Assembly (NCBI GenBank): GCA_963849325.1
Contig: CAWKHF010000012.1
Location: 704,001-768,000, forward strand
Length of the DNA: 64,000 nt
Origin: an uncultured Planctomycetota bacterium
GTDB taxonomy: Bacteria > Planctomycetota > Planctomycetia > Gemmatales > Gemmataceae
Direction of reading: 5' to 3'
Shown here: positions 1 through 64,000 of the stretch, in pieces
Numbering within the stretch: position 1 is the first letter of the stretch
Layout: the number at the start of each line of letters is the position of its first letter
The notes under the pieces: model-generated
Seen by the model: the letters and a program-made list of their open reading frames with translations, nothing else
What the model was told of the DNA's origin: nothing
Databases searched by the model: none
Translations under genes and position numbers: made by a program

Positions 1-1110
1 CGGCACCTTCTGCACCGTGGTCACCGGCACCATCTTGCAGACGGTGTACGGCACCTTCTTGACGACGGTGTAGGGCACCTTCTTGCAGACGGTGTAGGGC
101 ACCATCTCGGTGACGCACTGCTTGACCATCTTGGTGCAGGGCACCGGCTCGCAGATGGTGCGGCATCTTCATGACCTGGCGGGTGCACATCTGGTCGGGG
201 CACTTGATCGTGCAGCGCTGCCAGTGGCCCTTCTGCTGCTGGCACGCAGCAGGTGCAGGGGTCGAAGCAGCAGCTATCGCAGGTACGCTGCCAGACGTGC
301 TTGGTCTTGCCGGGCACGCAGTACGTCTCGCAGCAGCACTCCTTGACCTTGCGCGTGACCGTCTTGCAGGTCGTGACCGGCTTGCAGATCGTCTTGGTGC
401 ACGGCTTGTAGCAGGTCTCGATGCAGTCGCGGTAGCAGGTCTGGCAGCACTCCTTGTAGCAGGTCTGGTAGCACGGCTTGCAGGTGGTGCAGCAGACTTC
501 CTTGACGCACTGCACGCAGACCGGCTTGCAGACGGTGTAGCAGCACTCGCGGCAGCACGTCTCGCAGAACTGATGGCAGGCCTGATGGCAGGCCTGGTGG
601 CAGTGCGTCTCGTAGACCGGCTTGCAGACCGTGTAGCAGCACTCGCTCACGCAGCACTCCGGCACGCGCTTGCAGGTCGTGTAGCAGCACTGCTTGTAGC
701 AGGTCTCGTAGCACGGCTTGCAGCAGGTCTGGCAGCACTTCCTTGTAGCAGGTCTTGTAGCACGGCTTGCAGCTCGTGCAGGGCACTTCCTTGTAGCAGG
801 TCTGGTAGCAGGCTTGATAGCAGGTCTTGCACTCGTCGCGGTAGCAGGTCTTGCAGACCTGCTTCATGACGGTCTCCTGGACCGTCTGATAGCAGGTCTG
901 CCAGCGTTTCTCCAGAACGGTGTCGTAGACCAGCTTGTAGCAGGTCTTGCACTGTTGCTGGCAGGTCGGGAAGCAGCACTGGGCGTCGCAACACGGCTGC
1001 GGACAGCAGCTGTAGTTGGAGCAGCCGCAGTGCGCTGCCGCCGCATACTGGACGACCCCGAACAGGCCGACCATCGCAGCCAGCAACGGCGCTCCCAAGC
1101 GCATCCTCAT
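1..1110 (-). CDS. Secreted Cys-rich YTV-repeat protein (frameshifted; runs off left edge)
   Basis: Signal peptide MRMRLGAPLLAAMVGLFGVVQYAAAAH, then CKPCYQTCYKEV-type repeats and KKVPYTVC 8-aa repeats near position 1-100. Read across ORFs 274..1110 and 21..665 plus further frameshifts. Confidence 0.75.
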
Positions 1111-1498
1111 GACAATCGCCTCCTCATCGACACGATGTTGTGTGGAATCCCAGGGGAGAAGTTCTGCCGGCGTGGGGCTCTCCAGCCGGGCTGTCCGACG
1201 AGAGGCTACGCCCTCCCGCCGCCTGACAGCCCCACCGTGGACAACGAGCGGGTGGGTTCGCTCCTTGCTGTGCGTCCGCCGACGCGGATCGCGTTCTGGC
1301 GTTTGTTATCGGCTCGCCAGATTCGCCCGGAATAATGGTTCGGGACAGATTACGGCCCTTACCTGGCCTTCGCCCCTTCCGCCCGCAACGGCCGTAACGA
1401 CCGTGCCGAACGGCGCGGATGCGCCGGCGCTGGTGTCGCCGTCATCCGCCGCGTAGAATGGCGAAAAGACAACCCAGCTGCTTCGGGAGGACACGGCC

Positions 1499-1705
1499 AT
1501 GAGCGACCCCATCCACGACCTTGCCCCAGCGGATTACTGTGATCCGGTCATCGAAGCGTACAAGAAGGACGTGGACCGCACGCTGCTGCGCGAGAACCTG
1601 AAGCTCACCGTGGAGCAGCGGATTCGCAAAGCGGAGAGTTTTCACCGATCCATCAAGGCCTGGAGAGAGGCGGGCGAGCGGTCGCGGAGAACGGAACGCG
1701 CATGA
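1499..1705 (+). CDS. Small hypothetical protein (68 aa), possible orphan antitoxin-like protein
   Basis: GGAGG RBS upstream of ATG; coherent sequence with DVDRTLLRENLKLTVEQR. Confidence 0.65.
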   Translation: MSDPIHDLAPADYCDPVIEAYKKDVDRTLLRENLKLTVEQRIRKAESFHRSIKAWREAGERSRRTERA

Positions 1706-1725
1706 TTGCGTCGTTCATCTTGCGC

Positions 1726-1760
1726 AAAAAGAGGCCGGCGACGTGAATCACGTCGCCGGC
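1726..1760 (-). terminator. Rho-independent terminator of the 1874..2083 gene
   Basis: GCCGGCGACGTGA/TCACGTCGCCGGC stem followed by CTCTTTTT on the minus strand. Confidence 0.65.
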
Positions 1761-1873
1761 GAGTGGAGGGGTTGCGGGATTTGGGTCGGGGTGGGAGGCC
1801 GCCCGCCGGGACGCTGGGTCCCGGCCTACCCGGGTCAGGCGGCGGCCAGGGGGAGTGCGGGCAAAGGGACTCC

Positions 1874-2083
1874 TTAGGCGACCGGTTCGAGGCAGCAGCG
1901 CCGTCGCAGCGTTTCACACAGACGCTGACAACGGGCCAGGTCGCGGATCATGTTTTCGGTCAACAAACGGATCGTGTCCGGGTCTTCCGTCCATTCCAGC
2001 CGCTGCCGGCTGTCGGACAGGTGTTCGAGGATGTCTCGCAGCCACAGGATATTGGCGTCGCGCTGACTCATCTGCATATCCAC
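1874..2083 (-). CDS. Small helical hypothetical protein (~69 aa)
   Basis: AGGAG RBS before GTG; sequence (M)DMQMSQRDANILWLRDILEHL...; own promoter and terminator. Confidence 0.65.
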   Translation of the reverse strand: MDMQMSQRDANILWLRDILEHLSDSRQRLEWTEDPDTIRLLTENMIRDLARCQRLCETLRRRCCLEPVA

Positions 2084-2125
2084 TTGTGTTGATCTCCTGT
2101 TTCGCCTTCCGTGCCGAGGAACGAT

Positions 2126-2141
2126 TGCAACCGCCGTGCCA
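2126..2141 (-). promoter_or_regulatory. Sigma-54 (-24/-12) promoter
   Basis: Minus strand TGGCACG-gcgg-TTGCA, an exact match to the TGGCACG-N4-TTGCW consensus, about 45 nt upstream of the small gene. Confidence 0.7.
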
Positions 2142-2288
2142 AGATTCAGCGCGTGCCGGGCCGGCACCGTACAAGTGCTTGCGAAATGAACGGTTAGAAC
2201 GGATAAGGCCGTGCCCTTCGGTTGTCGCGGCGGCCGAGGGCTTTTGCAAATCTTACCGAGGCGAGGGGGCGAAAGATGAAAAAGTTGC

Positions 2289-4076
2289 TCACCTTGTCAT
2301 CTTCACGGGCCGGCGCGAGCGACGGTAGATCGGCTCGTCGTACCAATGCCGGGTACGTTCGTGGTCGGCGACCCAGCGCAAGGCCCGTTTGAGAAACAGG
2401 CGCGACATCAGCCAGAAGATGAGGGCCAGGCCGAGCACAGGTCAGGAGGAAGAACACGCGATGGTCGAAGGAGACGAACGGGTTGGCGCTGGTGCTCAGT
2501 TGCGTGCCGAGCTGCGCGATCGATGGCCCCGAGCAGGGCACCGAGGATCACGGCCGCGATGGCGAGGATCGGCGTGGTACCCAGATAAATGGCCAGTCCG
2601 CCGACATAGCCGGCCGCCATCGTACCCAGCAAGGCCCGCCACGAGCTGCGCGAGCGAACCGAGGCCCACAGCCCCGCCGCCCCGATGTAATACATGGCCA
2701 ACACGGTGACGGCCAGCCACAGCAGCACCCAGCACAGGGCCAGCACGCCGCCGAGGACCGACAGGACGACGGCCGGCGCCGCGTAGGCCAGCAGGTAGAC
2801 GTAGCTGGCCCCCATGATGCCCCAGAGCTTGCCGCGGATCAGCTGCTTGGCGCTGAGCGGCGTCAGCAGCAGGGCCTCCCAGGTCCGCCGCTCGCGCTCG
2901 CCGGTGACGGCGCCGGAGCAGCGGATGCCGACAACCAGGCTGGCCAGCAGCATGACCACCAGCCCCTGCACGAGGAAGCCGTCGCCAGCCGCGGGCATCC
3001 GGACGGTCAGGCGCTCCGGCTGGAAGTGGACCAGCGCCAGGATCAGGTCGCCGGCGCGGACACCGGACGGCAGCGACAGCAGTAGGATCAGCAGCGACGA
3101 GGCGATGGTGAGGGTGGAGACGCCGGCGACGGCGAGCCACGGCGGGACGCGGCGCAGGCCCGGCGTCGGCGCCAGCCCCTCGACGTGCCACTCGCGCCAG
3201 CGGATCGGCTCGTCCGCACCGGCGCGGCGCAGGGCGTTGTACCAGCGCACGGCCCGCGATCGGACGTTTTCCAACTCTCTCCGGTAGGCCGGCCGCAGTC
3301 GTCCGATGGCCAACGCCAGGCAGGTGCCGCCCAGCGTACCCCAGCACAACGACGACACGAGCAGGCGCCGACCCAGTTCGGCGAGGTCCAGACTTTGCCA
3401 CGTCCCCCACGCCGGCGCGACAACCGCAAGAGGGTTGAGGTAATCGAAGGGGCCACGGAAATACCAGACGAGCACGCCGCCGAGGGTGCCGAGCACGTAC
3501 AGGGCGAGGACGGCGTCGCGCGTCTGCCGGCACAGGACGGAGGCGAGCGAGACTGACAGATGCCAGCGCGAACAGCGGCAGGAGCAGGGCGACGGCCACG
3601 GCCACAAGCGTCACGGGCTGCACGCCGCCGAAGCCGGCCAGCAGGGCGAACAGCGGCAGCCCGGCCAGGGCCACCAGCGACACCTGAGCGACCCGGCCGA
3701 GCAGCTTGCCGAGCAGGATGTGCCGCGCTTCCAGGTCCGCCGTTAGCAGATATTGCAGCGTGCCGCGGCGCTTCTCGTCGGTGATGGAGCCGGCGACGAA
3801 GGCCGGCGTCGCCAGGACCAGAACGATCAACTGCTGGGCCACGAACGTTTCGGCGAACCATTGGCCGACGATTTCCGGGGCCGAGGCGCGGGCGACGAAG
3901 GAAGACGTGTTGGCGACGAGCCGTCCCCTCAGCCGGGTCGCCTCTTCATTTTCATACCGGACGTATCCGTAAAAAACCAGCACGACGAGCCAGCCGGCGT
4001 AAACCCAGCGGAACAGGTACAGCCGATGGCGGCGACTGCCGAGCAGCCATTCCTGATGCAACACGGCGCCAACCAT
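2289..4076 (-). CDS. ABC-2 type transporter permease with two repeated membrane domains (frameshifted)
   Basis: Two ABC-2 motifs, SITDEKRRGTLQYLLTA and AVTGERERRTWEALLLTPLS. C-terminus read manually to TGA at 2289. Confidence 0.8.
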
Positions 4077-4142
4077 CGGCCACGCCCTCGGAGTACTTCC
4101 TACTCACCCAGGCTACCGTAGCCGGCACGGGTCCGCAACACG

Positions 4143-4196
4143 GTCGGCCGGCTCTGGAAGTTCCAGGCCGAGGAGATCGACGCCTGAGTGCGCGGT
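4143..4196 (+). pseudogene. Remnant of excisionase-family (HTH_17/MerR-like) DNA-binding protein
   Basis: Translates VGRLWKFQAEEIDA*VRG, the typical C-terminal motif of excisionase-like proteins, with Trp mutated to TGA and the N-terminus missing. Confidence 0.5.
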
Positions 4197-4346
4197 CCAT
4201 GGGCCAGGCCCTCGTCCGTGACCGCATCGCAGCTGAGGAACAGATTGACTACAAAAGAGAGGTAAAATAGAAATTTAAAGGCAAAGCTTGCTCGACGGCC
4301 CCAATGGCCTTTTCCGTCGGGACAGCCAGTCGCCGGCGAGGACGTG

Positions 4347-5286
4347 TCAAGAGGAGGACGATTCCGGCCGCATTCGCCGTGACACGTCGCGGAGCCGGCT
4401 GAGCTGCTGCACGAGGAGAGGGACGCCGCCGAGGCCGCCGGCGAACAATTGGACGTACCGGAAGATCGCCACGACCGAGCCGCGTCGGCGCCCCCCGTAG
4501 CACAGGAACGCAGGAGCGCAACCGCCATCAGTCCCAGCACGAACACCTCCATCCGCCCGAAATTAAGTGCCTCCCCGTCCGATAGCGCCACGCGCCACGC
4601 GCCAACATGCGATAGTGTCGCCGTACCTCGCGTGGCCGCCCTCGACCGATCGCGTCCACCTCGCGTTCCAGCTGGTCGTTGAGCCGGCCATTCAGCCGTA
4701 GCATCTGACGGCCATAGGAGCAGTTGAGGCTGTACAGCGGGAGCAGCAGCGACAAACACAACGGCACCATTACCCAGTCATAGAGGGCGAGCATGGCGGC
4801 GGCGCCGGCCAGCGAGTACAGCACCTCCAGGGCGACGGGCACGTCGCGCTCGAAGAAGGACACCATCTCGCGCGACAGGGCCGACCGCGCCGCCAGCCGC
4901 GACAGCTCGACCCGCCCCCGCTGCGCGAGGACCAGCCGGCTGGCCAGGTCGGTGTAGATGTGGCTGAAAGCGCGCGTGTCGTACATGCGCCGCCCGCCGC
5001 TGAGCAAGACGTAGACGGCGTGCTGGAGAACGAAAAACAACAGCCCTCGGTAGGAAGCGCCCAGGAGGTCGTGCACGGCCAAGCCCAGCACGAAGGGATG
5101 CGCCAGCCGGGCCAGGTTCTCCAGGGTGAACAGGCCATAGGTCAGCAGGATACGTCGGCGGTGGATACGGAACAACGCGCGGAGGCCCGTTAGCTGCGGT
5201 TGGCATCCTGGCGTCGTTAGGCCGCCATCGTCCGCGACGGCGGCCGCCGTCGCCTCGTCGGTCGTAAGCTCCAGTGTCGTGCTCAT
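4347..5286 (-). CDS. ABC-type six-transmembrane-domain protein without ATPase; putative lasso peptide export/immunity (frameshifted)
   Basis: Hydrophobic helices with RRMYDTRAFSHIY and LNDQLEREV motifs. Continues across frameshifts to ...RRMRPESSSS* at 4347. Directly downstream of the cyclase. Confidence 0.65.
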
Positions 5287-5314
5287 GGATCATCTCCCCT
5301 TGAGACTTCCACAC

Positions 5315-7219
5315 TCATCCCGAGACCAATGCGCGCTCCGCCCTGGTCGATTCGTGCCGTCCGTCCGGGCGGATCACTCGGCTCGGAACGGGCCGCTGCT
5401 CCAGCCAGCGCGGTAACAAATCCAGCCATTTGACGATGGACAGGGTGTTGTCCAGGCTGATGGCGCCGTGCGGGCTGCTGATGCCGAGCGCGGCTTGATG
5501 CAGACAGCTCAGCAAGGAGGCCTTGTCGAAGAGGCCGAGTTCCTCGGAAGGCGACGCACGGATCAGCTGCTCCAGGTAGGCCTGGTTTCGTGACAGGCCG
5601 GTGTAATAGACGGAGTTGTAATGCGTCTTGCCGCGGCGCTGGCGAATGTTCGCGGGGAGGACGTCGCGCATCGCCTCGGCGAGGATCGGCTTTTGCGCCC
5701 CCGGCTCCGGCCGAACGTGGACCCGGATGCCCAGTGCGTAGCGGAAGACGCGCAGGTCCCGAAACGGATGGGCCGCGACAATGCCGAGCGGCGCCGCCAG
5801 CGTGTACCGGCCCCAATCGCCGACGGCCGAACGAGCCCGTTCCAGTGCCTCGGATTGCACCACGGTGCCGGCTGCATGGAAGTGCCGGCGAACGTTGTTC
5901 AGCGCCCGGTCGCGCAACTGACCCCGGCGGGCGAAGTCGGGGAGGACCCAGGGAGCGATCGTCCAAAAATTCTGATGCTTCCAGTCGGCGTAGCCTTGGT
6001 GAAACAAGGCACGCAGGCCCACTTGCGCCCACGCGGGCATCAAAGGAGTCAGGCCACAGGGACGAAGGACGCTCCAAATACTGCTGTTGCGGGCCCGCGC
6101 CCACCGACACGACTCGGACCAGGCAGCCCCCAGACGCCCTCGCCGGAGCAGATCGGCGATTCGGAACGGTCGCTGGGCCAGCATTTCGTCGGCCCCCGTG
6201 CCGGTGAGGACCGTATCCGCGCCCACCGCGGCTGCCGCTCGCAGCAAAGCCCTCTCCACGCCGACTCGTTGCAGCCCCGGGATCGGCTCGTCATGCAAGG
6301 GCATATCGTGGAACACATCGAAGTCCAGGATGTTGTCGGCAGGAATTCGGTGCGCGACCAGGCCAGGCCGGTTCAGGGCCTCTTCCAGAAACGGCGTCTC
6401 GTTGTGGAGGTTCGCCAGGCCCTGGTACGTCAGCGACAGGGTGTGCAGGGGACGACCTTCGCGGACGAGTTCCTCGCGCGCCAGCAGGGCGACCGAGGTG
6501 GAGTCCATCCCGCCGGAAAAATGCGCGGCCATGCACCCCTTCAGCCGTTCGCGTACCGCTTGACGAAGCAACTGACCGTACTGGTCGGCAAGTTCGGTGG
6601 TACAGGCGGTGCCGGGGTCCACGGCTCGTTCGGGCCATTTCCAGAACTCGTGCTGCCCCACCGTGCCTCGCGGCAGATCGGCCGTGATCGACCAACCGGG
6701 TACCAGTCGCCGCACGCCCTCGAACACGGTCCCCTCGAAGTAGTCGATCTCGAAATTGGGCAGCATCAGCATCTCGCCCAGGAACTCGACGTTCAGCGCG
6801 CGGCGGGGCAACCGATCGACGAGCGGTCGAAGGCCGGTGGCGAAGGCGACGGTTTCGCCCTGATGCAACCAGTAGATCGGATATCCACCCATCGCCTCCC
6901 GGGAAGCAAGCAGGTGCCGCTGCTTGCGGTCCCAGATCACGAGAGCGAAATCGCCTTCCAGCTGCTCGACGCCGGCAAGCCCCCGGTGGCGGTAGGCTGC
7001 CAGGGCCAGGTCCGCATCGCCGACAGGACTTCGATCGTCGCCGGCATCCGGCAAGCGCGCCTTCAGCTCACTCCGATAGTAAAGCCGGCCCATGAGTACG
7101 GCCTGGCAATCCCGGTCGGCGGCCCAGGTGACCAGATGCGGACGACCGGGATGATCCGGGCCGAAAACGTGAAATTCCACCATGTCGCCCCGGGCGACGA
7201 CCATGAAGCCAACTTGCAT
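5315..7219 (-). CDS. Lasso peptide cyclase (asparagine synthetase-like C protein)
   Basis: FSGGMDS PP-loop, TGTGADE, HPFRD, K..L..AM...LP..I..R..K. No N-terminal catalytic Cys. GGAG RBS before ATG at 7219. Adjacent to the B protein and precursors. Confidence 0.9.
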   Translation of the reverse strand: MQVGFMVVARGDMVEFHVFGPDHPGRPHLVTWAADRDCQAVLMGRLYYRSELKARLPDAGDDRSPVGDADLALAAYRHRGLAGVEQLEGDFALVIWDRKQRHLLASREAMGGYPIYWLHQGETVAFATGLRPLVDRLPRRALNVEFLGEMLMLPNFEIDYFEGTVFEGVRRLVPGWSITADLPRGTVGQHEFWKWPERAVDPGTACTTELADQYGQLLRQAVRERLKGCMAAHFSGGMDSTSVALLAREELVREGRPLHTLSLTYQGLANLHNETPFLEEALNRPGLVAHRIPADNILDFDVFHDMPLHDEPIPGLQRVGVERALLRAAAAVGADTVLTGTGADEMLAQRPFRIADLLRRGRLGAAWSESCRWARARNSSIWSVLRPCGLTPLMPAWAQVGLRALFHQGYADWKHQNFWTIAPWVLPDFARRGQLRDRALNNVRRHFHAAGTVVQSEALERARSAVGDWGRYTLAAPLGIVAAHPFRDLRVFRYALGIRVHVRPEPGAQKPILAEAMRDVLPANIRQRRGKTHYNSVYYTGLSRNQAYLEQLIRASPSEELGLFDKASLLSCLHQAALGISSPHGAISLDNTLSIVKWLDLLPRWLEQRPVPSRVIRPDGRHESTRAERALVSG

Positions 7220-7236
7220 GACAGGGATCTCCGTAA

Positions 7237-7325
7237 GAGGCACTAACAAAATGTGGCAACACGTTTTCAACGTGTTGGATTGTACGGCACGTTACAAACG
7301 TGCCGCCACATTCGGTTCGTGCCTC
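7237..7325 (+). mobile_element. 89-bp miniature inverted-repeat element, copy 1
   Basis: GAGGCACTAAC...GTTCGTGCCTC terminal inverted repeats flanked by TAA on both sides; internal hairpins. Confidence 0.75.
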
Positions 7326-7331
7326 TAATGC

Positions 7332-8111
7332 TCATTGATAGCGAAGTGCTGGGATGTACGAGACGCAGTTTTCCGCGTGGTCGCTGACGATCCAGGGTCC
7401 GGCCTCGCACCAGCAATGGCCGGAGAGGGGAAAGAGTTCGACGCCGATCACCAGGGCGGCCGGCAAGCCGGCGAGACGAGCCAGGACCCAACAAGAAAGG
7501 GCACGTTCCTTGCAAGCCACGCCGAACGGGTTCCAGGCCGCCGCGCTGCAAACCGCGTCATCGATGGCCCGGACCCGCGCCTCCGCTTGGCGCGGCGAAA
7601 GACGAAGCGGACGGATCGGGAACTGCCGTCGCCAGGCGGCGATCGTCCGGGTCCAACCCAGGGAGGCGAGGCAAAGCTTCGCCGCGGTCAACAGCACGGC
7701 GGCTCGGGCCTTCAGTGAGGGCGTCCAACTGAGGGTCCGGTTCAGCATTCCAGCCGCCAGGCACGTCTTGCCGAGGTTTTCCAATCCTCGGCCGGCGCCT
7801 CCTCGATTCCGCCAGAGAATGCCCCGCTTCTCCAGGGTCGCCAGAAAGTGCCTCAAGTCGGCTTCCACCTGAGAGCACGCGACGTCGTACTCGGCCGCCA
7901 CACGCTGGACGGCGGCCGCAGGCCCGTGCTGGAGTGTCTGCCGCAGCATCAGGATTGCGGCGGGTGGAACAGCATAAAAGCGGTCTGCCATATCCAAAAT
8001 GCGGGCACTGCCGTCCGCCATCGGAATGACGGCCACATCCGGCGCCAGGGAATACTCCAGGCCGTTGTTGGTCGCGGTTTGCTGCCGACAGAGAATCGTT
8101 TGGGTGGACAT
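7332..8111 (-). CDS. Fused lasso peptide B protein (PqqD-like RRE + transglutaminase-like leader peptidase)
   Basis: N-terminal PqqD-like region (ARILDMADRFYAV...VAAEYDV...VEADLRHFLATLEKRGIL). C-terminal ACKERAL / GHCWCE / VSD Cys-His-Asp triad. Confidence 0.9.
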   Translation of the reverse strand: MSTQTILCRQQTATNNGLEYSLAPDVAVIPMADGSARILDMADRFYAVPPAAILMLRQTLQHGPAAAVQRVAAEYDVACSQVEADLRHFLATLEKRGILWRNRGGAGRGLENLGKTCLAAGMLNRTLSWTPSLKARAAVLLTAAKLCLASLGWTRTIAAWRRQFPIRPLRLSPRQAEARVRAIDDAVCSAAAWNPFGVACKERALSCWVLARLAGLPAALVIGVELFPLSGHCWCEAGPWIVSDHAENCVSYIPALRYQ

Positions 8112-8181
8112 GATATTACCTCTCTCGTCAACAAGGCCCGTTGGAAAAGGACGCCGTACTTCGCCAAGGTTGGGACCGTAA

Positions 8182-8270
8182 GAGGCACTAACCGAATGTG
8201 GCGGCACGTTTGTAACGTGCCGTACAATCCAACACGTTGAAAACGTGTTGCCACATTTTGGTAGAGCCTC
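8182..8270 (-). mobile_element. 89-bp miniature inverted-repeat element, copy 2 (inverted)
   Basis: Reverse complement of copies 1 and 3; flanks are TAA and GAA. Confidence 0.75.
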
Positions 8271-8333
8271 GAAGGGACCCAATAGCTCGGCACGTAAAGG
8301 GCATCCTCATCCAACGAGTCCGGTTGCTTGGGA

Positions 8334-8525
8334 TCACCAGTAGCGGGTGCGGTTGGCGTCGGAGTAATTGCCGCCGCCGCCCCCCTGCACCAGCTCGACC
8401 GCCTTGCCGACGTCGTGCAGTTCCGGAGTGTGATACGCGCGGGGCGAAACCAGGCTGTCCTGCCGAGTCTCGGTCCCCTCGACGGAAGCGACCGGACTAC
8501 CCAACTTGAGATCTTTGGCCAACAT
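8334..8525 (-). CDS. Lasso peptide precursor A2 (63 aa; predicted core GGGGGNYSDANRTRYW)
   Basis: AGGAG RBS; leader YHTPELHDVGKAVELVQ (YxxPxL motif); Gly1 with Asp9 acceptor. Confidence 0.85.
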   Translation of the reverse strand: MLAKDLKLGSPVASVEGTETRQDSLVSPRAYHTPELHDVGKAVELVQGGGGGNYSDANRTRYW

Positions 8526-8635
8526 GACGTTCTCCTGTTCAGGATAAGTGTGGCAAGCCGGCATCAGGGCCCCTTGCTCCGATGATCTCGTCCTGCCGCA
8601 GTCACAAAGAGTCCGTTGCGAAGAACACCGTCCGA

Positions 8636-8824
8636 CTAATACTGGCGGGCGCGGTTGTTGTCGGCGACATTGCCGCCGCCCCCCTGTACCAGTTCGACCG
8701 CCTTGCCGACGACGTGCAGCACAGGGGCGCGATAGACACGAGGCGCGTCCGGAGCGTCCTGCTTCCTCTCGGCCGTCCCGGCGAAGGCATTCTCGACACT
8801 CGACGTGAACTTGGTGGGAACCAC
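8636..8824 (-). CDS. Lasso peptide precursor A1 (62 aa; predicted core GGGGNVADNNRARQY)
   Basis: AAGGAG RBS before GTG; leader YRAPVLHVVGKAVELVQ; Gly1 with Asp8 acceptor. Confidence 0.85.
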   Translation of the reverse strand: MVPTKFTSSVENAFAGTAERKQDAPDAPRVYRAPVLHVVGKAVELVQGGGGNVADNNRARQY

Positions 8825-9091
8825 AGTGGTCTCCTTGAAGATGGTTTCTCAGGAGGGCATCAAAGCCCATCGTTCTGATGATCTCCTCCTGCTTTCGCAG
8901 ACTGTTACGCTCGTCGGGCCGAGACGTTACAGCCCCTTCGGGCAGGATTTTCTCGCCAAGACTTCAACGAGAAAACCCGACGGATTGCTTGTGTGGCCCA
9001 ACCCGTTCGAGGATAATTGATCCTTTCCGCAGTCCACCGTCCGTAATCGTGAGTCCGGACGTGCTTGGGATGACCTCTGGCTGGAGTCGCC

Positions 9092-12000
9092 ATGTTCGCT
9101 CCAAGGTCTCGTGCCTGGTTCGTCATCGGAGCGTGGATCGTGGTTCCCTCGCTCTGGGCCGAAACACCAAAACCACCTCTGACACCCGAAAAACAAGCGA
9201 AGTTGGAGGAGCGCGACCGTCATCTGGCGAAGGCGCGGACGCTCTTCTCGGAGGGCAAATTGGCCGAGACGCTCGCCGTCGTCGAAAAGATGCTGGCGCT
9301 GGATCGTCAATTATTTGGCGATGCGCACGACGACACGGTGGAAGCGCTGGAGTGGCTCGCCGAACTGTACGAGCTAAGGGAAGACTTCGCCGCCGCGCGC
9401 AAGGCTCGTGGAGAGGTTGTGGACATCCAGGCCAGGATGCACGGCCCAGACAGCCCTCTCGTCGCCGGTGCCCGCCTGGCCCTGGAGCACGTCGATCGCC
9501 TGGAGAAGCTCGACAGGGATCAGCGCCGGCTCCTGGCGGAAGCGGGCCCACTGCTGGCGCGGATGCACGCTCTTATCCAGGCCAACAAGCATCGCGACGC
9601 CATTCCTGTGGCGGAGGAAGCACTGGCCAGGCGGCAGAAGGTGCTGGGTGAACCGCACTGGCTCTGCGCCGAGACGCTGGCGACGATCGGATTCTTGTAC
9701 CGGCGAACCGGCGATCTCGTCCGGGCGGAGCGGTGCTATCTTCGTGCCCGCGACATCCGTAAGCGGACGCTGGGCGAGACACACCCCGATTACGCCATCG
9801 TCCTCAATAACCTGGGCACCCTCTACCTTGTGCAGCGGGATTACGACCGAGCCGGGACGTTCTACCGACAGGCGGCGACGGCCTTGAAGCAATCGCGGGG
9901 AGAGAAGCACCACCAGTATCTTATGGCCGTGACCAATCTCGCCTTCGTCCATCGGCAAAGGGGCGAATACGACGAGGCGGAGAAGCTCTACCGCGAGGTC
10001 CTCGACGCCAAACGGCAGACGCTAGGGGAAAAGCACGCCGACTACGCGAGCGCCCTGGGCGATCTGGCGGAATTCTACATGACTCGGGACACCCCCGCTG
10101 GCGCAGAACCGTTGGCGCGTCAGGCGCTGGACATCTTCCGGGAGGTCCAGGGCCAGCGCGATCCCCAGACACTTTACGCTCTGAACCGTTTGGCCAATGT
10201 CTACTGGAGGATGAAGGACTACGCCAAGGCCGAACCGCTCTATCGCCGGGTGGTTGAGGTCCGCAAGGAGACGGTGGGCGAGAAACATCCCGATTACGCG
10301 GCGAGCCTGAACAATCTCGCGCTGCTCTACGCGAATAAGGGCGAGAGCGAGCGTGCCGAGCCGCTCTTTCTGCGGGCGATGGAGATCACCCGCCAGACGC
10401 AAGGGGAAAAGCACCTCGGATACACGACCCAGCTCCGCAACCTGGGACGCCTCTATCAGGACGAGAAACGGTACGACAAAGCCCTGCCGCTCTTGCAACA
10501 GGCAGCGACCCTCCACAAGGAGTTACTGGGCGAGAAGCATCCATCCTACGCGACCGCGCTGAACGACCTGGCCATGCTGTACGTGGACCTCAAGAAGTTC
10601 GCTCAGGCCGAGCCAATCTTCCGGCGGCTTCTGGCCATCCACAGAGAGACGGTCGGCGAGAAACACCCCGACTACCTCGGCAGTCTCCGAAGCCTCGGAC
10701 TCCTGCTGGAGGACCAGGCCCGGGAATACGAGTCCCGCGACGACCTGGCGTCGGCTCGCAAGGCACGTCAGGAGGCACTGTCGATCCACACCAAACTGGA
10801 TGGCGGCCGGCACTGGCGGACGGTCGATGCGCGCCTGCGGCTGGAATTGCTCGAACGTCTGGGGCCATGGGACCCGGAGCGGCGCCGGCAGTTGCGCGAA
10901 ACGGAAGGCGTGTTGAGTCGGGCTTGGGAGCTGAAGAATCGCGGCAAGGATCGAGAGGCCGTGCCGCTGGCACAGCAAGCGCTGCAGGTCCGGCAGCAGC
11001 TATTGGGCGAAGACCACTGGCTGACGGCCGATGCTCAGACAGGGCTGGCTTCCGCTCTCACCGATGGCCGGGAATACGCGCGGGCGGAACCGCTTTACCA
11101 GCGCGCACTGACGACCTCGCAAAAGGTCCTGGGCGAACAGCATCCCGATTGCGGCTACCTGCTGCATCAACTCGGCTTCGTCCACGAAAACAGGGGCGAG
11201 TATGCTCGTGCCGAGCGGAGATACCAGGAAGCCCTCGACATTCGCGGCCGCGTGCAGGGCCAAAAGAACCGCTCCTATGCCACGACCCTCGGCAACCTGG
11301 CCGCGCTGTGCCGGATTCGGGGAGACTATGCACGGGCCGAGCGGCTGGGCCGGGAGAACCTGGAACTCCGGGAGCAAGTGGTTGGCCGACACCATCCGGA
11401 TTACGCCCTGAGTCTGATGACCCTGGCCTGGCTCGCCGAGCACCGGCGCGATTACGTGCAGGCGGAGAAACTGACGCGCCAGGCCCTGGACATCCGCACG
11501 AAGGCCCTCGGCGAAGCTCATGCCCAATGCGGGGAGTGTTGGAATCTGCTCGGCGACGTAGCCTGTTACCGAGGCGACTTTGCGCGAGCGGAGTCGCTGC
11601 AACAACAGGTCCTGGCGATCTACCGCAAGGCGCAAGGAGAGAAGCACCCGGATTGTGCCTGGCCCCTCACGAACCTGGCCGAAATCTATTCGAAAACAGG
11701 CCGTTTTCTCCAGGCGGAGACTGCCAACCGTGAGGCCCTGGCGATCCTCCGCCAGTCTCTGGGAGAGAAACACCCGCGCTACGCTCGGCTCCTGCACGAA
11801 CGGGGCGCCCTGTACCGCCACATGGGCAAGCCCGCACAGGCCGAGGCGCTTCTTCGCCAAGCGCTGGCCATTCACAAGGAGACGCTCGGCGAGAACCACA
11901 TCGAGTACGGCAACACCCTGTCCGAGCTGGCGTCGCTGGCCAACCACCAGGGGAGATACGTCGAGGCCGAGGCGTTGTATCGCCGCGACCTGGCGATCCG

Positions 12001-15000
12001 CAAGCAAGCCCACGGCGCGAAGACGAGCGATTACGCCATCATCCTGAGCAATCTGGCGATCGTCGCGGACAACCGAGGTGCCTACGCCGAGGCGCAGTCT
12101 CTGCACGAAAGCGCCCTCGCCATTTACAAGGAGCTGGGACGAGAGAAGCATCCCGATTTCGCTACCGCCCTGAATAACCTGGCCTGCGTGTGCGACCACA
12201 AGGGCGACTACGCGCGAGCCGAAGGCCTGTACGCGCAGGCCTTGGCGATCCGCAAGGAAGTGCTGGGGGAGTCCCATCCGGATTACGCCCTCAACCTGAA
12301 TAACCTGGCGTCTCATTATCGCTCCCGCGGCGAGCTGAAGCGATCGGTGGCGCTGGCGCGAAAGCGCTGGAGGCGAGGCGGCGGGCCGTGGGAGAGAAGC
12401 ACCCCGACTATGCCCTCACCCTCAACAACCTGGCCATGAACCTGTATGAGGACATGGGCGAATATGCCGAGGCCGAACGACTCCTGGGACAAGCCCTGGC
12501 GATTCGCAAGGAAGTGCTGGGGGACAAGCATCCCGATTATGTCAATTCGCTGAGCAGCCTGGCCGGCTTCCATCAGACCAAAGGCGAGTACACCCGCGCC
12601 GAGACCTTGTACAAGGAAGTGGTGGCGACCCGCAAGGAGATCCTGGGCGAACGCGACCTGGAGTACGCCTCCGCTCTGAACCGTCTCGGCCAGCTCTATG
12701 TTCACATGGGAGATACTCTCCGCGCGGAGCCTCTTCTGCGGCAGGCGCTGGCGATTCGCAAGGACATCCTGGGCGAGCGGCACCGTTCCTACGCCCAGAG
12801 TCTCTACGAGCTGGGCAAGATGTACCTCGCCAAGGGAGATTACGTTCGCGCCGAGCCGTTCTGTCGCCAGGCGCTGGAGGTTGATCGGAAGACCCTCGGA
12901 GCGAAGCATCCCTCCGTGGCGAACAGCCTGTCCCTGCTCGCCACGCTTTACCAAGAGATGGGGGATTACGCCCGCGCCGAGGCCTTCGTGCTTCAGGCGC
13001 TGGCGATCGACCGGGAGGCGCTGGGGGAGCAACATCCCGCTTACGCGATCACCTTGACCAACGCGGCGATCCTGTACAGCGCCCGAGGCGATTACCAACA
13101 GGCCGAACGGATGACGCGGCAAGCGCTGGCGATCCGAGAACGGACCCTGCCCAGGAAGCACCCCTCGTATGCCAACAGTCTCAACAGCATGGGGGCCCTG
13201 TGTCGCCGCCGGGGCGATGACGCCGCGGCCACGGAATACTACCAGCGCGGTCTGGACGTGTGGCAGCAGGTGTTCGGGCAGGACAACGTGCATTGCGCGG
13301 TTGGTCTCCATAATCTGGCCGTGTCCTCTATCTACCAGCGCGATTGGCAGAAGGCGGAGTCGTATCTCCAACAATCCCTCCGGATTCGCAGAGCCGTGCG
13401 AGGCGAATTCGATCCGGCCGTTGCCGGCGACCTGTCGGACCTGGCCTTGCTCTCGTGGGTAAAGGGAGATTATCTCACGGCCGAGACGTTTTCTCGTCAG
13501 GCGGTCGAGGCCATCCGCCAGCACAACGATCGGCTCGCCGCTGTCCAGTCGGAGCGCCAGCAACTGGCTCGCGTTCATACCCTGCGCGATCTACTCGATC
13601 GCTACCTGTCCTTGACGGCGGAGGCGAACCTCGCCGGGGAGCAGGTCTATCCGCAGGTTCTGGCCTGGAAGGGGGCCGTCTCGGCTCGTCAGCGAGCCAT
13701 CCGCGCCCTGCAGCGCGCCACCCGAGGAGGCGACAAGCCGGAGGTCGCGCGGCTTTACCAGGATCTGGACCAAGCCACGCGGCGGCTGGCCGTCCTCTCG
13801 CAACTCGACGCCGCCGACCGCGACCACCGCCGCAAGGTCCAGGAACTCAGCGATGCGATTGAGCGACTGGAACGGAAGTTAGCCGAAATCAGCCAGGATT
13901 TTCGCCGACAGGTGGAGCAGCGACGGCGCACCGCCGACGATCTCCGTCGCGCTCTGCCAGCCGGCAGCGTGCTGGTCGATGTCTTGGTCTACGACCACGC
14001 CGTGCCGACCAAGGAAGGCCCGATGAAACTGATCACCGAAGTGCGCCTGGCCGCCTTCGTCGTCCGACCGGATCGGGATCGCATCGAGCGCGTCAATCTC
14101 GGACCGGCCCAGCCCGTCACGGAAGCGCTGAATCGTTGGCGGTTGGCCCTGCAACGACGCTTTCGCACCGAGGGAGACGCGCGCCTGTCCGCGGAAGTTC
14201 GCCGGCTGGTCTGGACGCCGCTGGAGAAGCACGTCGGAGACGCCAAACTCGTACTGATCTCCCCCGACGGAGCCTTGACTCGTTTCCCGTGGGCGGCCCT
14301 GCCCGGCGCGAAGGCGGACAGCTACCTGATCGAAGAGCGGGCCTTGGCGGTCATCGCAGTGCCTCAGCTGCTGCCCGACCTGCTCGCCGAGCGCGCCGGG
14401 CCGCCAGACGAGCCGTCGCTGCTTGTCGTCGGCGGCGTGAACTTCGACGCGGAGGCCGGCGCGGTCGGGGGCGACGCCCTGACGCGGTCGTCGCCGCGCG
14501 CGGCCGCGCGGGGGAGCCGTTCCAGTGGACGCGGTTGCCGGGAACGCTCCTGGAGATGCAGGCCGTGCGCGACACCTTCCGTTGCCGTTACCCGGCCGCC
14601 GGTTTGGTGGACCTCCGCGAGGACCGGCCAACCGAAGCGGCCGTGCGCCAGGCCATCGCCCGACATCGCTTCCTGCACTTCGCCACCCACGGCTACTTCG
14701 CCCCCAAGGAATTGCGCTCCGCCCTGGCCGAAACGTCGCGACGGCACGAACTGGAGACCGACGACCTGTCGGCGCGGCGAGACCTGGTTGGCTTCCATCC
14801 GGGCTTGCTGTCGGGCCTGGTGCTGGCCGGCGCCAATCGGCCGGTGCATCCCGAGAGAGACGACGGCATCTTGACCGCGTTGGAAGTGGAAGCGTTGGAC
14901 CTGACCGGCGTGGAGTTGGCGGTGCTGTCGGCGTGCGAGACAGGGTTGGGCGAGGAAAGAGCGGGTGGCGAAGGTCTGTTGGGACTGCAACGTTCCTTCC

Positions 15001-15296
15001 AGGTGGCGGGGGCGCGCGGCGTGGTGGCGAGCCTGTGGCAAGTGGACGACGCGGCCACGCGGAAGCTCATGACCGAGTTCTATCAGAACCTGTGGCAAAA
15101 GAAGCTGCCCAAGCTGGAGGCGCTGCGTCAGGCTCAGCTGTGGATGTTGAAAGAGGGTGAGGGCTGGATGCGTAAGGAAGGCATTCCCCGCGGCCTGATC
15201 GACGTGAAGGTGCCGCGCGAGCGGCTGGCGAAAGACGATGGTCGTCTGCCGCCGTACTACTGGGCCGCCTTCGCCCTATCCGGGGACTGGCGTTAA
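9092..15296 (+). CDS. Giant secreted TPR-repeat protein with C-terminal CHAT (caspase-like) protease domain (~2060 aa, two frameshifts)
   Basis: Signal peptide; dozens of 42-aa TPRs (GEKHPDYAxxLNNLA); CHAT motifs HFATHG, LSACETG, PYYWAAF. ORFs 9092..12439, 12388..14874 and 14136..15296. Confidence 0.88.
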
Positions 15297-15385
15297 GAGG
15301 CTCTAACAAAATGTGGCAACACGTTTTCAACGTGTTGGATTGTACGGCACGTTACAAACGTGCCGCCACATTCGGTTCGTGCCTC
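15297..15385 (+). mobile_element. 89-bp miniature inverted-repeat element, copy 3
   Basis: One mismatch versus copy 1. Left TAA is the CHAT stop codon; right TAA at 15386-15388. Confidence 0.75.
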
Positions 15386-15584
15386 TAAATATTCTATCCC
15401 AAGCGACTGCACCTGTCCTTACGACGACGCCTCGTGTTCGGAGCGCGAGCGACGGATCGGCCCGTCGCTCGCGCTCCGAGTTGGTTGTTTATGCGCGCAC
15501 CCGTTACATTGAAACACTATGTCCGCCCCGAGAGAAGCCGTCGAGTTCCTTTGATCCGACTCTCAGAGACAAACCAAACGGAGA

Positions 15585-17048
15585 GTGGAACCCGTGAAAT
15601 CAAGAGGTTGGAGCTTCCTCAGTCTTGTCCTGGTCACTTCCTTCGGTAGCCGCGCGTGGGCCGAGCCTTCCGCGGCACTGGAAGGGCGACGACCCAACAT
15701 GATCTTTGTTCTGACGGATGACCAGGGCTACGGCGACCTGTCGTGCCACGGCAACCCGATCCTCAAGACCCCGAACCTCGACCGGCTGCACGACGAGGGC
15801 GTCCGCTTCACGGACTTCCACGTCAGCCCAACCTGCTCACCGACGCGCTCGGCCTTATTGACCGGCCGGCATGAGTTCAAGAACGGCGTCACGCACACGA
15901 TCCTTGAGCGAGAGCGCTTGACGCGGAAGGCGACAACCGTTGCCCAGGTGCTGAAGTCGGCCGGCTACACGACCGGCATCTTCGGGAAATGGCACCTCGG
16001 CGACGAGTCCGACCACTGGCCGGACAAGCGCGGTTTCGAGGAGATGTTCATCCACGGCTGCGGGGGCATCGGCCAGAGCTACCCCGGCAGCTGTGGCGAC
16101 GCCCCCGGCAACACCTACTTCGACCCGACCATCCTGCACAATGGCAAGTTCGAGAAGACCAAGGGCTATTGCACCGACGTCTTCTTCGGCCAGGCACTGC
16201 GCTGGATCGAGTCGGTGAAGGGCAGGAAGCCGTTCTTCTGCTATCTGCCCACGAACGCCCCCCATGCCCCACTGCAGGTACGCCCCGAGGACGAGAAACG
16301 CTACGCCGACAAGGTGAAGGACCCGAACACGGCGAAGTTCTTCGGCATGATCGCCAACATCGATGACAACGTCGGACGACTCCTGGATAAGCTCAAAGAA
16401 TGGGGTCTTGAGCGCGACACACTGGTCATCTTCATGAACGACAACGGTGGTACGGCCGGGGTGCGCGTCTTCAACGCCGGTATGCGCGGCGCCAAGGTCA
16501 CGCCCTGGCTGGGAGGCACGCGGGCGGCGTCGTTCTGGCGCTGGCCGGGAACGCTGAAGCCCGGCGACGTGGATCGCCTGGCCGCCCACATCGACTTCTT
16601 CCCCACCGTGGCCGAGATCGCCGGGGCGAAGCGAAGCGACAAGGTGAGAGCGCAGGTGGAAGGCCGGAGCCTGGTGCCCCTGTTGCGCGAGCCGAAAGCG
16701 GAGTGGCCCGACCGAATTCTGTTCACACACGTCGGCCGCTGGCCGAAAGGAGCGAAACCGGCGGACCACAAATACGCTCATTGCAGTGTGCGCAGCCCGC
16801 GCTGGCACCTGGTCTGCGACACCAGGGACGGCACGAAGAAGTGGCAGTTGTTCGACGTGAAGGCCGACCCCGGCGAGAAGACCGACGTGGCGGCCAGGCA
16901 TCCCGAGGTGGTGAAGGAGCTGGACGCGTCTTACGACAAGTGGTGGGACTCGGTGCAACCGGGTATGGTGAACGAGGACGCTACTGGGCCGAAGGTCAAC
17001 CCGTTCAAGGAACTGTACGAGAAGCAGTTCGGCGGCAAGTCGAAATAG
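15585..17048 (+). CDS. Arylsulfatase (formylglycine-dependent sulfatase)
   Basis: PNMIFVLTDDQG, CSPTR, GKWHLG, NAPH, DNG motifs; signal peptide. Confidence 0.9.
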   Translation: MEPVKSRGWSFLSLVLVTSFGSRAWAEPSAALEGRRPNMIFVLTDDQGYGDLSCHGNPILKTPNLDRLHDEGVRFTDFHVSPTCSPTRSALLTGRHEFKNGVTHTILERERLTRKATTVAQVLKSAGYTTGIFGKWHLGDESDHWPDKRGFEEMFIHGCGGIGQSYPGSCGDAPGNTYFDPTILHNGKFEKTKGYCTDVFFGQALRWIESVKGRKPFFCYLPTNAPHAPLQVRPEDEKRYADKVKDPNTAKFFGMIANIDDNVGRLLDKLKEWGLERDTLVIFMNDNGGTAGVRVFNAGMRGAKVTPWLGGTRAASFWRWPGTLKPGDVDRLAAHIDFFPTVAEIAGAKRSDKVRAQVEGRSLVPLLREPKAEWPDRILFTHVGRWPKGAKPADHKYAHCSVRSPRWHLVCDTRDGTKKWQLFDVKADPGEKTDVAARHPEVVKELDASYDKWWDSVQPGMVNEDATGPKVNPFKELYEKQFGGKSK

Positions 17049-17134
17049 ATGACGAGAGGACCGTGCAACGCGCGCTGTATACGATCTGCTGCTGGAGTCA
17101 AAGTCCAACCCCCAACCCGTGAGGGATCGGAATC

Positions 17135-18586
17135 ATGTCCTGTTCGCGGCCCTGGAGAGAGGGCATCCTCATGCTCGCCGCCGTGCTCGTGGCTCCGCCA
17201 GCCACGTTGCGGGCCGAGGATGGTCCGGCCAAACCGAACGTGCTGTTCCTGTTTGCCGACGATCAGCGCGCCGACACCATCGCGGCACTCGGCAATTCGG
17301 AGATCAAGACGCCTTACCTCGACCGTCTTGTGAAAAAGGGAGTCGCGTTCGACCGCGCCTACATGCAGGGGGGATTGCAAGGGGCGACGTGCGTACCCTC
17401 GCGGGCCATGCTGCTCTCGGGCCGGTCGTTGTTCCATATCGACGAGAAACTGAAACGCCATCCCACCTGGCCGAGTGCCTTCGGGAAGTCCGGTTACACG
17501 ACCTTCCTGAGCGGCAAGTGGCACAACGGACCCGATTCGCTCCCGGCCAGTTTTCAGATTGCCCGATCTGTCTTCGCCGGCGGCATGACGAACCCAATGC
17601 AGGCGAAGCTCAGCGACATGGTTGATGGCAAGCTCGGCAAGCCCCAACTCGCTCGCCGTCATGCCTGTGCGGTCTTCGCCGACGAAGCCATCCGCTTTCT
17701 CCAAGAACACAAGCGTGGACCGTTCTTCTGTTACGTCCCCTTCGACGCGCCGCACGATCCGCACATTGTTCCGGACGATTTCCCGATCCGATACGATGCC
17801 GCCAGGATCTCCCTCCCGCCAAACTTCCTGTCCCAACACCCCTGGGACAACGGCGAGATGACGGTTCGCGACGAGCAACTCCTCCCTTGGCCGCGAACTC
17901 CCAAGAAAATCCGGGAGATGAACGCCGAGTATTATCGCTACATTTCGTATCTCGACGCCCAGATCGGTCGGATACTGAACGCCCTGGACGACTCGCCTCA
18001 CGCGAAGAACACCCTTGTCGTCTTCTCTGCCGACTCGGGAGTCGCGCGCGGCAGCCACGGGCTGATCGGCAAGCAGAATGTCTACGAACACTCGGTACGG
18101 GTGCCGTTGCTCATCAGCGGACCCGGCATCCCGGCAGGCAAACGCAGCGATGCCATGGTCTACCTCTTCGACGTCCTGCCAACCCTCGGCAAGCTGTGCG
18201 GTGTGCCTGCCCCGAACACCAGCGAAGGGATCGAGTTCACGACCTCCTTGAGCGACCCGACGAGGCCAGCGCGACCGCAGTTGATGTTCGCCTACCGCAA
18301 CGTCCAGCGGGCGGTTCGCGACGATCGCTGGAAGATCATCCGTTATCCGCAGGTCGATAAGACGCAACTGTTCGATCTCCGGGCCGATCCCCACGAAACC
18401 ACCAACCTTGCCGACAAGCCCGAGCATGCAGCCAGGGTGCACACCCTGACGGTGTTGTTGGCGAACGAACTGAAGCAGTACGGCGACACCGCCCCCCTTA
18501 CCGTACCCAAGCCAAAGTCCGGCAAGTGGACGCCGCCCAAAAAGGACCGAACGCCCCGTGGCAGCCAGAGGAAGGAACAGCCATGA
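17135..18586 (+). CDS. Sulfatase (choline-sulfatase-like)
   Basis: PNVLFLFADDQR, CVPSR, GKWH, APHDP, GKQNVYE motifs. Confidence 0.88.
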   Translation: MSCSRPWREGILMLAAVLVAPPATLRAEDGPAKPNVLFLFADDQRADTIAALGNSEIKTPYLDRLVKKGVAFDRAYMQGGLQGATCVPSRAMLLSGRSLFHIDEKLKRHPTWPSAFGKSGYTTFLSGKWHNGPDSLPASFQIARSVFAGGMTNPMQAKLSDMVDGKLGKPQLARRHACAVFADEAIRFLQEHKRGPFFCYVPFDAPHDPHIVPDDFPIRYDAARISLPPNFLSQHPWDNGEMTVRDEQLLPWPRTPKKIREMNAEYYRYISYLDAQIGRILNALDDSPHAKNTLVVFSADSGVARGSHGLIGKQNVYEHSVRVPLLISGPGIPAGKRSDAMVYLFDVLPTLGKLCGVPAPNTSEGIEFTTSLSDPTRPARPQLMFAYRNVQRAVRDDRWKIIRYPQVDKTQLFDLRADPHETTNLADKPEHAARVHTLTVLLANELKQYGDTAPLTVPKPKSGKWTPPKKDRTPRGSQRKEQP

Positions 18587-18760
18587 AACAATCGTGCATT
18601 TCAAGGCCGGCCTTCCGGAAAAGAGCCGATGTCCCAGCCCTTGGCGTGGCAGAGCCCTCCCCCGTCACAACCGCTTTGCTGTCGCAGGGAACGGGGGACG
18701 ACAGGAGGGATTCCCGGACCGTCGCGGATGATTCTCCCGCATGGGCACGGTCAATGATTC

Positions 18761-21700
18761 TTACTCTTGCTGTAACTCGCGTAGGTTCGCCTCGATAGTC
18801 TGGATCTGCGTTTGCAAATCGGCCACGAGGTCGCGCTGCTGCTGCACGATCTCCTTCGGGGCGCGATCGACGAAGTTGGCGTTGCCGAGCTTGGCTCGCG
18901 CCGCCTGCACGTGCTTGAGCTTGTCCGCGAGCTGCTTCTGCAAGGCGGGCAATCTCCGCGGCCACGTCGATCAAGCCCGCCAGCGACACGTACAGCCTCG
19001 AACTCCGGCGTCACGTGCGTCGCCGCCTGGCGCGGCTTGGCCGTCTCGGGTCCGCACTCCAGCCGGCCGACACCGGCCAGGGCGGCAAGGAACGGCGCCA
19101 GCGTGCGGAAGTCCTCGGCCACCGCCTCGGAGCAACGCACGAACACATCAAGGCTCGTTTTCAGGTCCACATTGTAGCGATTGCGCACTTCACGCACGGC
19201 TCGGACCAACTCCTGCATGCGGCCGATGCGCGTCTCCATCGCCGAGTCCCGCCACGAGGCGGGAAGGCTCGGCCACGGAGCGATGACCACGCTCTCGGCG
19301 GCCGGCTCCGGCGCCGGCAGACCGCGCTCGAAGGCCGACTCGTTCAGCGCCTGCCAGACCGACTCGGCCACGAACGGCATGACCGGCTGCACCAGTCGCA
19401 GGATGCCGTCGAGCACGCCAACCAGTACGCGCTGCACCAGCGGCCGCGATGCTGCGTCTTGCAGGCGGCCCTTGCTCATCTCCACGTACCAGTCGCAGAA
19501 CTCCGACCAGGTGAAGTCGTAAATCGTCCGCGCCACCTCGCTGAAACGGTAGTTCTCCAGGTGCGCCGTCACCGCCGCCGTCGTCGTCGCCAGGCGGCTC
19601 AAAATCCAGCGGTCCTCGATGGGCAGTTCGTCGTGGCGGATCGCTCCCGGTTGGTAGCCCTCCAGGTTGAGAAACAGAAATCGAGCGGCGTTCCACAGCT
19701 TGTTGGCGAAGTTGCGGCCCATGTCGAAGCGCTCCGACGCCTGCCTGGCCGTGGGCAATTCCGGGTCGGGCGCCGGCCACGGGCCGCCGGGACGAAACGG
19801 CTTCTTGCACTCCGGGCACGTCACCTTGCGCGTCCGCATGTACATATGCTCCTGCTTGATGGGCACGAGCGTATCGCAGTGCGGGCACACATTGGCCACC
19901 GGCATCTTGCTGTCCTGCGTCTCCGTCGCCTGATGCACCATCAGAAAGCGAAGTGCGTCGGTACCGTAGCGCTCGATGATGTCGAGCGGGTCGATGCCGT
20001 TGCCCTTGCTTTTGCTCATCGTCTCGCCGAAGCCGTCGAGGATCTTCGGATGGATGTAGACGTGGCGGAACGGCACCTCGTCCAGGTTGTAGAGTCCGGT
20101 CATCACCATGCGCGCCACCCAGAGCGTGATGATGTCGCGGCTGGTCACCAGCACGCTCGTCGGATACCAGTAGGCCAATTCCGGCGTGCGCTCCGGCCAA
20201 CCGAGCGTCGAGTGCGGCCACAGCGCCGAGCTGAACCAGGTGTCGAGTACGTCCGGGATCCTGTTCCAGGGGATATTTCGGACCCAGCATATCGCTCGGA
20301 AGGTCTTCGAGGGAGCAGATGAGCCAGCGAGCGTTGGCCTCATCGAGCCGCCACGTCACGTCGTCGCGGCCGGCGAAGAGGCGTTTCAACTCGCTCTCGG
20401 GGCAGCTGGCGTACCAGATGGGAATGCGATGGCCCCACCACAGCTGCCGGCTGATGCACCAGTCGCGCTTCTCGCCGAGCCAGTCGAGATAGGTCTTGGC
20501 ATAGCGCTCGGGGGTGAACTGGACCCGGCCGTCCTTCACGGCATCGATGGCGCGCTGGGCCAGGCCCGCCTGTCCGTCGGCGTCGCCCATGCGCACGAAC
20601 CATTGATCCGACAGGTACGGCTCGATCGGCGTCTTGCTGCGGTCGCTGAGCGGGATGGTGTTCTCGATGTCCTCCTCGCGGTCGAACAGGCCGAGTTCCT
20701 GCAGGTCCGTCGACCACCCGGCGGCGAGCCTCGGTGCGATCGAGTCCGGCGTAGGAGAAGGCCCGGCCGCGGAATTCTCCCCTGCCGTTGTCGTTGATGG
20801 AGCCGTCGGGGTGGAGAATGTTGATCGGCGGGCCGGTGTCCTTGTGTCGTTCCCAGACGGCGTAGTCGTTGTAGTCGTGGGCCGGCGTGATCTTCACGGC
20901 GCCGGTGCCTTTCTCGGGGTCGGCGTAGCGGTCGGCGATCAGCGGCAACTTGCGGCCCAGCAACGGCAGTTCCAGGATGGTGCCGGCGCGGGCCATCTCC
21001 GCCAATTTCTCCAGATGCGGCAGCATCTCCTCGCGCCGGCGGCGCAGCCGATCGAGGCGTTCCTGGATGTCGCGGGCGTCCTTGTCGCCGGCCTTGGCCA
21101 GAGCGGTTTCCAGGTCGCGCTCGCGCCTGTCCAACTCTCGCGCCGGCTCGGGATGGACCGCCACGGCCGTATCGCCCAGCATCGTCTCCGGCCGTGTCGT
21201 GCCGATCAGCACGTGATCGAGGGAGCCGGATGCAGCCGACAAAACTGGATAGCGAAAGTAGTAGAATTTGCCCTTCTGCTTGACGTTCTCCACCTCGTCG
21301 TCGGCCACCGACGTTTGCAGCTGAGCGTCCCAGTTCACCAGGCGTTTGCCGCGAAAAATGAGGCCGTCCTTGAACATATTGAAAGAAGGTGGTGCGCACG
21401 GCGCGGCGCAGACCGGGTCCAGCGTGAAGCGCGTCCGCTGCCAATCGCAGCTGCATCCCAACTCGCCGAGCTGGCCGAGGATGCGTTTCTCGTACTGGTC
21501 CTTCCACTGCCAGATGCGTTGGACCAACTCCTCGCGGCCGAGGTCGTGGCGTGTCTTTTTTTCCTCGTCGCGCAGACGGCGTTCCACCACGGCTTGCGTG
21601 GCGATGCCGGCGTGATCGGTGCCGGGCATCCACAGGACGTCGTAGCCCTGCATGCGCCGCCAACGGATGAGCACGTCTTGCAGCGTGTTGTTGAGGGCGT

Positions 21701-21865
21701 GGCCCAGGTGCAGGCGCCGGTGACGTTGGGCGGCGGAATGACGATGCAGAACGGCTTGCGGTTGGGGTCGGGCCGGGCATGGAAGAAGCCGCGTTCGTTC
21801 CAGAAGCGCAGCCAGCGCTCCTGGGCGTCGCGGGGATCGTAGTGCTTGGGGAGTTCCATCGACAT
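18761..21865 (-). CDS. valS: Valine--tRNA ligase (several frameshifts)
   Basis: PPPNVTG, HLGHAL, PGTDHAGIATQ, TTRPETMLGD, DWCISRQLWWGHRIP, DVLDTWFSS, TMSKSKGN motifs; C-terminal coiled coil. Confidence 0.95.
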
Positions 21866-21903
21866 GAGACAGGCATCCTTTGCGGAGAAAAACCGCGGCC
21901 GTA

Positions 21904-22716
21904 TCAGGACGGTCCGCGCAGGCGGTTCAACTCGGCTTCGAGCTGGCGGATTCGCTCTTCGGCGGCGTCCGCTCGCGCTCGTTCGGCGTCGGCACGCGCC
22001 TCGGCCTGTTGCGCTTCTTGCATCACCTCCAGATAATCGCGCAGATACCGGCCCTCGGCATCGCGGCATACCAGGCGGCCATCCTCGAATCGCAACCACA
22101 GGCCAATCGGCTTCAACGCCAACCAGCCTTCTGCATCCGGCTCGACCAACACATAACCTTGTTCCCCCGGACGATAGGCGAAGAGACGGGGCTGCGTCGC
22201 CTTCTGGAACTGGCGATCCACGATAGCGTAGTACGGTATCCCCGCCTGGTAATACTCGCTCACTTTCTCTTCGAGGTCTCCCTCGCGCGTCGTGGGCGAT
22301 GTCACTTCGATCACCAGCAGCGTGCGGGCGCCGAACTCGGTCAGGCGAAATGTCCCACGTTGTCCGTCCCAGTCCTCCGGAAAGCCCTCGACCACCGCGA
22401 AATCCGGCCCATGAGGCTCAATCCCCTCCACACCCCAATCCATGCGATGATCGTAAAAGACGTGGACTCCGGGGCGGTTAGCCAGATGGGCGTCCAGGAT
22501 GGTCTTCAGGAAGTGACAATCGCGCGTATGATCGTCATTTTGCACGATGAAGTCGTCCTCCTGCGGATGCAGCACATCCTCTTTTGTGAGCGGCACCTGA
22601 ATCACCTTAATCTGGCCGTCCGGGCCGGTCTGCTCCACGTATCGCCAACCGTAGTACCACGGATCCTCCTGCGGGGTAGGCTCCGGTTTCGACTTCGTCT
22701 CCACACGGGTACTCAT
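21904..22716 (-). CDS. Uma2-family (PD-(D/E)XK) endonuclease
   Basis: GPDFAV, IEVTSP, K..EY..AGIPYYAIVD motifs; C-terminal coiled coil. Confidence 0.85.
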   Translation of the reverse strand: MSTRVETKSKPEPTPQEDPWYYGWRYVEQTGPDGQIKVIQVPLTKEDVLHPQEDDFIVQNDDHTRDCHFLKTILDAHLANRPGVHVFYDHRMDWGVEGIEPHGPDFAVVEGFPEDWDGQRGTFRLTEFGARTLLVIEVTSPTTREGDLEEKVSEYYQAGIPYYAIVDRQFQKATQPRLFAYRPGEQGYVLVEPDAEGWLALKPIGLWLRFEDGRLVCRDAEGRYLRDYLEVMQEAQQAEARADAERARADAAEERIRQLEAELNRLRGPS

Positions 22717-22752
22717 GTTCTCGCCTCCGATCTCCCGCCAAGCCGCGAGCGG

Positions 22753-24326
<1,574 letters not shown>

Positions 24327-24341
24327 GAATGATCCTGCAAC

Positions 24342-24410
24342 AAAAAAGCCCTGAAGCGCTCGCTCCAGGGCCGGGACAAAGGAGTCCTTCAAGTGAGGAA
24401 CGATCCCGGC
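24342..24410 (-). promoter_or_regulatory. Attenuator (antiterminator plus terminator hairpins) upstream of cimA
   Basis: Terminator GCCCTGGAGCG-AG-CGCTTCAGGGC-TTTTTT. Alternative GCCGGGAT/GTCCCGGC pairing overlaps the 5' arm of the terminator. Confidence 0.75.
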
Positions 24411-24411
24411 G

Positions 24412-24507
24412 TTAGTCTCCCGTAACGGCGATAGCGATGACGGCGCGGCGCACTCCCTGCGCCGTGCGAATGTCGATCGGCCGTACTTTCCCAGAGACGA
24501 ACAACAC
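24412..24507 (-). CDS. cimA leader peptide, 31 aa (MLFVSGKVRPIDIRTAQGVRRAVIAIAVTGD)
   Basis: GGGGGAG RBS 7 nt before GTG; V-I-A-I-A-V control codons immediately before the attenuator. Confidence 0.7.
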   Translation of the reverse strand: MLFVSGKVRPIDIRTAQGVRRAVIAIAVTGD

Positions 24508-24548
24508 GCCGGAACTCCCCCGTGTTTATGTCCTCGGAATCAGTCGTT

Positions 24549-24577
24549 ATTAAAGCAAATGCGGGCAGCGCTGTCCA
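24549..24577 (-). promoter_or_regulatory. Sigma-70-like promoter for the cimA leader
   Basis: TGGACA-N17-TTTAAT on the minus strand. Confidence 0.45.
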
Positions 24578-24660
24578 ATGAGTTCCCGCGCTCCGCTGCG
24601 CGTCGCGGCGAAACGGGGAACTTATTTTTCGACAGCCCAGAAGGGGAACGTACTCTTAAC

Positions 24661-26294
24661 TCACAAAAGCGCCGCAGTGGTCCCCGTTGGATCGGGGAGC
24701 CGGGATGGGCAGTCGAGGTGGCGCAGCCAGTGGGCGTCGTCGCGGGCAGGGTAGTCGGAGCGGAAGTGGACGCCGCGCGATTCGCGGCGCTGCAGCGCCG
24801 ACCAGATCATCAGCCGGGCGACGGTCAGCAGGTTCTGCAGCTCCCAGCCGGCCCGGCTGGCGAACTCGCGGCGCAGGACGTAGCGGCACCAGAAGGCGAC
24901 CGTGCGCTCCGCCTCCAGCAGCCCGGCGCGGTCGCGGACGATGCCCATGTTGCGCACCATCAGGCTGCGCAGCGAGTTGGTCAGGTCGGCCACGTCGAGG
25001 GCGGGTCCGCCGGTCTCCGGCTGGAAGTCGCCCTGCACCGGCGGCACGACGAAGGCGTCCGGCATGGCTGCCGCCGCCTCGGCCGCGCCCTGGCCGCAGG
25101 CCGTGCCGAAGACCAGACCTTCGAGCAGGCTGTTCGAGGCCAGCCGGTTGGCGCCGTGCAGGCCGCTCGACGTCACCTCGCCGGCCGCCCACAGTCCCGG
25201 CAGGGTCGTCCGGCCGTGCAGCGTCCACCGTGACGCCGCCGACCATGTAATGGGCACCCGGACGCACCGGGATGAGGTCGCGCGTGATGTCCAGGCCGAA
25301 CTCGCGGCAGACCTTGTCGATGCCGGGGAAGTGTTCGCGGACGCGTGGCCGGGTCGAGGTGCGACAGGTCGAGGTAGACGTTGGGGTGCTGGGTGCGTTC
25401 CATGCAGCGGACGATGGCCTGGGCGACCACGTCGCGCGTGGCCAGCTCGGCGCGCGGGTCTTCGTCGAGCATGAAGCGGACGCCGTTCTTGTCGCGCAGG
25501 TACGCCCCTTCGCCGCGCACCGCCTCGCTGATGAGGTAGCGGCTGGAGCCGGCGACGTAGAGCACGGTCGGATGGAACTGCATGAACTCCATGTCGCGCA
25601 GCTCGGCGCCGGCGCGGTAGGCGGCCGCCATGCCGTCGCCGGTCGCCACCGGCGGGTTGGTCGTCTCGCGGTAGACCATGCCGGCGCCGCCGCAGGCCAG
25701 GATGGTCTGCTTGGCCCAGATGAGCAGCTTGCCGTGCTGCTTGCGATGCACCAGGGCGCCGACGCAGCGCGCCGTCGTGGGTCAGCAGATCGATGGTGAA
25801 GGTGCGGTCCCAGAGGGTGACGTTGCGCGGCCTTGCTTGGCCCGCTCGATGATGGCCCGCATGACCTCGAAGCCGGTGGCGTCGCCGAGGGCGTGGACGA
25901 TGCGGCGATGGCTGTGGCCGCCCTCGATGCCGGGTTCGCTCGTCGAACTGCGTGCCACAGGCGGATGAGGTCGTCGATCTGCCGCGGCGCCTCGCGCACC
26001 ACCATCTCGACCACGTCGCGGTCGCACAGGCCGGCGCCGGCGGTGAGCGTGTCCTCGATGTGGTTCTCGAAGCGGTCCTCCGGCGAGCGCACGGCGGCGA
26101 TGCCGCCCTGGGCGTAGGTGCTGTTGCTCTGCTGCAAGCGGTCCTTGGTGACGACGAGCACGCGCAGGTCGCGGCGGCGCGGCCAGGGCCGCCCGCAGCC
26201 CGGCGATGCCGCCGCCGATGACGAGCAGGTCGGTGAAGACGTGCGGCGTCTGCTTGGGACCGAAGCGGACGAGATAACGCTTGGGAAACGTCAT
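24661..26294 (-). CDS. nadB: L-aspartate oxidase (frameshifted)
   Basis: IGGGIAG, YAQGGIAA, EGGHS..RIVH, QFHPT, ISEAVRGEG, HGANRLASNSLLEG, ESRGVHFRSD motifs. Confidence 0.92.
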
Positions 26295-26305
26295 AACGAC
26301 CACCA

Positions 26306-26469
26306 AATTCATTCACCACGGAAAACACGGAAAACACGGAAAAAGACAAAAGACAAAAATGACCTGAATACTACAAAGACCAGGTCGGCCCCTCACGTCC
26401 CTTCGTTCTTTCTGCCCTCGTTCTTGTGGTCTTTTGTCTTTTTTCCGTGTTTTCCGTGGTGAATGAATT
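26306..26469. repeat. Intergenic inverted repeat built from ACACGGAAA 9-mers
   Basis: AATTCATTCACCACGGAAAACACGGAAAA ... TTTTCCGTGTTTTCCGTGGTGAATGAATT. Confidence 0.75.
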
Positions 26470-29400
26470 ATTTCTTGTTGGACATTTGGCGTGTGAAGGC
26501 GCGGAAGGAGTCGCGGTAGCCGGGCGGCGGCTGGCCGTGATCGGGTCCGTGGACGTCGCCGGCCGCGTTCGACGGCGCGGGCTGGATTTGCCGGCCGGGA
26601 ATGCTGGGAAGCGTCTTCGCCTGCCGAGGCTCTACCGGCGCTTCCGGCGCGGCTTGTCGGACGGCGCGGCCAGCTTCCGCTTCGACTCGACGTATTTCTT
26701 CCACGCTTCCTCCGAGACGCCGGCGTCCTTGAGGATTTTCTTATCGACCTTCTTGAGGAAGTCTTCGAGCTGCATCTGCGTGGCGCGGTGTTCGCGCGGC
26801 TGCGAAGGCTTGACCGGAGGCGATTGGGGGCCGCCGACGCCTCCGCCGTGGTCATCACCGCTGCGGTTGTTGCCGCCGCCTCCGGCCGTGTTGCCGCCCT
26901 CCCGGTTCCGCGCCGCGCTGGCCGGCGACGTGTCCCGGTCCCCGGCGCCGGGTTTGCCTTCACCCTGCGCAGCCTTATCGCCCCCCTCCCCTTTGCCTGC
27001 GGAGGGCTTGACTTCGCCCGGTGTGGACGGATCGCCGCCCTTTGGGTCGGAGCCGCCCTGTTTTCCCTCGGCCTTGCCGTCGTCGTTGTTCTCGCCCTGG
27101 CCCTTCGGCTCGCTCCGAGGGTTGCCACCGCTGGGGTTGTCTTTCGCCTCGCCCGCCCCTTCACGCTCGGCCGGAGGGCCGACGGCATCGGCGGGTTTGC
27201 CGTCGCCGTTAGGGGTGGGGTCTTGTCCTCGGCCCATCGGCGGCGCTTTCGCCTCGCCGGCACCCTTGCTCTCTTGCGGGTCGCCACCCGGTTTGCCCTC
27301 GCCCGGCTGGGGGGGCTGGTCCGGCTTGCCCTTGCCTTCGCCTCGCTCGCCACCGCCGGGCGGATTCATCGGCTCGCTGCCCTTCGCCTCGCCCTTGTCG
27401 CCCGGCATCGGATGAGGCTGGTTGTCGCCCTTGCCGTCGCCCTGCGCGGGGTCCGTGCCGGCCTGCGCTTGACCCTTGTCCTTGCCCTCGCCGGCCTGGT
27501 TGGCACCCTGCTGGCCGGCGCTCTTGCCCTCGCCTTCGGACTTGTCGCCGGCCTGACCGCCGCCGCTCGGTTGCGCATCCTTGCCCTCGCCCTCGCCGCC
27601 CTTGTCGGGCTTGGCCTCGCCCTGGCCGTTCTCGCCCTGCTGGTTTTTCTCCAGGGCGTCCTTGATCTTGTTCTCGACGTCCTGCTGCTCCTTCGGCAGT
27701 TCGTTGTTGTTCGCGCCGGATTGTTCGGATCACCCTGGCCATTGTTGGGGTCGCCTTGCTGCCCGCCTTTGTCCTGGCCTTCCGGGTTGTCCGGCTTGCC
27801 GCCATCCTTCGGCTGAGATCGGTCGCCGGCGGCCCCCTTGTCGGCCTCGTTGCTTTTGTCCTGTTCTTCCTTGTTGTGGGATTCCTGCTCTTTGCGCTCC
27901 TGCTGGCGCGTCTGGTTTTCCTGCTGGAGCTTCTGGTCCTGCTTGTCCTCGTGCTGCTTTTTGTCCTGTTCCGCCTGCTTCTTCTGTTGCTGTTGCTTCG
28001 ACTCGTCCTTCTCCGGCTCGGTGAGCAGGATGCGGTAATGCTTGCTCTCGCCGATGTTGGCTTTGGGATAATCGCAGGCGTCGGCGGCTTCGAGCCAGTA
28101 TTCCAGCTCCATGCCTGCCCGCAGCGGAAAAGCCCGTCCCTCCTCGCTTTTGACCTGAACCAGATCCACAAAGTCCTTGTATTCCAGTTCGCGCGGGTAA
28201 CCGCCGTCGGCCAGTCGCAGTTTGTCGCTCGGAGCGATACGGCTGTCCGCGCAGGGTTTCGCCGCCGACGACTTGCAGACGCAGTACCAGAACCTTGACG
28301 CCGAGGTCGTCGCTCGCCTTGCCCTCCAGGTGCAGCATCCCATCCGCCGGCAAGCGGATGTCCTGGCCCGGTTTGGTCAATTCGACCGTCGGCGGCCTGT
28401 CCGGCACCGCCGTCACCGGGTAGGCGACCGGGTCGCCATACGCCTCGCCCTCGGTCGAGGTGAAGTGTAGACGATATTTGCCATCTTCGTTGAGGACGAA
28501 GCGGACGAGCAGCACGCGCGGATCGTCGGCGGCCGGTTCGCCGGGTATGGCCTTCGTACCGTCCTTGCTCTCGAACTCCAGCCGCCCCTCGCGGAGCGTG
28601 CGGTTGGTGCGGACGCGCAGGGCAACCTCGGTGCCGCGCAGCGCCTTCAGCTCGCGCTCATGACGGACCTCGTCGGCGCGAGCGACGTAGGGCCGGTAAT
28701 GATAGGTCGCCAGGAAGTCGGTGACGGCGGGGGCGGCGCGGACGCGGATACGATACTCCTCGGTGGCGGCGTCGCCGCCGGTGACGCGATACCACAAGCC
28801 GTTCTTGACCTCGATCGCCGACAGCGACGTCGTCCATTCTCGGCTCGCGCTCGCGGAACAGCAGGCGTTCCAGCCACGGCTCGCCCTCCTCGTAGCGATA
28901 CAGCAGCTTGACCGCGTCCGGCGCCTTCGGGTCGGGTTCCTTTCCGTCCACGTCGAACGACGAAGCTGATGCCGCGGCCGACGGTGAGGACGGCGTTGCC
29001 GCCCTCGGGCTTGAGGATCGTCAACTGCGTGCGCGTCGAAACGCCGATCTGGCCGAATGGGTTGAAGGCGCGGGTGAGCAGCGAATAGAACGGCGACGGG
29101 CCGAGCAGGAAGAACGAGGCGACGAAGGCGACGGCGCACACGGCGGCGGCGCCACCCGCCCAGGCGGCGCGGCGGCCACTGATGGCACGGTCCAGATCGA
29201 CGCGCGACAGGTCCTTGGCGGCGCGCTGACCGAGCGCGCCGCGGATGGCCGGCGGCAGTGGCTGCGCGTGCAGATCGACCCAGTTGACGATACTGTTCTT
29301 CGCCTCCGGCAGCTGTCGCTCCACCTGCCGAGCCGCGTAGTAGGGATTGACCCGCAGCCGCAACGGACGAACGACCGCGACGAACAGATAGACGGCGCTG

Positions 29401-29635
29401 ACGGCCAGGATGATGTACAGCGAGAGCTGCGCGCGCGTGCGGCGATAGCTCGAGTTTGCTGTCGCACAGGACCATGCCCACGACGTAGGCCAGACCCAGG
29501 GCGGCGAAGCCGAGCAGAGCGGTCGTCAGGTCGAGCAGCCGGATGCGGCCCTCCGCCTTCGCCAGCTGGGATGCGACGAAGCGCATCGTACTTGCCGCCC
29601 GGCGTGGATTTGGCCCGGCCCAGATCGGTCGCCAT
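26468..29635 (-). CDS. Large membrane-anchored hypothetical protein with low-complexity G/D/K/Q C-terminus (DUF4175-like; frameshifted)
   Basis: N-terminal TM helices, Ig-like middle region (PDRPPTVEL, YWLEAADAC), coiled coil, then GEGKP-type repeats. Confidence 0.65.
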
Positions 29636-29739
29636 CGCTGTACTCCCGGAAGAGACTCTCCCCCGTCTTTCGCTTTCTCTATTATAAGGGCGGAGATCGC
29701 CGTGCCTCAACGAATTCCCCACTCGCCGGGAGCCTCCCC

Positions 29740-30628
29740 ATGCAACGCCGTCAGTTTCTGCACACCGGCGCCCTCGCCGCCGCCGGACTCGCCGCCACGA
29801 CCGCTTCCGCCGCCCCCTCCGGCAAAACGGTCACGACCCCGAAATTCCGCCTCGGTCTCGTCACCTACAACCTGGCCGCGTCGTGGGGCCTCGACACGCT
29901 GCTTCGCGTGTGCAAGAGCACCGGCGTCTCGCCGGTCGAGCTACGCACCACGCACAAGCACGGCGTCGAGCCGTCGCTTGAGCAAGGACCAGCGTAAGGA
30001 CGTGCGCCGTCGCTTCGCCGATGCGGGCGTCGCCATCTGGGGCTGCGGCACGGTCTGCGAGTTCCAGTCGCCCGACGCCGCCGTCGTCCACAAGAACATC
30101 GAAACGTGCAAGGCGTTCGTGGACCTCGTCGCCGACCTCGGCGGCCGCGGCGTCAAGGTACGGCCCAACGGTCTGCCCAAGGGCGTACCCGTCGAGAAGA
30201 CGCTGGAGCAGATCGGCAAGGCGCTGATCCCGTGCGGCAAGGCGGCGGCAGACGCCGGCGTCGAAATCTGGGTCGAGGTCCACGGATACGGCACCGCCCA
30301 TCCGCCGCACGTGAAGACCATCATGCAGCACTGCGGCCATCCGAAGGTTGGCCTGACCTGGAACTCCAACTCCACCGATCTTAAGGATGGCTCGGTGGAG
30401 GAGTATTTCGAGCTGCTATGGCCGTGGATTCGTTCGTGTCACATCAATGAACTGTACAAGGACGCGGCCGGTGTCTACCCCTACCGTGAGCTGTTCCGCC
30501 TGTTCCGCGAACACGGCTATGATCGAGCGACACTGTGCGAGGTCGGCCGCGGCTGGGCCGACGAGACGGCCGGTGCCGAGGTGCTGCGCTATTACAAGGC
30601 GCTGTGGACGGAACTGAATCGCGGCTGA
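29740..30628 (+). CDS. Tat-exported sugar phosphate isomerase/epimerase (TIM barrel; one frameshift)
   Basis: MQRRQFL Tat motif; VELRTTH, VEVHG and SCHINE motifs. Confidence 0.8.
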
Positions 30629-30707
30629 AGCCCTGTATCCCGAAAGGGCTTCTTGCCCTGTCGAAATGCTTGGAAAAAGGAACAGCTAATCCCGATTATC
30701 CCGATCG

Positions 30708-30736
30708 TTGAGATAGGGTCGAAAAACGGGTACAAT
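30708..30736 (+). promoter_or_regulatory. Sigma-70-like promoter of the RES pair
   Basis: TTGAGA-N17-TACAAT, preceded by an ATCCCGAT direct repeat. Confidence 0.5.
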
Positions 30737-30794
30737 TATCTCGGCTGTAAAGGGTGCCTTGATGGTTGACACGAACCCTTGCGGAGGATGCGTC

Positions 30795-31259
30795 ATGATC
30801 GCCATCCCCGACTTCTTCCAAGACGAGAGTGAGGAAGCGCTCCGCTCCCAGGTCGAGTGGCAGTCGGGACACCTCGGGCTGGAAGACAGCTTTTTCGCCA
30901 GACTCCTCCGTGAGGATCCGCGCATTTTTTCCGGCTGGAGGAGGGACGCCGACGCCCTCACCAGGGGCAAGGAGGACGTGTTGCGCGACTGGTGGCAGAC
31001 GGTCCTCCATTTGCTTTCCTTCCAGAGCTTCGACGAAGAGAAAGTCCGAGCGCTTCTGGAGCAGACAGCCCCGACCCACCTCCGGGCCGAGCCGTCGGTG
31101 TTCTCCCCAGCTTGGTCCACGTCGTCGCTAAAGGAGTACCTGGAGAACCTAGGTCCAGAGGCGATTGCGGAGGTGAACAGGTGGGTGGAATCGTTTCGGT
31201 TCGGCGACCCCTACACGCCGCACCGTAGGGGTAGCTCATGCCTGTCAACCCAAACCTAG
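30795..31259 (+). CDS. Hypothetical protein, probable antitoxin for the RES toxin
   Basis: GGAGG RBS; overlaps the start of the RES gene. Confidence 0.6.
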   Translation: MIAIPDFFQDESEEALRSQVEWQSGHLGLEDSFFARLLREDPRIFSGWRRDADALTRGKEDVLRDWWQTVLHLLSFQSFDEEKVRALLEQTAPTHLRAEPSVFSPAWSTSSLKEYLENLGPEAIAEVNRWVESFRFGDPYTPHRRGSSCLSTQT

Positions 31260-31963
31260 CGGTCGCCATCCAGGCAGGCGTTCCTCTCTACCGGATCACC
31301 GCCCTCTCTTACCGCACACCCAACCCCATTCACCACAAGAAGGTGGTGAACGGGATGGGGGCTAAGAACAGCTACGCCGGCGGGAGGTACAACCACGGCG
31401 GCGTCGTGACCGTCTACTTGGCGGACAGCATCGAGACATGCTTCGCGGAGAAGATGTTCTACTTCCAGCGGGAGGTCGTCCGCCGCCTCGACGCTCTGCA
31501 CCTGCCCCTTAGTCCTGGCCTACCCACGTTCTTGGGCACGTTCACTCTTTGGGAGATACGCCTCAAAAAAGCCGTCTCGGACGTCTGTCATCTGACGCAG
31601 GCCAGCGCCAGCGCCGTCGGCGTTTTCCCTTCCCTCATGGTGAACCCGTCCCAGGACTACGACCACCTGAAGGACCGGAGGATGTTCATCCAGAGTAACG
31701 GCTACAAGGGGATCCGGCGCACTTCCAGTAGATCGGCGGCGGGCGGCGAGATCATCGTGTTGTTCGATGACCAGAGTAAGAACGTGGATTTGGCCCCTTA
31801 CACGGTCGAGTTCCGCCTGGTGACACATCCACCCGTGGCCCCGTTCGGCAACCACCTGACGGAACTGCTCGATTTCACGGCCGGCGAGGTGCGGTTCGTC
31901 GGGGGGGCGCCTCCGGGGATCGCGGGGTACGTCGGCTGGACCCGGGCACCCTTCAACCACTGA
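31238..31963 (+). CDS. RES-domain protein (putative NAD+-degrading toxin)
   Basis: LYRI, GGRYN, VYLADSIETCFAE, GI...SSR and IVLF motifs. Confidence 0.8.
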   Translation: MPVNPNLAVAIQAGVPLYRITALSYRTPNPIHHKKVVNGMGAKNSYAGGRYNHGGVVTVYLADSIETCFAEKMFYFQREVVRRLDALHLPLSPGLPTFLGTFTLWEIRLKKAVSDVCHLTQASASAVGVFPSLMVNPSQDYDHLKDRRMFIQSNGYKGIRRTSSRSAAGGEIIVLFDDQSKNVDLAPYTVEFRLVTHPPVAPFGNHLTELLDFTAGEVRFVGGAPPGIAGYVGWTRAPFNH

Positions 31964-32000
31964 CGCGAGGTTTGTTTTGCCGCTATGCTCGGCATAAAGC

Positions 32001-32607
32001 TCATTCGTCCCATTCCCCCTGGATTTGTTCGGAGCGTCGCGTCCGGAATGGACGCCGGGAACCTTCTGACTCCTCCTCGGCCCTGCGTTGCGCGATACTC
32101 CCGCACGGCATCCACGAACGCCGGCGAGATGCACTTGAGAGTCAAGCGGCGTTCCGTGGCATCCGCCGGATGAATCGAGGTCAGCTGCATGATGGGGATC
32201 GACATGAGCCAGCAGAAGAGAAGCGCAGGCGTGGCGATGCACAGCGATCCCAAGAGGAAGTCTTGCGTGGATTTGTTGATCTGTCCGGACATCGATCCCA
32301 CGAGAGCAAAGCTGGCGGCAAGGAGGGCCAGCAGCGCGACGAACGCACCCCAGACGATCAGCGTGCGATAGAGCCAGTGATTCTTGTGCCGCGGACAGAA
32401 GAGCGTGTAGCAGCGCACGTGCTCCGTGAGGATGGCTGCGACGATGACATAGGGTAGGTAGCCAAAGGGCAACAGCACATAGACCCATAAGGGGTGCGAG
32501 ACAAAGCGCAGCCGTTTCCGCTCCGTCGCCGGCTCGCCGCAACACATGCAAACGTCCGGCAGGTCGCCCTCTTCCGCCTCGTACCGGCTGAGCTGAATCG
32601 ACGCCAT
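32001..32607 (-). CDS. Hypothetical membrane protein with CxxC...CxxH motifs (C-terminal frameshift)
   Basis: LPDVCMCCG and FCPRH motifs, three TM segments; manual reading gives a stop at 32001. Confidence 0.65.
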
Positions 32608-32782
32608 GCAACGGCCCTCCTCGCTTCAAGCCCTCATGGTGCTCGCCGCCCTTAACTATCCTCGATCTTGCGCAAGCGTCAAGGACATTCCGAACCACTC
32701 GTGTGAAGGAGTCGTAACAGCCAAGAATGGACCCCTGAATCCGATACGGCACCCGTTCGCCTGACACAGCTTGAGATTTCCG

Positions 32783-32811
32783 TTGACAGCGATACATTGG
32801 GGGATTGAACT
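32783..32811 (+). promoter_or_regulatory. Cassette promoter (Pc-like)
   Basis: TTGACA-N17-TGAACT about 60 nt upstream of the attI-like site. Confidence 0.55.
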
Positions 32812-32855
32812 ACTCGTATTACGGCGCGTGACCTAGGTAGGTGCTTAGGGCCCGC

Positions 32856-32875
32856 GCTCGAAGAACAAGTTCGGC
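32856..32875 (+). mobile_element. attI-like integron recombination site
   Basis: GAAGAACAA-GTTCGGC core; GTTCGGC is the exact complement of the GCCGAAC inverse core ending cassette 1; no attC stem upstream. Confidence 0.5.
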
Positions 32876-32894
32876 ATGTGAGGAGGTAACAAGG

Positions 32895-33303
32895 ATGCGC
32901 AAAGTCACTGTTGTCGGACTGATTTCCTTCGCCATCTGCGGGTTGCTCACCCTCCCCGCCAGTTCGGACGACAAAAAGCCGAAGGCGCCAACGGACATTG
33001 AGCACGATTTCGGGACGAAGATCGTGTCCGTGCGGAACGTCCTCAACGAAGACCGACGACCAATTCGGGTTCACGGCGGGCTATCTGGAAAAAGTCCAGA
33101 TCCGCCGGCTCGGAGACCGCAGCTTTTTGGTCGGCGAGGTCGCCGGCCGACCGGGGGAGGAGAATCCCTACGAGGGCGTGAGGCTTTGGATACCGTTATC
33201 GGGGGTGCTGGAACTCGGAGAGTTCGAGAACATAGAGGCAGTCGAAAGGGTATTGAAGAAATTGTCCAAGCCGCAGACCCCTGGGCCGGCAGCGGAGGGC
33301 TGA
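32895..33303 (+). CDS. Gene cassette 1: secreted hypothetical protein (one frameshift)
   Basis: AGGAGG RBS; signal peptide MRKVTVVGLISFAICGLLTLPASS; stop 17 nt before attC. Confidence 0.65.
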
Positions 33304-33320
33304 ACCACTGATCCATCGCA

Positions 33321-33421
33321 GCCGAACCATCCATCCGCTGCGGCAGACCGGGCGGCCATTACGGCTTTTCGAGACATGATACCCATCCAGGCCGCCCGGC
33401 TGATGAACTGTGTCGTTCGAG
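33321..33421 (+). mobile_element. attC site
   Basis: GCCGAAC inverse core ... CGCTGCGGCAGACCGGGCGGCC / GGCCGCCCGGCTGATGAACTG imperfect stem ... GTTCGAG core; 101 bp. Confidence 0.7.
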
Positions 33422-33441
33422 ACAATTCGCGCGGGCCTGCC

Positions 33442-33684
33442 ATGCCTACGATCTTGAGAAGCGGCCCCTACCGTTTTTACTTCTATAGCCATGAATCCCA
33501 TGAGCCGCCGCATGTCCATGTTGATCGGGATGATTTGTCCGCCAAATTCTAGTTGCAGCCGGTCGGACTGGCGCGAAACCTCGGCTTCTCACCCAAGGAA
33601 CTGCGGAGGCTTCAGAAACAGGTGATTCAACATCAAGCAGCCTTCTTGGAGACCTGGCATGGGCATTTTGGCGTTGACGGCTGA
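33442..33684 (+). pseudogene. DUF4160-family protein with in-frame TAG (cassette 2)
   Basis: MPTILRSGPYRFYFYSHESHEPPHVHVDRDDLSAKF*LQPV...; TAG at 33550 where Trp is expected. Confidence 0.75.
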
Positions 33685-33959
33685 CGAGCGGGTCACGGAC
33701 GTGAAGTTCACGAAAGACGCTTTGAGTGTCGCCCTACGCGACGGACGAACCATCACGGTGCCGCTGGCCTGGTATCCCCGCCTCTTCAACGCCACCGCGG
33801 CCCAGCGAAAGAACTGGATCGTCGCGGGTGGAGGCTATGGCATCCATTGGCCCGACATCGATGAGGATCTCAGCACGGAGGGACTTCTCCGGGCGCGCCG
33901 CACCGCGCCCGCTACAGGGCAAGGCGGAGAGCGACACGGGCCGTCGAACCAAGCGCTGA
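33659..33959 (+). CDS. DUF2442-family protein (antitoxin-like partner; C-terminal frameshift)
   Basis: L.DGRTITVPLAWYPRL and GIHWPDIDEDLS motifs. Confidence 0.8.
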
Positions 33960-33977
33960 AGCGAACCCTCGTTATCC
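33943..33977 (+). mobile_element. Truncated attC site
   Basis: GTCGAAC-CAAGCGCTGAAGCGAACC left arm; inverse core matches the GTTCGA at the start of cassette 2; right arm missing. Confidence 0.5.
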
Positions 33978-34556
33978 GGCCGGCGGCGATGCGGCCACAG
34001 GAGGCTGGAACAACTCGCGGACGGAGCAGCGGAAGCCGGGAACCACGTCCTCGCCGGTCAACTCACCCTCCTCGCCAACCTCGGCGAGGCGGCCATCGAG
34101 CCGGCGGATTTGCACCGTGCGCGTCGGCGGGATGACCAGCCAAATCAGGCGGATGCCGGCACTGCGATATTCGGCCAACTTCTCGGCGACTTCGTAATAG
34201 GTATCGTTCGGCGATACGACTTCCACCACCAAGTCGGGAACGAGGCGAATGTGTCCTTGTGGCAGCGCCTCGTCGGGAAATCGTCCGGCGCGGACAAAGG
34301 ACACGTCAGGTTTGCGGACCAGGTTCGGTCGTTGCGGAAGGAATTGATACGTCGCATCCGCCGGGAAAACCCAACCGAGGAAGGGGCTTTCACAAAAAGT
34401 GCCGAGGAGACGAATCAACCGACCCCCCACATAACTCGATACGGCGCCCATGTGCCTCTCCACCAGTTTGCCGTCCACAAGCTCATAGTCGCCGTCATCC
34501 GGCAGGCGCAGAAACTCCTCGGCGGTGATGAGCGGGGGGGATACGAGCAAATTCAT
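33972..34556 (-). CDS. Uma2-family endonuclease
   Basis: [22 protein letters not shown] and K..EY..AG...WLV.P motifs. Confidence 0.9.
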
Positions 34557-34614
34557 GTTTCGAGTCTCCCAGGGGACGAGGACACGAATAAGCCTAATCG
34601 GTCCGCATCGCGGA

Positions 34615-36922
<2,308 letters not shown>

Positions 36923-37084
36923 GATGCCGGCTCTCGTAGAGTTTCGGGCCGCCGAGGTGCGGCCTTCCTTTTATTCTACGCGAACCGGCAAACGCGACGG
37001 GACGCCGGAGCCTCTTGCCCCCGGCGGAGGGCCTTCGCTACCTTGATAGCGGAAGCCGTGGCCCTGTTGCGAGGAGGATTCGCC

Positions 37085-37450
37085 ATGCCGGAGCAAACGC
37101 CGTCGGGTCCGCCTATCCCCGCGGGATTGCCGTCCAGTCTTCACACCATCGCCGAGGTGCTGCGCGACCCCAAGCCGCTGAGCCGAGAAACGCGCGAAGT
37201 GCTCGCCGCCCTCGTGGACGAGTTGGGTGTGGCGCTGGCGGCCGCGCCGGTGCCGCCGGCCGAGGTGGCGCACCTGGCCGACAGCACTGCTCAGCTGGTA
37301 CGGGCCATCCACCATCGCGCCGCTCCGGGCATCCTGGCGTCGGCGCGCGACCGCCTCGAAGCCGCCCTCCTCGCCACCGAATCGAAGGCGCCGCTGATCG
37401 CCGGACTCGGCCAGCGCCTGCTCGACGCCCTCGCCAACATCGGCATTTGA
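37085..37450 (+). CDS. Small helical protein, DUF4404-like
   Basis: GGAGG RBS; C-terminal ..LLDALANIGI motif. Confidence 0.6.
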   Translation: MPEQTPSGPPIPAGLPSSLHTIAEVLRDPKPLSRETREVLAALVDELGVALAAAPVPPAEVAHLADSTAQLVRAIHHRAAPGILASARDRLEAALLATESKAPLIAGLGQRLLDALANIGI

Positions 37451-37474
37451 AGCGTTGCGGCGACCTCTTCTCCA

Positions 37475-38451
37475 TCACGCGACAGCCGCGCGGCGCCGTC
37501 CGCCCTGTCGCGGCGCGCCGTCTCTCTGCTGCCACCAATCCAGGCACCGGCGCAGGCCGGTCACCATGTCCGTCGTCGGCTTGTAGCCGAGTTCCGCGCA
37601 TGCCCGGTCGATGCTGGCCTGGCTGTGCCGCACGTCGCCGGGCCGCGCTGCTGTGTGCTCCGGCTGGATGTCGTGCCCAGCAGCGCGTTCAGGTGCTCGA
37701 CCAGTTCCAGCAGCGAAGTACGCCGGCCGCAGGCGATGTTGTAGACCTGGCCGCTGACGCCCGGCGCCTCGGCGGCCAGCAGGTTGGCCTGCACCACATC
37801 GGCGACAAACGTGAAGTCGCGCGACTGCTGGCCGTCGCCGTGGATGACGGGACTGCGTCCGGCGGTCATCGCCTCAATGAAGCGCGGAATCACCGCCGCG
37901 TAGGGGCTGTCCGGCGACTGCCGCGGGCCGAAGACGTTGAAATAGCGCAGTCGCACCGTCTCCAAGCCGTACACTTCGCTGAAGGCGGCGCAGTACTGCT
38001 CGCCGGCCAGCTTGGCGGCGGCGTAGGGCGACAGCGGCAACGTCGGGTCGCTCTCGCACTTGGGCAGACGCTCCGAGTTGCCGTAGGCGCTGGAGCTGGC
38101 CGCGTAGACGACGCGGCGCACGCCGGCGTCGCGCGCCGCCAGCAGGACGTGCAGCGTGCCGTTGACGCAGGCGTGGTGCGTCGCCAGCGGGTCGGCCACG
38201 CTGCGCGGCACCGAGGCCAGGGCCGCCTGGTGAAAGACCACCTCCACGCCCTGCACCGCCGCCTGCACCGTCGTCAGGTCGGTGATGTCGCCGTCGAACA
38301 CACGCACCTGCTCGCGCACCTGCGCCAGGTTGGCCGGGTCGCCCGTGCTGAAGTTGTCCAGCACGCGCACCGTGTGCCCGCGTCCCAGCAGCGCCTCGAC
38401 CAGGTGCGAGCCGATGAAACCCGCTCCGCCGGTAACCAGACATACCGTCAT
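37475..38451 (-). CDS. NAD-dependent nucleotide-sugar epimerase (UDP-GlcNAc/Glc 4-epimerase family; frameshift)
   Basis: [33 protein letters not shown] and RDFTFV motifs. Confidence 0.9.
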
Positions 38452-38470
38452 GTCATGCTCCTGTATTCAA

Positions 38471-38537
38471 GTTTAGCCGCGATGCGCAGCGGAGCGCGAG
38501 AGGCAAGCCCGCGCTCCGCTACGCGTCGCGGCTAAAC
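38471..38537. repeat. REP-like palindromic doublet (single-arm copy also at ~24585-24617)
   Basis: GTTTAGCCGCGATGCGCAGCGGAGCGCG ... CGCGCTCCGCTACGCGTCGCGGCTAAAC. Confidence 0.7.
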
Positions 38538-38546
38538 GGGAAAATC

Positions 38547-39897
38547 CTACGCCTTCACGATGCGGGCCCGAGGACGTGGCGCAGTCCGCCGTGGCGTTGC
38601 GCGTGTCCACGACAAGGCGGGCGTTCTCGACGACGAGATCCCAGTCGTAGGCCGAGTGATCGGTGACAATCACGACGCAGTCCTGCTCGCCAAGGAACTC
38701 CGGCGTCAGCGGCTGGCTGTCCAGGCGCAGGCTGTGGTGTCGCATGCGCGGCAGGCTGGGGACGTGCGGGTCGTTGTAGGAGACGACGGCGCCCTTCGCT
38801 TGCAGCAATTCCAGGATCGCGAAGGCCGGCGACTCGCGCGGATCGTCCACGTCCTTCTTGTAGGCGACGCCGAGCACGCACACGCGGCTGCCCTTGACCG
38901 ACTTGCCGTCCTCGTTGAGGGCGTCGGCCACGCGATCAACGACGTATTGCGGCATGGCCGTGTTGATCTCGCCGGCCAACTCGATGAAGCGCGTGTTGAT
39001 GCCGTACCTTGCGCGCGGCCCACGTCAGGTAGAACGGATCGATGGGGATGCAGTGTCCGCCCAGGCCGGGACCGGGATAGAACGCCTGGAAGCCGAACGG
39101 CTTGGTCTTGGCCGCCGCGATCACCTCCCAGACGTCGATGCCCATCGCCGCGAAGACGCCCTTCAATTCGTTGACCAGCGCGATGTTGACGGCGCGGTAG
39201 GTGTTCTCCAGGATCTTGCACGCCTCGGCGACGCGCGTACTCGACACCGGCACCACGCCGTCCACGATCGGCTCGTACAGGCGGACGGCCAGCTCGCGGC
39301 TGGTCTCGTCGAGTCCGCCGATCACTTTGGGGATATTGCGAGTCGCAAAATCGCGGTTGCCGGGATCTTCGCGCTCGGGGCTGTAGGCCAGGAAGAAATC
39401 GCGGCCGGCCTTGCAGGCCGCTCTCTTCCAGCAACGGCACGCAGCACGTCTTCGGTGGTGCCGGGGTAGGTGGTGCTTTCGAGGACGACCAGCTGTCCGG
39501 GCCGCAGGTGGGGCCGCAGCGTGATGGCGGTGTTGACGATGTACGACAGGTCCGGCTCGCGCGCCTCGCCCAGCGGCGTCGGCACGCAGATGACGATGGC
39601 GTCGGCCTCGGCGAAGCGGCGTGGATCGCCGGTCGCCTCGAAACGGCCGCTGCCGATCAACTCAGCCACGCGCTCGGCGCAGATGTGGCCGATGTAGCTT
39701 TCGCCGCGATTGAGCTTGGCGACCTTGTCGGCGTCGATGTCGAAGCCGAGCACGGGATAGCCGCCCCAGGCGAATGTCTCGGCCAGCGGCAGGCCGACGT
39801 AGCCGAGTCCGACCACGGCTACGCGGGCCGTGCACTCCTCAATGCGGCTGAGCAGTTCGTCGGCCAGAGACAGCGAGGAAGCCAGATCCAGGGTCAT
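38547..39897 (-). CDS. Nucleotide sugar dehydrogenase (UDP-GlcNAc/ManNAc 6-dehydrogenase family; frameshifts)
   Basis: [34 protein letters not shown] and [14 protein letters not shown] motifs. Confidence 0.9.
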
Positions 39898-39929
39898 GAA
39901 AGAGACTCCATTCTCAGGGTGCGGTTTCC

Positions 39930-39990
39930 CCACTAGCCCGGAGCGCCAGCGACGGGTACTCGGATCCGTCGCTGCGCTCCGGGCTAGTGG
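39930..39990. repeat. REP-like palindromic doublet
   Basis: CCACTAGCCCGGAGCGCCAGCGACGG ... CCGTCGCTGCGCTCCGGGCTAGTGG. Confidence 0.7.
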
Positions 39991-40011
39991 TTGCGAAACG
40001 AAACGATCCAA

Positions 40012-43000
40012 TCAGCGTACTTTCAGTTCTTCCAGCAAGCGCTGATACGCTTCCTGCTCGACCGGGTGCAGGGCGCTGGCCTGCAAGCCGGATTCCTTGG
40101 CCTGCTTGAAGACCTTGTAGGCGGTGGTCTTGTCGCGGGCCTGGTAGTGGGCCCGAGCCAGGTGGAACAGGTGCGCCGGCGTCGGCATGTCGGCGGCGGC
40201 GGCGCGGAAGTCGGCCAGGGCCGCGCTGTCCTGGCCCAACTTCAGGTAGACCAGGCCGCGCGTGTCGAGCAGGTCGGCGCGCCGGCCGATGCCGTTGACC
40301 GCCGCCTCGATCTTGGCCAGCGCTTCCCGCATCTTGTCGGCGTCGCTGGAGCGCTGCACCAGCAGCCAGGCCAGGTTGTTCAGGGCCACCACGTTCTTCG
40401 GCTCGTTTTGCAGCACCACGCGGTAGGCGGCCTCGGACTCCTCCCAGCGGCCGCGCTGATCGTACAGGTCGGCCAGGTGCAGCTGGAGGACGATGCTCCG
40501 GGGCTTGGCCTTGAGGGCTTCCTTGAGATGATTTTCGATGAGCAGGATCTGGGCGTCGGTCGGCGGCATGGCCGACGCCTGCATGTTCCGCAGCACGGCC
40601 ACGCTGGCGCCGCCGATGACTTCGGCGGCACACTTGTTTTCCGTCCAGGTCGCCTCGCAGCGCGCGAACGCCTCGGCGAGCTTCTTCTGCCGCCGCATCG
40701 AGTTGAGCACCAGCAGCACTTCCTCGGGCCGGGCGTTGGGTCGCCGGATGAGGTCTTCGAGCTTGCGCAGGGCCGCGTCGCCCTTGCCCTGGAGTTCCAG
40801 CAGCCGTGCCCGCAGTTCGACCGCCGCCAACGCATTCGGCTCCAAGCCGCGCTGCTGCTCCATCTCGCCGAGGCGATCCACCACGCCCTCCGCCTCGTCG
40901 AGTTCGTTGTGCTCCAGAAGCTCCTGGGCGTAGGAGACCAGGTACTGCGGCGATGCTTCGCTGCCGCGCGTCAGCTCCTGCAGGATGGGTCGGACCTTCA
41001 GCCACGAACCCTCGGCCTGGTACAGCATCGCCAGGATGAAGCGGTCGTCCGGCCGCAGCGCCTTGCTGCGTTCCAGCTCCACCAGCAATTCGAGGGCGCG
41101 TTGGCGGAAGGGACGATGGCCGGCCTGCGACGCCAGCACCCGCGCCTGGAATCGTCGAGCGTCCGTGCTGTCGGCGTGCTCCCGTTCCGGATCGCGGAGG
41201 AGTTGGCCGTTGCCGTCCAGCTTCAGCCCCACGAGCGCCAGGGCTTCGCGGAAGCGACCGTAATCGGTGCCGCTGGCCAGCAGCACCGCCAGGTGACGCC
41301 GCGCCCAGTTCTGATCGTCGGTTGAAGGCTCCTTGACGCGCTTTTCCACAATGTCGCGCAAGAGCGGCTCGGCGTCGGCCAGCCGTCCGGCGCTCCAGTA
41401 GAACGCCGCCACACGGCGCACGGTTGTCGCATCCTGGCGATTGCTGTTGAGGGCTTCACGGTAGCCGACCTCGGCCGAGCGCGTGCGGCCCAGCGCCTCG
41501 TAGCACTGCGACAGCACCATCTCCACTCGATTCTTCGGCAGCCGACGGCGGGCCTGTTCGAGCACGGCCTCGGCCTCCTTCTCGCGCTTCTGCCGGGCCA
41601 AAAACTGTACGAAGGTGACGTAAGGCTCCGGCTCGTGATCCGCCAGGCGCAGGGCGGCGCGGAACTTCTTCTCGGCCTCGTCGGTTTGGTTGGCCTCGGC
41701 GAGCAGGCGGCCATCCCACAGCAGGGCGCGATAATGCTTGCCATCCTCCGGAGCGCGATTGGCCTCCAGCAGCTTCAGCGCCCGCCGGGGATCGTGACGA
41801 CGAACCGCCACAAACGCGACCAGCCGGGCAAAGTCCGAGTCGGCCAGTGCCGGCCCCCGCAAGTAGCGCAGGGCGTTGTCGGCCTCCTCATAGCGCTCGG
41901 CGCCCGTCAGCAACTCGACCAGGTCGCGGATGACGCCCGGACTCCGCTCGCCGTTGTGGATGGCCTCTTGCAGATTGTTGATGGCGAGGTCGGGGTGGTC
42001 GGTCATCCGCTCGATCTGCGCCCGGGCCAGAAACAGCGCCGGCCAGGTCGGCCGCAGCGACTGCACGCGATCCAGCTGCCCTCGCGCTTCGTCCAGGATC
42101 TTGAGGCGATCCTCCTCCGGCTTCTTCTTCGCCACCCAGATGAGCCGCAGCGCTTCGCCATAGCGGTGGAACGGCCCGTGCTCGCCTTCCAGACCTCGAA
42201 TGGTCTCCAGCGCGGCCCTTATGCCGTCCTCGTCCTCCACTTTGAGGGCCAGATCGAACAGCAGCAGGTGCAGGGGGAGATCATTCTGTCGGCTCGTCAG
42301 CTTCGCCACGCGCTGCCATAGCCGCCGCGCGGCCTTCACATTGCCCAGCCCCAGCTGCACGTCCGCCAGGCCGCCCAGCAAACGCCCCCGATCGTCTTCC
42401 TTCTTGAGCCTGGCAATGCCGTCCGCCACGCCATTGATCGCGGTCTCGGCACTTTTGGGACTTTCTTCGGCCAGCAGGCGCGCCTCGGCCAGCAGCACGG
42501 ATACTTCCCCACTGTGCGTCTTCTTCGCTTCGTCCAGGATCTTGCGTGCCTCGATGGGCTGGCGAGCACGCAGCTCCAGGTAGACGCGGGCGGTCCACAG
42601 TTCGGCGTTGTCCTTCCAGGCGCCCTCGGTTTGTGCCTGCTTCAACACGTCGCGGGCCTTGTCCAGGCCCGTTTTCGGATCGCGAAGGACGCAAATTTGC
42701 GCCTTCGCCAACGGCAGATCGACCGAGCCGGGGTTGGCCTTGGTCGCATTCTCCAGCAGGTTCTCCACGTACTCCCAGTTGGGCGTCTCCTGCTGGGCCT
42801 GCCGCTGCGTCTCCAGGCGAACGTAGTCGAGCCAGACGCGATCCGGCATCCGCCCGGCCAGCGCCAGATCGCGGAATTTGTCGGCCGCGTTGTCGAGGTG
42901 GCCCATGGTCCACTCGGCCTGGGCCATGCCGACCTTGGCCGTCACCGAGTTGGGCTGGCCTTGCGCCAGGCGCTCGAAGGCGTTGTACATCTGCCCCGGC

Positions 43001-44344
43001 TCGACGAGTTGCTCGTAGCACTGGCCGAGATAGAGATTGATCTGGCCGGCCAGGTCGGGCTGCGTGCCCAGGGTCGGCCGCACCTGTTCGAGCAGGGTGA
43101 CGGCTTCCGCCCAGCGGTGGTCCAGCAAGAGCAGACGCGCCTTCAGGTAGTCTCCCGCCGCGGGAGTGCCGCGCGTCTTGCGGATTTGTTCGATCGACTC
43201 CGCTACCTCGGCGCGAGCTCGCGCCTCCGTTCCCTGGACTCCGCCGACTCGTCGTCGCGCCGGCGCCGAGCCGTTCGATGTCGTCCAGCAGCAGATCGGC
43301 CTTCTGCCACAGAAGTTGATAGCGGGTCCAATCGACGGCCGCCGCTCGACCGCCGCGAGCGTGCAGCTTCAGACCCTGCTTCAAATAATCCAGCGCCTTG
43401 CCGCGATGCTCGGCCCGGCGTTTTTCCTTCTCCGCCGGTGCGGCCTCGCTGGCGAGGACGGCCTGCGCCTCCAGGCGCTCCAGGTCGGCGGCGGCCAGGA
43501 GCACGTCCACCGACTCGGGAGCGCGCTGCAGCGCCCGGGCCACGTCATCCGCCGCGTCCCGCAGCGCCACCTGACCGTTGGTGGGCGAGCCTTGGAGATC
43601 GAGAAGCCGGAACTCGCGCCGATAGCGCCAACGCGCCAGGTACGCCTCGTGAGAGAGCGGATTATTGGCGACCAGTTCGTCGAGGGCTTTGTCTGCCTCC
43701 GCCTGGTTCCACCGAAGCGTTTCTGCCTCTACCTCCTTCTGACGGCGCAGCAGAGAAGCCAGCCGCACATAATTGAGCTGTTCCTGCGGCGCATGGCGGA
43801 CGGCGAGGCGGTAGCAGACGAGCGCCTTGGCCGGCTGGTTCTCGGCTTCGAGCAGTTGTCCGCCATAGCCTTCGGACTCGCCGCGCCGGATCGGCGTTCG
43901 CTCCGGCCGCGTCCGCCGGCTCGGCGAGGAACTCCTTGGTCAGCAGTTTCTCCAGGTGGTTGCGGGCCGTCTTGAGTTCCTGCACTTCCAGGGCCACCTT
44001 CACCAGCATCCGACGTAGCTCGGGCTGGTCCTCGCCGCGCGTCAGCACCTCGTCGAGCAGACGCACGACCTTGGTGCGTTCGCGCGTGCCGGCGAAGACG
44101 TCGCCAGCCCACAAGCGGCCAGCCGCGCCTTCTCCGTCAGGTCTTTCGGATTGAATTCCAGGTAGCGCTGCAGATAGCGCGCCTGGCGCTTGACATCGCC
44201 CTGCTCCTCGGCGCGGCGCGCCTGCCACAAGAGCGAATCGGCGATGCGCTGGTACTGGAAGTGGTGTACGCCGAAGACGGCGCCGGTACACAAGACGCCG
44301 GCGATCAGAAGCCCCAGGAAGAGCTTGGCGTTGATTTTACGCAT
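40012..44344 (-). CDS. Very large TPR protein with N-terminal membrane anchor (EPS/PEP-CTERM-associated; frameshifts)
   Basis: MRKINAKLFLGLL TM segment; many TPRs; C-terminal ALNNLAWLL...LLDTRG..Y motif. Confidence 0.8.
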
Positions 44345-44512
44345 GAGAAGTCATTCCATCGGTTGCGGCGGCGGCCAGGACGATGCGGGACGCGCGCCGG
44401 AGATAGAGGGAGGGCCGGACGCCGGGCCGGAACGGGCCGGGTAGCCGTGGGGAGAGTGGGCGGGTGGCAGGAACGAAGGTCATGGTTGGCGTCGTCTGGG
44501 TTGAAACAAGTT

Positions 44513-44550
44513 CCCTGTCCGGGCGTCCGGCGGCGGACGTCCGGACAGGG
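44513..44550 (-). terminator. Hairpin downstream of the PEP-CTERM gene
   Basis: CCCTGTCCGGGCGTCCG / CGGACGTCCGGACAGGG stem; no strong U tract. Confidence 0.4.
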
Positions 44551-44601
44551 GCTGCGTCCAATCAACGAGGACACGAGTCGGTGTCGAGGACATCGCCGCG
44601 T

Positions 44602-45327
44602 TTAGGCCAACAGTTCGGCGAACGTGTGGCGGCGCTCGCGCCAGGACGTGACGCCGGCGAAGGCCAGGCCCAGGCACGACAGCACCAACGTGGACGGCTC
44701 GGGCGTGCTGGATACTGTGCCAGTCCCTCCCGTCACGTTGATATAGGCGCCGATGCTGCCGACCGGACTGGGACTGCCCGGCGACGGCGGAATCGGCGGC
44801 CCAGGCGCCGTATACGACAACAAACCCGACGAGAGCGTGAACTTGTCGCCATTGCTGGCCGTCCAGGTGTACGACGACTGCGGATTGCTGGGATCGGTGC
44901 CGATGCCGGAGAACGTGTTGCCCACGTTGGCATTGGATTGGGAAAACGTGTTCTGGCTCTTGGTCGGGTCCGTCAGGTCGGTAATGCCCAGCTTGCCCGT
45001 CAGAAAGATGGTCGGACTGGTCTGACCGTTGTTCTGGTCCGTAATGGTCAGGCCAACCTGATACGCTCCACTGTTGACGAACGTATTGGGGCTGGACGGC
45101 AACGCCGTACTGGACAGGCTCAGGTTGCTGACGATGACGTTGGAGCTGTTCTGCGCCGTCCCCGACGACTGCGAGAAGGCCACCGAGCCGGAGTTGTTGT
45201 CCGCCGGGAGGATCGCCTGCGAAGGGCTGAAACTGTAGGTCCAGTTCACTGGACCCGCCGTCGCCCAGCCGCCGGCCAAGAAGAGCAGGCCGGCCGACGA
45301 GGCGAACAAGAGAAGGGAACGTTTCAT
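44602..45327 (-). CDS. PEP-CTERM surface protein, copy 1
   Basis: Signal peptide MKRSLLLFASSAGLLFLAGGWATA; S/T/N/G-rich body; TPEPSTLVLSCLGLAFAG..WRERR. Confidence 0.88.
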   Translation of the reverse strand: MKRSLLLFASSAGLLFLAGGWATAGPVNWTYSFSPSQAILPADNNSGSVAFSQSSGTAQNSSNVIVSNLSLSSTALPSSPNTFVNSGAYQVGLTITDQNNGQTSPTIFLTGKLGITDLTDPTKSQNTFSQSNANVGNTFSGIGTDPSNPQSSYTWTASNGDKFTLSSGLLSYTAPGPPIPPSPGSPSPVGSIGAYINVTGGTGTVSSTPEPSTLVLSCLGLAFAGVTSWRERRHTFAELLA

Positions 45328-45460
45328 ATCTGTGGGTCCTTTCCTATCCGTGGTATTGACCACACGAAGAATCTGCGAACGATCTCCGGAATCCATTCGA
45401 GAGGTCCCATCGAGGAGCGCGACCTTCAACCGCGTCGAGCTTCCTCGACTTCGCAAGCGT

Positions 45461-45489
45461 ACTGTAAAAAGCTCCCCTCATCCTGTCAA
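45461..45489 (-). promoter_or_regulatory. Sigma-70-like promoter of copy 1 (duplicated at 46430-46458)
   Basis: TTGACA-N17-TACAGT. Confidence 0.55.
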
Positions 45490-45564
45490 GCAGAGCGTCG
45501 GCCCTCGGTCGGCACCGGCGTCAGGTCAACGAGGACACGGAGTCGTCGTCGGGACATCCCGCGT

Positions 45565-46296
45565 TTAGGCCAACAGTTCGGCGAACGTGTGGCGGCGCTT
45601 GCGCCAGGACGTGACGCCGGCGAAGGCCAGGCCCAGGCACGACAGCACCAACGTGGACGGCTCGGGCGTGCTGGCGGTTGTACCACTGCCGCTACTCGGC
45701 GTCACAGTGATATAGGCGCCGATGCTGCCGACCGGACTGGGACTGCCCGGCGACGGCGGAATCGGCGGTCCAGGCGCCGTGTACGACAACAAACCCGACG
45801 AGAGCGTGAACTTGTCGCCATTGCTGGCCGTCCAGGTGTACGACGACTGCGGATTGCTGGGATCGGTGCCGATGCCGGAGAACGTGTTGCCCACGTTGGC
45901 ATTGGATTGGGAAAACGTGTTCTGGCTCTTGGTCGGGTCCGTCAGGTCGGTAATGCCCAGCTTGCCCGTCAGAAAGATGGTCGGACTGGTCTGACCGTTG
46001 TTCTGGTCCGTAATGGTCAGGCCAACCTGATACGCTCCACTGTTGACGAACGTATTGGGGCTGGACGGCAACGCCGTACTGGACAGGCTCAGGTTGCTGA
46101 CGATGACGTTGGAGCTGTTCTGCGCCGTCCCCGACGACTGCGAGAAGGCCACCGAGCCGGAGTTGTTGTCCGCCGGGAGGATCGCCTGCGAAGGGCTGAA
46201 ACTGTAGGTCCAGTTCACTGGACCCGCCGTCGCCCAGCCGCCGGCCAAGAAGAGCAGGCCGGCCGACGAGGCGAACAAGAGAAGGGAACGTTTCAT
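45565..46296 (-). CDS. PEP-CTERM surface protein, copy 2
   Basis: Same as copy 1 except the linker (TPSSGSGTTAS) and WRKRR. Confidence 0.88.
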   Translation of the reverse strand: MKRSLLLFASSAGLLFLAGGWATAGPVNWTYSFSPSQAILPADNNSGSVAFSQSSGTAQNSSNVIVSNLSLSSTALPSSPNTFVNSGAYQVGLTITDQNNGQTSPTIFLTGKLGITDLTDPTKSQNTFSQSNANVGNTFSGIGTDPSNPQSSYTWTASNGDKFTLSSGLLSYTAPGPPIPPSPGSPSPVGSIGAYITVTPSSGSGTTASTPEPSTLVLSCLGLAFAGVTSWRKRRHTFAELLA

Positions 46297-46505
46297 ATCT
46301 GTGGGTCCTTTCCTATCCGTGGTATTGACCACACGAAGAATCTGCGAACGATCTCCGGAATCCATTCAAGAGGTCCCATCGAGGAGCGCGACCTTCAACC
46401 GCGTCGAGCTTCCTCGACTTCGCAAGCGTACTGTAAAAAGCTCCCCTCATCCTGTCAAGCAGAGCGTCGGCCCCTCGGCGTCCGCGCCGGTAAACTGGAC
46501 CGAAC

Positions 46506-46570
46506 TGGCGAACGGCCGGCGTAAGCCGGCTGGTGGGACGCACCAGCCGGCTTACGCCGGCCGTTCGCCA
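46506..46570. repeat. REP-like palindromic doublet downstream of lpdA
   Basis: TGGCGAACGGCCGGCGTAAGCCGGCTGGTG ... CACCAGCCGGCTTACGCCGGCCGTTCGCCA. Confidence 0.7.
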
Positions 46571-46580
46571 TTCGCTCGCC

Positions 46581-47993
46581 CTAAGACTTCTTCGGCGGCA
46601 TTTGATGCACGGCCAGACCGTACAGCGATTCGGCGGCTTCCATGACGGTCTCCGACAGCGTCGGATGCGCGTGCATGGTCATGGCCAGGTCGCGGGCGGA
46701 GGCGGCCATCTCGATGGCCAACATCGCCTCGGCGATCATCTCGCCGGCGCCGGCGCCGACGATGCCGACGCCAAGCACGCGGTCGCTCTCCGGATCGACG
46801 ATCAACTTGGTCAGCCCCTCGGTGCGATCCAGCGTCAAGGCCCGGCCGGAGCCGGCCCACGGGAAGCGCACGCGCTTGACCTCGCGCTGTTGCCGCTTGG
46901 CCTCCGTCTCGGTCAGTCCGCACCAGGCCACCTCGGGGTCGGTGAACACCACCGCCGGCACGGCGCGGGCGTCGTAGACGGCCGGCTCGCCGGCGAGGAC
47001 TTCGACGGCGATCTTGCCCTCGTAGGTGGCCTTGTGCGCCAGCATCGGCTCGCCGGCCACGTCGCCGATGGCGTAGATGCGCTCCGCCGTCGTCCGCCGC
47101 CGCTCGTCCACCTTGACGAAGCCCTTGTCGTCGATTTCGACGCCGGCCTTGTCCAGTCCGAGGTCACGGCTGTTGGGACGACGACCCACCGCGACCAGCA
47201 CACGCTCGAAGATCGGCTGCTTGTCGGTGACTTCCTCGCCTTCCAGCGTGGCCCGGATGCCTTTCGGCGCCTCTTCCAGCCGGGCGACCTTGGTCTTGAG
47301 ATAAATCTTGTCGAACATCTTCCCCAGCCGCTTGTGCAGGGGCAGGACCAGATCCCGATCGACGCCCGGCAAGAGTCCGTCGGTCAGCTCGACCACCGTG
47401 ACCTTGCTGCCCAGGGCGGCGTAGACGTAGCCCATCTCCAGGCCGATGTAGCCGCCGCCGACGACGAGCAGGCGTGGCGGCAGGTCTTCCAGCTTCAGCG
47501 CCCCGGTCGAGTCCATGACGCGCGGATTGGCCAGGTTGAGGCTCGGCGGCGCGGCCGGAACGGAGCCGGTCGCCACGATGCAGTTCTCGAAGCGATAACG
47601 TCCTCCGCCTTCCACCTCGATGGTACGGCCGTCGAGGAACTTGCCGCGGCCGACGACGTAATCGATTTGGCGTGCCTTGGACAATCGACCCAGGTTGCCG
47701 GTCAGCGTATCGACCACTTTCATCCAGTGGCCGCGGACGCCGTTGATGTCGATCTTCGGCGCCGAGAAGGTGACGCCGATGTGGGCGGCGTCGCGGGCAT
47801 CGGTGATGAGCTTGGCGGCGTGCAGACAAGCCTTGGACGGGATGCAACCGACGTGCAGGCAGGTGCCTCCCGGCCGTTCGCGGGCGTCGATCAGCGTGAC
47901 CTTCATGCCCTTGTCGGCGGCCAGGAACGCCGCCGCGTAACCGCCGGGACCGGCGCCGAGGACGATCAGTTGCGTTTCGATAACGTCAGCCAT
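46581..47993 (-). CDS. lpdA: Dihydrolipoyl dehydrogenase (E3)
   Basis: GAGPGGY, GGTCLHVGCIPSK, GGGYIGLE and HAHPTLSE motifs. Confidence 0.95.
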   Translation of the reverse strand: MADVIETQLIVLGAGPGGYAAAFLAADKGMKVTLIDARERPGGTCLHVGCIPSKACLHAAKLITDARDAAHIGVTFSAPKIDINGVRGHWMKVVDTLTGNLGRLSKARQIDYVVGRGKFLDGRTIEVEGGGRYRFENCIVATGSVPAAPPSLNLANPRVMDSTGALKLEDLPPRLLVVGGGYIGLEMGYVYAALGSKVTVVELTDGLLPGVDRDLVLPLHKRLGKMFDKIYLKTKVARLEEAPKGIRATLEGEEVTDKQPIFERVLVAVGRRPNSRDLGLDKAGVEIDDKGFVKVDERRRTTAERIYAIGDVAGEPMLAHKATYEGKIAVEVLAGEPAVYDARAVPAVVFTDPEVAWCGLTETEAKRQQREVKRVRFPWAGSGRALTLDRTEGLTKLIVDPESDRVLGVGIVGAGAGEMIAEAMLAIEMAASARDLAMTMHAHPTLSETVMEAAESLYGLAVHQMPPKKS

Positions 47994-48047
47994 GTTCTTC
48001 GCTTCCTGTCCGTTTTTTCCTTCTTTTTTCCTTTCGCCGCTACGGCG

Positions 48048-48362
48048 TCACAGCCCCAACCAGCGGCGCACGGCTTCCTCTACCCGTGCCGACTGGTCCG
48101 CCGTCAGATCTCCCAGCTTTCGCACCAATTTGACCTGGGGCACCGTCAGCACCTGCTGGGCATCGAACACACCCGGCTTCAAGAATGGCGCTTTGACATT
48201 AACTTCAACCCGTGTCCCTTGCACACTGGTTGTATGGGCCAGCACCGTGACTAACACGCGGTCCTGCGGGTCGGTCGGCACACTCAGAATCAGGCAGGGC
48301 CGCGTCTTCGCTGCCAGTCCCAAGTTCACGATCCAGACCGAGCCACGGTCAGCTCTGGGCAT
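48048..48362 (-). CDS. PemK/MazF-family toxin
   Basis: RGSVWIVNLG..AKTRPCLILS motif; 104 aa. Confidence 0.85.
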   Translation of the reverse strand: MPRADRGSVWIVNLGLAAKTRPCLILSVPTDPQDRVLVTVLAHTTSVQGTRVEVNVKAPFLKPGVFDAQQVLTVPQVKLVRKLGDLTADQSARVEEAVRRWLGL

Positions 48363-48546
48363 GACGGGCCTCTTCAGCATCCAAGGCACGGAACAGTTCG
48401 TCGGCAGCTTCGACGAGGGCGGGCTCGGGCAAGTCTCCTTCGCCAAACACCGAAGCCCGGCGGAGGATCTCGACAGCCGCTTGGTACTTGTCGGCTTCTG
48501 AGAGGCTGTCGAAATTATCCAAGAGTTGCTGAACGGCGGTGGTCAT
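48349..48546 (-). CDS. Putative antitoxin (65 aa, acidic C-terminus)
   Basis: GGAG RBS; overlaps the toxin start. Confidence 0.75.
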   Translation of the reverse strand: MTTAVQQLLDNFDSLSEADKYQAAVEILRRASVFGEGDLPEPALVEAADELFRALDAEEARHAQS

Positions 48547-48564
48547 ACGTGGTCTCCAAACAGT

Positions 48565-49896
48565 TTACAACAACATCATGAGCGGATTTTCCAGCAATTC
48601 CGCCAGGCGGCGCGTGAAGCGGGCGGCGGCGGCGCCGTCGATGACACGGTGATCGTAGGACAGCGACAACGGCAGCATCAGCCGCGGCACAATCGGCCCG
48701 CCGCGCACCACGGGTTCGAGCCGGCTGCGCGACAGGCCGAGGATCGCCACTTCAGGATAATTGACAATCGGTGTGAACGCCGTGCCGCCGATGCCGCCGA
48801 GGTTGGTGATGGTGAACGTGCCGCCCTTCAACTCCGCCGAGTCGAGCTTGCGGTCGCGGGCGCGCTGGGCGATGGCGTTCAGCTCCTCGGCCAACTCACG
48901 GACGTGCTTCTTGTCCACGTCGCGCAGCACCGGCACGAGCAGTCCGCCCTCGGTGTCCACCGCCACGCCGATGTGATAGTAGCGTTTGAGGATGAGCTTA
49001 CCGCCGGCCACGTCGATGCTGGCGTTGAAGTTGGGGAACTCGGCCAGGGCCATGGCCGACGCCCGCAGCACGAAGGCCGTCACGGTCAGCTTCGGCCCCT
49101 TGCCCTCCGACTGTTGTTTGCGGAACGCTTCGAGGTCGGTGATGTCGGCGAGATCGTGCTGGGTGACGTGCGGAATCAGGCTCCAGGCGAGGCTCATCTG
49201 CCGGGCCGTGGCCTTGCGGACGGCGCCGAGCGGCTGCGCCTCGATCGGTCCCCACTCCTCGAAGTTGGGCAACGGCGGCGGCTGGACGCCAGGCCCGGCC
49301 GCGGGCACAGACAGGCCCGCGCCAGAGGCGAGCTGACGGACGTACTCCTTGATGTCCTCCTCGACGACCCGTCCGTGTCGTCCGGTGCCGTGTACCTGGC
49401 GCAGATCGACGCCCAGTTCGCGGGCCAGGCGGCGCGTCGCCGGCCCGGCCGGTACGATGCGCTCCTCCGCTGGGGGCGGCGCCGGCGAGGGACGTTCGAT
49501 GACCGGCTGTTGTGGCTTGTGAAGCGGCGTCACGGCGGCGGCCGGCCTTGATGGTGCAGGTGCCGGCGTCTCCTTCTTGACCGGCGGCACAGGCTCGGGA
49601 GCGCGGGCGGGGGATGGCTCCGCCTTCGCGGCCGGGGCGGCGGCGGCCGGCTCGCCGTTGCTGCCGTCGATGACGCAGTACACCTGGCCAATGGTGATCT
49701 GATCGCCGGGTTTGACGAGAATCTTGGTCACGCGGCCGGCCATCGGCGACGGTACGTCCAGCGCCGCCTTGTCGGCCTGCACTTCCAGAAGCGGCTGGTC
49801 CTTGGACACCACGTCGCCGGCCGCGACCTTGATCGCGTTGACCTCGACGGTATCGACGTTCTCCTTGAGCGCTTGCAGCTTGATCTCGTTCGCCAT
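48565..49896 (-). CDS. aceF: Dihydrolipoamide acetyltransferase (PDH E2), single lipoyl domain
   Basis: VQADKA lipoyl motif, PA-rich linker, GTG..GRV E3-binding domain, DHRVIDG. Confidence 0.93.
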   Translation of the reverse strand: MANEIKLQALKENVDTVEVNAIKVAAGDVVSKDQPLLEVQADKAALDVPSPMAGRVTKILVKPGDQITIGQVYCVIDGSNGEPAAAAPAAKAEPSPARAPEPVPPVKKETPAPAPSRPAAAVTPLHKPQQPVIERPSPAPPPAEERIVPAGPATRRLARELGVDLRQVHGTGRHGRVVEEDIKEYVRQLASGAGLSVPAAGPGVQPPPLPNFEEWGPIEAQPLGAVRKATARQMSLAWSLIPHVTQHDLADITDLEAFRKQQSEGKGPKLTVTAFVLRASAMALAEFPNFNASIDVAGGKLILKRYYHIGVAVDTEGGLLVPVLRDVDKKHVRELAEELNAIAQRARDRKLDSAELKGGTFTITNLGGIGGTAFTPIVNYPEVAILGLSRSRLEPVVRGGPIVPRLMLPLSLSYDHRVIDGAAAARFTRRLAELLENPLMMLL

Positions 49897-49919
49897 CGGC
49901 TTTGGTCCCTGCAAAGATT

Positions 49920-50007
49920 TAACCACGGATTACACGGATAACACGGATAAAAGACATTCATTTTTCTTTTTATCTTTTATCCGTGTTATCCGTGTAATCC
50001 GTGGTTA
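49920..50007. repeat. Intergenic inverted repeat built from ACACGGAT(A/T) 9-mers
   Basis: TAACCACGGATTACACGGATAACACGGATAAAAGA ... TCTTTTATCCGTGTTATCCGTGTAATCCGTGGTTA. Confidence 0.8.
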
Positions 50008-50019
50008 GTTTTTTTCGAG

Positions 50020-52799
50020 TTAGGCCCGCATGGGGCTGATTTTCTCCGGGAGGATGCCGAATTTGTCGATGGCCTGCTGCACCACGGCGGGCTTGACGGC
50101 GCCGCGCTGGGCCAGCTGCCACAGGGCGGCCACGGTGAGACACTCCGCATCGACCTCGAAGTGGCGCCGCAGGGCGGCCCGCGTCTCGCTGCGGCCGAAG
50201 CCGTCGGTGCCCAGCGCGAACAGTCCTCCCGGCACCCAGCGGCTAATCATCTCCGGCACCTGCCGCACGTAATCGCTCGCCGCCAGGAAGACGCCCTCGC
50301 CCTCGCGGCTCAGCACCTCGCGCAAGTAACTGGTGCGCGGCGGCTGGGCCGGATGCAGCATGTTCCAGCGCTCGACCTCCAGGGCGTCGCGGCGCAGCTC
50401 GCGATAACTGGTCGCGCTCCACACGTCCGCGTGGACGCCGAAATGCTCGCCGAGCATCTCCTGCGCTTCAGCGCGTGCAGCAAGATCGGTCCACTGCCGA
50501 ACAGGTGGACCTTGGGCAGCTTGCTCTTGGTCTGGCCTGGACGCAGCTTGTACAGACCCTTGAGGATGCCGTCGGCCGCGTCCGCCGGCATCGCCGCCAT
50601 CGGATAATTCTCGTTGTACAGCGTGATGTAGTAGAAATGATCGTCCGTGACCTGCTCGTACATGCGGCGAATGCCGTCGCGCACAATGACGGCCAACTCG
50701 AAGGCGTAGGCCGGGTCGTAGCAAATCAGGTTCGGCACCGTCGAGGCGTGGACGTGGCTATGGCCGTCTTCGTGCTGGAGTCCTTCACCGTTGAGCGTGG
50801 TCCGGCCGGCGGTGGCGCCGAGCAGGAAGCCGCGCGTCCGCATGTCGGCGGCGGCCCAGATCAAGTCGCCGATGCGCTGGAAGCCGAACATCGAATAGTA
50901 GATGAAGAACGGAATGGTCGGCACGCCATGCGTCGCGTAGGCGGTGCCGGCGGCGATGAACGACGACATCGAGCCGGCCTCGGTGATGCCTTCCTCCAGG
51001 ATCTGACCGTCCTTGGCCTCGCGGTAGGCCGTCGCATGGAATTGCGCATCGACCGGCTCATAAAGCTGGCCGACGTTGGAGTAAATCTTGTATTTGGCGA
51101 AGTACGGGTCCATGCCGAACGTCCGAGCCTCGTCAGGAATGATCGGCACGATCCACTTGCCCAGTTCCTTGTCCTCTAGCAGCGTGCCCAGCATGTCCAC
51201 AAAGGCGATGGTGGTGGAAAACGCCTTGGTGCCGCTGCCCTTGGCGTAGTAGTGCGCGAACTCGACGCCGGGCGCCTTCAGCGGCGGACATTCGACCTTA
51301 CGGGCCGGCAGATGGCCGCCCAACTCCTTGCGCCGCTTCTGCAAGTATTTCAACTCGCTGGAATCCTCCGGCGGCTTGTAGAAACCGACCTTGTTGACCG
51401 TTTCGTCGGAAACGCTCAGGCCGAAGCGATTGCGGAACTCGATGAGATACTTGGCTTCGACCTTCTTGGTCTGGTGGGCGACGTTCTTGCCCTCGCCGGC
51501 GTCGCCCAGGCCGTAGCCCTTGACGGTGTGGGCCAGGATGACGGTCGGCTGGCCGCAATGTTCCACCGCCGCCTTGTAGGCCGCGTACACCTTGACTGGA
51601 TCGTGTCCGCCGCGCTTGAGCTTGGTCAACTGCTCGTCGGACAGGTTCTCGACCAATTTGAGCAACTCGGGATACTTGCCGAAGAAGTGCTTGCGGATGT
51701 AGGCGCCGCCCTCGACGGTGTACTTCTGGAATTCGCCGTCCACGACCTCGCCCATGCGCTGCACCAGCAGGCCGCTCTTGTCGCGCTCCAGCAACGGGTC
51801 CCAGTCGCTGCCCCAGATGACCTTGATGCAGTTCCAGCCGGCGCCGCGGAAAGCGGCCTCCAACTCCTGGATGATCTTGCCGTTGCCGCGCACCGGGCCG
51901 TCCAGCCGCTGCAAATTGCAGTTGATGACCCAGATGAGGTTGTCGAGCTTCTCGCGCGAGGCCAGCGTGATGGCGCCGAGCGTCTCCGGCTCGTCGCATT
52001 CGCCGTCGCCGAGGAACGCCCAGACCTTGTGGCCGGACGTTTTCTTCAGGCCGCGGTGTTCGGCATAGCGATTGAAACGCGCCTGGTAGATGCTCATGAT
52101 CGGGCCGAGACCCATCGACACGGTGGGAAACTGCCAGAAAGTCGGCATCAACCAGGGATGCGGATACGACGACAGGCCGCCGCCCTCCTGCAACTCGCGG
52201 CGGAAGTTGAGAAGCTGCGTCTCGCCGAGGCGGCCTTCGAGGAAGGCGCGCGAGTAAAAGCCGGGTGAGGCGTGGCCCTGGAAATACACCTGGTCCGGCC
52301 CGTCGGGATGGTCCGGTCCCTTGAAGAAGTGGTTGAAGCCGATCTCGTACAGCGTGGCCGACGACGCGAAGGTGGCGATGTGGCCGCCGATGCCGTCCGC
52401 CTCCTTGTTGGCATGAACGACCATGGCCATCGCGTTCCAGCGGATCAGACTCTTGATGCGCCGCTCCAGTTCGCGGTTGCCGGGAAAGAGCGGTTGGCGC
52501 GATAGGGGGATGGTGTTGATGTAGGGCGTGTTGGCGGTGAAGGGGATTTCGACGCCGCTGCGGACGGCCTTGTTTTTCAGTTGACGGAGCAGGAATTGCG
52601 CCCGCTCCTCGCCGCTGCTCTGCAAAACGGCGTCCAGCGCGTCGAGCCATTCGCGGGTCTCCACGCTATCAACGTCGCGGGCGCCGTCGCCGGCCTCGAC
52701 GTGGCCGTTGCTGCCGTTGGGGAGCATTCCGTTTTCGCCGTTGCCGCTGCCGGCCATCGACTCGACGTTGCGACTACTCCCCTTGATACTATCTGCCAT
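50020..52799 (-). CDS. aceE: Pyruvate dehydrogenase E1, homodimeric type (one frameshift)
   Basis: LSSYPHPWLMP, TVSMGLG, GDGECDEPE, NCNLQRLDGPV and GTDGFGRS motifs. Confidence 0.95.
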
Positions 52800-52888
52800 G
52801 GCACTGCTCCCAGACGACTATGGTTGCGCCCTCTCGATCCGGCTGTCTCCCCGGTCTCGTTATTATTCTAGTGGGATTGCGATCCGCC

Positions 52889-52961
52889 GTCCGTCCGAGC
52901 CGGAAGCGTAAGCGAAGAGTTTCAGCGAAGCTCTTCGCTTACGCTTCCGGCTCGGACGGAC
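52889..52961. repeat. REP-like palindromic doublet
   Basis: GTCCGTCCGAGCCGGAAGCGTAAGCGAAGAG ... CTCTTCGCTTACGCTTCCGGCTCGGACGGAC. Confidence 0.7.
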
Positions 52962-52972
52962 ACGCGCACGGA

Positions 52973-54070
52973 TCAGGTATGGACGGCGTCGAACAGGACG
53001 AGGGCGTGCGGTCCGAAAAACAGGACGGGCATCCACGCCGCTAGCGCCGGGTTGATGTACTCGTTGTCGCCGAGCATCTTGCAAGCGTAGCAGGCCGCGA
53101 AGAACACGCCGCACAGCACCAGGCACATGCCCGAGCTGATGATAACGTTGCGGTTCTGGTCGCGCAGGATCACCGACAGACCCAGCAGTACCAGCACCAT
53201 GCCCAAAAGCGGCCGCGTCAGGCGCGTGTGGAAAAGCACGGCCATCGACGCCAGGCGGTTGGACTCGGGCCGTTGCAGCTCATCGTACAGCTGGGCCGTC
53301 GAGGCCATCAGGAACCAGTTGGGATTGCGCGTCACCGCCTCGAAATCGACCTCGCGCGTGTGCAGGAAATAGCGGCCGCTGTCCCGCTGGTCGAGGATGC
53401 CGGGGATGGGTTCAACGTCGGCCGGCTTGGTGCCGACCAGCTCCCAACCGCCCTGGTGAGGACGCGAGCCGGGAACGTAACGGGCCTCCAGGGCGGTCAG
53501 ATGGACCTGGGTGCCGCCCAACGTCTCGGGGATCAGGCAGTAAAACAGGCTGACGGTGCGGTCTCGACGCACGGCCCGGTCGCCGTGGATGTGGATGTCG
53601 TTGGATTCGTAGGCCGCCCGTACCGGGATGGTCTTCTGTCCGCCCGGATCGTCGCGGTCCAGCGCCAGCTTGTCGGCGATGCGCGGGATGATGAACTCCT
53701 GATTGACCACGGCCAGGCCGAGCATGACAAAGGCGCACAGCAGCACCGGCGTGACGATGCGCCGCGTCGAGATGCCGGCCGACAACAGCGGCACCTGTTC
53801 GTTGTTGCGCTGCATCCAGGCCACCGTGAACATGGCCGCCAACAGCACGATGGCCTCGCACAGTCGATCGAAAATCTGCGCCACCTTGTAGCCGTAGTAG
53901 GCGAAGATGCGCAGCAGCGAGGCCCATAAGCCCTTGTTGTGGTGCGTGAAATCGTCGAGGTTGGTGAACAGGTCCACCACGACGTACAGGCTGAGCAAGC
54001 TCGCTAAACAGACGAGGTACGACTTGAAGTAGCCGCGAACCATCTGCCGATCGATGAGCTTGACGATCAT
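52973..54070 (-). CDS. LptF/LptG family permease
   Basis: IDR..., RNNE...SAGIS..RI motifs; three TM + periplasmic domain + three TM; AAWMP. Confidence 0.85.
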   Translation of the reverse strand: MIVKLIDRQMVRGYFKSYLVCLASLLSLYVVVDLFTNLDDFTHHNKGLWASLLRIFAYYGYKVAQIFDRLCEAIVLLAAMFTVAWMQRNNEQVPLLSAGISTRRIVTPVLLCAFVMLGLAVVNQEFIIPRIADKLALDRDDPGGQKTIPVRAAYESNDIHIHGDRAVRRDRTVSLFYCLIPETLGGTQVHLTALEARYVPGSRPHQGGWELVGTKPADVEPIPGILDQRDSGRYFLHTREVDFEAVTRNPNWFLMASTAQLYDELQRPESNRLASMAVLFHTRLTRPLLGMVLVLLGLSVILRDQNRNVIISSGMCLVLCGVFFAACYACKMLGDNEYINPALAAWMPVLFFGPHALVLFDAVHT

Positions 54071-54115
54071 GGTCCCGTGGTCCGTCGTGCCGGGGTTGCG
54101 ATTCCACTCGATCCG

Positions 54116-54745
54116 TCAGGGGCGTCCGTGGGCGGCGACCGGCAGGCGCAGGCCGCGACGATAGCTGAGCACGTACTGCGTCACATAGTCGTTGGCGCAG
54201 GTGCAGACCCAGGGGCCGAAGCCCTGCGCCTTCATCTCGCGGTAGGCCTCGTCCGCCGACCAGCCCTGGTATTCCATGCGATAGACAGCGGTGAGAATGC
54301 CGGTGCGATGCAGGCCGGCGTGACAGTGGATCAGCACCGGATAGTTGGACTCATTGTCGAGAAGGGCCAGCATCTCGTCGATGGCCGGCGGCCGTTGTTC
54401 GGGAATGAGGCGGCGCGAGATCAGCGTCGGCGCCAGGTGGACGTAGCGCACGCCCAGCTGTCGGCACAGTTCGCTCTCCTTGATGGTCCGGCGGCCCCAG
54501 AAACTCACGTCGAGGTCGGGGTCGGGATATTCGTCCTGGACGTTGAGGATGGTGCGGATGTGATAGCGCTCAACGGCGTCGGCGAAGCCGTCGGCGGTCA
54601 TCTGACCGCTGCGGTACACGCGGCCGGGATCGACGATCCGCAACCGCTTGTGCGTGTCGTAGACGCAGCGGAAACAGACCAGGGGGACGATGACGAGGAT
54701 GCCGACCAGCCCCGCCACCAGGGCCGCGCGGATAACGCCTGCCAT
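54116..54745 (-). CDS. Protein-tyrosine/dual-specificity phosphatase
   Basis: VYRSGQ and the HCHAGLHRTG (CX5R) motif; N-terminal TM segment. Confidence 0.85.
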   Translation of the reverse strand: MAGVIRAALVAGLVGILVIVPLVCFRCVYDTHKRLRIVDPGRVYRSGQMTADGFADAVERYHIRTILNVQDEYPDPDLDVSFWGRRTIKESELCRQLGVRYVHLAPTLISRRLIPEQRPPAIDEMLALLDNESNYPVLIHCHAGLHRTGILTAVYRMEYQGWSADEAYREMKAQGFGPWVCTCANDYVTQYVLSYRRGLRLPVAAHGRP

Positions 54746-54856
54746 GCCTCTCGCTCCTCTCCGGAGGGCGTCCGTGGTTCCGGCACGGACGGACTACGGC
54801 TACTCCGTCTAAATCGGGCGGGGATTGTGGCAGCTTTGCCGGAAAACTGCAAGACG

Positions 54857-54918
54857 AACCGAGCCGCGACCGTAAGGGAGCGCAGAAAGCCCCGCTCCCT
54901 TACGGTCGCGGCTCGGTT
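54857..54918. repeat. REP-like palindromic doublet
   Basis: AACCGAGCCGCGACCGTAAGGGAGCG ... CGCTCCCTTACGGTCGCGGCTCGGTT. Confidence 0.7.
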
Positions 54919-54932
54919 GGGTCGGCTGGTAC

Positions 54933-56514
54933 TTACTGGGGCACCTCGACCTGGATGGCCTGGAGGACTTCGCGGGTCGCGTCGTTTTGCACGAAGACGA
55001 CGACGCGCAGCCCCTTGAGGTCGAGCGGGCGGTCCTTGTTCGGAAACGGCGTGTCCTTGTTGGTCTTGTCGAGGTAGTCGCGCAAGCCCTTGCGCACCTC
55101 CTCGAGATCGACCGTGAGCTTCTTGGTGAAGGGCTTGTCCTTGACGATCTTCTCGCCCTTGACGCCGCCGACGAAGGCGCGAACGACGTGGTGGTGCTCC
55201 GGCAGCTTGTTGCCGCCGGTGTAGGCGACCTGCTCCTCGACCAGCGCCGCGCAGCCGCAGGTCGTCGCTGTCCGCGCGCACGTCCGATGCGGTCACGTCG
55301 ATGTGGACCTTGGCGCCCTGGCGAGTGGCCGTGGCCTGGAGCTTGACCTTGGCGATCCCTTCCAGCATCGGCGTTAGCTCTTCGACGTATTCGTCATATT
55401 TATCCCAGCCCGCGGAGGTGCCGCCGCCGCCGGGGGCGAGCGGCTTGCCGTCGGCGAGCACGGTGGGCGTGCCGCGGACGAAACGACTGTAATAATCGGC
55501 CCGCGCCTCGCTGTCGGGATTGGTCAGCGGGTCGGGTCCGGGCACGTGCAGGTGATACTGCAAGCGGACGACCTCACCGGGCTTGAACGTCTTGCCCAGT
55601 GCGTCGAAGGCCAAGTCGGCGGCGACGCACGGCGGACACTCGGCGCCGGTGAACAGCTCGACCAGCACGACGCGATCGCTCTTGCCCTTGCGGCCGGCGA
55701 ACGGCATCGGCTTGATCGTCAGGTCGATTTTCTTGATCCGCGTCTCGACTTCCTTGGCCTCATCCGCCTTGCCGGCCTTGGTCAGTGCATTCGACAGTCC
55801 CTCCAGCACGCGCTTGCGGATGGCGGGACGATCCGTGTCTTCGAGCATGCGTTCGGCCTGGCGCGCGTAGGTCAGGGCGATCGATTCGTAGCCTTTTTGC
55901 TTGTCGAGCATTTCGATCAGGGCGAGGAGGATTTCCCGATGCCAGCGTGGCCCATACGCACCGGCGGCCTTGGAAGCGCGGGCGGCCCAGCTGCGCACCT
56001 CCTCGGCTTTGGCCTTGTTGGCCGACGCCGTCTCGATCAGGGCCAGGGCCGAACGCAGGATAGTCGTGTTCTCTTTCCGCGTGGCCAGGGCTTCCTTGAG
56101 GAGTTCGCGTTCGCTGAGGTCGGCGAGGGTGGTCTGTTCCATCTCCGCCGGGTTGACGCCGCCGCCGCGCTTGAGAATGCCGTACAGCTTGGCCGACTTC
56201 TCCGCGGGCAGGCGGAATTCAAAAGGGAAGACCAGGTTCGGCATCTTGAGGGAGAAGCGCAGCGTGTCCTTGGTAACACTCAGTTTTTCCAGCGTCGCCT
56301 CCGGCATGTTTTCAGCGTGGGCGGACACCGTGCCGATCCACTTGCCATCCTTGTTGTCCAGTTTCACCAACCACAGGGGCTTGTCACCGATTTTCTCGGC
56401 CAGGGGCAGGGTGATCTTCCAGGTGCCGGCCGGACCCACTCCCTCGCCCGCCTGGCCCAAACTCACCCCGGCCAGCAGAAGCCCGGCCAACGCCAAACGT
56501 GCCGCTCGCATCAT
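54933..56514 (-). CDS. Secreted protein with TPR-like region and thioredoxin-like CPPC domain (frameshift)
   Basis: Signal peptide; VELFTGAECPPC, LQYHLHVPGPDPL and GTPT motifs. Confidence 0.75.
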
Positions 56515-56700
56515 GTACCGCATCCTTTGGTCGAGAAAAGGGGCTGGGCCGCGCAACGCTTCGTCTACTCTAGAAGACCGGCTCCGGACGCACAAGGCGG
56601 GGGACCGCATCGCGCTGCATGGCCTTCGTTGCTTCATGGTGGACGGCGGCCGATTCGTCCGCTACACTCGGGACACTAGCAGTTGACGAGGAAGGCGCCC

Positions 56701-59700
56701 ATGGCCGATCCATTCCGTCCCGAGTACTTGATCCGTCTGCCGTTGCCGTTGGCCCAGCTCTACCACCGGGCCGGCATCGACTACTCTCCGCGCAGCCGGC
56801 ACAACAATACCTATTATCTGTTCGAGGCCCTGATCCGGCTGGGCGTGGCCGTGGAGATCGCCGCTTACCGGCAGGAGATCCAGGAGGGAACGGCGCGCGA
56901 GCCGAGGTTGTCGGAAAAATTGGATCGTCTGCGGAGACCGTCGCCGGGCGATTGGCTCAGTCTGCTGCGCGAGTTGGCCCGTCATTTCGCGCAGCGGCCC
57001 GATGCCGCCTCCCATCCCCTGGGCCATCTCGCCGAGCAGCTGCAACGACCCCGCAAAGACCTGTCCGCGGTCCTCGACCTGTATCGCCGCATCAAGAACG
57101 GCGTGGATGGCGAGCCGGGCGGCGATCAGAGTTGCTCGCTGCTGCAAGTGCTGGACGCACTGGTTCGCTACCGCAACGACGTCTTCGGCCACGGCAGCGA
57201 GCGTTTCGAGTCGTTTTACGACCGCGACATGGGACCGCTCTTGTCGCCGGCCGCGACGGAGGTGCTGGCCGAGAGCGTGCTCGATCTGCTGGGACCACCC
57301 GGCTCGCGGTTGGTCTACCTGGCGGAGGTGCGCACGCTGGCCGACGGCCGGCGCGAGCTGCGCCTGTACGAATTGACCGGCCTGTCCGGCATGCCTTCGC
57401 CGCCGGCGATCGCGCCGCCGGAGCCGGAGGCGGGCATACGGCCCGGCCGGATCGGCGTCCTCTGGCCGGGTCGATCGCTGCCCGTCTTCCTCGATCCGCT
57501 GCTCCAGGGAACGTGGGGCGAGGACAGTGCCGAGGTCCGCTTCCTCAACTCCGATCACCAGGGTAAGCACATCAAGTATCTGAGTTATCGCTCCGGCGAG
57601 ACCAGCATGGACGCGGCCCACGTCCAGGAGTTGGCGGAGTTATTGGCCGTCGTGACCGGCGGAACGGCCGGCGCGGCGCCGGCCGAGGCCGAGCCGGCCC
57701 GGAGTCTACGGCGCGAATACGAACCGCTGGGCGAGATCGGCCGGGGCGGCATGGGAGTCGTCTACCTGGCGCGGCAGTTGTCCCTGGGGAGGGCCGTGGC
57801 GCTGAAGACGCTTCTGCCCGAGCGCCGGCGACCGGCACGCCTTGAGCCGCTTTCGCAACGAGATTCGGGCGCTGGCACGCTGCGAGCATCCCAACATCGT
57901 GCGCGTGCTGGACACGATGGCCCTGCCCGACGGACAGACGTACTACAGCATGGAATACGTACCGGGCTGCGACCTTGAGCGCGTCTGGCAGGAGTTGAAG
58001 GTCGAGGATGGCTCGGCCGATTCCCGAGCGACGCAGCTGAGCGCGCACGACGCTGGTGCGGGCGGCCCACTCCGCCGCCCTACGGCAGCGAGAGGAGATG
58101 CTCCACCGCCACGGCCGGGCCGCGGTCCTGAAGCCGGAAGAGCCGCCGCGGCCCGCGCCGCCGGTCTTGCCTCTGCCGCCCCTGCCCGAATTGCCCGCGC
58201 TCTCGGGCGATGCCGGCGGATACGTCCGCTATCTCGTGCAGCTCATGCGCGACGCCGCCCTGGCCCTGCATGCGGTCCACGCCAAGGGCATCGTTCACCG
58301 CGACGTCAAGCCGGCCAATCTGATGCTGACGGCCGACGGACAGCGTGTCGTGCTCATGGACTTCGGATTGGCCAAGGGCGGCAGCCTGTCCGCGGGAACG
58401 ACCGAGGCGGGCGGACTGATGGGCACACTCCGCTACGCCGCCCCCGAACAGCTCGCCGCCGGCAAACAGGAGGTTGGCCCCGCCGCTGACGTTCGCGGCC
58501 TGGGCGTCACCTTCTGGGAGCTGCTCACGCGCCGACGGCTGTTCGCCGAGGCCCGCGACGAGGCGGAGCTGGCCGAGAAGGTGTTGCGCCAGGACGTGCC
58601 GCCGCTTCGCACCATCGACGCCGATTTCCACCCGGACCTGGAGACGATTCTGGTCCGCGCCACCGAGCGTCATCCCGACGACCGCATCGCCACCGCCGGC
58701 AAGCTGGCCGAGTATTTGCAACTCTATCTCGATCACAAACACCTGCCCCTGCGGCGACGGACGCGGCTGGAACGTCTGCACGGCTGGGTGCGCGACCACG
58801 GCAAGGCCATCGCCGCCGTCGCCGCCGCCGTCGCGGTGACCGTGCTGCTCACCACCTTCATCGTCCACTGGCTGACCCCGCTCCCTCCGCCGCCCGACCC
58901 GCCTCCGAAGACCGATCCGGCGCTTCAGAGGGCGGAGATGCTGGAACGGACGGGCCTGCGAAAACTCGAAGAAAACGAGCTGCCCGCCTCCTTGCTGTAT
59001 CTCACCGAAGCGTTGAAGCTCCAGGTCTTCGAGAAGGGCCGAAACGAGCTGGACCGCCTTCGCGTCGCCTCGATCCTGCGCCAGTGTCCGCAGCCGGTGG
59101 AAGTCTGGGCGCATGACAAGCCGATCAACTGGATCGAATTCAGCCCTGACGGCACGCTGGCGGTGACGGCCAGCGACGATGGGACGGCCCGCGTCTGGAA
59201 GGTGGACACGGGCGAACCGATGTTCGCGGAACCCCTGCGCCACGACGGGCCGGTACGGCACGCTGCTTTCAGCCCCGACGGCAGCCAAATCGTCACGGCT
59301 AGTTTCGACAAAACGGCCCGCGTCTGGCACGCGGCCACGGGCAGGCCGCTCGGCGGGCCGCTCCTCCATGCCATGCCGTTGCATCATGCCGCCTTCAGTC
59401 CCGATGGACAGAGCATCGCCACGGCCAGCGGATACACTCTTCCCGTGATGCGCACGGTGAACAAGCAGGTTCCCGACGGTCAGGGTGGGTTCAAGATAAT
59501 CCAGGAGGCACGGCCCGAGTACGGAGAGGAAGGCCCGCCCTCGGCGAATAGCCCGGAGTGGCACGGCGAGGCGCGCGTGTGGAAGCTCTTCTCGGGCGAT
59601 CCGGTGCTCCTGCGGCACCGCTACAAGGTGCGGAAGGTTCTGTTCGCGCCGGACGGGCGACAACTGTTGTCGATCGGCGGGTGGCGCCCCGGAGAGGCCC

Positions 59701-62391
59701 AACCCATGCCGGCGCCGGAAGCGCCGCCGGCGCCAGTCTCGGGCCCTTACGATTCGGACGAACCTCCTCGTCCCCCCTTCAAGTCGTTGAAGGGGCCATT
59801 GGGGGAAAGAGTCGTGGAGTTGTGGGATCTCGCTACGGGTAAGACCGAGCCGTTGACCACGGGCACAAGAGATCTGGTAGCGCGGATGGGCACGGTTTTT
59901 CATTGCGCCTTCGACACGGACAGGCGGCTGCAAATTACGACGGACGGCGGTTCGTGGCTCGTGACCTTGGGCGCGGACAAGCAGGTCGTCGGCCCGCTGA
60001 ACACCGAGAAGCCGCGGTGGGCGTCCTGGAGTCGGGATGGGCAGCGGCTGGCCGTGGGCACTGGGACCGTGGCGGAGGTCTGGGACACGATGACCCTCCA
60101 CCCGGTGGCGCCGGCGCGCAGCCCGGAGGTGGACCTGGATACGGCCCTCGTTCAGAGCGGCAGGGGAGTCAATCCCTTCCCCGTCCTCTCGCGGCTCGGC
60201 GTCGAACGGCCCAGGCCGAGGGAACTTCGCCACGGCCGCGGCATCGCCATCACCGAGGGGCTGTTCAGCCCCGACGGACGCTGGGTGATCACGGCCGGCG
60301 ACGATCGCAAAGTGCGTCTCTGGGACGCGGTCGGCGGCCGAACGATTGCCCCGGCCTTTCCGCTCCCCGCCAACGTCCGCCGCGTCGCCTGCAGTCCCGA
60401 CGGCCGCTATCTCTTGCTGGCGACGGTGGACCACCGGGCCTGGCTGTGGGACTGCGCCGGCGGTCTACCGGAGGCCCGGCGGCTCCCTTTCGACCGGCCT
60501 TTCCAGAGGTGGTTTGATCTTAATCCTCCTCGGTTCCATGAACAGGCGCGGCGTGTGTCCGCGCTCTTCCAGTCCCAGCCGGGTCCAGGCGGGGGGATGC
60601 CACCCCTGATCGCCAGCGTGTGGGACGCGAACACGGGAACCCTTGTCCGTCCCTCGCTGACGCTGGACGGGCAGGCGCAGGACGCCGTTTTCAGCGCGGA
60701 CGGGGCTTCGCTGGCGGTGGCCGGCGCGGACGGATGGGTACGGATCTGGGACGTGGCCAAGGGAGAGGTTGTGCGTTCGCGGCGGTACGAGGGCGGCGTC
60801 GGCCGTGTCGCCTTTAGTGGAAATGGACGGCATTTGCTCCGCATCGTTCACCCAGCCGGTCAGACGGAAGGCAAGGCGGAGGCCCACGTCTGGGACTGGG
60901 ACCGGGACGAGTCGCGGTCGGTCCCTCTCCGTGGCCGAGGGCCGGTCCTGCTCAGCCCCGACGGCTCGCACCTGGCCGTCGCTCCGGCCGGCTCGCCGCT
61001 GGAGGTGTGGGAGGTAGCGACAGGCCGGCCCATTCCCCTACACGAGCCGCCCTCCAAACCGGAGACCCGCTTCCTGGCGTTCAGCGGGGATGGCCGCCTC
61101 TTGCTGGCGGTCGGCAAGGACCGGACGGCGGACTTGTGGGACCTGGATACGGGCGAAGTGCGGAACAAGGATAACCCCATCACCCACGGCGAGTCCATTG
61201 TCCGCGCCGAGTTCAGCAAGGACAACCGTTACCTGCTGACGGCCAGCGCCCGCACGCTGCCTCCCGGCGAGAGACCGACGGCGGAGAACCAGGGCGAGGG
61301 CGAGGCCCGCGTTTGGGACGCCGTCACCGGCAAGGCGGTGAGCAAACTCCTCCGACACAATGGGCCGGTCCATTGCGCGTCGTTCAGTGCCGACGGACGT
61401 TTCGTCCTCACCGTCTGCGCCAACTATGACCTGTCGCGGGATGAAGTGCGCCTGTGGCGATCCGTCAGCGGCGAGCCGGTAACACCCGTCCTGCCGTGCC
61501 CCGGCGCTTGCTCCGACGCCCTGCTGACACCTGACGGCGACCGCATGGAGACGGTGGATTCCTCCGGCATCCTCCACGAATGGCCGCTGCGCGGAGTTGG
61601 GTCCGGTCTCGGAGGTCGCACAACTCGCGGAGATCCTGTCGGGCACGCGCCTGGACGCCACGGATACGGCGGTCGAACTCGACGCCGCCGGCTGGTATCG
61701 GTCCTGGCAGACGCTGCGCCCCTCCCCCGGCCCGCGCAGCCGCGGACCCGTGGAGGCGGAAGTCAAAGCCTGGCACGCCGAGGCGCTGGACTATTGCCGT
61801 TGGGCCAAACAATGGCGCCCGGCCGCCGCCCACCTCGACTACCAAATCCAACACGGCGAGGACAGCTCGCAACAGCGCCACGAGCTGGCCTTGGCGCAGC
61901 TCCTGGCCGATGACGAGGCCGCCTACCGACGAACGTGCGAGGCGACCCTGGAGCGCTTCGGCAACTCCACGAAGCCGGAGGACTGGGCGCGGGTCGTGCG
62001 CACCTGGGTCTTGAGGCCGGTCCCGAAGGAGCGACAGGAACAACTCGTGAGGTTGGCGGAACGGGCTGCGAGTCGCCAGGAAACGGAATGCACGCCACAC
62101 CACGTACTCGGCGCCGCCCTGTACCGAGCCGGACGGTTCCGCGAGGCCATCGCGGAACTGAAGCGCACCGAAGAACTGTGCCAGCGAAGTCCGTATCCCT
62201 GGGATTGGCTTTTCCTGGCCCTGGCGCACGACCAGCTGGGCGAAAAAACGGAAGCCGGAGAAGCGCGGAAGAAAGTCACGAATAGCGAACCGTCCGGCGT
62301 TCGCCGGCTCGATCTGTCGGAGTCGCTGGAAGTACAGATCCTCCGCCGCGAAGCGTTCGTCATGCCTCCGACAGTTCCGCCGCCGCCCTGA
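56701..62391 (+). CDS. Multidomain Ser/Thr protein kinase with HEPN-like N-terminus, TM helix, WD40 repeats and TPRs (frameshifts)
   Basis: GRGGMGVVY, VALK, HPNIV, HRDVKPAN, DFG and YAAPE motifs; many FSPDG WD40 repeats; C-terminal LGAALYRAG TPR. Confidence 0.88.
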
Positions 62392-62469
62392 GCGTTCCTT
62401 CTCCCTCCGCCGCCGTCATCTGCTACAATGCCGCCGGCTGTATCTCTCGAATGAAAGGCGGGGCCAACC

Positions 62470-64000
62470 GTGAGACGTGCGATCCTCGTTGCGGCCGTCG
62501 TGGCGGCCCTCCTGACACGCGGGGCTTTTTCTTCGGTGACGACCGTGAAGGCCGACGAAGGCATGTGGCTGCTCAACGCTCCGCCACGTCCGTACCTCCA
62601 GGACAAACATGGCTTCGAACTCACCGACGAATGGCTGGAACGCGCCCAGAAAGCGTCGGTGCGATTCAACAACGGCGGCTCCGGCGGCTTCGTCTCCACC
62701 GACGGCCTGATCGTCACCAATCACCACATCGGCGCCGACTGTCTGCAAAAGCTCAGCCCCAAGGACAAGGACTACCTCCGCGACGGCTATTACGCCGCCG
62801 CGCGCGACCAGGAATTGCGTTGTCCCGACCTGGAGCTGAACGTCTTGCAATCCATCGAGGACGTGACGGCCCGCGTCAACGAGGCGGTCAAGCCGGACAG
62901 GACGCCGGCCCAGGCGTTCGCCGCCCGCCGCGCCGTCATGGCCACCATCGAGAAGGAATCGTTCGAGAAGACCAGGCTGCGCAGCGACGTGGTGACCCTC
63001 TACCAGGGCGGCCAATATCACCTTTATCGCTATAAGAAATACACCGACGTTCGTCTGGTCTTCGCCCCCGAGCAGGCCATCGCCTTCTTCGGCGGCGACG
63101 CGGACAATTTCGAGTATCCGCGCTTCAACCTCGACGTCTGCTTCTTCCGCGCCTACGAGGACGGCAAACCGGCCCGCCCGTCGCACTTCTTCCGCTGGAG
63201 CCGGAGTGGGCCGGAGGAGGGGATCTCGTCTTCGTCCTCGGCCATCCCGGCTCGACCAATCGCCTAGACACATTGGCCAAACTGCTGCACCGCCGCGACG
63301 TAACGTTGCCGTACTGGCTCAACCGTCTGCGCTCCCAGGAGGCGCTGCTGCTCCAGTTCTCAGGCCACGGGCCGGAGCAGGCGCGGATGGCGCGGAAGGA
63401 CTGGCACCGCGTCGCCAATGCCCGCAAGGCCGTCGGCGGCCAGTACCAGGGATTGCTCGACCCCGCCATCATCCGCCGCAAGACGGACGACGAATTGTCC
63501 CTGCTGGCCGCCGTCAAGCTCAAGGGCGACGCCGCCAAGCACAAGGCGCTCGAGGACGCCCTGGCCCGCGTCGCGGAGGCGGAGAAGACGTTCGCCGCCT
63601 TCGAGCGCGAATACTATCTGCTGGAGCGCGGCGATGCCTTCGACTCGGAACTGTTCCACATCGCCCGCCATCTGGTGCGCCTGGCCGCGGAGCTGCCCAA
63701 ACCAAACGCCGAACGGCTGCGCGAGTACCGCGATTCAGCCCTGGATTCGCTGAAGTTCCAGCTCTTTTCGCCGGCCCCAATCCACCCGGAGTTGGAGAAG
63801 GCCCGCCTCGCCAACGCGCTGACCTTCCTCGTCGAGAACCTCGGCGGCGCGCACCCGCTGGTCGTCAAGGTACTCGGCGAGCGTTCGCCGTCAGTCCGCG
63901 CGGCCGAACTGATCGACGGGTGCAAGCTGATCGACCCCGCCGAGCGCCGCCGCCTCGCCGACGGCGGCGCCAAGGCCGTCGAGGATTCGACCGATGCCTT
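62470..64000 (+). CDS. S46-family dipeptidyl peptidase (frameshift; runs off right edge)
   Basis: ADEGMW, SGGFVS..GLIVTNHH, DVRLVFAP and FGGDADNFEYPR motifs. Confidence 0.9.

Follow-up and report, generated by a model that had tools for sequence, protein, structure and literature searches.

Lasso peptide precursors typically carry Thr as the penultimate leader residue, at position -2 relative to the leader cleavage site. This residue is reported for 94% of predicted lasso precursors in PMC11420955, and the penultimate-Thr rule served as a filter in early precursor-centric mining according to PMC7327761; on both points the literature agrees with the original prediction made for the locus described here, which had named Thr(-2) as the usual residue and as one that mining tools use. 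Exceptions have already been published. Biochemical work by Duan et al. 2023 confirmed Ile(-2) for BsfA, which is no longer cut once this Ile is changed to Thr or Ala (I(-2)T, I(-2)A). The authors call Ile/Val(-2) 'rare but not uncommon' and describe such precursors from Acidobacteriaceae, Sphingomonadales and Bradymonadales, in clusters that all have split B1/B2 proteins and encode a kinase or phosphotransferase (PMC10368454). The same article credits Kretsch 2023 with predicted Ile/Val/Ala(-2) and Tietz 2017 with one Ile(-2) case, and these two studies may already list members of the clade reported below. Planctomycetes or Gemmata are not mentioned in the figure legends that make up the supplement text of PMC10368454, and our literature search found no publication linking lasso peptides with Gemmata.

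Current ideas of how the -2 residue is read centre on the S2 pocket of the B enzyme. In the fusilassin/fuscanodin system, Tyr33 of FusE/TfuB1, a residue on the RRE–leader β-sheet, is required for cleavage and not for leader binding (bioRxiv 10.1101/2022.04.06.487251). Its suspected role is to engage Thr(-2) as one part of the S2 pocket, according to PMC10368454 with reference to Alfi 2022 and Kretsch 2023. For McjB, the fused B1–B2 enzyme of microcin J25 type clusters with their A-B-C-transporter layout, a P2 pocket of one B1-domain and three B2-domain residues (F23, M108, L151 and S181) is predicted; its precursor McjA carries Thr(-2), and the T-2M variant gives a yield of about 1% (PMC11420955).

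We analysed a 64,000-nucleotide stretch of DNA from a Gemmataceae-type planctomycete, here called the window, which holds a lasso peptide gene row on its minus strand in the order A1-A2-B-C-transporter genes. The features are as follows.

8636..8824, minus strand: precursor A1, 62 aa, GTG start, AAGGAG 7 nt upstream
8687..8689, minus strand: Val(-2) codon of A1, GTA
8334..8525, minus strand: precursor A2, 63 aa, ATG start, CAGGAG upstream
8388..8390, minus strand: Val(-2) codon of A2, GTG
8174..8277, no strand assigned: palindromic dispersed repeat copy, 104 nt, between A2 and B
7332..8111, minus strand: lasso leader peptidase B, 259 aa, fused B1–B2
7230..7333, no strand assigned: second palindromic repeat copy, inverted, between B and C
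5315..7219, minus strand: asparagine-synthetase-like lasso cyclase C, about 634 aa when started at MQVGF
4528..5286, minus strand: ABC_membrane_3 protein, PF13748 at 3.7e-43
2408..3607, minus strand: ABC-2 type permease, PF12730 at 3.7e-08, and PF12679

We regard it as probable that two paralogous class II lasso precursors head this A1-A2-B-C-transporter row, that Val(-2) is their native P2 residue and a trait of the clade, and that the S2 site is more hydrophobic than in Thr(-2) systems. In A1 and A2 alike the leader ends in VGKAVELVQ, followed by a Gly run, and both leaders match Y-x-x-P-x-L-x3-G-x5-[V]-x exactly. The motif reads Y31xxP34xL36x3G40 in A1, where -2 is Val46, and Val(-2) is residue 46 in A2 as well. 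Counted back from the Gln-Gly junction (written Q/G, with the slash at the predicted cut), both precursors place Y(-17), P(-14), L(-12) and G(-8) canonically; given this exact fit to the register, Val holds the place of Thr(-2). The other lasso precursor features, YxxPxLx3G, a small first core residue and an Asp/Glu at 7–9, are all found in A1 and A2, and the usual Thr at -2 is replaced by Val in both genes. The predicted core of A1, GGGGNVADNNRARQY (15 residues), would form a ring from G1 to D8, and that of A2, GGGGGNYSDANRTRYW (16 residues), a ring from G1 to D9, as read from the letters of the two ORFs.

Wherever the core might plausibly start, neither ORF offers a Thr at the corresponding -2: past the motif Tyr, A1 lacks Thr altogether, and A2 has Thr only at -15 and within the tail. 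A search for cleavage elsewhere with Thr(-2) therefore yielded no candidate, an alternative cut site of this kind is ruled out, and the original call of Val(-2) stands. That call had read GKAVELVQ/G in both precursors, with the two Val codons GTG and GTA, and had held a sequencing error to be unlikely. The codons are indeed GTA in A1 and GTG in A2, and all nine non-self homologs of A1 (from metagenomes, in a 5.8-billion protein set) end in (E/D)LVQ/GGGG, which together rule out chance or a sequencing error behind Val(-2); the nine homologs conserve both the leader end and the core. Identity between the A1 and A2 genes (85%) is restricted to their last 78 nt, which marks them as diverged paralogs, and the genome holds no further precursor copies beyond these two. 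Against the NCBIfam model lasso_leader_L3, A2 scores 12.5 bits, under the cut-off of 19, and A1 has no match in Pfam and NCBIfam.

Peptidase B joins an N-terminal PqqD-like RRE (B1; Pfam PF05402, 28.3 bits with a cut-off of 23.4) to a transglutaminase-like Cys protease (B2) with C200, H232 and D244 (Transglut_core3, PF13471, 9.9e-15). It scores 57.1 bits against the NCBIfam leader peptidase model NF033537 (lasso_biosyn_B2; cut-off 33) and is the sole lasso B2 match in the genome. Residues 7–100 align with the TfuB1 and TbiB1 RRE structures (profile versus PDB, E 1e-6 to 3e-6). Among 20 aligned B relatives C200 and H232 are invariant and D244 is at least 90% conserved, and in 222 aligned clade rows the catalytic Cys, His and Asp are kept 220, 220 and 218 times, respectively. 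A 316-aa reading of B was rejected because its residues 4–45 belong to a dispersed repeat that occurs at more than 20 places in the genome, on both strands; the start adopted was also chosen since homologs have 247–260 aa.

The start of cyclase C was chosen by comparison with the same-family locus L001. C matches Asn_synthase (PF00733, 9.5e-31) plus GATase_7, and its best NCBIfam matches are the macrolactam and lasso cyclase models, which it reaches with 192 of the 300 and 175 of the 525 bits set as curated thresholds (E-values of the pair 1.8e-56 and 3.3e-51). The ABC_membrane_3 protein is likely an export or immunity component, and its family is also found 3' of C in two relatives (L021 and L069); membership of the ABC-2 permease in the cluster is uncertain. 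Long ORFs overlap in two frames in this transporter region.

Set beside the described systems, the locus has some of its closest counterparts in the Bsf cluster of Bradymonas sediminis (BsfA/BsfB1/BsfB2/BsfK) and the Ile/Val(-2) precursors of Acidobacteriaceae and Sphingomonadales; it shares with Bsf YxxPxL at -17 to -12, an aliphatic -2 residue and a Gly1–Asp8 ring (predicted here for A1), as described for Bsf in PMC10368454. Bsf differs in having split B1/B2 proteins and an HPr-kinase-like kinase that phosphorylates Ser3, whereas B in the window is fused and Pfam detected no HPr-kinase-like kinase/phosphotransferase among the ORFs scanned (window 21–17048). The cluster in the window therefore shares with the kinase-associated group of Duan et al. 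2023, as that article delimits it, the aliphatic -2 and neither the kinase nor the split B1/B2, which in that group are related to PadeB2. In addition, BsfB1 keeps Tyr37 (PMC10368454) where the window's clade has Phe, and the clade uses Leu and Met at -2 as well, compared with the Ile/Val(-2) of that group.

The fusilassin/fuscanodin (TfuA, TfuB1 = FusE, TfuB2) and TbiB1 systems (structures 6jx3 and 5v1u/5v1v) resemble the window in their RRE fold, leader-binding region and B2 Cys-His-Asp, and differ from it in their split B1/B2 and in having Tyr where B of the window has Phe45. The Tbi precursors carry Thr at -2. So does FusA (PMC10368454). Microcin J25 type clusters share the fused B and the gene layout, and differ in the Thr(-2) of McjA, compared with Val(-2) in the window (PMC11420955). 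The window holds a lasso cluster with an aliphatic P2 residue, set apart by a fused B, by the lack of an HPr-kinase by Pfam and by the Leu/Met(-2) of its clade.

We collected homologous B loci into a clade set of 65, made up of the window, 3 genome loci and 61 metagenome loci, the last with B at 29–49% identity (metagenome contig scan with the alignment of 20 B relatives). A true B relative is present in 4 of 201 same-family genomes, the window's own genome included (G000, G138, G022 and G109); seven genomes had matched at first sight, and only these four carry a real B, the first part of the 316-aa ORF being dispersed repeat. A single-protein B search of genome contigs returned one locus, in a Gemmataceae MAG that is the nearest genome relative, and close homologs of the precursor (81%) and of B (86%) lie on another contig set. 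Same-family precursors read KLVQ/GSDLYK... (L001/L023) and ...LEQVQ/AYYHGSYRD... (L022); in G022 (L021, an 11-kb contig), B, C and ABC_membrane_3 are present and a precursor was not found.

Precursors were sought with a scan unconstrained at -2, consisting of a leader-motif regular expression and then a HMM of 18 leader-end positions. The leader HMM found 56 precursor ORFs, 55 of them distinct, in 48 of the 65 loci, and none in the remaining 17, which are mostly on short contigs. At -2 the 55 distinct precursors have V25, L13, M7, I6, A1, Q2 and T1, so that the residue is aliphatic in 51, and +1 is G, S or A in 48. The lone T(-2) (L046, ending at 3038) lies within the cyclase ORF in another frame, lacks Gly(-8) and was rejected as spurious. 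The two Q(-2) cases (L022 and L068) are register-ambiguous, with a leader one residue shorter, and read VQ/A with Asp at 9. No credible Thr is left among the 55 distinct ORFs; rather than mostly keeping Thr, the homologous clusters have V, L, M and I.

As a control, the regular-expression scan, with -2 again left free, covered 33 lasso-B2 loci of other Planctomycetota, these being the 33 with a B2 among 401 genomes sampled; its hits were sorted into true and spurious by eye, using Gly(-8), size and position. The outcome was 12 precursors with Thr(-2), from 11 loci (L119, L120, L121, L123, L126, L130, L131, L132, L133 with two, L137 and L138), one ambiguous case (L117) and A/S(-2) in a separate small family of 2 loci (L144 and L147). 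Because the control scan does return Thr, its lack among the clade precursors reflects the clade and no blindness of the scan. Val(-2) is a trait of the B clade, not a local oddity.

Profile scores set the clade apart: its complete B ORFs score E 1e-43 to 1e-109 and the best non-clade B/B2 of Planctomycetota, two fused Thr(-2) enzymes (L120 and L132), reach 1e-23. In a B2-domain tree, 63 clade rows separate from 19 control rows with an SH-aLRT of 89 (97 for a 62-row subset), and within the clade the -2 residue switches again and again among V, L, I and M (18 state changes over all labelled rows). A profile search of 1.84 billion representative proteins gave 308 at E<=1e-30 and 8980 at E<=1e-3, and we take the 308 representatives as a rough measure of clade size. 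B is fused in the clade loci with complete B ORFs, which give single full-length matches to the 259-position profile. Neighbourhoods in the 26 longest clade loci (at least 5 kb) have the gene order A-B-C or A-C-B, in many cases with an ABC transporter or ABC_membrane_3 gene after it, and Pfam detected no HPr-kinase family in them among ORFs of at least 150 aa. A large, unrelated Hanks-type kinase fusion lies nearby in 3 of these 26 loci (L023, L066 and L069).

One of the questions raised by such a clade is which residues of B accompany the change at -2. Phe45 of B aligns with a Tyr in both TfuB1 and TbiB1 (profile versus PDB alignment), and this is Tyr33 by the V24/L26/G31/Y33 numbering of bioRxiv 10.1101/2022.04.06.487251. 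Residues at position 45 are distributed as follows.

Clade loci (64): F56, V2, A2, T2, L1, S1, Y0
Clade proteins (222 aligned rows): F178, V13, C6, I3, L3, T3, S2, Y2, gaps 12
Thr(-2) control loci (8): Y8
Controls without a precursor found (10): Y8, F1, L1
Ala(-2) loci (2): L2

In the lone control locus with Phe45 (L129) a precursor was not found. The association of Tyr-to-Phe with Thr-to-aliphatic amounts to essentially one evolutionary event, plus one for the Ala(-2) group; as a contrast of a single clade with all others it does not count as statistically independent. Within the clade, 8 of 64 loci carry V, A, T, L or S at position 45. Counter-examples have also been published: McjB has the B1-domain Phe23 in its predicted pocket for Thr(-2) (PMC11420955), and BsfB1 keeps Tyr37 with Ile(-2) (PMC10368454), so a rule of Tyr with Thr and Phe with aliphatic residues is not universal. 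Further class-specific differences between the clade and the Thr(-2) enzymes include positions 37 (R/V), 56 (L/W), 201 (K/L), 221 (V/R), 233 (C/A) and 235 (C/V). Position 201 directly follows the catalytic Cys, and 233 and 235 flank the catalytic His (HCWC versus HAWV). The Tyr33-equivalent Phe, the Lys after the Cys and the HCWC around the His together make a more hydrophobic S2 site the most likely mechanism, and we infer that such substitutions underlie the change of preference.

Modelled as a complex, B and A1 scored 0.72, compared with 0.02 for the best of 3 controls. The mark passed is one that 116 of 157 solved complexes reach, as do 2 of 215 mismatched pairs; these counts are rough, since custom alignments were used. 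The model supports binding of A1 by B but does not show it. Runs agreed in at least 62% of contacts, with a partner pLDDT of at least 51. Solved RRE–leader complexes exist (5v1v and 6jx3), and the pass may partly mirror likeness to them. On the precursor side the modelled interface spans residues 28–43 and 45–49, V46, Q47 and G48 included, and on the B side 37–52, 199–201 and 229–233 among others; the end of the leader would thus lie at the catalytic pair. Of 16 class-specific positions, 7 lie in the modelled interface, compared with 35 among the 177 remaining positions evaluated (p 0.034, one-sided Fisher test), and the lowest-error model contacts of Phe45 are with leader residues 38–39. Modelling B with its leader, as the original prediction had suggested, placed the C-terminal end of the leader at clade-specific residues, where the literature puts it too, and gave no atomic contact for Val(-2).

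That prediction had also held that B has a re-shaped S2 pocket and may define a separate subfamily. This reading is partly supported: B falls in a distinct clade whose precursors have one of V, L, M and I at -2 without any credible Thr, and clade-specific residues are found by the leader end; the pocket change itself would follow from these residues, and non-Thr leaders had already been published. Judging from the aligned residues, the best candidate for the change lies in the B1/RRE half (the Tyr33-equivalent to Phe) and not only in the B2 half. Drawing on analogy with the described systems, we propose that the RRE half of the fused B would bind the leader through its YxxPxL motif and β-strand pairing, that the Cys200/His232/Asp244 protease half would cut between Gln(-1) and Gly1, and that the cyclase would then join Gly1 to Asp8 in A1 or to Asp9 in A2. 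Val(-2) would be the native P2 residue, as clade precursors take V, L, M or I and not Thr at this place, and a more hydrophobic S2 site, formed jointly by the RRE and protease halves, would select such aliphatic side chains.

An unlikely alternative, in our judgement, is that Val(-2) is merely tolerated by an ordinary S2 site, Val being isosteric with Thr, and that the B residues peculiar to the clade are noise of the lineage, without bearing on P2 recognition. According to PMC10368454, canonical precursors changed to T(-2)I remain substrates, if at lower turnover, which would leave room for Val alone to be tolerated without adaptation. The pairing of Phe with Thr(-2) in McjB (PMC11420955) and the single-clade nature of the position-45 association point the same way. 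Tolerance would fit poorly, however, with the lack of a credible Thr among the 55 distinct precursors despite the repeated interchange of V, L, I and M on the tree, and with the 20 of 55 that carry Leu or Met, neither of which is isosteric with Thr. In the canonical microcin J25 system the Met variant of McjA is obtained at about 1% yield (PMC11420955), and the loss of cleavage in BsfA I(-2)T argues for a real aliphatic preference in at least one system (PMC10368454).

The cut might instead fall one or two residues into the Gly run, after QG or QGG, which would leave Gln or Gly at -2 and give Val no role at P2. A shifted cut would still allow a 7-residue G-to-D ring in A1 and an 8- or 7-residue ring in A2, and some relatives are ambiguous in register (L022 and L068 with their shorter leader; L034, L057, L062 and L066 with Q, R or T at +1). 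We consider this very improbable, however: in A1 and A2 the motif residues Y(-17)/P(-14)/L(-12)/G(-8) stand at the canonical spacing from Q/G, relatives with a single Gly (LVQ/GLPIG, LVQ/GVGSG and LVQ/SGIG) keep the junction with Asp at 8–9, the prevailing residues at +1 (G, S or A in 48 of 55) and -2 (aliphatic in 51 of 55) fit the junction, and the complex model has precursor 45–49 in its interface, as well as B 199–201 and 229–233. Hardly credible, finally, is a silent or decayed cluster whose small ORFs are no longer made into lasso peptides. Dispersed palindromic repeats interrupt the gene row on either side of B, and the frame overlap in the transporter region could be read as decay, but A1, A2, B and C are intact in start codons, ribosome-binding sites and catalytic residues, and the precursor and B homologs on another contig set (81% and 86%) are as expected under purifying selection.

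Beyond the main reading, we tentatively advance a broader scenario, which we find plausible but stop short of favouring: a sizeable, so far uncharacterised fused-B branch (about 300 clusters at 50% identity, present in Gemmataceae and widespread in metagenomes, and not kinase-linked) would have switched its P2 residue from Thr to V/L/M/I independently of the kinase-linked Ile(-2) group, through the change of the Tyr33-equivalent to Phe and remodelling beside the catalytic Cys and His. If this holds, the Tyr33–Thr(-2) pairing model would find confirmation in natural variation, and the branch would offer leader/peptidase pairs orthogonal to canonical Thr(-2) systems. A clade without Thr(-2) in which the RRE Tyr is Phe represents a natural test of the current S2-pocket model, and peptidases of altered leader preference may find use in engineering. 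The clade also argues against giving Thr(-2) any weight when precursors of these lineages are called. With the principle of non-Thr leaders already established in publications the gain is incremental, and the interest lies mostly in the clade-wide pattern and the Tyr-to-Phe change.

The two palindromic repeat copies fall between genes of the row. An Rfam search of 7000–9200 gave only sub-threshold chance matches, which lie on these hairpin repeats. The copy at 8174..8277 is outside the reading frame of B and folds with -58.9 kcal/mol (z -7.5), and it may form a hairpin acting between the precursor and enzyme genes. The copy at 7230..7333 is 91% complementary to it, and both copies fold as long hairpins.

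Unusual cores occur among precursors of the clade, that is, the loci with relatives of the fused leader peptidase B. In the following precursors, the first suitably placed acidic residue is conserved at core position 10.

L023, 8225-8434: precursor with core GSDLYKDFQD...
L028, 204-728: precursor with core GCDLYKNFVD...
L048, ORF ending at 746: precursor with core GPMVSAPYRD...

These sequences suggest either a 10-residue ring or cleavage one residue later. A further precursor family of the clade, found in loci L034, L057 (two genes), L062 and L066 and ending in ...GGW(Y/W)VW(G/N)S, has Gln, Arg or Thr as core residue 1 and Asp at position 9 when read in the canonical register. Such first residues are plausible by analogy, since Asn1 has been validated as the core start in metanodin (PMC12670498).

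Outside the clade, control loci L144 and L147 (genomes G362 and G600) represent a separate planctomycetotal lasso family with Ala or Ser at −2, in which several precursors stand in tandem with leaders ending in ...RLA(K/R)(V/I/A)AE|G or ...RTSE|G. These leaders are basic and lack Gly(−8), and the RRE position occupied by Tyr in Thr(−2) systems is Leu; the RRE of a third locus, L145, is of the same type.

Genes with a possible tailoring or accessory role are present in some loci of the clade.

L083, 4502-5566 and 8471-9502: TauD-type dioxygenase and sulfotransferase
L067, 7468-9573: B12-binding radical SAM enzyme
L068, 3779-5581: S9-family peptidase, 3′ of the cyclase gene
L035, 7904-8803: S9-family peptidase, 3′ of the cyclase gene

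We take the two S9-family peptidases to resemble lasso isopeptidases. In a metagenomic clade locus (L051, 735-4552), genes for a phage major capsid protein (Phage_cap_E) and a tail tube protein immediately adjoin the lasso cluster.

Within the window, the B gene is flanked by two inverted copies of a palindromic repeat, mutually 91% complementary, which give rise to spurious N-terminal extensions of the B and C (cyclase) ORFs.

7230-7333 and 8174-8277, also about 15297-15428: 104-nt palindromic repeat

More than 20 genomic sites, distributed over both strands, carry this repeat, whose predicted fold is a long hairpin (energy −58.9 kcal/mol, z −7.5); a comparison with Rfam returned no family above threshold.

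Further genes in the window are listed below.

9092-15296, plus strand: TPR_10/TPR_12 proteins of very large size, carrying a CHAT protease domain
2408-4076, minus strand: two long ORFs overlapping in different frames, both matching ABC-2 permease models
21-1110, minus strand: repeat proteins that are rich in Cys and contain YTV domains (PF07639)

The overlapping permease ORFs may reflect a frameshift or two neighbouring permease genes. The TPR-CHAT genes are divergent from precursor gene A1, and in clade locus L069 a Pkinase-TPR protein with a similar repeat type is encoded immediately upstream of the precursor.
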